This document shows positions 1 to 27,902 of a stretch of DNA of 27,902 nt, piece by piece. This stretch comes from Deltaproteobacteria bacterium TL4. Lineage in GTDB: Bacteria > SAR324 > NAC60-12. The stretch covers positions 1 through 27,902 of the forward strand of contig JBBCAX010000021.1 in assembly GCA_051382335.1 (NCBI GenBank), read 5' to 3'. Below the pieces are notes generated by a model. The model was not told where the DNA came from. It ran no database searches and saw only the letters and a list, made by a program, of their open reading frames with translations. How positions within the stretch are numbered: position 1 is the stretch's first letter; every line of letters starts with the position of its first letter. The position numbers and the translations under genes were made by a program.

Positions 1-1089
1 TTCCTGAACCATCTTTTCCGTCCCATAGGTATTGATATTGTAATCGCGGAGCCGCCTTGAATCGCTTCCCCATGGTTCTTCCAGCGATTTCGAGACTAAG
101 TTGGATGCTGTCAATGCCTTCAGGGACAAGACTGGAAGTCAAAGGCATAGAGAGCCTTGTGGTTTTTCCTCCAGGAACTCTGTCACTTTGATAGTGTAAA
201 AAATAAGGTGTCCCATAAATTCGAACGTCTTGCTTTAAGCTTTGAGATTCATCAATTCCTTGCAGGGTGCATTTCCCGCCCACACAAAGTCCTTCATCAC
301 TATTCCCATCAGCAAAGTTCATTCCTGTAAAAGGTGAAGTCGCGGCACTATCTTTGATGATGGCGCTTGTTCCTGTCAACATTTCGCCAACACTGTTTTT
401 GGTAAAAACTAAAATATGGGTCGCCTCTGTTGGAAGAGGAGTGCTGGGAGGAAAAAAGTGAATGATTTCATTTCCTGTTTTGGGATAAGCGGCGATATAA
501 GGGTTTTCTGAAAGTTTCGTCGAAGCGTTAGCTCCCCAGTAGATCACATACTCTTCAATATTCGTTTCATCAGAGCTTGGCGTAAGCGTTATAACTCCTT
601 CAATCTCTTTGATATCTGGATCTTTATCCTCAAAATCAATATTCGCCGCGGTTTGAGTAGCATAGACTTTATCCAAAATTGGAGTACTGACACCTGCCTC
701 CATTCTACCCTCATCATTTTTGGTATAAACGATCAAATGCGTAGCGGGTTGGAGCGTTTGGATGGCGTAAAAAACTTTGGTGTTCTCGGAAAACTGATAG
801 GTATAGCTGGAACTGCCATTCGCTGAGATAAGGGCGAGAGGTGCTGATAAATCAGCTCTTTGGGTCGCGCTAATGGCCAGTAAAGTTGATATTCTGTGAT
901 TTCGGATTCATCACTGGCGGCGGTAATGATTACGGTACCGCCAAGTTCTTTAGGATCACCATCTGTATCAACGAAAGTTAAACCACTAGCGGGAATTGTG
1001 GGAAGTTCTGGCGCGCCTCCTCCCATGCCCATTAAAAATACACTCAAAAATACAGCACAAATGACAGCATAACCCTTAGATATTTTCAT
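1..1089 (-). pseudogene. Secreted teneurin-like/YD-repeat (Rhs-type) protein, N-terminal part; one frameshift at ~877; runs off the left edge
   Basis: ORF 733-1089 has a signal peptide and an upstream RBS (AGGGGAG). Restoring one G at 877-878 (TAC TGG [G]CC ATT) joins it to a stop-free frame continuing to position 1. The joined protein has two ~110-aa repeats (FVDTDGDPKELGGTVIITAASDESEITEYQLYW...ATHLIVYTKN and FEDKDPDIKEIEGVITLTPSSDETNIEEYVIYW...ATHILVFTKN). These are followed by ESQSLKQDVRIYGTPYFLHYQSDRVPG...LTSSLVPEGIDSIQLSLEIAGRTMGKRFKAAPRLQYQYLWDGKDGSG, which resembles the teneurin FN-plug region as recalled. Confidence 0.7.
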
Positions 1090-1143
1090 GAGTCTCCCCT
1101 TTCGATGGTATTTAAATAATTTAACGCGAATCGTGTCTTTAAC

Positions 1144-1845
1144 TCAACATACTTTTTCCTTACATAAAAAATTATTAACCATAAGAACATAATTATTATT
1201 ATTTCTAAAGAGGAGGAAGTCAATCCAGGAAATGAGGCACAACGCTAGTGTTACGCCTTGTTCGCTCCTGATCGTGGCTCCCTCCATATCACTCAATGGC
1301 TTGGCATTTCTGAAGAATTCTTCCACGACCCACCTATTGGAATATGCGGAAATGATTTTTGCGGCTTCAAAGTGAAGCTGATTGGTGATGAGATACTTGC
1401 TGGTTTTTTTGACAGGATCAAAGCTCTGAACCACACGATGTTTACCGGAAAACGATTTAAAATGCACTGTGGCAATCTTGGTATGGTAAAGCCCTTTTTC
1501 TGCTTTTCCTGTCTCAAGATCCCGGTCAAAGCCACAGGGAATGAAGGAATCAAAGGTTTCAAAAAAATCAGGAAGGAATTTTACTTCAAATTGATGTTTA
1601 GCCAATCGCCCTGTCGGAGTGACTTTGGGCGTTTCACAAGGGAGTTTCACGTTATAACTCGCTTTTGCTTCCAAAATATAAGGTAACTGTAAACGTCTCA
1701 GACCTTTGATAAAGGGCTTAACACAGAACCATGAGGCCAATACCATCGCTTTGGGAAATCCAGAATCTAAAGCCACTGGAGCATTTCCAGAGCTAATTCG
1801 TTTTTGGTTTTATAGACAAACTCTTGTTCCTTTTGCCAAGGCCTA
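1144..1845 (-). mobile_element. IS701/IS4-superfamily DDE transposase remnant (5'-truncated, frameshifted)
   Basis: Exact Y(2)R(3)E(6)K signature (YSNRWVVEEFFRNAK) and YLITN. VLASWF lacks the Asp of the usual VLADSW motif. The upstream segment EFVYKTKNELALEMLQW lies in another frame (frameshift at ~1773). The N-terminal half is absent and the C-terminus runs into AT-rich sequence. Confidence 0.8.
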
Positions 1846-2029
1846 CGAGAGCCGGCTTCTTTATAAAAGATCCTGAAGGTGATTGGGAATTTGATCAAGC
1901 AACCGTTACTGGAGTAGAGAAAAACAATACACTTCGCTCAATACAAGGGATTTTCATAAGTCCTCCTGAGATTAATGTTGCTCAGGGAACTTATAGGCCA
2001 CATTGGCAAAATTCGACAGAATTTTTTCC

Positions 2030-2251
2030 ACCTGTGCAGGTGAGGTATTAGCTGTTAGCGTTTAGGTATTAGCTCGTGATTGACTACTTTTAAGAAGAGC
2101 AAAATGTTAAAAATTCTTTATCATCTCATGCATGTATTTTTTGTTTTGGTCACAAAAACATGAGTTCGTGAGCGCAAAAGGATGATGAAAACACATCATT
2201 TCCAACAGGCTAAAAGCTAAATGCTAATACCTTACACCTACCTGCACAGGT
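2030..2251. mobile_element. 222-bp non-coding element with terminal inverted repeats (MITE-like) and inverted heptamer arrays
   Basis: ACCTGTGCAGGT (2030-2041) is perfectly inverted at 2240-2251. Similarity extends inward via AGGTATTAGC/GCTAATACCT and the 7-mers TATTAGC-TGTTAGC-GTTTAGG-TATTAGC versus GCTAAAA-GCTAAAT-GCTAATA. No clear target duplication. Confidence 0.65.
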
Positions 2252-2312
2252 CGAAATTATTACAGAAACCATCGTTTACTCAAAACTCTCGTTTCCTGCT
2301 GAGAAGGTGTTT

Positions 2313-3809
2313 TTATAGTACAAAATCTTGACAGCGTTTTCGTGCCTGTTCCACGTGATTTTTAAATGCTTCAATCGATTGGAAATAACCTTCGCTTTGA
2401 GCGGTCATAGACTCAATCTGCTGTTCCACAGCGTCAGGAGAAGGAGCCCCTTGATGTTTCCTGTGTGAAAGTACGATTTGGGGCTGACTGAAGGGCTCCA
2501 GTTCTTCATCCGAAAGCGTGGCCTCAATTCCATTTTCGCGTAAGGCTTTTTTGATAGCTGAAGGGGAAAGTCGCTGTTGTTGTTCAGAAAGCTTAACCGC
2601 TAAAGCCATCACTTCGTAGCATTCCCTGAAAGATAAGTTCAGACTTCGAGCAAGATAGTCCGCAAGATCAACCGCATTCATAAATCCGGTTTGACACTGT
2701 TGCCGCATCGTTTCCTTATAAACCCGCAATGTTTCAAAAACACCTCTCAAGATCGTTGGAACAGGCTCGCATTCCCTGATGATATCCATAATCAGATATT
2801 TCGTTTGTTGGGTGTCTCTATTGTATCCACTAAGTCCTCCCTTTTGAATTCCCATCAGACTGACCACGCCCCCGTGAACTAAGGAGGCCTTGGCTTTGAT
2901 AATTTCAGCAAAATCGGGATTTTTCTTTTGAGGCATGATGGAAGAACCTGTTACGTAAGATTCATCAATACCAATCAACTTCAGGTAAGGCAGGCTCAAG
3001 AAAATTAAATCTTGAGCCATGATGCTGGCATGATTCATAAAGAAGGCATAATTCTGAGCTAATTGCGCTTCATTTTCCCACCGGGAAACAATGCAATCAA
3101 GCGTATTGAGATCCGTTTTTTCAAAACCAAGCAATTCCGTTGTGAGTTGACGGTCAATAGGCCAGGAGGTTCCAAAGGAGGCGGCCGCACCCAAGGGATT
3201 CCGGTTTACTAACTGAAGTCCTGAGAGGAGCCTTTCCAAATCCCGATTAAGTCCTTGAACATAGGCACATAACCAATGCCCCCACGTTGTGATCATCGCA
3301 GGTTGATAATGGGTAAAGCCCGGCATCACGGTTTGAACATGCGGCTTGGCGACACGGAGTAAGGTCCCTATTAACTCATAGATGTCTTTGGCCAAACGAA
3401 TTCCCGCATCCCTTAAATACAGTCGCATATCACAGGCCGTCTGATCATTTCTGCTACGTCCTGTATGCATGCGCCCTCCAATGTCAATCCCATATCGCTC
3501 CGTAATGAAGGCTTCCACATTGATATGCACATCTTCTTTCCGAGGATCCAGCGTGAATTCATTTTTTTGAACGAGTTCTTCTAAATCCGCCAACCCTTTC
3601 AGAATATTAGTCAGGGTGGTTGAGTCAATAATCTTCTGACGGTGGAGCATAATGTTGTGAGCACGGTTGGTCCAAATATCATAAGGCAGTAAGGTTTGGT
3701 CCGCCATGGGAAGCGCTTGCACATCTCTTCCTGCACAAAACAACACATTCGCTTCTTTGGGGGCGACGTTGAGGTGATTTCCCCAAACTTGTGATTTTTT
3801 TTCGGTCAT
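2313..3809 (-). CDS. argH: Argininosuccinate lyase
   Basis: EDVHINVE, GRMHTGRSRNDQ, MPGFTHYQPA, GSSIMPQKKNPD (fumarase/ASL signature) and GYNRDTQ motifs. The likely start is the ATG at 3809 (MTEKK), not the ORF-track start at 3848. Confidence 0.96.
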   Translation of the reverse strand: MTEKKSQVWGNHLNVAPKEANVLFCAGRDVQALPMADQTLLPYDIWTNRAHNIMLHRQKIIDSTTLTNILKGLADLEELVQKNEFTLDPRKEDVHINVEAFITERYGIDIGGRMHTGRSRNDQTACDMRLYLRDAGIRLAKDIYELIGTLLRVAKPHVQTVMPGFTHYQPAMITTWGHWLCAYVQGLNRDLERLLSGLQLVNRNPLGAAASFGTSWPIDRQLTTELLGFEKTDLNTLDCIVSRWENEAQLAQNYAFFMNHASIMAQDLIFLSLPYLKLIGIDESYVTGSSIMPQKKNPDFAEIIKAKASLVHGGVVSLMGIQKGGLSGYNRDTQQTKYLIMDIIRECEPVPTILRGVFETLRVYKETMRQQCQTGFMNAVDLADYLARSLNLSFRECYEVMALAVKLSEQQQRLSPSAIKKALRENGIEATLSDEELEPFSQPQIVLSHRKHQGAPSPDAVEQQIESMTAQSEGYFQSIEAFKNHVEQARKRCQDFVL

Positions 3810-3837
3810 GGGATTCGTATCCAAGAATGTTAAAACG

Positions 3838-5181
3838 CTACAAACCAAGGCTGCTTAATAACTCCTCAACCTGATTTGCTGATGAGGTTTCCTCCATTTT
3901 TGTGGGCGCTGCGGACACAGAGGATTTCAGGGTATATTCATACATTTTCACAAGTTGATCCACCAAAACCCGTTGCATAGGGTTAGTGGCCTTGTTTTGT
4001 CGAGCTGTGTAATTATGCGCGGCGAGCATCTGAACAAAAGTGCTGATTCTGCGGTTTGCTTCTGACACATTGTAAATACTGCACCGACAAACCAAATACA
4101 TCACATAAGCGAGGCTGAAATGATCCTTGGTCCATCCTCCACTTGCCAAATATTGCGCAAATGAAACAGGATCAAGCGTGCCCTCAACGAGGATTCCCGT
4201 TAAGAATTGAGCTTTGGAGAGAGGCTTTGCTAAAACCTTGGAATTAGCAATCTGTTGATGTAAGATCATCAAATGATCCCCTAAGTTCGTCATTTCCAAG
4301 TCATCCACAGAGTTAAACTTCAGCAAATTTTGATAATTAGAAAAACTTCGTACTTTTTCAGCAATTTCACGGGTGAGATCAAACACGAGCTTGTTGACAT
4401 TGGTTACTTTTTCCTCCACTTGAAAACGAGCGAGTTCGGTATAGATAAGACGTGTCCTTAGTTTACGTCCCAGTAAAAGTTTATTGATCACGTCGACAGG
4501 AATTCCATACTGCTTCAGTTTTTGCTGAAGGATTATTCGAATCTCGTTGTTGATCGGTAACCCATCCGCGCAAAGTTCATTGAAAATGGTCGAAAGCAGA
4601 AAGTCTTTTTCCCAAAGGTCCTTGTGATCATAGATTCCCTGAATCTTATGTTTCAATTTGTATTGATCTCTGACCAGGCGATCGAAGCGTTCTGTTAACA
4701 CGACGGACATTAGGGTGTACATGGTTATATTTTGCTGGTATTCTTGGTCCGCCAAACGATTTTCAGGAAATTCCATACCGTCAAGCATGTCTGAAAGCGA
4801 GGAGAGATCAATACCCAAGAGTAAAACCTCACCTGCCGCTTTGATCGAGGCCCCCCGGGCTTCACCCAGCAGGCTACGCTCTCCGAAAAGCGTAAACATT
4901 TGATTCATCACATCTATTTGTTTTTCTTCATCAATTTCATTCTGAAGGAAAACACGAAGTTCCCCCTGAATTAAAACGAAAATTTCTTGATCATACAGCC
5001 CTTGTTGGATGACTGCTTCTCCTGGTCCTTTTTTAACAAATTTAGAATATTGAAACAGTTGCTGGAGCTGGCTTAAGGAGAGCTGTGCGAATAAAGGAAC
5101 TTGCCTCATGATTTCAACAAACTCCTGTTCCACTTCAGGTGCCGTGTTTTTAAGATAATGGGTCTGAGGAATTTCTGACAT
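3838..5181 (-). CDS. Cyclic-nucleotide-binding domain protein with a helical C-terminal region and a CheZ-like C-terminal peptide
   Basis: N-terminal cNMP-binding (Crp-type) fold: VPLFAQLS...GEAVIQQG...FVLIQGELRV...FGERSLLGEARGASIKA. It ends ...SSANQVEELLSSLGL. The start is probably the ATG at 5181. Confidence 0.8.
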   Translation of the reverse strand: MSEIPQTHYLKNTAPEVEQEFVEIMRQVPLFAQLSLSQLQQLFQYSKFVKKGPGEAVIQQGLYDQEIFVLIQGELRVFLQNEIDEEKQIDVMNQMFTLFGERSLLGEARGASIKAAGEVLLLGIDLSSLSDMLDGMEFPENRLADQEYQQNITMYTLMSVVLTERFDRLVRDQYKLKHKIQGIYDHKDLWEKDFLLSTIFNELCADGLPINNEIRIILQQKLKQYGIPVDVINKLLLGRKLRTRLIYTELARFQVEEKVTNVNKLVFDLTREIAEKVRSFSNYQNLLKFNSVDDLEMTNLGDHLMILHQQIANSKVLAKPLSKAQFLTGILVEGTLDPVSFAQYLASGGWTKDHFSLAYVMYLVCRCSIYNVSEANRRISTFVQMLAAHNYTARQNKATNPMQRVLVDQLVKMYEYTLKSSVSAAPTKMEETSSANQVEELLSSLGL

Positions 5182-5281
5182 ATTCAGCACTCAAAAATTT
5201 AGGAAAAATCAACTCAATCAAATTATCGACATTCATTCAAATAATTTCATTTTTGACCCAGCGACAGCAACTCCGTGTCCC

Positions 5282-5370
5282 GTCCCGGGAAGAACGGGTC
5301 TTTGTCTCTCGGGACCACCATCCTTAGACCGCCCCTATTCAAATGAATCGCTAGAGGTTGAATGGGCTAC
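5282..5370 (-). repeat. Two REP-like hairpins (GTAG/GTGG-led palindromes) in the divergent intergenic region
   Basis: GTCCCGGGA (5282-5290) pairs with TCTCGGGAC (5307-5315). GCCCCTATTCAA (5331-5342) pairs with TTGAATGGGC (5358-5367). On the minus strand the two hairpins begin GTGG and GTAG respectively. Confidence 0.4.
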
Positions 5371-5490
5371 TTTTTGCCGAGAATATCAAATTCTAAGGGA
5401 TACATCCAGATTTTAATTGATTTTAAATGGTCTAAAAGAGAAAGGACCTGTTCTTGTCAGGAAGACCCCTTGCCCAGAAAAAACAATCAG

Positions 5491-5506
5491 TGGCCTTTCT
5501 TTTGCA
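5491..5506 (+). promoter_or_regulatory. Sigma54 (-24/-12) promoter of the flgB operon
   Basis: TGGC-CTTTCTT-TTGCA, correct TGGC-N7-TTGCW spacing, about 64 bp upstream of the flgB ATG. flgBC operons are commonly sigma54-dependent in polar and delta-proteobacterial systems. Confidence 0.75.
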
Positions 5507-5569
5507 TTTCCAGTGAGTGTAGGGTGTAAAAAAGGCCATGAAACTCAGTGTAATCAAGGAGAAATAAGG

Positions 5570-5986
5570 ATGTCTGATTTATTCCGAAGCAAAACGATGA
5601 CCTTGCTGGAGAAAACACTCAATTTTCGTACAAGTCGACATGACTTATTGGTTTCGAATATTGCGAATAAAGACACACCAGGTTTTCAAGCTCAGGATTT
5701 GGTTTTTGAAAAATCGTTGAAACAAGCTCTAAAGGCGGGTCAACCAGGCCCCTTACAAACCAAAGAGGCCCGTCATTTTGACGGCAATAACACGAAGCCT
5801 TTGGATCAAGTGACAGGTCAACGGATTACCAGTGCCGCCCCTTTTGTCGGGTTTGATGGAAATACGGTTGATTTAGATAAAGAAATGTCGAAATTGGCAG
5901 AAAATCAATTGATGTATAATGCGACCATTCGGATGGTCTCCCATCAATTTCGACAACTGAGAAATGCCATTAAAGGAGGAGTCTAA
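5570..5986 (+). CDS. flgB: Flagellar basal-body rod protein FlgB
   Basis: RHDLLVSNIANKDTPGFQAQDLVF and DGNTVDLDKEMSKLAENQLMY. The AGGAG RBS precedes the ATG at 5570. Confidence 0.96.
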   Translation: MSDLFRSKTMTLLEKTLNFRTSRHDLLVSNIANKDTPGFQAQDLVFEKSLKQALKAGQPGPLQTKEARHFDGNNTKPLDQVTGQRITSAAPFVGFDGNTVDLDKEMSKLAENQLMYNATIRMVSHQFRQLRNAIKGGV

Positions 5987-5987
5987 T

Positions 5988-6434
5988 ATGGGTTTTTTAT
6001 CGTCATTATCCGTGAGTTCTTCAGGAATGACCGCACAGCGCTTTCGTGTGAATACCATTTCTGAAAACATTGCCAACGCAGAAACCACAAGAACGGCTGA
6101 GGGAGGCCCCTATCGCAGACGAGTTGTCACCCTGGCCGCCGTTTCAAACGATCGGACTTTCGAGGAGGAATTACGAAACCAGGAGCGTTCTGTTGATACG
6201 GCAACTCAGGTTAAAGTGGTAGGCGTTTCGCAAGATCCCAGAGCCCCTTTGCTCAGGTATGAGCCCTCACATCCTGATGCAAATGAAGAAGGTTATGTGG
6301 AAATGCCGAATATTAACACGATGGAAGAAATGGTTAATTTAATGGCAGCCTCCAGGTCCTATGAAGCAAATATCGCAGCCTTCAACGCGACCAAAGGGAT
6401 GGCGCAGTCCGCATTGGAAATAGGGAGAACATAG
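5988..6434 (+). CDS. flgC: Flagellar basal-body rod protein FlgC
   Basis: SGMTAQRFRVNTISENIANAETTRT...GGPYRRR, YEPSHPDANEEGYVEMPNIN and ASRSYEAN. AGGAGG RBS upstream. Confidence 0.97.
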   Translation: MGFLSSLSVSSSGMTAQRFRVNTISENIANAETTRTAEGGPYRRRVVTLAAVSNDRTFEEELRNQERSVDTATQVKVVGVSQDPRAPLLRYEPSHPDANEEGYVEMPNINTMEEMVNLMAASRSYEANIAAFNATKGMAQSALEIGRT

Positions 6435-6455
6435 TTCGCATGAAACTGCTACGAC

Positions 6456-6761
6456 ATGACAAAGATAAACATTGAAAATCAAATAAACGCGTTATACCAA
6501 AAGGCCAGTGAACGGAAGAAGGAAGGGAATGAGACCCCTTCTTCAGAACCCGCTACTATTGGAAACGCATTAAAAGAGACCCTACAGAACATGCAGGAAA
6601 TTTCGAATGAGGTAGATTCCGCATTGAAAGCGTTATCAAGTTCGAACACTGAGGAGCTATCGGAAGAATTAGCACAGGTTGGTGTGATGCAAACACGGAT
6701 TATGGAAGCGCAACATAACCTTGTGGCGTTATACAAAAAATTGAAAACAAATAAAAGCTAG
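6456..6761 (+). CDS. Small helical protein, probable divergent FliE paralog
   Basis: 101 aa, lying between flgC and fliE. The helical pattern ALKETLQNMQE...LSEEL...AQHNLVALYKKL parallels the FliE C-terminus (VRNKLMAAYEEI) but lacks its invariant residues. Confidence 0.55.
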   Translation: MTKINIENQINALYQKASERKKEGNETPSSEPATIGNALKETLQNMQEISNEVDSALKALSSSNTEELSEELAQVGVMQTRIMEAQHNLVALYKKLKTNKS

Positions 6762-6770
6762 TGACTTGCT

Positions 6771-7082
6771 ATGAAATTACCACCGTCTCAATTTAGCCCG
6801 ATACAAAAAATTGCGAAAGAAGCGGTTAAGGCTGTTCAAAAACCGAATTTTAACGATACGAGTCGTAATATTGGCCAAACGTTTGAACAGTTGCTACAGG
6901 CTGTTAATCATCAACAGTTGACGGCTGAAACGAAGCAAACAGAGTTTTTAACAACTTCTAAAAAAGACATTCATGGGACAATGATTGCCCTTGAAAAGGC
7001 GGATCTTTCACTACAACTCATGCTGCAGGTTCGCAATAAATTGATGGCGGCCTATGAGGAAATTATGCGGATGCAGGTCTGA
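6771..7082 (+). CDS. fliE: Flagellar hook-basal body protein FliE
   Basis: DIHGTMIALEKADLSLQLMLQVRNKLMAAYEEIMRMQV is the canonical FliE C-terminus. Confidence 0.96.
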   Translation: MKLPPSQFSPIQKIAKEAVKAVQKPNFNDTSRNIGQTFEQLLQAVNHQQLTAETKQTEFLTTSKKDIHGTMIALEKADLSLQLMLQVRNKLMAAYEEIMRMQV

Positions 7083-7164
7083 CCTGATGAAGCTGGTATT
7101 GAGGGCTCCGTTCTGTTCTGGAATTTCCTTAGACGACGCAGACTTTATTTCGCCTGAATTTAAA

Positions 7165-7194
7165 TTGTTACTGGAAGAATATTTGTGCTACAAT
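7165..7194 (+). promoter_or_regulatory. Putative internal sigma70-type promoter upstream of fliF
   Basis: TTGTTA-N18-TACAAT with an extended -10 (TGC TACAAT), inside an unusually long 202-bp fliE-fliF gap. Confidence 0.4.
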
Positions 7195-7284
7195 GAGGCT
7201 TGAATCAGCACTTACAAGCTTCTGAAAGAGCGTATAAACGGTCCCTTTTTCCATGAGCCTTATTCTATAGACTGAGAGTGAACT

Positions 7285-8907
7285 ATGGCTGAACAAGCCA
7301 ATCCGATACAAGACATACGATTTCAGTTTCAGAATTTTTTTGGTCAGTTGAGTCTGGCAAAACGCATCACGATTCTGATGGTATTGGGCGTCATTCTGGC
7401 AGGGATGGCGACCATGATCGTTATTTCCAATCGACAAACCTGGGCGCCTTTGTACAGTAACCTGGAGCCTGGCGATGCGGCTAAAATCGTCGAAAAACTG
7501 AAAGAAAACCAGATCCCGCACCAATTGGCACCGGGAGGCCGAACTATTTTGGTTCCTCCACAGATGGTGGATGATACCCGGTTGATCATGGCCAGTGAGA
7601 AAGTCCTGCCTGGAAGTGGTGTGGGGTTCATGGAGATGTTTGGTACGCCAAGTCTGGGAGAAACAGAGTTTCAGCAACAAGTGAAATATCGTGTGGCTCA
7701 AGAAGGTGAATTGGCACGTCTCATTGGAAGAATCAACAGCATCAAGTCGGCGAAGGTCTCCTTGGCCTTACCCACCAAAACATTATTCAGTGATTCTGAA
7801 CAACCCCCGACGGCCGCCGTTTCCATCGAAATTGCCAGCAATGCAACGGCTTCACGGCGTCAAATCGAGACGATTACCCATTTGATCGCTGCCGCCGTAG
7901 AAGGTATGGAACCCCGTAATGTACGCGTCAGTGATCAAAGCGGAAGGCTTTTGAGTCGTGATTTGGAGGACGAATCTGTAGGCGGGCGTTTAAGCGAGCA
8001 CTATGCCTACAAACGACGTTTTGAAACAGAGTTGGAGAAAAATGTATTAGGTCAATTAGAACCCATCGTTGGCGAAGATCGTGTAAAGGTTAATGTTTCC
8101 GCAATGATCAAGTTCGATCGGGAAACGAGCAAAGAACAATTGATTGATCCTGACCAAACAGCAACCTTGAGTGAGCAAACCTCGAATGAAAATTCTACCG
8201 GTTCTCGTTCCATACCCGTAGGACCTGCGGGAGTAACCACCAATTTACCCGAAGCGACAGGCCGAGAAGCGGCAACGGTTTCCGAATTTGATAAACAGAG
8301 TACAACCCGAAATTTTGAAATGAGTCGCAAAGAAAGAACCATTGAATCGGCGACAGGACAAGTCCTGGGATTGAGTGTCTCTGTCTTGCTGGATAATAAG
8401 CACCCCGCATTATTAGATGCCGATGGAAAAATCGTAGGACGTGAAAGCTTACCTTGGACTGAAGCGGAAAAAGAAGAAATTGCTGCAATGGTCCGGGCGG
8501 CAATCGGTTTTACCAATAATGACCAGCGCAAAGATACGGTGTTTGTCGCCAATATGTCCTTTGGTAAACCTGTTGAAGAAGATCAACAAGCTCAACTTGA
8601 AGAAACTCAGCGTCAGCGTTTATTTATTGCGGATGTGGTAAAATTCGTGGTTCTCGGCATTGTCATCATTATGCTGATCCTGTTAATTATCCGCCCAATG
8701 GTTCAGCGTCTCAGCGCAAAGCCCGCGGATTTGGATTTGTTGATGGGCTTGCCGGCGACTATTGGAGAACTCGAAGGCGAAGAACTCGAAATTCCAACCG
8801 AACGCGAAGCTGGAATTCCTCCAAGAGACAAGATTATCGATATCGCACGTCAAGATCCTCTCAAAACAGCTTCAATGATTCGAGCTTGGTTACGAGAGAA
8901 GAAATAA
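7285..8907 (+). CDS. fliF: Flagellar M-ring protein FliF
   Basis: N-terminal TM, LYSNLEPGDAAKIVEKLK, GETEFQQQVKYRVAQEGELARLI, AAVEGM, second TM, and C-terminal DPLKTASMIRAWL (FliG-binding end). Confidence 0.96.
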   Translation: MAEQANPIQDIRFQFQNFFGQLSLAKRITILMVLGVILAGMATMIVISNRQTWAPLYSNLEPGDAAKIVEKLKENQIPHQLAPGGRTILVPPQMVDDTRLIMASEKVLPGSGVGFMEMFGTPSLGETEFQQQVKYRVAQEGELARLIGRINSIKSAKVSLALPTKTLFSDSEQPPTAAVSIEIASNATASRRQIETITHLIAAAVEGMEPRNVRVSDQSGRLLSRDLEDESVGGRLSEHYAYKRRFETELEKNVLGQLEPIVGEDRVKVNVSAMIKFDRETSKEQLIDPDQTATLSEQTSNENSTGSRSIPVGPAGVTTNLPEATGREAATVSEFDKQSTTRNFEMSRKERTIESATGQVLGLSVSVLLDNKHPALLDADGKIVGRESLPWTEAEKEEIAAMVRAAIGFTNNDQRKDTVFVANMSFGKPVEEDQQAQLEETQRQRLFIADVVKFVVLGIVIIMLILLIIRPMVQRLSAKPADLDLLMGLPATIGELEGEELEIPTEREAGIPPRDKIIDIARQDPLKTASMIRAWLREKK

Positions 8908-8940
8908 TCTTCTGCGAACGCGTTATAGCGAAAGTTTCCT

Positions 8941-10008
8941 ATGTATAAGAAGGTCGACAAATCCCAGATACAAGAGTATGTTCTTCCTAAGTTCACAGAA
9001 CGCCAGGAAGAACTTGGGAAGGAGGCGACCGATTCCCAAAAACGCTCAAACACTCCAACGAAAACCCCACCCAAAACAGTGCCTTCTTCAGGATTTAAAT
9101 TTGAAGATTTTGAAGATGAGACGAAAGGCCGTACGGTCTCCCTTCAAGTGATCGCCCTCTCTGATGAAGATAAAGTACAGAAATCAGCAGCCTTTAATTC
9201 CAGTAAATTTGTGCTAGAGAACTCTTTACTATCGAATGCTGAAAACTATGCTCAAACCATCAAGGAAGGTGCCGCGATTTACGCAAAGCAAATGAGGGAG
9301 GATGCGGACAGGAAATTTGCGGAAGCCAAAGCCATACACAAGGAAGCCGAAGCACTCAGAGTGTCCATGCGCCAGGAACGGGATCAAATGATTAAAGAGG
9401 CGGAAAGGCAAGTGCAGACTATTAAAGATAACGCTTTTCAGGATGGATTCGAAACGGGTCATGCCGAAGGTATTAATCGACGTTATGAAGAAATGGGACC
9501 TTTGGTGGCACAGATTGAATTGGTTTTGGAGCAACTGAGAAACCTTCGAAAAGTGGTGCGTTTTCAGTCAGAGCAGGAATTAGTCCAACTCGCGGTGATT
9601 ATTGCCAAAAAGATTGTTGTTAAAGAACTGACCCTCAATCCTGATGTCCAAAAAAATATTTTAATCTCCGCGATGAAAGAACTGGATATTCCAGGAAAAA
9701 TTAAAATTTTCTTACATCCCGATGATTATGATTTTCTCAAGCCCACTCATCTGGATTTGGATCAGTACCTGAATGATGAACAAAGCTTGGTGATTAAACC
9801 CAGTCTGGAAGTGGTCCCAGGCGCTATTTTGATTGAAACCAATGAAAGTGTGATTAACCAGTCCTTTGAACATCAATTTGAAGTCATGGAAGAAGTTTTG
9901 AGTCAGAAACTTTCAGAACGTAATGCTCGTTTGCACAAAGTGGATATGGATGAATTTGATTACTCTCTCCCGATTGAGGAAAATGATGATGGAAACGAAT
10001 TCGCCTAA
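8941..10008 (+). CDS. fliH: Flagellar assembly protein FliH
   Basis: Coiled coil with AxxxGxxxG repeats (AFQDGFETGHAEG), ELVQLAVIIAKKIV, IFLHPDD and PGAILIET; directly upstream of fliI. Confidence 0.9.
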   Translation: MYKKVDKSQIQEYVLPKFTERQEELGKEATDSQKRSNTPTKTPPKTVPSSGFKFEDFEDETKGRTVSLQVIALSDEDKVQKSAAFNSSKFVLENSLLSNAENYAQTIKEGAAIYAKQMREDADRKFAEAKAIHKEAEALRVSMRQERDQMIKEAERQVQTIKDNAFQDGFETGHAEGINRRYEEMGPLVAQIELVLEQLRNLRKVVRFQSEQELVQLAVIIAKKIVVKELTLNPDVQKNILISAMKELDIPGKIKIFLHPDDYDFLKPTHLDLDQYLNDEQSLVIKPSLEVVPGAILIETNESVINQSFEHQFEVMEEVLSQKLSERNARLHKVDMDEFDYSLPIEENDDGNEFA

Positions 10009-11323
10009 ATACTCCCATCTGGGGGATTATCTTACAGAAATGGATCGTTTTTCTCCTATTCGCTTAGAGGGACGGGTGACGCAAATGATTGGGCACATGG
10101 TGGAAGCGTATAACCCCGGCTGTGCGGTGGGAAGTCTATGTAAAATTTTTAACCCCAAGCATCGAAACTTTGTTCCGGCTGAAGTGGTAGGGTTTCGTGG
10201 AGAACGCATCCTGCTGATGGCTTTGGATCGTCTTAGCGATGTGAGTCCTGATTGTCGTGTTATTCCTGAAAACCGGACTCCGATGATTCCTGTTGGAGAC
10301 GGAATGCTGGGACGGGTTTTTGATCCCATGCTTCGCCCCTTAGATAATGGGGGTGATCTGGCGACAACTGCTGAAACGCCTCTTTATCCCGGCGTGATTA
10401 ACCCTTTAGGCCGAGCCATTATCACTCGCCCCCTTGATGTCGGTGTTCGGGCTATAAACGCGTGTTTGACCTGCGGCAGAGGACAGCGTGTTGCGATCTT
10501 GGCAGGTTCCGGCGTAGGTAAGTCTGTTTTGCTCGGCATGATGGCCCGCTATACGGATGCGGATGTCAACGTCATTGCGCTTATCGGTGAACGGGGACGT
10601 GAAGTTCGTGATTTTATTGAAAAAAACCTTGGAGAAGAGGGACTCAGGCGTTCAGTAGTAATCGTCGCCACCTCCGATCAACCCCCTTTGCTCAGGATGC
10701 GAGGTGCCTTTGTGGCGACGGCAATTGCGGAATACTTTAGAAATCAGGGTTTGGACGTCCTGCTTACAATGGACTCACTCACTCGATTTGCAATGTCCCA
10801 GCGTGAAATTGGCTTGGCTGCGGGGGAACCGCCTGCGACCAAAGGTTATCCCCCCTCGGTTTTTTCATTGCTACCACTTTTGTTGGAACGAGCCGGAACG
10901 GCTTCAGACCAGGGATCCATTACAGGCTTTTATACCGTTTTGGTTGAAGGGGATGATATGAACGATCCCATAGGGGACGCTGTACGTGCCATTGTCGATG
11001 GACATATTGTGCTTTCACGTGATCTCGCGGCAAGAGGACATTATCCCGCTATTGATATTTTAACCTCTGCCAGCAGGGTCATGAGTGATGTCGTTTCTGA
11101 ATCACACCTTCGATATAGTCATTTATTACGACAAACCTTGTCCACGTACCGTGAAGCGGAAGATCTCATCAATATCGGCGCGTATGTTCGAGGAAGCAAT
11201 CCTGACATTGATTATGCCTTGCGTAAGCACAAGGCCCTGTTGGAATTTCTGCGTCAAAACATGACAGAAAGTACTCCCTTCATGGAGTGTGAAGCCAGAC
11301 TTCAACAAATTTTTCAAGATTGA
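9983..11323 (+). CDS. fliI: Flagellar export ATPase FliI
   Basis: Walker A GSGVGKS, ALIGERGREV, Walker B DSLTRFAM and DGHIVLSR...YPAID. The start is within the ATG run at 9983-9991. Confidence 0.96.
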   Translation: MMMETNSPKYSHLGDYLTEMDRFSPIRLEGRVTQMIGHMVEAYNPGCAVGSLCKIFNPKHRNFVPAEVVGFRGERILLMALDRLSDVSPDCRVIPENRTPMIPVGDGMLGRVFDPMLRPLDNGGDLATTAETPLYPGVINPLGRAIITRPLDVGVRAINACLTCGRGQRVAILAGSGVGKSVLLGMMARYTDADVNVIALIGERGREVRDFIEKNLGEEGLRRSVVIVATSDQPPLLRMRGAFVATAIAEYFRNQGLDVLLTMDSLTRFAMSQREIGLAAGEPPATKGYPPSVFSLLPLLLERAGTASDQGSITGFYTVLVEGDDMNDPIGDAVRAIVDGHIVLSRDLAARGHYPAIDILTSASRVMSDVVSESHLRYSHLLRQTLSTYREAEDLINIGAYVRGSNPDIDYALRKHKALLEFLRQNMTESTPFMECEARLQQIFQD

Positions 11324-11435
11324 CGTGGGTCTTCCTTGATTCTTTTGAATTGCAAAGCGATTCGAATTCTACTATACGTCCCCGTGTGGTTTGTGTACTC
11401 ATTCTGATAAAAAGGATCTGACGGAAGGTAAAGAT

Positions 11436-11861
11436 ATGAAACAATGGAAAGGTGTTGTGGTGCTGGGTATGGTACTGTTACTGGCAGGAGTAGGGAATCC
11501 GACCTCAGCAAGAGCGGCAAAATTACAAATCGTTTTTGAAAATTCCTTATGGGGCGCAGCGATTGGCTGTGTCACAGGAATTGCGTATTGGGGACTGCAA
11601 GAAGAGGATACCTCGGAGATCCCGACCTTGTCACTGAGAGGTGCTGCGATAGGGGTATTTGGTGGAATGTTATTTGGATTTTATGAAGTGAAAAGTGGAG
11701 ATGCTGTTTTTGGGAAACACACTCCGGAAGAGCATGGCTTATTGCACTACGATTCTTTTTCGCAAACGTTGATCCTTTCTCCGGCGAGGCTTTTCGTCTC
11801 AACTCAAAACCATTCTTCGTCAAAAAATTTAAAAAGCACCCTGTTTTCCGCGACTTTTTAA
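11436..11861 (+). CDS. Hypothetical exported or membrane protein with two Gly-rich hydrophobic helices
   Basis: Signal peptide (MKQWKGVVVLGMVLLLAG...ARA) and repeated GAAIG segments (WGAAIGCVTG, RGAAIGVFGG). GGAAGG RBS before the ATG at 11436. It is not FliJ. Confidence 0.7.
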   Translation: MKQWKGVVVLGMVLLLAGVGNPTSARAAKLQIVFENSLWGAAIGCVTGIAYWGLQEEDTSEIPTLSLRGAAIGVFGGMLFGFYEVKSGDAVFGKHTPEEHGLLHYDSFSQTLILSPARLFVSTQNHSSSKNLKSTLFSATF

Positions 11862-11866
11862 GTAAG

Positions 11867-11893
11867 AAGAGAGCGCTGAACGCGCTCTCTTTT
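11867..11893. terminator. Bidirectional intrinsic terminator between convergent genes
   Basis: AAGAGAGCGC-TGAAC-GCGCTCTCTT perfect 10-bp stem, with T-rich flanks on both strands. Confidence 0.8.
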
Positions 11894-11906
11894 GTGGATA
11901 ATGGGG

Positions 11907-12494
11907 TTAATCCACTTGATTCGCTGCGGCTTTAAACGCATCCCAACCCACCATCAAGGGGCCCATGACTTTGTTCAAATAGGAAGCGTATCCTGATCCC
12001 AAAACCGCGCCCGCGATCACCGTGACACCTCCGGAAACCAGATCATTGAAGATACTCTTTCCTCCCGCGACCATTGCCAAATCAGTATCATTAAGCTCAC
12101 CTGTCGTGTTCGGATTTGCGGGGAGTATCAAATGAATCAACTTTTCAGAGTTCTCAAAAACTTTGATTTCAAGACGAGGCACAATGCTTCCCAACTCCTT
12201 TAACGCGTCTTTGGGAGAACGCAAGAGTCTTGATTTGTAGCCTTCATCTTCGTAGGCGTGTTTCATGACCTTTCCGGCAATTGTGCCAGTATTGATGGAA
12301 CTGGGGTTAACCTGACTTTTATCAAGCAAAACAAAATGCATCGTATCCAACGTATCTTCATGAACTGCCAGTGAAATTTCCTCTCCTAATTCAACTCCCA
12401 ATTCCGCAAGAATCGATCTGGGGTTGCTAACGAGTTTTTGTTTAAAATCCGGATCACTCCAAGTGCGTTGCACGATTTCTTCATATTTTTCCAT
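11907..12494 (-). CDS. NHLP (nitrile hydratase-like leader) RiPP precursor with a tandem-duplicated leader domain
   Basis: Two NHLP units (IVQRTWSDPDFKQKLVSNPRSILAELG...VHEDT...HFVL and VMKHAYEDEGYKSRLLRSPKDALKELG...VFENS...HLILP). These are followed by the double-glycine motif GELNDTDLAMVAGG and a 50-aa core. Strong AGAGGAG RBS. Confidence 0.88.
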   Translation of the reverse strand: MEKYEEIVQRTWSDPDFKQKLVSNPRSILAELGVELGEEISLAVHEDTLDTMHFVLLDKSQVNPSSINTGTIAGKVMKHAYEDEGYKSRLLRSPKDALKELGSIVPRLEIKVFENSEKLIHLILPANPNTTGELNDTDLAMVAGGKSIFNDLVSGGVTVIAGAVLGSGYASYLNKVMGPLMVGWDAFKAAANQVD

Positions 12495-12721
12495 GTGTTT
12501 CTCCTCTTCTTTTTTGAATTAACTATTCACGAATAAAATTTCCGCCGTTGATATGTAAATATTATTTTTATTTGGTTTTGTAAACCCAGTTTTTTAAGAA
12601 ACTCTGATTTTTATTGCATGAACAGCAAAATAATCATTCTTATCAGCAGATTGGTTTTTTTGAGAATTTCATTTTTTTTCAGGGCTGCTGCATGGGCACA
12701 TTACAAATTTCTACAACTTGT

Positions 12722-13504
12722 TCAAGTACATGTTTTATCAATTTCCGGTTTAAGCTGATTCTTCGCATAGTCAAGAGCCTGGAGCATCTGCTCCCGCCCA
12801 TCAATCAGGTCTGAGGAATCAATAGACCTCAGGTAAATTTGATGGGGCGCATGGTTCTGAATAAAAATCAATACATACTGAAATTTTTTATGGGTTAGCT
12901 GTTTCATCCCTTCAATATACCATGCCGCTTGAAAATCATAGGCGTAATGGCGAATTTTTCGCTTACAATTTGAGGGGCTGATCGACTGTGAAAATTTAAT
13001 ATCCACAATTTTTAGCGAGTCTTGAAGCAACAAATCCATGCGACCTTTGCATAGAATCCGGGTCTCAGGGTCTTGCCAGAAAATTGAAACTTCCGGTTGC
13101 CCTTGATTCAAAAGAGAGTTCAGTTCGGGATGGCTTTTGACAGCCTTCTGAATATTGAATAATTGATTCCATACATTGCTTGGCAATACGGTTTTACCTT
13201 GATGTTGTGCTTCAAAGGCTTCTCCTTGCGGCACGCTGCTACGCTCTCTTTGTGTGAAGCATTCGGGGGCTTTGACATAAAAATAATCAAAGTTTTCGGG
13301 TTCTAACAGCAGACAATGTCCGGCGTTGCCAAACAGAAAAGGCGGGGTTAGAAGCTGTCCAGGAGAAGGCAGGAGTATTTGTTGTGAATGAAGAAAATGT
13401 TTGGCCTGTGTTTGATTTAAGCCGGCTTCTGCTAGATAATGTTCAAAACCAATCCCTGTAAAGATTCCCTGTTTGAATGAGTGTTGAGACCTATAGACGT
13501 TCAT
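12722..13504 (-). CDS. PD-(D/E)XK nuclease, RecE/exonuclease VIII-like (DUF3799-type)
   Basis: FGNAGHCLLLEP, PEVSIFWQDPETRILCKGRMDLL, IVDIK and YAYDFQAAWY match the RecE C-terminal nuclease motifs. Confidence 0.85.
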   Translation of the reverse strand: MNVYRSQHSFKQGIFTGIGFEHYLAEAGLNQTQAKHFLHSQQILLPSPGQLLTPPFLFGNAGHCLLLEPENFDYFYVKAPECFTQRERSSVPQGEAFEAQHQGKTVLPSNVWNQLFNIQKAVKSHPELNSLLNQGQPEVSIFWQDPETRILCKGRMDLLLQDSLKIVDIKFSQSISPSNCKRKIRHYAYDFQAAWYIEGMKQLTHKKFQYVLIFIQNHAPHQIYLRSIDSSDLIDGREQMLQALDYAKNQLKPEIDKTCT

Positions 13505-13530
13505 TTAGATAATTTCATTGGAATTACTAT

Positions 13531-13606
13531 GGAGTACCAAAGCTTGCTTTGGCAAAATTCAAAGAAAAGCTTTGGCTTTTCTGGTCAAAGCAAGCTTTGA
13601 CACTCC
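13531..13606. repeat. Inverted pair of GGAG-led REP-like palindromes (REPIN-like doublet)
   Basis: GGAGTACCAAAGCTTGCTTTGGC on the plus strand versus GGAGTGTCAAAGCTTGCTTTGAC on the minus strand, each self-palindromic. They flank a central hairpin AGAAAAGC-TTTG-GCTTTTCT. Confidence 0.7.
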
Positions 13607-13635
13607 TAATCATGAGTCGATTAAATGGGTCATCC

Positions 13636-13673
13636 AAAATAGACATGCTGAATTTATTTAAATGCATGTCTAT
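13636..13673 (-). terminator. Probable intrinsic terminator downstream of the FlgT-like gene
   Basis: ATAGACATGC...GCATGTCTAT 10-bp inverted repeat, followed by a short T run on the minus strand. Confidence 0.5.
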
Positions 13674-13728
13674 AGGAATCATTTTTTTACGGCTCACTAT
13701 AATTTTCTGTTAACAAGATCTGCCCCTG

Positions 13729-14937
13729 TTACCGCTTGGAATCCAACGATTCTGGACGACTTGCCGCATCGCCAAGAGGGGTAGGATTAACAAATACAAT
13801 CCGATTGTTGTCCGATTCTTGCGCCACAAGTTCTATCCCTTGCCCTTTTAAATCTTTTCGAATTTTCCGACGTAAACGGCTTTTAGACTCAGAGGAAAAG
13901 ATTTCAATTTCCAAGTAATTTTGATTGTTCTTAAGTTCGGTAAGTTGCTTAAATCCAGACGTGTTTTCCAAATAATCCAAAATGGAGTCTTCCTGCTCCG
14001 CACTATAATTTCGAAAAACCAACAAATACGCAAAGCCAAGGTCCCCCACATTTTGATAGAAATCCGTGATTTTTGTAACCGCTTGTTCTGAGGCCTCCAG
14101 ACTTGCTCGTGCGCCGGCTTTTCCCAGCATGAGTTCCCAGTCATAAGGTCCTGGAGGAGAACTGGCGAGTTCTTTTCCATAGGTCACAACGTCTGCAATT
14201 TGACGTCCTGTACTTGCGTCATAGACACTCATTCTAACGGTTGTTTTTGCCGCGTAAAACATACCTCCCCGTTGATCTCGTTGTCCGCCAATCATTTCGA
14301 AACTAACCAAGATTTCGGCCTGCTGATCTAAAGCCATGGCAATCAAACTATCGGCTGGACGATCCACAACAGCGGCTTTTTCAATCGCCTGATAAACTTG
14401 ATTCATGATTTGATCGTTAAAAACACGAAAGCCCGTGCGGTTCAATTCGTCCCGAATCGCAGCCATGGCTGTACTCACGGCTCCCATCGTACGAGGTAAA
14501 GCATTAGGATCCCGTTGATTATAGATCACCATCACTCGCTTATTCCCCATTTGTTTATGCAGAATTCGCAATGCGGTTAATTTATCTTTGATCTTGGCAT
14601 CTTGGACGTCCGCTTTGATTTTTACTTGATAGCTGGTGTTATCGGAAGTTGGCCCTTCTTCCAGAATCTCATAATTAGCCACAAATCCACTACTCGAACT
14701 TAAAATTTCATCCTTAATGATTTCAAAATTCCTTGAAATCGTCTCTGTCGAAATCAGCGCTCCAACTCCTTGTTCCACGGCTTGACGCTGGGCATTTTGT
14801 AACGCTTGATTTCTTGCACTGCCGATGTTTCCGCTATAAATTGCGGCAGAACCTATTGCGGTCACTTCACGGGCATAAGCCGAGTTTCCAATAACCAGGG
14901 ATCCTATCACTATTCCAATTAAACGCAACCACTGCAT
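13729..14937 (-). CDS. Exported protein with an FlgT N-terminal (flagellar assembly protein T-like) domain
   Basis: Signal peptide ending AYA, then VTAIGSAAI...ARNQALQNAQRQAVEQGVG...SSGFVANYEILEE...YQVKIKADV, typical of FlgT_N/LPP20-type domains. Confidence 0.75.
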   Translation of the reverse strand: MQWLRLIGIVIGSLVIGNSAYAREVTAIGSAAIYSGNIGSARNQALQNAQRQAVEQGVGALISTETISRNFEIIKDEILSSSSGFVANYEILEEGPTSDNTSYQVKIKADVQDAKIKDKLTALRILHKQMGNKRVMVIYNQRDPNALPRTMGAVSTAMAAIRDELNRTGFRVFNDQIMNQVYQAIEKAAVVDRPADSLIAMALDQQAEILVSFEMIGGQRDQRGGMFYAAKTTVRMSVYDASTGRQIADVVTYGKELASSPPGPYDWELMLGKAGARASLEASEQAVTKITDFYQNVGDLGFAYLLVFRNYSAEQEDSILDYLENTSGFKQLTELKNNQNYLEIEIFSSESKSRLRRKIRKDLKGQGIELVAQESDNNRIVFVNPTPLGDAASRPESLDSKR

Positions 14938-15011
14938 ATAACTCCTTCATCTAATGAATATTGATAATAAAACGCTCCGCCAAGGAGTCTAGCTTTTCTG
15001 TTCACAAACTG

Positions 15012-16481
15012 TCAATTCAGATCCAAAGAAGATTCCCCTGTGGGCATTATCGCTTCTGGAGTTAGCCCCCCTGAAGGCCGCGTATTTTCTTCAAAAAGCA
15101 AGGGTAATTCTTCAGGTTTTAAGCGTTCATAACCTTCATGTTCTTCCACTACTGTTTTTTTATCCGTAGCAATAGCAAGAGAAGGCTGCACTAAGGCTTC
15201 AGGAGGCGGCGGTTGTTTTCCGGCTTCTTCAATCGTTCGATCCATTAAGGTATCCAAGGGATTGTAATTGCCAAGTTCATGTTGAATATCCGTCCACGCT
15301 TGTGCGTATTTGGCTTTTGGACTCCACGCATTGGCCTGCGCGAAGTGATAGGGGGCTAATTTCATTTTATTGAGTAATTGATAAACCGAGCCAAGATTGT
15401 AATGGGCTGCCGCCAGGTTTTTACTATCACGATTTTTTGAAGTACGAGCGTGAGATTTGATGATCATTCCATAGTTCTGAAACTGGTCCCGTGATAGTAG
15501 CTTAATCAAGATTCGATCGATTTCAATTAAATTGAAGGTTTGCTCATGAAGTTTGAGTAACGGTTGAATCACGACGCGAGGCAGCAACGCGGCGTTCAAT
15601 TGGGCATAGACGGTATCCGTAAAGTGAAAATGCTCTGAACTCTCAAAAACATAAGGCGCAAAAATAACGTAATTCCAAATCTTGATTGCCCGCTCATACT
15701 CTCCTCTGACCGCAAAACGATTTCCACTTAAAATGCCTGGATGCCCCAAATCCACCAGCTTCGCCGTCCAAGGAACCGGAGCACTCCCTGTTTCGAGGAC
15801 TAAAGTCTTCGTCCTTAAGGCGGGATTGAGTTTTTCAAGAAAACGTTGAAAGAGTTTTTGTCCAAGTTTTTGCATCTCATGCTCTGCGGAAGGGATCTCA
15901 CGGATGGCGTCTTCTCCAAGATAACTCTGCTGAAAACTAATGATTTCATCCTTCTGATACAACACTTGGGACGTCTTCGTCGAAGTGACGATCAGGCGTA
16001 TTTGAAGATCCAACACCCGGTGAATCACCCGTTCTTCGAAAGAAACCTCTACAAATTCAAAAGCTTGTTGTCTTAACCGATTACTGCTGTTGTCCGGTCT
16101 GGATTGGAGATCATGTTTTATGAGATTGATGACTTTTTTCGGACGAGTCACTTCTTCATCCCTAATGGCGTAAATGAGCACTTCGCCTGAAATAATGGCG
16201 GCATTTTCTCGAGGTTTGGGATAATGATCCAAACTGTCAAAAACCGGAGTTTTGTAGGTTTCTCTAATCAAGGTGTCTTTAAAAGGACCAGCCTTCTGGC
16301 CTGTGAACGTATCCACGTAGATACTGGTGATTCCGGTTATCGCATAAGAAGAAGGGGGAATGTCATATTCAATGTGGGTAGAAATACACGCGGAAACCAA
16401 GATCAGAAGTGCACCGATTCCCATTCCTGTCCTGAGGCCCCCTACAAACTTCAAAGTTATGATCCTAGTCGGTAACATCAT
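15012..16481 (-). CDS. Hypothetical lipoprotein with TPR-like helices
   Basis: Lipobox LLILVSA-C, GEYERAIKIW, and AAAHYNLGSVYQLL...HFAQA (TPR-like). The start at 16481 overlaps the 3' end of the pilin gene; the exact start is uncertain (16481, 16478 or 16424). Confidence 0.7.
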   Translation of the reverse strand: MMLPTRIITLKFVGGLRTGMGIGALLILVSACISTHIEYDIPPSSYAITGITSIYVDTFTGQKAGPFKDTLIRETYKTPVFDSLDHYPKPRENAAIISGEVLIYAIRDEEVTRPKKVINLIKHDLQSRPDNSSNRLRQQAFEFVEVSFEERVIHRVLDLQIRLIVTSTKTSQVLYQKDEIISFQQSYLGEDAIREIPSAEHEMQKLGQKLFQRFLEKLNPALRTKTLVLETGSAPVPWTAKLVDLGHPGILSGNRFAVRGEYERAIKIWNYVIFAPYVFESSEHFHFTDTVYAQLNAALLPRVVIQPLLKLHEQTFNLIEIDRILIKLLSRDQFQNYGMIIKSHARTSKNRDSKNLAAAHYNLGSVYQLLNKMKLAPYHFAQANAWSPKAKYAQAWTDIQHELGNYNPLDTLMDRTIEEAGKQPPPPEALVQPSLAIATDKKTVVEEHEGYERLKPEELPLLFEENTRPSGGLTPEAIMPTGESSLDLN

Positions 16482-16944
16482 TCGTGGTGTTTGACAATTG
16501 TTTGGCCTGGTTGATTGTCCACACATCCAACGTATCATCATCATCAATATTACCCTCTGCTGTGGCCACATAAGTTTTTCCATCACTCGTCAAGGTGTAG
16601 GTGTAAACAGCATCACCTTCACTATTAAGGACGATACCCAGTTGGTCCATGTCTGTTGCATAGTTACGGTTTGAGGCATGATATACTTGTTGTGCCACAT
16701 AAATTGAGATGAGGTTGTTTTTAGGCTCAGTCTGCCGTGCACTGAGCAGGTAACGTTCCAAACGAGGATAAGCCAGCGTCGCTAAAATTCCAATAATCAC
16801 CACGACAATCATCACTTCCACCAAACTGAAGCCTTTTGCCTTACTCGTTGAAAGCAAAAAAGAATTGACGGAAGCATCAGTCTTCATATCCACATCAGAT
16901 ACGCTCTTGTAGCTAAAAGCTTCAAACATCTGCGATGGCCTCAT
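16465..16944 (-). CDS. Type IV pilin-like protein (PilE/PilA class)
   Basis: Class III signal KG|FSLVEVMIVVVIIGILATLAYP with Glu at +5, plus ARQTE and YVATAEGNIDDD..DVWTINQ. The start is 16944 or 16887. Confidence 0.92.
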   Translation of the reverse strand: MRPSQMFEAFSYKSVSDVDMKTDASVNSFLLSTSKAKGFSLVEVMIVVVIIGILATLAYPRLERYLLSARQTEPKNNLISIYVAQQVYHASNRNYATDMDQLGIVLNSEGDAVYTYTLTSDGKTYVATAEGNIDDDDTLDVWTINQAKQLSNTTNDVTD

Positions 16945-16975
16945 TTCACCTCTATATCTATAGTTTTAAAAGAAA

Positions 16976-16991
16976 TGCAAAGATCAGACCT
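16976..16991 (-). promoter_or_regulatory. Possible sigma54 promoter for the pilin operon
   Basis: Minus strand AGGTCTGATCTTTGCA = GG-N10-GC with TTGCA at -12; the -24 box is imperfect. Confidence 0.4.
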
Positions 16992-17125
16992 GTGTCTTTA
17001 TCGCACACACCAGGCTCTCTTTCCATGGGGGTAGACGAGTCACTTTGTTAGCATTGTGTCTCTAGTAAGAGATGACATATTCAGACCGCTGTTGTAAAGA
17101 TCTACTTTGAATTATACTTTTACTC

Positions 17126-17248
17126 GGGCTTGGTCGTAAGTTCGGCCATTTTGATGGTAGCCCTGGGTTTCGTCCCAGGGGATACCGCACACATTGTTCC
17201 TCGGGGCGAAACCCGAGGCTACCCCTGGCCGAAGTTAGACCCAAGCCC
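17126..17248. mobile_element. 123-bp MITE with ~23-bp imperfect TIRs, 8-bp target-site duplication and an internal inverted pair of GTAG REP-like palindromes
   Basis: TIRs GGGCTTGGTCGTAAGTTCGGCCA and TGGCCGAAGTTAGACCCAAGCCC. The direct repeat TTTTACTC lies at 17118-17125 and 17249-17256. Internal units are GGTAGCCCTGGGTTTCGTCCCAGGG and the inverted GGTAGCCTCGGGTTTCGCCCCGAGG. Confidence 0.88.
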
Positions 17249-17414
17249 TTTTACTCGATGATCAAGTTTTTTGAATTTGAATGATTTTCAGAAGTGATAT
17301 AGATTGGCTTACGTTGTTTTAGAGAATTATTGCTACCTTATGTGAGATGGATGATGTTAATTGATGAACCGCTGCCCTTTATCAAAGCTTTTATCGATGA
17401 CTCGGTTTTTATTT

Positions 17415-19790
17415 TTAGTGTTTGCGATCATAACTTCGTCGAGACACGGGGTTTGATAAAACCTCGTAAGCTTCGTGTAAGAGTCGAGTCATCTGTTCCG
17501 CTTGCTCCTTGACCCATTCAAAGTCGGAGCTTTGATGACGATCAGGATGGTATTCCTTTATTTTTTGATGATAGGCTTTTTTAATATCTTCCGCTGTCGC
17601 TTGTGGAGATAGCTCCAAAATTTGATAATAATCAGGCAGTGCGCTTTTTGGGGGAGTTGGCTCCTGATAGCTTTGCTGTCTGGATTGTTGATCCTGCTGT
17701 TTGGACTGCTCCTGATCCGGTTTGGCCTTTTCGGACTTGTTCTGAGAAGCTTTGAAATTCAAGTTACGAACGGTTTGGATCAGAACCAGGAGTTGCGAGG
17801 TGAGATGTTTATAGTCAACCTCATCATCATTTGCGTTTCGCTGAATCACTTTGATCTCCGCGGCAAAATCCAGGAGTCTCGACGTATGAAGCTTATGAAC
17901 ATCCGCTTCCCTGGCTAAACGAATCAGTTCTTCCGCTTTGGTCAGTGTTTCAAAAAAATATTTTTCTCCAGAGGCAGGTTCCCGCTTTTGTTGAGATTTG
18001 ACACGGGATCTCAAAGGCGGTTTGAGGTTTGGCGTCGAAGTATCCTCCTCCATGGTAAGCCAACTCATGATTTTTTTGCGGTAATGGAAACCCAAAAGGC
18101 CCAGCAAGGCCAGCACAAACAGCCACAACAGATTCACGATAAATTCCAAAATTCTGTCGATCCACAAGTTTTTATGGACTTCATCAAGTAGTGTTTGAGC
18201 TTCGTCATTTGAAGGGTCTTGTTGAAGAATACGATCCAATAGGATTTCTGTTCCCGCCCAATTTTTTTGTTTGATGGTTTGACGCGCATTTTCAAGTTGA
18301 GACGCCATTTTCTTATGTTGTTCCGCGATTTCTATCAATTGACGCGCTTCTGAATGGTGCTTGCCGGTCTTCGAAATCTGAACTAATAACCGTATCGCAC
18401 GCTCAGGATTTTTAGCTTCAAGCGCGTCTTGAGCCTGTTCCAATAAAATTAAATCCTCATTCGCTCTCAGAAGTTCCTGTATCCGTAACCCTTCCGGATG
18501 TTTGGGTGCTAATTTTAAGAGTTCTTTAACAATTTGTTTCAGATCCTGCCATTGTTCCAAAGCTTCAGCGGTATGTAAGCGGTCGATCAAAAGTCGTAGG
18601 GAGGTATTGTCTTCGTCATAGGCCTCCCCGTTTTTTAAGGAAGTTGGCAGGATCTCCAGATGATTTCGGTAAAGCCGTGCCGTTTCATGGGCGCCCATTT
18701 GATTTAACTGACGGATGTATTCGCTGGGGTTCTGCGCGATTCGTGTGGTATGGAGGTCTACAGAAGTCTGGTCGCTTGAGGTCAGAATATAGGTTCCTGT
18801 GGGACTGATCGCAACCCCCTTAGGTGAGGATAAAATGATTTTTTTGTGCTGTTTTCCGTTTTTGTCGATGACAGAGGCGTAGTATTGCTTTTCAGACAAG
18901 GATTGAGAAACGAGTAATAAATAGCGATCATGATAAACAGGGTAAATCAACAAGGTTTTCTCATTGGGATCCAAACCTTCAACTCGGGGTCCATTAACTT
19001 TAACCCGTGTCATGACATGTCCCCACACCAAATTCTGTTCTTCATCTAAAGAAAGAAGCGTCTGAGGATCCACAAAATGGAGATCAACAACTGGAAAAAG
19101 ATGATAATCCAAAGGATTCCGCTTTTTTTGAGTCATTAAATCAATAAGCTCAATCTGCCGCTCGTCTTTATAAATCAACGCCAGCAGTTGTTCCGTAGGA
19201 TTAAAGGAAAAATTGAGCAAAGGCACCGAGGATTGTTTGTCCTTCCACTGAGAGGAGGTTGATGAAAAGGGAGGTTTCAGCAATAATTCACGCAGTTCCT
19301 TGTTGTCTATCCATCGCAAATGAGGCGATTTCCAACTGAACTTTAAAGGAGTGGCCTGCTGTAATTTTTGTTGCCATAGCAGATTTTCTTCACTTAAGGG
19401 GAGATCCCCCTGCGTCGGCATTTGGGTTAAATCCCACAATTGAATCACAGCGTCGTTTGCAAGAGCCAGTTGACGCTGATGAGGATTGAACGCCATCGCG
19501 GTTACAGGCCTATCCTGAAAAACGATCTGGGCCACAGGTTTCATGCTGCGACGATCGTAGATTTCAACAATTCTATGGGAATCCCCGGCATTCATCGCGA
19601 CAGCAATCAACGCTTCATCCGCACTGATGGCCAGTCCTTCAACAGCATAAGGAACCTTGAAAGAATGAGTCTGTTGAATGTATTCAGAAGTCTGTTTTGC
19701 GCAAAGAGGCCATGAGAACAAGATAAAATGGCAGAATAGAAAGCATTCGAACAGCCATGCTGAGTTGAATTTAAACGAGATGAATGACAT
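17415..19790 (-). CDS. Membrane-anchored J-domain protein: signal peptide, WD40-like propeller, TPR region, TM helix, C-terminal DnaJ domain
   Basis: WD-like repeats (VEGLAISADE, VTAMAFNP...IQLWD, VVDLHFVD), TPR-like helices (ILQQDPSNDEAQTLL) and TM FIVNLLWLFVLALLGLLGF. After a Q-rich linker, the J-domain reads DYYQILEL...IKKAYH...YHPD...EAYEVLSNPVSRRSYD. Confidence 0.85.
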   Translation of the reverse strand: MSFISFKFNSAWLFECFLFCHFILFSWPLCAKQTSEYIQQTHSFKVPYAVEGLAISADEALIAVAMNAGDSHRIVEIYDRRSMKPVAQIVFQDRPVTAMAFNPHQRQLALANDAVIQLWDLTQMPTQGDLPLSEENLLWQQKLQQATPLKFSWKSPHLRWIDNKELRELLLKPPFSSTSSQWKDKQSSVPLLNFSFNPTEQLLALIYKDERQIELIDLMTQKKRNPLDYHLFPVVDLHFVDPQTLLSLDEEQNLVWGHVMTRVKVNGPRVEGLDPNEKTLLIYPVYHDRYLLLVSQSLSEKQYYASVIDKNGKQHKKIILSSPKGVAISPTGTYILTSSDQTSVDLHTTRIAQNPSEYIRQLNQMGAHETARLYRNHLEILPTSLKNGEAYDEDNTSLRLLIDRLHTAEALEQWQDLKQIVKELLKLAPKHPEGLRIQELLRANEDLILLEQAQDALEAKNPERAIRLLVQISKTGKHHSEARQLIEIAEQHKKMASQLENARQTIKQKNWAGTEILLDRILQQDPSNDEAQTLLDEVHKNLWIDRILEFIVNLLWLFVLALLGLLGFHYRKKIMSWLTMEEDTSTPNLKPPLRSRVKSQQKREPASGEKYFFETLTKAEELIRLAREADVHKLHTSRLLDFAAEIKVIQRNANDDEVDYKHLTSQLLVLIQTVRNLNFKASQNKSEKAKPDQEQSKQQDQQSRQQSYQEPTPPKSALPDYYQILELSPQATAEDIKKAYHQKIKEYHPDRHQSSDFEWVKEQAEQMTRLLHEAYEVLSNPVSRRSYDRKH

Positions 19791-20016
19791 AACACAGTTA
19801 AAGTGGCAATCATTAAATCTATTTAGAAACGGAACAAAATTTCATGTGCTTTCGTTTCCGTTTCTTCAGAATGAGCAATAAATTAGGGTACTCTGATTTC
19901 TTCCTGAGAGACCGTAATCCCTCGGTTTCTGTTTTGGAGAGCATTTAAAAAGGAAAGCAGGAATCGGGCCTTGCTGTTCCTGTTTGAACTGATTTTACTA
20001 ATACGAGTTCGCCGTC

Positions 20017-20952
20017 TTAGCCTTTTAGGATGTTATCAAAATAAGCGATTGTTTCTTTAAGCCCCTCTTTTAGCGGGATTTTGGGCTCCCAGTTCAGTTC
20101 CCGTTTTGCTAACGTAATATCAGGACGTCGACGCATCGGATCATCCGAGCGTTTTTCCAACAGTACAATTTTAGATTTTGAATGAGTTAATTCCAGGATC
20201 ATTTGAGCTAATTCCAGGATGGTGAACTCTCCCGGGTTTCCAAGATTGACTGGACCAATCATGTTTTCCTGCTTCATCATGCGCATGATGCCTTCTATCA
20301 AATCACTTACATAGGCAAAAGAACGTGTCTGATTTCCATCGCCATGGATGGTTAAGGGTTCATTTTTTAAGGCAGCCACAATAAAATTACTCACCACCCG
20401 ACCATCCTGAATGTGCATTCTGGGACCGTAGGTGTTAAAAATCCGAATGATCCTGATATCCACCTTATTTTGTCGGTGGTAATCCATCATGAGTGTCTCT
20501 GAAACTCTTTTGCCTTCGTCATAACAACTGCGAATGCCAATGGGATTGACGGATCCAAAGTAGCTTTCAGTCTGAGGATGAATTTCAGGGTCTCCATAAA
20601 CCTCAGAGGTCGACGCTTGCATAATCCGGGCTCGAACCCGTTTTGCCAAACCCAGCATATTAATGGCGCCCATGACACTGGTTTTCACCGTTTTGACAGG
20701 ATTGTGCTGATAATGAATGGGAGAAGCGGGACAGGCAAAGTTGAAAATCCAATCCACTTCCAACAAGATAGGTTCCACAATGTCGTGCCGGATGAGTTCA
20801 AAGTGGGAATTATCCATTAAATGTCTGATATTGTTCTTACTGCCGGTATAAAAATTATCGAGACAAATCACCTCGTTCCCCTCCTCCAGAAGACGTTCAC
20901 ATAAGAAGGATCCGACAAACCCCGAACCCCCTGTAACCAATACTCGTTTCAT
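20017..20952 (-). CDS. UDP-glucuronic acid decarboxylase (UDP-xylose synthase), extended SDR family
   Basis: [58 protein letters not shown] and NLGNPGEFT. The start is the ATG at 20952 with an AAGGA RBS. Confidence 0.95.
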
Positions 20953-21055
20953 AAATTCCTTTCTTTGTTGCGAGTGATAATTCACTTATTGTGGGAGCCA
21001 GCTTTCCCGTGGAACTTGCGCTTTCCCATGACATCTACTTTCAGAACCCCGGTCT

Positions 21056-24000
21056 TTAGGGTGAAATGAAATAAGATCTTAAGATTTCTTCATAATCAGA
21101 AGTTTGTAATCGTTCGTGATCTTCTCGATTGACATAGAAATAATCACTAACCTGGTACCCTGTTGTGGTAATCAGCGACTGTTGTATCGGCACTCCCGCC
21201 CGGTCGAAGGCTTCTGTCATTTTGTAATAAACAAGAGGCGCGTCCTCCATGGTAATTTTGACTCTCATGTACTCTTTTTCCACCCGGTCAAACTCTCCCT
21301 TGGATTGTATAATCACATAGCCTTTGTGGTCACAGTCCAGGAATTCCAAGCGCAATTTAGGATTGTAAATAAACTGATCCTTCGTGGGTTTGAGTTTAGG
21401 CGGAGTATCTTGATAAATATGATTTTCCAAATCCCTTGGAAAGACCACTTTGGAAGAGGACCGACTGGAAACTTGAAAATAGTAACAATAAGCGACGTTT
21501 CCATTCTCAAACAATATTTTATTCATTTTTCCGGAGCCAATATCGATATTTTTCACACTCAACGCATAAGCCACACGACTGTGAACACTGGGCATCTCAT
21601 GGATATGAATTAAAATTCCAGTCACTTTTCCCTTGGAGTCCGTCAGAACAGACACAATGGATTTGGTCTCATATTCTATAAAATTCAGCAACTGTTTTAC
21701 CAGAGTACTGGGAGAGTGACTCAAGAGAAAGCGGTTGGGGAAGGTCGTAAAAAACCAATTAATTGTCGGATTGAAGGAGGACGTCAGTTCAAGAATGGTG
21801 GCATCGCTCAGATATTGTCGAAGCGTCCTGATTAATTTATCAGTGTATTCATCAACTTTTTGAGCATCTAAAGACCCCATTTTTAAGTGTTTCCACAACT
21901 TATGGACTTCAGATTCAATTTGTTGGAGTTTTTTGTATTCTTTGGTATTGATCTGCGATAAGGGGTCGAATAGTGTGATTTGCAGATCATTTTGAAGGCT
22001 ATGGTTGATGAGCAGATCAATACGCGTATCAACTTCCAGGTCTTTTTTCTTGTTTCTGAGAAACAAGTTAATAAAATCAATAGGATCTTGATTTTTTCCG
22101 TGTCGTATTTCAGAAAAGACACGGTACATCTCTTCAAAAAATTGACGTAATTGTTTGGTATCATAATTAGCGCTGTCACTGACAGCACGATAATCGGTAA
22201 TATTGACCAGAAATAATAAAACCACCTGGGTCAAGTCCCGATCCGCAATTTCAAAAAACGTTTGTAACGCCTGATCGAAATAAGCGGAAGTTCGGCTGAG
22301 ATGCACCACCGTCATATGATGAACAATGAGCAATGACACCAGGCTAAAGAGTTCCTCATCCACGAAGCCCAAACGTTCCAAAGCTCTGACTGCTATTGAG
22401 GTTCCTGAAATCTGGTGTTGGGTTAACGGTTCCGTTTTGCCTATATCATGAAACAAAATCGCGAATTTTAAAGCAAGGAGATGCTTGGGTTGCAAGAACT
22501 GATATAACTCGAGATAGTTCTTTTTTAAATAATTCAGTTCCTCATAACAATTTTCCATGGCCTTGATAGTATGAAGACAAACAGGAAACTGATGGTACGT
22601 TAAATTTCTGAGAAGAAAACGGATTTGATTGATTTCAGGAATAAACCGTCCCAAAAGGGTATCAGGCAGCTCATTGTAAGCATTAGGCACACAGATTTTT
22701 AACATGACCATCAAGGCTTTGGAAGTATGGGGCGTGAGCATCAATTGGGTAAATTTATCGGCAATATCCTCACGATGCCTTGAGATCAATTCAGCAGTAA
22801 GGGGAGGAATCACATTCGTCAGTTCATCCTTTAATTCAAAGGAAAGATCATAATCGGAGTTTCCAAGATAGATGAACAAGTCCAGAATAGTGGCCGGATC
22901 CTTGAAAATTAAGGGCAGAGGCACCTGAGGTAAACCTTCTACCGCATGAATTTCAATCACTCTTTTTTTTCTCAAATGAACCACTACCTGGAAATTTGAA
23001 AAGGTACGGACGATGGTTCTTTGCAACAAGCGCTTCAGGATCATCTGAGACAGTTCTTGAATGTGGTTCACCATGAGATTCCTGAACCGATCAAAATCAT
23101 CTATGTTTTCAAACCGCTTCTTTTTTAAAATATAGAGTCGTTCCACGTTGTCATTGATCACATTCAGCGGAACATCTGTATCAATACATCCGACATCCCT
23201 AACTTCCTCATCGTAATAGTACGCTACGGCACAACCACTAAAATTTCTCAGATCGTAGATGAGCTCCAACGCTTGGCAGAGTTTGAAGGCTTGACGAGAG
23301 GAAAGAATCCCTTTTTCAATCAGTAAGGCCAGTAATTCTACCGTTTGACTCGGAAACACACCAAAAGTAGCCGCAGCAATCCACAGTGGAAGTTGTATGG
23401 AACGCAAGCCTCCAAAATCATGTTTTAAATCCATATGATTCAGGCCAGGGTGTCGACAGGCACTATATTCTTCCAGTTTATTCAGAACATAAGGTTCATA
23501 GGGTAAAATTTGATAAAAGCGTTGCTTTAATAATTCCATCAAAGAATCGCTCCCGACCAACACGCGACTTTCAAGAACAGAGGGAATGGTATGAAGCATC
23601 TCCTCTTGCGTAAAACGGGACAAGTCTTCGTCAATTTCAAAATACTGATGTGATGTTTCGATATTGGCATTGGTAAGCAGGTGCTCCATACGAATAATCA
23701 ATTGTTGCAAAAGATCTATTTCGCCTTCACTCAAGCCCAACGTATTCAAGCAATATCCCAGATCCCGGTCTGACGCAAAACTCAATTCGCCCCGTCCGTA
23801 GCCACCCCGCGCAAAAACCACAAAATGATCTAAAATGAAGAGGCGGTCAATGGGGCACTTCTCAACCAGGGGTAACTGTTCAGTTAAGGTTTGGATGATC
23901 TTCTTATGAGACTCTATTTCCTGCTTTAAATCATCGACTATCTTTTGGTAGTAATGATACATATACTGCGCTTCTTTATCCCCTTGAGCCGGAGGGACTT

Positions 24001-24448
24001 CCAGTTGCTTTTTGATGATCTCAAGTTTTTCTATTTTTTCAGGCAGAATTTGTTCTTTATACTGTTTTTCTTTTCTTTTTTCAGAGACTTGGATTTTTTT
24101 AAGATGAGACAGATCTTCTAAAGCATAATCGAAAGCGAGATGAATGAGACTATCCAGTAATCGAGTATTTTTGGCCAGAATACTGAAGGAATTCTTTGCC
24201 TCCAGGTTTTGTTTCGCAATTTCAGCGGTTTGTGCTTCAAAATAGGTACTGACCACATTTGAAAAAATACTTACCCGTTTTTCGAGGTAAGGGAAGATGG
24301 TACTCGGGTCCAGTTGAGAACTCCGGCATTTTACATTTAAGCGTTGTTTGAGTTCAGAGACATGTTTAACTCGATCATCCTTGTGGTGAGAGAGATAAAA
24401 TGGATTCAAAAACGGATAAGTCGCAATTGGGGTATGAAGCGTTTCCAC
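21056..24448 (-). CDS. glnD: Divergent GlnD-like bifunctional nucleotidyltransferase/HD hydrolase (1130 aa)
   Basis: NT motif ARGGYGRGELSFASDRDL, DLKHDFGGLRSIQ, HD domain (YHQFPVCLHT...ILFHDIGK...HQISG...IVHH) and C-terminal ACT-like segments (ITTTGYQVSDYFYV). GTG start with an AGGAG RBS. Confidence 0.75.
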   Translation of the reverse strand: METLHTPIATYPFLNPFYLSHHKDDRVKHVSELKQRLNVKCRSSQLDPSTIFPYLEKRVSIFSNVVSTYFEAQTAEIAKQNLEAKNSFSILAKNTRLLDSLIHLAFDYALEDLSHLKKIQVSEKRKEKQYKEQILPEKIEKLEIIKKQLEVPPAQGDKEAQYMYHYYQKIVDDLKQEIESHKKIIQTLTEQLPLVEKCPIDRLFILDHFVVFARGGYGRGELSFASDRDLGYCLNTLGLSEGEIDLLQQLIIRMEHLLTNANIETSHQYFEIDEDLSRFTQEEMLHTIPSVLESRVLVGSDSLMELLKQRFYQILPYEPYVLNKLEEYSACRHPGLNHMDLKHDFGGLRSIQLPLWIAAATFGVFPSQTVELLALLIEKGILSSRQAFKLCQALELIYDLRNFSGCAVAYYYDEEVRDVGCIDTDVPLNVINDNVERLYILKKKRFENIDDFDRFRNLMVNHIQELSQMILKRLLQRTIVRTFSNFQVVVHLRKKRVIEIHAVEGLPQVPLPLIFKDPATILDLFIYLGNSDYDLSFELKDELTNVIPPLTAELISRHREDIADKFTQLMLTPHTSKALMVMLKICVPNAYNELPDTLLGRFIPEINQIRFLLRNLTYHQFPVCLHTIKAMENCYEELNYLKKNYLELYQFLQPKHLLALKFAILFHDIGKTEPLTQHQISGTSIAVRALERLGFVDEELFSLVSLLIVHHMTVVHLSRTSAYFDQALQTFFEIADRDLTQVVLLFLVNITDYRAVSDSANYDTKQLRQFFEEMYRVFSEIRHGKNQDPIDFINLFLRNKKKDLEVDTRIDLLINHSLQNDLQITLFDPLSQINTKEYKKLQQIESEVHKLWKHLKMGSLDAQKVDEYTDKLIRTLRQYLSDATILELTSSFNPTINWFFTTFPNRFLLSHSPSTLVKQLLNFIEYETKSIVSVLTDSKGKVTGILIHIHEMPSVHSRVAYALSVKNIDIGSGKMNKILFENGNVAYCYYFQVSSRSSSKVVFPRDLENHIYQDTPPKLKPTKDQFIYNPKLRLEFLDCDHKGYVIIQSKGEFDRVEKEYMRVKITMEDAPLVYYKMTEAFDRAGVPIQQSLITTTGYQVSDYFYVNREDHERLQTSDYEEILRSYFISP

Positions 24449-24700
24449 AGACTCTCCTGTTAGGGAAGGGGTAGATCGGTTGGGGACAAGACACGGACGC
24501 TGCCCCTTGAAAAGTTATAATTGTCGGGCAAATGATACGAACTCAGACGTATCATGTTTTGGCAGAAGTTGAAAATAAAAATATAAAAATTTAAATAATG
24601 GACTGGTTTTAGCATATTAGGTTGTGACAAAGCTGTGACCCCGAAACTGTAGAGCTGTATGGTTGAAGGAACTATGAATTAAGAAAAATACAGATGGGGA

Positions 24701-26341
24701 ATGGATCCTATGGGTGATGATGATTTAGATTTTGATTTTGATGACTTGGATTTGGATAGTGACGATTCTGATGAGGCGGCTGGCAGCTCTGACGATACGG
24801 ATGTGGGCGAGCTGGAGGCCCCGGATTCCGACTTCGATTTTGATTTTGATGACAGTGGGGATTCGGCTTCAGCCTCACTATCCGGTGACAGCGATCAAGA
24901 AGAGGAACTGGATTTGGATGAGTTGGACCTTGACGAATCCTCAGACCTCATGGCGTCAGTAAAAGAACGTTCTGATACAACCATGGACATGGATTTTGAT
25001 GATTTCGATCTGGAAAGTGATGGAGACGCCATCTCAGACTTGACGCAAGACGCAGAAGATGATTTATCTTCAGAAGATGGTGACGATTTTTCCTTGGATT
25101 TGATGGACAGTGAGGAGGACAGTGAGGACCTCGGAACAGAAGAATTAGATCTTGATGATTTGGACTTGGAACAAGAGCGTGAAGAGTCTACAGAGGATTT
25201 GGATGCAAACGGAATGTTGGAGCAAGCTTCCTTGAATGAGGGTGACGAGGAAGAGGACACGGATTTGGAAGATTCTGATGATTTTGCGTTTGATGAGGAA
25301 GACGCTGATTCTGAAATAGGTCCGGGAGCCGAATCAGAAGATGCGGAAAGCTTCGATGATTTTGATTTGGATGAAGAGCTGGCGCCTGAAAGGGCTCCCC
25401 GGAAATCCCCCAGAACCGGTATCATGGATGAGGAATCGGCTCAATTTGATGTCGCTGGTGAAGCGGATGAGTTATCACAGGGCCTTGGAATAGAGACAGA
25501 AGTTGTTGGTGGAGGAACATCACCTGAAGACTCAGAACCCCTGATAGAGGACGAATCTTTGGAGTTGGGATCCTCCGACGAGTTGATGGATGGTATAGCT
25601 GAGAATGAAATGGGAACATTGGAATTATCTGACGAAAGTGCTGAAAATATTCCTTCTGAAGGCCTCTTGCTCGAAGATGAGCTGAGTTTTTCTGACGAAA
25701 CAGTACAGGAGTCGGATTTGGTATTAGACGAAAGCGGTTCCTTTGAGGAATCAGATGATGATTTGATGATGGACGAAGATTCTGAGGATATGGGTGACGG
25801 TGCGTTTGATCTAATGAAGGATGATTTAATGATGGACGAAGATTCTGAGGATGACAGTTCCGTGGAAGAGGCGTTAATGATGGACGAAGATTCTGAGGCT
25901 CTGGATGACAGTGCGTTTGGTTCGGAGGCAGAGGCGTTAATAATGGACGAAGACATGGAACTGGAAGCTGTTAGCTATCAAGCGCCCGTGGTGAAACCTC
26001 AAACCGCTGCTAAAAAAGCGACATCGCACCTTGTAACTGAATCCCCCTCAATCCCTCCTGCGGCCATTCCGGTTCCTTCTGCTGAAAAAGCGCGGACACC
26101 TGAAGTTGGAACGCAACTGTTGCTGAATGTGAATCACGAAATTGTAGTAGAAATCGGAAAAACGCAGCTAACTGGAGAGGAAATCACACAGATCACCTAT
26201 GGAAGTATCCTCGAGTTAAACAAAATCGCGGGAGAGCCTGTGGATCTGGTTTTGGATGGAAAAGTGGTTGCTCAAGGAGAAGTCGTCCTGATTAACAAAG
26301 AAAAGCTTGGTGTTCGGATTATTGGGATCACTCAAAGGTAA
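24701..26341 (+). CDS. fliN: FliN/SPOA-domain protein with a very long Asp/Glu-rich low-complexity N-terminus
   Basis: C-terminal LLNVNHEIVVEIGKTQL...GSILELNKIAGEPVDLVLDGKVVAQGEVVLI...GVRI is a FliN SPOA domain. The first ~430 aa are dominated by D/E/S/L/F. Confidence 0.8.
   Translation: MDPMGDDDLDFDFDDLDLDSDDSDEAAGSSDDTDVGELEAPDSDFDFDFDDSGDSASASLSGDSDQEEELDLDELDLDESSDLMASVKERSDTTMDMDFDDFDLESDGDAISDLTQDAEDDLSSEDGDDFSLDLMDSEEDSEDLGTEELDLDDLDLEQEREESTEDLDANGMLEQASLNEGDEEEDTDLEDSDDFAFDEEDADSEIGPGAESEDAESFDDFDLDEELAPERAPRKSPRTGIMDEESAQFDVAGEADELSQGLGIETEVVGGGTSPEDSEPLIEDESLELGSSDELMDGIAENEMGTLELSDESAENIPSEGLLLEDELSFSDETVQESDLVLDESGSFEESDDDLMMDEDSEDMGDGAFDLMKDDLMMDEDSEDDSSVEEALMMDEDSEALDDSAFGSEAEALIMDEDMELEAVSYQAPVVKPQTAAKKATSHLVTESPSIPPAAIPVPSAEKARTPEVGTQLLLNVNHEIVVEIGKTQLTGEEITQITYGSILELNKIAGEPVDLVLDGKVVAQGEVVLINKEKLGVRIIGITQR
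25754..25954 (+). repeat. Intragenic imperfect direct repeats encoding LMMDEDSE
   Basis: ATGGACGAAGATTCTGAGG occurs three times (~25769, ~25832, ~25880), with a degenerate fourth copy at ~25943 (LIMDEDME). Confidence 0.85.
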
Positions 26342-26347
26342 GGAAAC

Positions 26348-27310
26348 ATGGTACGGAAAACTTATGCGGATGTCCAACCTTATGACATCATTTCATCTCA
26401 TATCGAAAGTGGACGTTTTCAGTGGCTGGATGTGGTCATGCATCGGTGGGCTTATTTGTTGGAAACCACCTTTTTTGACACCTTGGGTGTGATTTTTGAG
26501 GTGCAACCCCAAAAAGTAGAATGGAAAGCCTTTGAGACTTTCCTGAAAGAGTTTAAAGAACAACAACCCATTTACATTTTTGAGACAGAAGCTCATGGGA
26601 AAGGCTTGTTGGTTGTTGAAAATAAATTTGCTCATTCTTGTTTGTACCAAAACCCCAAAAAGCTCCTTGAGGATCAACCCTCGCATTTACCGGCGTTGGA
26701 TTCCAAAAAGCAGGCTAAATTACATTGGGTATTGAAACAGGTTTTAAGTGATTTTGAGAAAAGCTGGCTGGGAATCGCCGAGATGCATTTGTTTTTAAAA
26801 CGGGTGACCACCCATCCTTTTCGGGCCAGGGTGATGCGTCCTTTTGAAAAATGTGTGATTGCGAAATTACTTTTCCGTACTCATGGCTTTGAGTCCAATT
26901 TAACTTTGTGTTTCCCCTACATTGCTCTTGATCCAATTTTCCATCGCTTGGAACGTAAGAAAATCCTGCCTCCGGATACTCTTGAACATAACTATCCCGA
27001 AGTGACCGCTTATTTTAAAAAACTGTTAGAGCAGACAGAATACCAGTTAACCGCTGAACTTGGAACCATAGAGATTGGTCCACAACATAACCAAACCACC
27101 TTGCAAAAAGGACAAATCTTTCCCATCCACTCCCTCGTTGGAAAAGAAGTTACCCTTCGGATCAATAACACGGCTTTGTTGACAGGTGAAGTGGGAGAAT
27201 CGGAAGATAATTACGCGATTCGGGTGTTAGGAAGTTACGAAGAGAAAAAACTGGCCTACCGTAAGCGAGCCCGCACTTTCAAATCAGCGCACTGGCCCTC
27301 TGCTTCCTGA
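26348..27310 (+). CDS. fliM: Divergent flagellar motor switch protein FliM lacking the N-terminal CheY-binding peptide
   Basis: VQPYDI...GRFQWLDVVMHRWAYLL, DFEKSW, LTLCFPYIALDPI and a C-terminal SPOA (LTAELG...LQKGQI...GEVGESEDNYAIRV). No LSQxEIDxLL motif. Confidence 0.8.
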   Translation: MVRKTYADVQPYDIISSHIESGRFQWLDVVMHRWAYLLETTFFDTLGVIFEVQPQKVEWKAFETFLKEFKEQQPIYIFETEAHGKGLLVVENKFAHSCLYQNPKKLLEDQPSHLPALDSKKQAKLHWVLKQVLSDFEKSWLGIAEMHLFLKRVTTHPFRARVMRPFEKCVIAKLLFRTHGFESNLTLCFPYIALDPIFHRLERKKILPPDTLEHNYPEVTAYFKKLLEQTEYQLTAELGTIEIGPQHNQTTLQKGQIFPIHSLVGKEVTLRINNTALLTGEVGESEDNYAIRVLGSYEEKKLAYRKRARTFKSAHWPSAS

Positions 27311-27358
27311 TCCCCGCTGCCCAAAGTTCAGGTGTAGACGGAATAGTTTTGGGGTAAA

Positions 27359-27706
27359 TTACAGCAAAAATCGAAATCCAGCTTTTTGAAGTTCTAGTAA
27401 TACTTTCTGGAGGTTTTGGAGAAGACCTTTTTGCGTTGCTTTAGAAAGGACGGCTACCGTCCCCACCACAGGTAATCCCAGCTCAATTGCAATTTGCCGA
27501 GCTTTTTTATCATCGAGGATCAAATAATCCGCTTTTCTTTCTGAGGCTAAAATGATGGATTCTGATTCTCCAATTCCCAATGTCAACCTCAACGTTTTCA
27601 ACGCTAGTTGATCTTTTATTTCGACGGACTTTATCCAGGCGGCTTCTTTTACTTCGTTCGCACCTGGTCTTCCTTCACCCAGTACAACCACTTCATAATA
27701 AACGCT
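27359..27706 (-). pseudogene. DUF3368-family PIN-domain protein, 5'-truncated
   Basis: VYYEVVVLGEGRPGANEV, LGIGESESIILA, LILDDKKARQIA...GTVAVL and GFR are typical of the family. The usual N-terminal (V)xNTSPLI segment is absent and replaced by unrelated sequence upstream of ~27706. Confidence 0.75.
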
Positions 27707-27902
27707 ATAGATAGTCAGAAAATAAATGTCGTACTTGAATTTTTTTCGGTGTAAAAAATGACCCCCTGAAAAGGCCGTGAGAGCGTTTTTCATACAACAT
27801 GAATGTCATTGATCGTAAAAATTTCAGCCCCCCTACAGGCTCTGTTAAAGAGTCCTGAGAGGATGTCCTCTAAAATTTTAGTCCTACTTTTCCTATTTGT
27901 CA

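Follow-up and report, generated by a model that had tools for sequence, protein, structure and literature searches.

Gene context and domain architecture

Can a cyclic nucleotide act directly on the CheY signal of a swimming bacterium? This question is raised by a gene on the reverse strand, at positions 3838..5181, of a 27,902-nucleotide stretch of a SAR324 genome (hereafter the window). Its product, P0001, was originally predicted to be a cyclic-nucleotide-controlled binder, sink or phosphatase for CheY or another receiver domain. The reading frame is intact and encodes 447 amino acids; it starts with the ATG at 5181, in agreement with the starts of its homologues, and its C-terminal end SSVSAAPTKMEETSSANQVEELLSSLGL is followed by a stop codon, the last residues being EETSSANQVEELLSSLGL. 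A single Pfam family is matched above cut-off (cNMP_binding, PF00027, residues 53-134, E 4.3e-10). The AlphaFold2 model, built on an alignment of 18 sequences, has a mean pLDDT of 82.6 and comprises, in this order, a cyclic-nucleotide-binding (CNB) beta-barrel, two long helices (residues 145-185 and 354-389) flanking a helical insert, a helix at 401-423, a disordered linker, and a terminal helix (435-444, pLDDT about 45). The layout that had been proposed from the sequence, i.e. a CNB domain, a helical region lacking a helix-turn-helix (HTH), a linker, and a CheZ-type tail, was thereby confirmed. Downstream on the same strand, at a distance of 28 bp, lies argH (2313..3809; Pfam Lyase_1 and ASL_C2, with a start codon), and the two genes are likely co-transcribed. 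On the other side, a gap of about 390 bp separates the gene from the divergent flgB (5570..5986, forward strand), the first gene of a flgB-flgC-orf-fliE-fliF-fliH-fliI cluster, so that the head-to-head arrangement is as described.

Several other features of the window were recorded. A 101-aa helical ORF without an above-cut-off Pfam match lies between flgC and fliE (6456-6761, +), and the same place is occupied likewise in G041, G044, and G045. Within 7285-11323 (+), no fliG interrupts the direct series fliF, fliH, fliI, an order repeated in locus L003. The 195-aa product encoded at 11907-12494 (-) is nitrile-hydratase-leader-like (Pfam NHase_alpha, weak Frankia_peptide), carries a double-glycine-type site, and is a possible RiPP precursor. 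The 1,130-aa product of 21056-24448 (-) is GlnD-like, matches GlnD_UR_UTase and HD weakly, and has an unusually long N-terminal part, and the 546-aa product of 24701-26341 (+) consists of about 430 acidic low-complexity residues with repeated D-F/L-D-L, followed by a FliN C-terminal domain.

The cyclic-nucleotide-binding domain

The CNB domain spans residues about 22-130 (4792..5118, reverse strand), and its beta-barrel fold is supported by Pfam as well as by structural matches of the model. The best of these is PKG I (Foldseek E 2e-8); Thermus CAP (4ev0) aligns with Z 14.5 and an rmsd of 3.2 over 133 residues, and the CNB-EAL protein Bd1971 of Bdellovibrio (6hq3) with Z 13.4 and an rmsd of 5.2 over 106. 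The phosphate-binding cassette G100-E101...R109 (4855..4884, reverse strand) was located by family conservation and by alignment to Plasmodium PKG FGERALLYDEPRSA. Among 90 family members, G100 is found in 90/90, E101 in 89/90, and R109 in 81/90, the pocket arginine being missing in the other nine. Judged by sequence and predicted fold, P0001 is a cyclic-nucleotide receptor. It shares the barrel and the G-E...R cassette with CRP/FNR, PKA/PKG, and Bd1971, but differs from all of these in that it has no HTH, kinase, EAL or channel output, in a cassette that is one residue shorter than that of PKG and PKA, and in the second long helix that appears to occupy the place of the cap (see below). A Ser or Thr at the position of Gly110 in CNB pockets favours cGMP; as P0001 has neither there, we lean slightly towards cAMP as ligand. 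The genome of the window encodes 28 class III cyclase domains and has 44 CheW-domain matches. In one clade (L024-L028; G073-G076 and G079) the pocket arginine is lost (GEQCILGExNN) and the tail is kept; the members of this clade may no longer bind cyclic nucleotides.

Genomic neighbourhood and promoters

A CNB protein whose gene faces flgB could regulate transcription of the divergent flagellar operon in the manner of Crp/Fnr, and NCBI indeed names two of its relatives "Crp/Fnr family transcriptional regulator". We consider this highly improbable. No HTH in P0001 was matched by Pfam, and the NCBIfam CRP/FtrB matches are limited to the CNB part, with 14-20 bits against cut-offs of over 200. Moreover, only at 3 of 26 family loci (G000, i.e. 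the genome of the window, G040, and G045) does the gene face flgB, each time with argH downstream. In G043, argH stands directly opposite flgB without a family gene between, its two family genes being located elsewhere, and in four other genomes that were checked the argH/flgB site holds other genes. Other family loci have dapB, fliI, kinase-like or metabolic genes as neighbours; the family gene of G041 and that of G044 are each found about 7 kb from a 410-aa CheZ. At 23 metagenome loci, many of them on short contigs, no flgB was seen. The functional weight that had been placed on synteny with flgB is not borne out by these arrangements, and flgB was discarded as a clue to function.

A sigma-54-like -24/-12 site (TGGC-N7-TTGCA, in line with the sigma-54 consensus) at 5491..5506 on the forward strand is kept in the three syntenic genomes and points at flgB, not at the P0001 gene. 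A sigma-28-like site with two mismatches is located at about 5223-5249 (-), 68 nt upstream of the P0001 gene. Scanning the upstream regions of 24 family loci (two of the 26 were not anchorable) led us to reject a common flagellar promoter: the sigma-54 pattern was found in 0/24, and the sigma-28-like pattern (two mismatches) in 3/24 versus a background of 4.3%.

The CheZ-type tail

Behind the core, a variable low-complexity linker (residues 424-435; 3877..3912, reverse strand; pLDDT under 50) leads to a C-terminal amphipathic helix, ANQVEELLSSLGL (residues 435-447; 3841..3876, reverse strand). The chain of E. coli CheZ (PDB 1KMI chain Z) ends in SQDQVDDLLDSLGF, and 8 of the 14 final residues of P0001 are identical to it. 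The likeness was quantified with a position-specific scoring matrix (PSSM), for which 40 of 73 CheZ matches from other SAR324 genomes were sampled, giving 37 ORFs with the catalytic motif and 32 unique tails. On this scale the tail of P0001 scores 11.3, compared to a mean of -25.2 (sd 7.4) for the 4,780 non-shadow ORFs of the genome, and ranks ninth; ranks 1-8 are CheZ, CheZ-like proteins or a P0001 paralogue, and rank 10 scores 6.5. The original claim of a close match to the E. coli element is therefore well founded. It passed over one detail, namely that P0001 ends in Gly-Leu. In SAR324 CheZ, a C-terminal Gly-Phe is found in 37/37 sequences (one with an extra Asn), and E. coli CheZ has the same ending. 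The terminal Phe is important in the CheZ tail.

Conservation was assessed in 30 close homologues by averaging their identity to P0001. The last ten residues (0.52) are conserved nearly as well as the CNB domain (0.54), in contrast to 0.28 for the insert and 0.13 for the linker (taken as 424-436), and 82 of the 90 family members keep a terminal helix motif; the C-terminal conservation on which the original prediction depended is thus present. In a profile-profile comparison (hhalign) of family residues 135-447 with SAR324 CheZ, only the last 18 columns aligned (probability 75.6, E 2.4e-5), and once the tails were removed no alignment was obtained (probability 0.3). Conservation of the tail does not extend to the linker before it, and no other part of the protein is alignable with CheZ in this manner. 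On sequence grounds, its match to the CheZ element is real: position, linker, and residue pattern agree. For CheZ, PMC7750401 places the linker at 169-199 and the C-helix, which binds CheY-P, at 199-214; the CheY face involved is common to CheZ and FliM (PMC3774744).

The N-terminal CheY-binding peptide of FliM and FliN proteins is a short helix of a related kind, directed at this face of CheY (PMC3774744). FliM is matched four times in the genome; the canonical copy (C150) carries the peptide (LSQQEVDALL). The divergent FliM-like gene at 26348-27310 (+) of the window is without it. A FliN-like protein elsewhere in the genome (L016:5833-6717 (-), equivalent to G000:C285:23829-24716) has an N-terminal arm with five MxQxxIDALL copies of the FliM CheY-binding type, e.g. 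MTQEEIDALL. Tails of the second subfamily described below, e.g. SQADIDALFD, resemble this FliM/FliN-type peptide, whereas the tail of P0001 differs from it in being C-terminal and in sitting on a soluble CNB protein, not on a C-ring protein.

Absence of a phosphatase motif

The original prediction had noted that no convincing CheZ catalytic motif was present, and this is correct: DxxxQ is absent from P0001, including the CheZ-equivalent zone. PF04344 gave no match to P0001 at E<=0.1, and neither CheX nor CheC was matched in Pfam. Across the family, the best D/ExxxQ/N column pair is found in 27/90 members, P0001 not among them, and the best D/ExxN/Q pair (the ExxN of CheC/CheX/FliY type) in 22/90. 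CheZ and CheX/CheC need both an acid and an amide, and RapH an amide alone (PMC3035606). P0001 resembles CheZ in ending with a flexible linker and an amphipathic helix, with the 18-column profile match. Still, it is not a CheZ, because it has neither DxxxQ nor ExxN, shows no core homology, and belongs to tails ending in Leu or Met in place of Phe; in addition, a CNB domain stands where CheZ has its N-helix. Of the three activities first suggested, a phosphatase in the CheZ or CheX sense is unsupported since no acid-plus-amide motif is conserved, and a sink is unsupported since P0001 has no receiver domain.

The helical core and Asn376

Residues 145-423 (3913..4749, reverse strand) form a helical core, in which the long helices 145-185 and 354-389 are arranged around the helical insert. 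This conserved stretch of 280 residues has no explained structure. Foldseek with the core alone, the search of the middle region that had been proposed at the outset, gave no match at E<=0.001. Structural alignment found generic, unrelated bundles, the best being PorLM 7sat (Z 8.7, rmsd 7.5, 124 aligned residues). The model of the single chain has a long two-helix element; in CheZ, a dimer of hairpins makes up a four-helix bundle. CheZ 1KMI is not among the matches listed for the core structure, an absence that does not exclude likeness. A core profile searched against PDB sequences returned only weak matches (ferritin, E 0.009), and look-alikes from an Atlas search with the homologue P0004 share the CNB domain only.

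Beyond the CNB domain, only two positions are invariant or nearly so, namely Arg165 on the first long helix (4687..4689, reverse strand; 90/90 members) and Asn376 on the second (4054..4056, reverse strand; 89/90). In structural alignments, Asn376 lies where the C-terminal helices of CRP and PKA are found. When the full model is aligned with known structures, the C-terminal helix of the CNB protein maps to residues 366-405 in 30 of 50 matches; residues 9..137 of CAP (3kcc_B) map onto 37..387 of P0001 (Z 11.1, rmsd 4.0, 127 aligned). In alignment ranges, as distinct from coordinates, Asn376 would thus fall near Thr127/Ser128 of CAP if the stretch is ungapped. Thr127 and Ser128 of CAP are nucleotide contacts. 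Judged from the same ranges, the second long helix appears to take the position of the capping helix, 250 residues after the first.

These data bear on a reading in which P0001 is a cNMP-regulated CheY-P phosphatase of new fold, the tail recruiting CheY-P and Asn376 serving as lone catalytic amide. The residue is nearly invariant and located on a long helix, an amide side chain is all that RapH needs to dephosphorylate Spo0F (PMC3035606), and the role of the tail in CheZ is to feed the catalytic helix. Nevertheless, we regard this as distinctly unlikely. No acid-amide pair of either spacing occurs in more than 27/90 members, and the genome already has three above-cut-off CheZs and seven CheX matches. 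By the alignment ranges, Asn376 falls close to the CNB pocket, and it would be more simply explained as a pocket residue because the C-terminal helices of CNB proteins and the CAP alignment fall on the very stretch that contains it.

Other tail carriers in the genome

Nine proteins of the genome carry a CheZ-type tail, P0001 included. The eight others (L007-L014) are encoded on C271, C112, C198, C121, C227, C97, C299, and C260. Those on C271 (adjoining cheY), C112, and C198 match CheZ above the Pfam cut-off; the C198 protein is a CheZ fused to a HATPase-like region (701 aa), and similar long forms occur in G043 and G045. C121 and C227 encode weak CheZ-like carriers, C97 and C299 carriers fused to a receiver (REC) domain, the former with DxxxQ kept and next to a CNB-containing kinase, the latter without DxxxQ. 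The C260 protein is a P0001 paralogue with tail. One of the eight is a 406-aa CheZ type that is widespread in the phylum. CheY proteins of the genome are encoded on C38 (10786-11160), C271 (29735-30130), C417 (5637-6026), and C395 (1068-1571).

The other Leu/Met endings in the genome are found on weak CheZ-like or REC-fused proteins and not on the three above-cut-off CheZs, so the partner of the tail may not be CheY. It could instead dock on a receiver other than flagellar CheY, belonging to a hybrid kinase or to a regulator fused to REC; the cyclic nucleotide would then feed a non-motility phosphorelay. The C97 and C299 proteins are examples in kind, the genome holds 170 ORFs with receiver-like matches, and, as read from the sequences, the family gene adjoins a histidine-kinase-like ORF in G085-G087 and a response regulator in G081. 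Still, no receiver gene is conserved as a neighbour across the family, and the family tracks CheZ (29 of 31 carriers) and is always accompanied by conserved CheY (31/31). Weighing both sides, we hold docking on another receiver to be rather unlikely.

Family composition and distribution

The family was collected by word-index searches, a HMMER scan of 1.84 billion representatives, and genome searches, resulting in 90 distinct near-full-length members, with seven fragments left out. All named relatives are MAG proteins labelled SAR324, "Deltaproteobacteria", "Proteobacteria" or "bacterium", annotated as cNMP-binding, Crp/Fnr or hypothetical; this is apparently an undescribed protein family of SAR324 bacteria. 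A quick maximum-likelihood tree, from which the tails were removed before building, separates subfamily I (41 rows, including P0001) from subfamily II (49 rows). Their cores share about 20% identity, and the tail is present in both. The motif kept in 82 members divides into 34 LLxxLG(L/M/F), 42 xxLF(D/E/G/K), and 6 other forms, and 8/90 have no recognisable tail. Within subfamily I, 34 members end in LLxxLG(L/M/F) (final Leu 22, Met 10, Phe 2), two have a QDDIxALF form, and five are tailless, three of these being one clade. Within subfamily II, 42 end in xxLF(D/E/G/K), four have another helix form, and three none by the pattern used; the xxLFD tails score poorly on the CheZ-tail PSSM. A shorter form of 363-386 aa, lacking part of the insert, ends in SQxDIDALF. 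We considered whether the style of the tail follows that of the local CheZ and rejected this, as family members of f2 end in xxLFD and their CheZ in LGF.

Among 88 SAR324 genomes, the family is present in 31, CheZ in 39, conserved CheY in 63, and FliM in 85. Family and CheZ are found together in 29 genomes, the family only in 2, CheZ only in 10, and neither in 47; since kin are not independent, no P value is given for these counts. For the 35 high-quality genomes, the corresponding figures are 16, 0, 3, and 16. The trend recurs in three families (f1, f2, and f7), but the co-occurrence is among kin and in part reflects loss in streamlined lineages. The two carriers without CheZ are G073 (68% complete) and G067. 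In the latter (G067:C17, L035; 1.5 Mb, 89% complete), CheY, FliM, and the family are present with no CheW or CheZ match, and the tail of its member is followed by an extension.

The same distribution could be explained differently. The family occurs in only 2 of 25 genomes that have CheY but no CheZ, i.e. it tracks CheZ rather than CheY, a pattern that is also compatible with CheZ itself as the binding partner. The tail might be an amphipathic helix, derived from CheZ or convergent with it, that serves another purpose, such as self-association, docking on CheZ or another hub, or a turnover signal, the cyclic-nucleotide output residing in the core. The loss of the tail in some members, its different form in the two subfamilies, and a core that is conserved yet unexplained are in line with this. 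Conversely, the motif is found in the genome only on CheZ, CheZ-like proteins, and two family members, unlike a general tag, and the CheZ element is matched in position, linker, and residue pattern. Overall, we judge such a different job for the tail to be unlikely.

Proposed function

Our preferred reading, to which we assign a little under an even chance, is that P0001 acts as a cNMP-gated, non-catalytic binder of CheY-type receivers. It is backed by the CNB pocket residues, by the conservation of the tail behind a linker that varies, by the missing phosphatase motif, and by the co-occurrence with CheZ and CheY. In a first step, a cyclic nucleotide would bind to the CNB pocket. The long helices would then relay binding to the distal part or alter the oligomer state, with helix 354-389 and its Asn376 in place of the nucleotide-capping helix, and the tail would thereby be exposed, buried or clustered. 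Subsequently, the tail would sit on the alpha4-beta5-alpha5 face of CheY, common to FliM and CheZ. A tail without a catalytic partner would therefore hold CheY-P and compete with both, so that cAMP or cGMP may alter the amount of free CheY-P able to reach the flagellar motor or CheZ, without dephosphorylation. The main doubt lies in the final residue, Leu or Met in 32/34 subfamily I tails versus Phe in 37/37 CheZ.

A more elaborate version appears possible, albeit with appreciably less than an even chance. Here, the returning helix of the CNB receptor would close the pocket and gate the tail, the nucleotide would sequester or release CheY-P or activate a new-fold phosphatase, and the CheZ tail would be a portable receiver-docking tag within a SAR324 toolkit.

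Relation to known systems

PlzC of V. cholerae offers a counterpart, as it too is a nucleotide receptor that adjusts the CheY-P/motor step from outside the receptor-kinase array; it acts via CheX (PMC12799141). PlzC uses c-di-GMP and stands, with the Cle proteins considered next, for PilZ or CheY-like folds, in contrast to the cNMP domain and the CheY-type docking helix of its own that P0001 has. Second-messenger control of the CheY/motor step is known for c-di-GMP, and bacterial cAMP is mainly known to act via transcription. The Cle proteins of Caulobacter are reportedly c-di-GMP effectors at the same step, likewise outside the array. A literature search with largely open-access coverage listed no account of a protein that joins a CNB domain to a CheZ tail, and no paper on SAR324 and CheZ, in keeping with the initial impression that the architecture had not been described.

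In summary, the architecture is real, conserved, and apparently undescribed, and combines two known modules with a core that has no clear fold match. Through this family, cAMP or cGMP would likely be able to act on the CheY signal directly. If a CNB protein of this kind indeed binds CheY-P, it would provide a fast, post-translational route from cAMP or cGMP to swimming, in bacteria that have many class III cyclases, and the CheZ tail would be able to serve as a free-standing docking module.

Follow-up and report, generated by a model that had tools for sequence, protein, structure and literature searches.

A stretch of 27,902 nucleotides from Deltaproteobacteria bacterium TL4 (hereafter the window) carries a gene for a RiPP precursor with a leader built of two NHLP units. 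The gene stands apart from any maturation genes, which raises the question of what modifies the encoded peptide, what exports it and what kind of product would result.

A precursor gene alone in its window

The precursor is a 195-aa open reading frame (ORF) on the reverse strand (11907-12494), identified from the ORF itself and a TIGR03793 search. A ribosome-binding site (GAGGAG; 12501-12506, reverse strand) lies 6 nt before its ATG, in line with a first-pass annotation of this DNA that had given the gene its own ribosome-binding site and its own terminator. A strong 10-pair hairpin (11867-11891) lies 3′ of the precursor stop (z −5.9 on the reverse strand, −3.9 on the forward strand) and separates the gene from a converging forward-strand ORF (11391-11861). 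This hairpin is likely a two-way terminator, and because its T run is better on the forward strand it may mainly serve the converging ORF. A terminator scan listed 0 sites, the hairpin being absent from its output, and the single promoter-like match was below chance.

RiPP maturase and peptidase transporter families were absent from the 8 window proteins scanned, as first described. Neighbouring genes encode flagellar proteins (by inspection), a PD-(D/E)XK-like protein, a pilin and a DnaJ-domain protein, and the remaining long ORFs are flagellar or housekeeping, by inspection only. The PD-(D/E)XK-like gene (12722-13504), which resembles DUF3799 and exonuclease VIII, lies upstream on the same strand as the precursor, with no link to it seen. 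Positions 24701-26341 encode a very acidic, low-complexity protein of 546 aa whose C terminus resembles, on inspection, the flagellar switch FliN domain. The label 'orphan' given to the precursor gene holds within the window and fails within the genome, where we found ten tandem-leader copies, an exporter operon and a LanM.

A leader of two modules

TIGR03793 matches the whole precursor with 115.7 bits against a cut-off of 50.9, in two stretches that each exceed the cut-off alone. Module 1 (about residues 1–66; 12297-12494, reverse strand) scores 54.1 bits at 12312-12488; it comprises three helices and two strands and has no Gly-Gly tail. Module 2 with its ELxDxDLxxVAGG tail (residues 67–145; 12060-12296, reverse strand) scores 65.8 bits at 12060-12281. 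The tail motif occurs once in the 145-aa leader, at its end, and is followed by a variable core, so the doubled leader with a cleavage motif after the second unit only was correctly recognized at first pass. Smith–Waterman alignment of the two modules gave a score of 64, whereas shuffled sequences averaged 23.1 (s.d. 4.4; 0 of 1,000 shuffles as high), and profile–profile comparison gave a probability of 98.3%; direct BLASTP of one module against the other returned no alignment. By these sequence comparisons the modules are homologous. With two modules over 145 aa, where the criterion for NHLP precursors is a single module of about 80–90 aa, the leader is a variant NHLP architecture.

AlphaFold2 modelled residues 1–130 confidently (block mean pLDDT 88–97) and the core poorly. 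The leader model aligns colinearly with the nitrile hydratase (NHase) alpha subunit, which likewise has two pseudo-repeats in one chain (PDB 4FM4 and others; Z 8.9, rmsd 4.9 Å over 125 residues), and more weakly with the single NHLPs 8TB1 and 9CJX (Z 4.7 and 3.9). A colinear match to NHase alpha residues 43–174 is also found in sequence. By contrast with NHase alpha, the precursor lacks the CxxCSC metal site; the NHase alpha model TIGR01323 scores 61.8 against a cut-off of 249.85, and TIGR03795 (NHLP-Burk) 21.2 against 41.

The best covarying residue pairs outside the tail all cross between modules (45–113, 45–121, 53–113 and 12–128). Pairs 45–121 and 113–53 change state together, each being either His-His or aromatic-Asn (p 1.6e-7 and 6e-8), a switch also seen in 50 sequences thinned to below 40% identity (p 0.025 and 0.002), these statistics being corrected only partly for relatedness; within-module pairs trend in the opposite direction. 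Together with the fold model, these patterns suggest that the two modules form one interlocked, pseudo-symmetric, NHase-alpha-like domain. Residues 45, 53, 113 and 121 (12129-12362) are four His positions at the predicted module interface; all four are His in 27 of 138 tandem leaders, against 10.7 expected if independent, and the four His were absent from 10 aligned single-module NHLPs beside GNATs. The interface His may possibly form a metal site or take part in polar–aromatic pairing.

In the DprE/DprM and MprE/MprC/SrpI systems (PMC12537861, PMC10858898, PMC12455567) the leader likewise folds as a helical bundle and ends in a flexible tail with L(X)4L, and in such NHLP systems LanM reads the folded part of the leader. 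The leaders described there have a single module, whereas covariation here joins strands of the first module to strands of the second. The suggestion made at first pass, that a tandem leader mimics a leader dimer, is doubtful since MprE7 is a monomer by SAXS (PMC10858898), although Os1348, an all-helical relative, is a dimer (PMC7726476).

A precursor family with a lysine at core position 1

Ten tandem-leader copies, 9 of them intact, are scattered over seven contigs of this genome (445 contigs, 100% complete, 2.6% contamination), with leaders of 138–145 aa and cores of 50–71 aa. The copy on contig C87 (G000:C87:31247-31693) is taken as a pseudogene because its tail and first core half are lost and the core motif is out of frame. 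All 21 TIGR03793 matches in the genome are accounted for by the ten tandem genes and a single broken remnant, and the genome search found no Nif11 precursor; these searches thus left no NHLP or Nif11 candidate other than the tandem precursors as substrate of the exporter, GNAT and LanM described below.

In the window copy, Gly144-Gly145 (12060-12065, reverse strand) is the predicted C39 cleavage site, invariant in 80/80 aligned tandem precursors. The 50-aa core behind it (11910-12059, reverse strand) has no Cys, as has the whole 195-aa protein, and no Tyr-Gly, which agrees with its first description; it contains five Ser/Thr, has a GRAVY of 0.55 and a net charge of 0, and carries the clade motif Gly-Pro-Leu/Met-x-x-Gly at residues 178–183. 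Its first residue is Lys (Lys1, Lys146 of the precursor; 12057-12059, reverse strand), the predicted acylation site. Lys1 is present in 9/9 intact cores of the genome, which have a Gly-Pro motif in common and of which 5/9 have one Cys, and in 22/22 cores of the close clade, these 22 being kin and not independent. The window core is only 22–32% identical to four paralogue cores, and Lys1 is nevertheless kept; in a thinned set of tandem precursors Lys1 occurs in 13/50. Against its two closest paralogues the core has a pN of 0.20 and a pS of 0.82 and 0.65; across the Cys-free subfamily formed by this gene and two paralogues, pN is 0.04–0.20 and pS 0.61–0.82. Two paralogues have identical 59-aa cores at a pS of 0.61. 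Judged by these substitution rates, the cores are under purifying selection.

Export and maturation genes on other contigs

One NHLM C39 exporter operon is present in the genome, on contig C293, in the order GNAT (300 aa), ACP-like, TolC, HlyD, C39-ABC, ABC, binding protein and DUF7005. Its three exporter proteins exceed their cut-offs (TIGR03794 (HlyD), 394 against 156; TIGR03796 (C39-ABC), 1084 against 853; TIGR03797 (ABC), 935 against 709), and the C39 domain has its catalytic Cys and His motifs. The ACP-like gene (L013:2417-2656), between GNAT and TolC, has the Ser motif and scores under the NCBIfam cut-offs; no such gene was found in the 44 other GNAT loci described below, nor between GNAT and TolC in the corresponding operon of a related genome, G009. 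The combination of TIGR03793 with TIGR03794, TIGR03796 and TIGR03797 in a three-gene exporter, the lost NHase metal site, the paralogue expansion and the variable cores all resemble the NHLP/NHLM system of Haft et al. (2010, PMC2887384). In that system leaders average 87 aa and have a 63-residue deletion, whereas two modules here restore the NHase-alpha length.

Contig C114 carries a lone LanM (TIGR03897, 760 against a cut-off of 304) with intact kinase-side motifs and three-Cys zinc motifs. Directly before it lies a gene for a cyclic-nucleotide-binding protein (L014:1440-2408) that weakly resembles TIGR03896 (26.5 against 161 bits). YcaO had 0 matches in this complete genome, leaving an azol(in)e (TOMM/LAP) route unsupported.

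The first-pass annotation had placed processing in trans, and it had made that reading depend on finding two NHLP domains and, in the genome, a maturase or C39 transporter. Two NHLP matches, an NHLM C39 transporter and maturase candidates were found, the enzymes on contigs separate from those of the precursors. The gene very probably encodes a RiPP precursor exported by the NHLM system. Several precursor contigs are just 2–4 kb long, which hides any linkage between precursors and enzymes.

The DUF7005 protein at the end of the exporter operon (L013:12230-13309) has a counterpart in G009 (L115:1221-2384) that is 42% identical. Both have an HExxH motif and lie with the binding protein behind the second NHLM ABC gene; from the motif and position, DUF7005 could be a peptidase or an immunity factor. 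The term DUF7005 is absent from the literature searched.

Among 61 genomes (this one, G000, and relatives), tandem precursors occur in 3, G000, G009 and G008. The same 3/61 have a strong GNAT match, two further matches being weak and partial, and a LanM over the cut-off; kin genomes are not independent in such counts and incomplete genomes can hide genes. A C39-ABC is present in all three, the genomes searched for it. Tandem precursors were again found in 3 genomes only across a phylum sample of 88. Weak matches to a tandem profile in 19 relatives were set aside, as in the 17 relatives whose loci were read they proved to be genuine alpha subunits of NHase or, in one case, part of such a subunit.

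G009 repeats the dispersed layout of G000, with 7 tandem precursors, all with Lys1, and operon pieces GNAT-TolC-HlyD-ABC1 and ABC2-binding protein-DUF7005. G008 has 1 tandem precursor together with GNAT, LanM and exporter in one cluster. Two cyanobacterial-named loci, L073 (Allocoleopsis) and L075 (Nostoc), encode a 154-aa tandem leader, Lys1, and LanM and GNAT in cis, L075 also an exporter; the LanMs of L073, L075, G000 and G009 form one clade in a quick tree of 12 sequences (SH-aLRT 100). Gene context within the wider tandem set was covered for G008, G009, L073 and L075.

A probable selidamide-type GNAT

Selidamides comprise kamptornamide (kspANRM), phaeornamide and the nostolysamides (PMC8784127, PMC13647313, PMC13060382), and side-chain fatty acylation of Lys or Orn defines the class (PMC13647313). 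As published, KspN and NpuN act best on Lys1 or Orn1, require a leader, which has to be their own, and work without lanthionine. The system described here shares with them an NHLP-type leader with Gly-Gly, Lys at core position 1, a class II LanM, a GNAT of about 300 aa with a P-loop in its N-terminal half, and a C39/ABC exporter possibly acting in trans, as suggested for ksp in PMC8784127. Neither the invariant Lys1 nor the selidamide-type GNAT had been noticed at first pass.

Over 298 aa, the C293 GNAT shares 33% identity (E 4e-60) with the corresponding enzyme of locus L071 from Kamptonema sp., which stands in this comparison for the characterised KspN, PhaN and NpuN sequences. One core at L071 fits each KspA residue given in the cited papers (Arg1-3, four Arg, Thr11, Asn12, Thr13, Cys19, Asn20), and because of this neighbouring core the L071 GNAT is probably a KspN orthologue. 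The locus (L071:536-8843) holds five Arg-Arg-Arg NHLP precursors, a LanM, the GNAT and one unclassified 377-aa ORF. Searching the G000 genome with ORF L071:1000-2133 gave no match.

A GNAT scan of named genomes yielded 44 loci, of which 12 have an NHLP- or Nif11-like precursor, 5 more have a LanM or NHLM transporter and 27 have neither. Going by this gene context, the GNAT family is not confined to RiPP systems. Several loci (L077-L085, L089-L091, L094, L099 and L105) have a selidamide-like GNAT domain joined to the end of DUF4915, in some cases together with TPR or GT2 domains, and no RiPP precursor nearby; the fusion was confirmed in 5/5 checked. A chlamydial group (L093, L101, L103, L104 and L108-L110) has the same GNAT family with no RiPP context. 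In a quick GNAT tree, whose deep forks are weak, the GNATs of G000 and G009 join three exporter-linked GNATs (support 93), outside the DUF4915-fused and chlamydial groups.

Complex prediction for the GNAT with precursor residues 1–160 scored 0.39, against 0.00 for the best control, with at least 60% contact agreement between runs and partner pLDDT of at least 69. Of 157 solved pairs, 116 reach the mark set for such predictions, as do 2 of 215 mismatched pairs. With scores limited to 0.60 or less, just 18 of the 157 solved pairs reach it, together with both mismatches; the modelled complex thus lends weak support to an interaction.

Mining for selidamides in PMC8784127 required precursor, GNAT and LanM in one cluster. 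These genes stand together in G008, L073 and L075 and apart in G000 and G009. On present sequence evidence the system would work like a selidamide system, as an unproven candidate member with unclustered genes. It differs from the characterised selidamides in its two-module, 145-aa leader (about 80–90 aa there), its cores of 50–71 aa (20–25 there), its ten precursors dispersed away from the enzymes and the ACP gene inside its exporter operon. It also includes a ringless member, as this core, being without Cys, would give a product with no ring. The earlier argument that the lack of Cys speaks against lanthionine chemistry holds for this copy and not for the family, in which 5/9 cores have one Cys and a LanM is present.

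A proposed route to a linear lipopeptide

We propose that this is a trans-processed, selidamide-like precursor of which Lys1 would be acylated by the operon GNAT and which would be cut at Gly-Gly and exported as a linear lipopeptide, and we assign this reading a probability of roughly 0.6. The 145-aa leader would fold as one interlocked two-module domain that is read by both GNAT and LanM. As KspN and NpuN do, the GNAT would load the side chain of Lys1 with an acyl group, drawn either from acyl-CoA or from the neighbouring ACP. In the five Cys-bearing paralogues LanM would form a single (methyl)lanthionine ring, and on the Cys-free core it would at most dehydrate some of the five Ser/Thr. The C39-ABC protein would then remove the leader during export, cutting after Gly-Gly, to give a linear secreted lipopeptide of about 50 residues that is probably membrane-associated. 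Several findings weigh against acylation: precursor and enzymes lie on different contigs; the GNAT family also occurs outside RiPP systems; Lys directly after Gly-Gly is frequent in tandem precursors; the ACP-like gene falls under its cut-offs and is missing from the G009 operon; and in G008 the GNAT adjoins a tandem precursor that begins Ser-Ser and has its first Lys at core position 13.

More tentatively, and with more doubt than belief, we suggest a dispersed library: ten precursors here and seven in G009, with a re-duplicated, interlocked leader, might feed one GNAT with a dedicated ACP donor, one promiscuous LanM and one exporter, yielding acylated peptides of 50–71 residues, some monocyclic and some linear. 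In such a library the leader, with its exchangeable His-His and aromatic-Asn pairs, might constitute a separate kind of recognition fold, served by a LanM clade of its own and perhaps containing a metal site formed by His. If the proposal is right, selidamide-type lipidation reaches cores that exceed the characterised ones two- to threefold in length and extends to products lacking a ring and to libraries of precursors acting in trans, which mining by gene cluster would miss, and a new set of acyltransferase, LanM and leader would become available for lipopeptide engineering.

Alternative readings

The peptide might instead be exported by the NHLM system without a lipid, as a double-glycine bacteriocin-like product that is unmodified or merely dehydrated, with the GNAT acting on other paralogues, only acetylating, or giving immunity. 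The Gly-rich, hydrophobic core has a faint Bacteriocin_IIc match (E 0.076; 13.5 bits against a cut-off of 27.1). Lys directly after Gly-Gly is also frequent in tandem precursors generally (48/119), many GNAT loci (27/44) lack RiPP context and nostolysamide activity is independent of the acyl group (PMC13060382). However, in G000 and G009 alike the exporter operon begins with a GNAT, and Lys or Arg falls within the first three core positions in 20/23 precursors beside a GNAT, against 70/119 in the wider tandem set. We regard an unlipidated product as unlikely.

A library driven by LanM, in which a single Cys closes one ring and the Cys-free copy is either a linear variant with dehydrated residues or a by-product of little value left by the library's expansion, appears improbable. 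Cys is kept in 17/22 close-clade cores, at positions 6–11 in 16 of these, and the LanM has intact motifs and groups with LanMs of the cis tandem-leader clusters. Against this, the Cys-free subfamily is itself under purifying selection, with the pN and pS values given above, and a purely LanM-driven library leaves the GNAT in the exporter operon unexplained.

Epimerisation and methylation of the polytheonamide type, which the first-pass annotation had raised, would need radical SAM enzymes acting in trans on the long Gly/Val/Ala-rich, hydrophobic core, and is very improbable. Radical SAM matches number 43 in the genome, of which 7 were classified, including all 3 with SPASM. None of the 7 passed a RiPP radical SAM family cut-off, among family models that do not include a dedicated epimerase model. 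One of the three SPASM proteins is a sulfatase maturase, and the other two are enzymes that stay below the cut-offs and have gene neighbourhoods of a sugar type; none has a precursor nearby, and the best match to TIGR03975 (RiPP B12 radical SAM C-methyltransferase) in the whole genome has 107.8 bits against a cut-off of 281.85. Moreover, it is LanM and GNAT that stand beside the tandem precursor in the cis clusters L073, L075 and G008.

Scarcely credible is an NHase-alpha-derived protein that acts whole, for example as a membrane-anchored domain that binds a metal or a ligand: the colinear match to NHase alpha 43–174, the fold similarity and the up to four interface His would suit it, whereas the missing CxxCSC site, the conserved Gly-Gly tail, the variable cores behind a conserved leader and the exact co-occurrence with exporter and LanM speak against it.

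Origin and distribution of the doubled leader

In profile comparison, module 1 is nearer to NHase repeat 2 and module 2 nearer to repeat 1, the reverse of the NHase order. This reversal makes a renewed duplication of an NHLP more likely than the retention of an intermediate; a 'missing link' from NHase alpha to NHLP, which the colinear match had prompted, was set aside on the same ground. No description of a doubled NHLP leader was found in the literature searched, which covered few subscription papers and the main text of PMC8784127; the only printed fused NHLP pairs found, in Haft et al. (2010, PMC2887384), are NHLP-Burk (TIGR03795) beside YcaO enzymes. An Atlas search with homologue P0022 gave matches all under 0.9, a metagenome scan gave one locus, unrelated, and a search for an RNA holder listed none.

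Among the best 150 representatives at 50% identity, the number of modules is two in 138, three or four in 6 and one in 6, and a Gly-Gly motif between modules occurs in 0/138 of the two-module relatives. Named organisms with a doubled leader include Nostoc, Trichodesmium, Usitatibacter and Wallbacteria. If the proposed reading holds, this widespread two-module form becomes testable, both for which module LanM, GNAT and C39 read and for whether doubling alters specificity. The precursors with three or four NHLP modules are P0029, P0037, P0039, P0070, P0066 and P0101, and in the P0029 cluster, which has 90 members including one named Trichodesmium, the core is rich in Arg and Trp.
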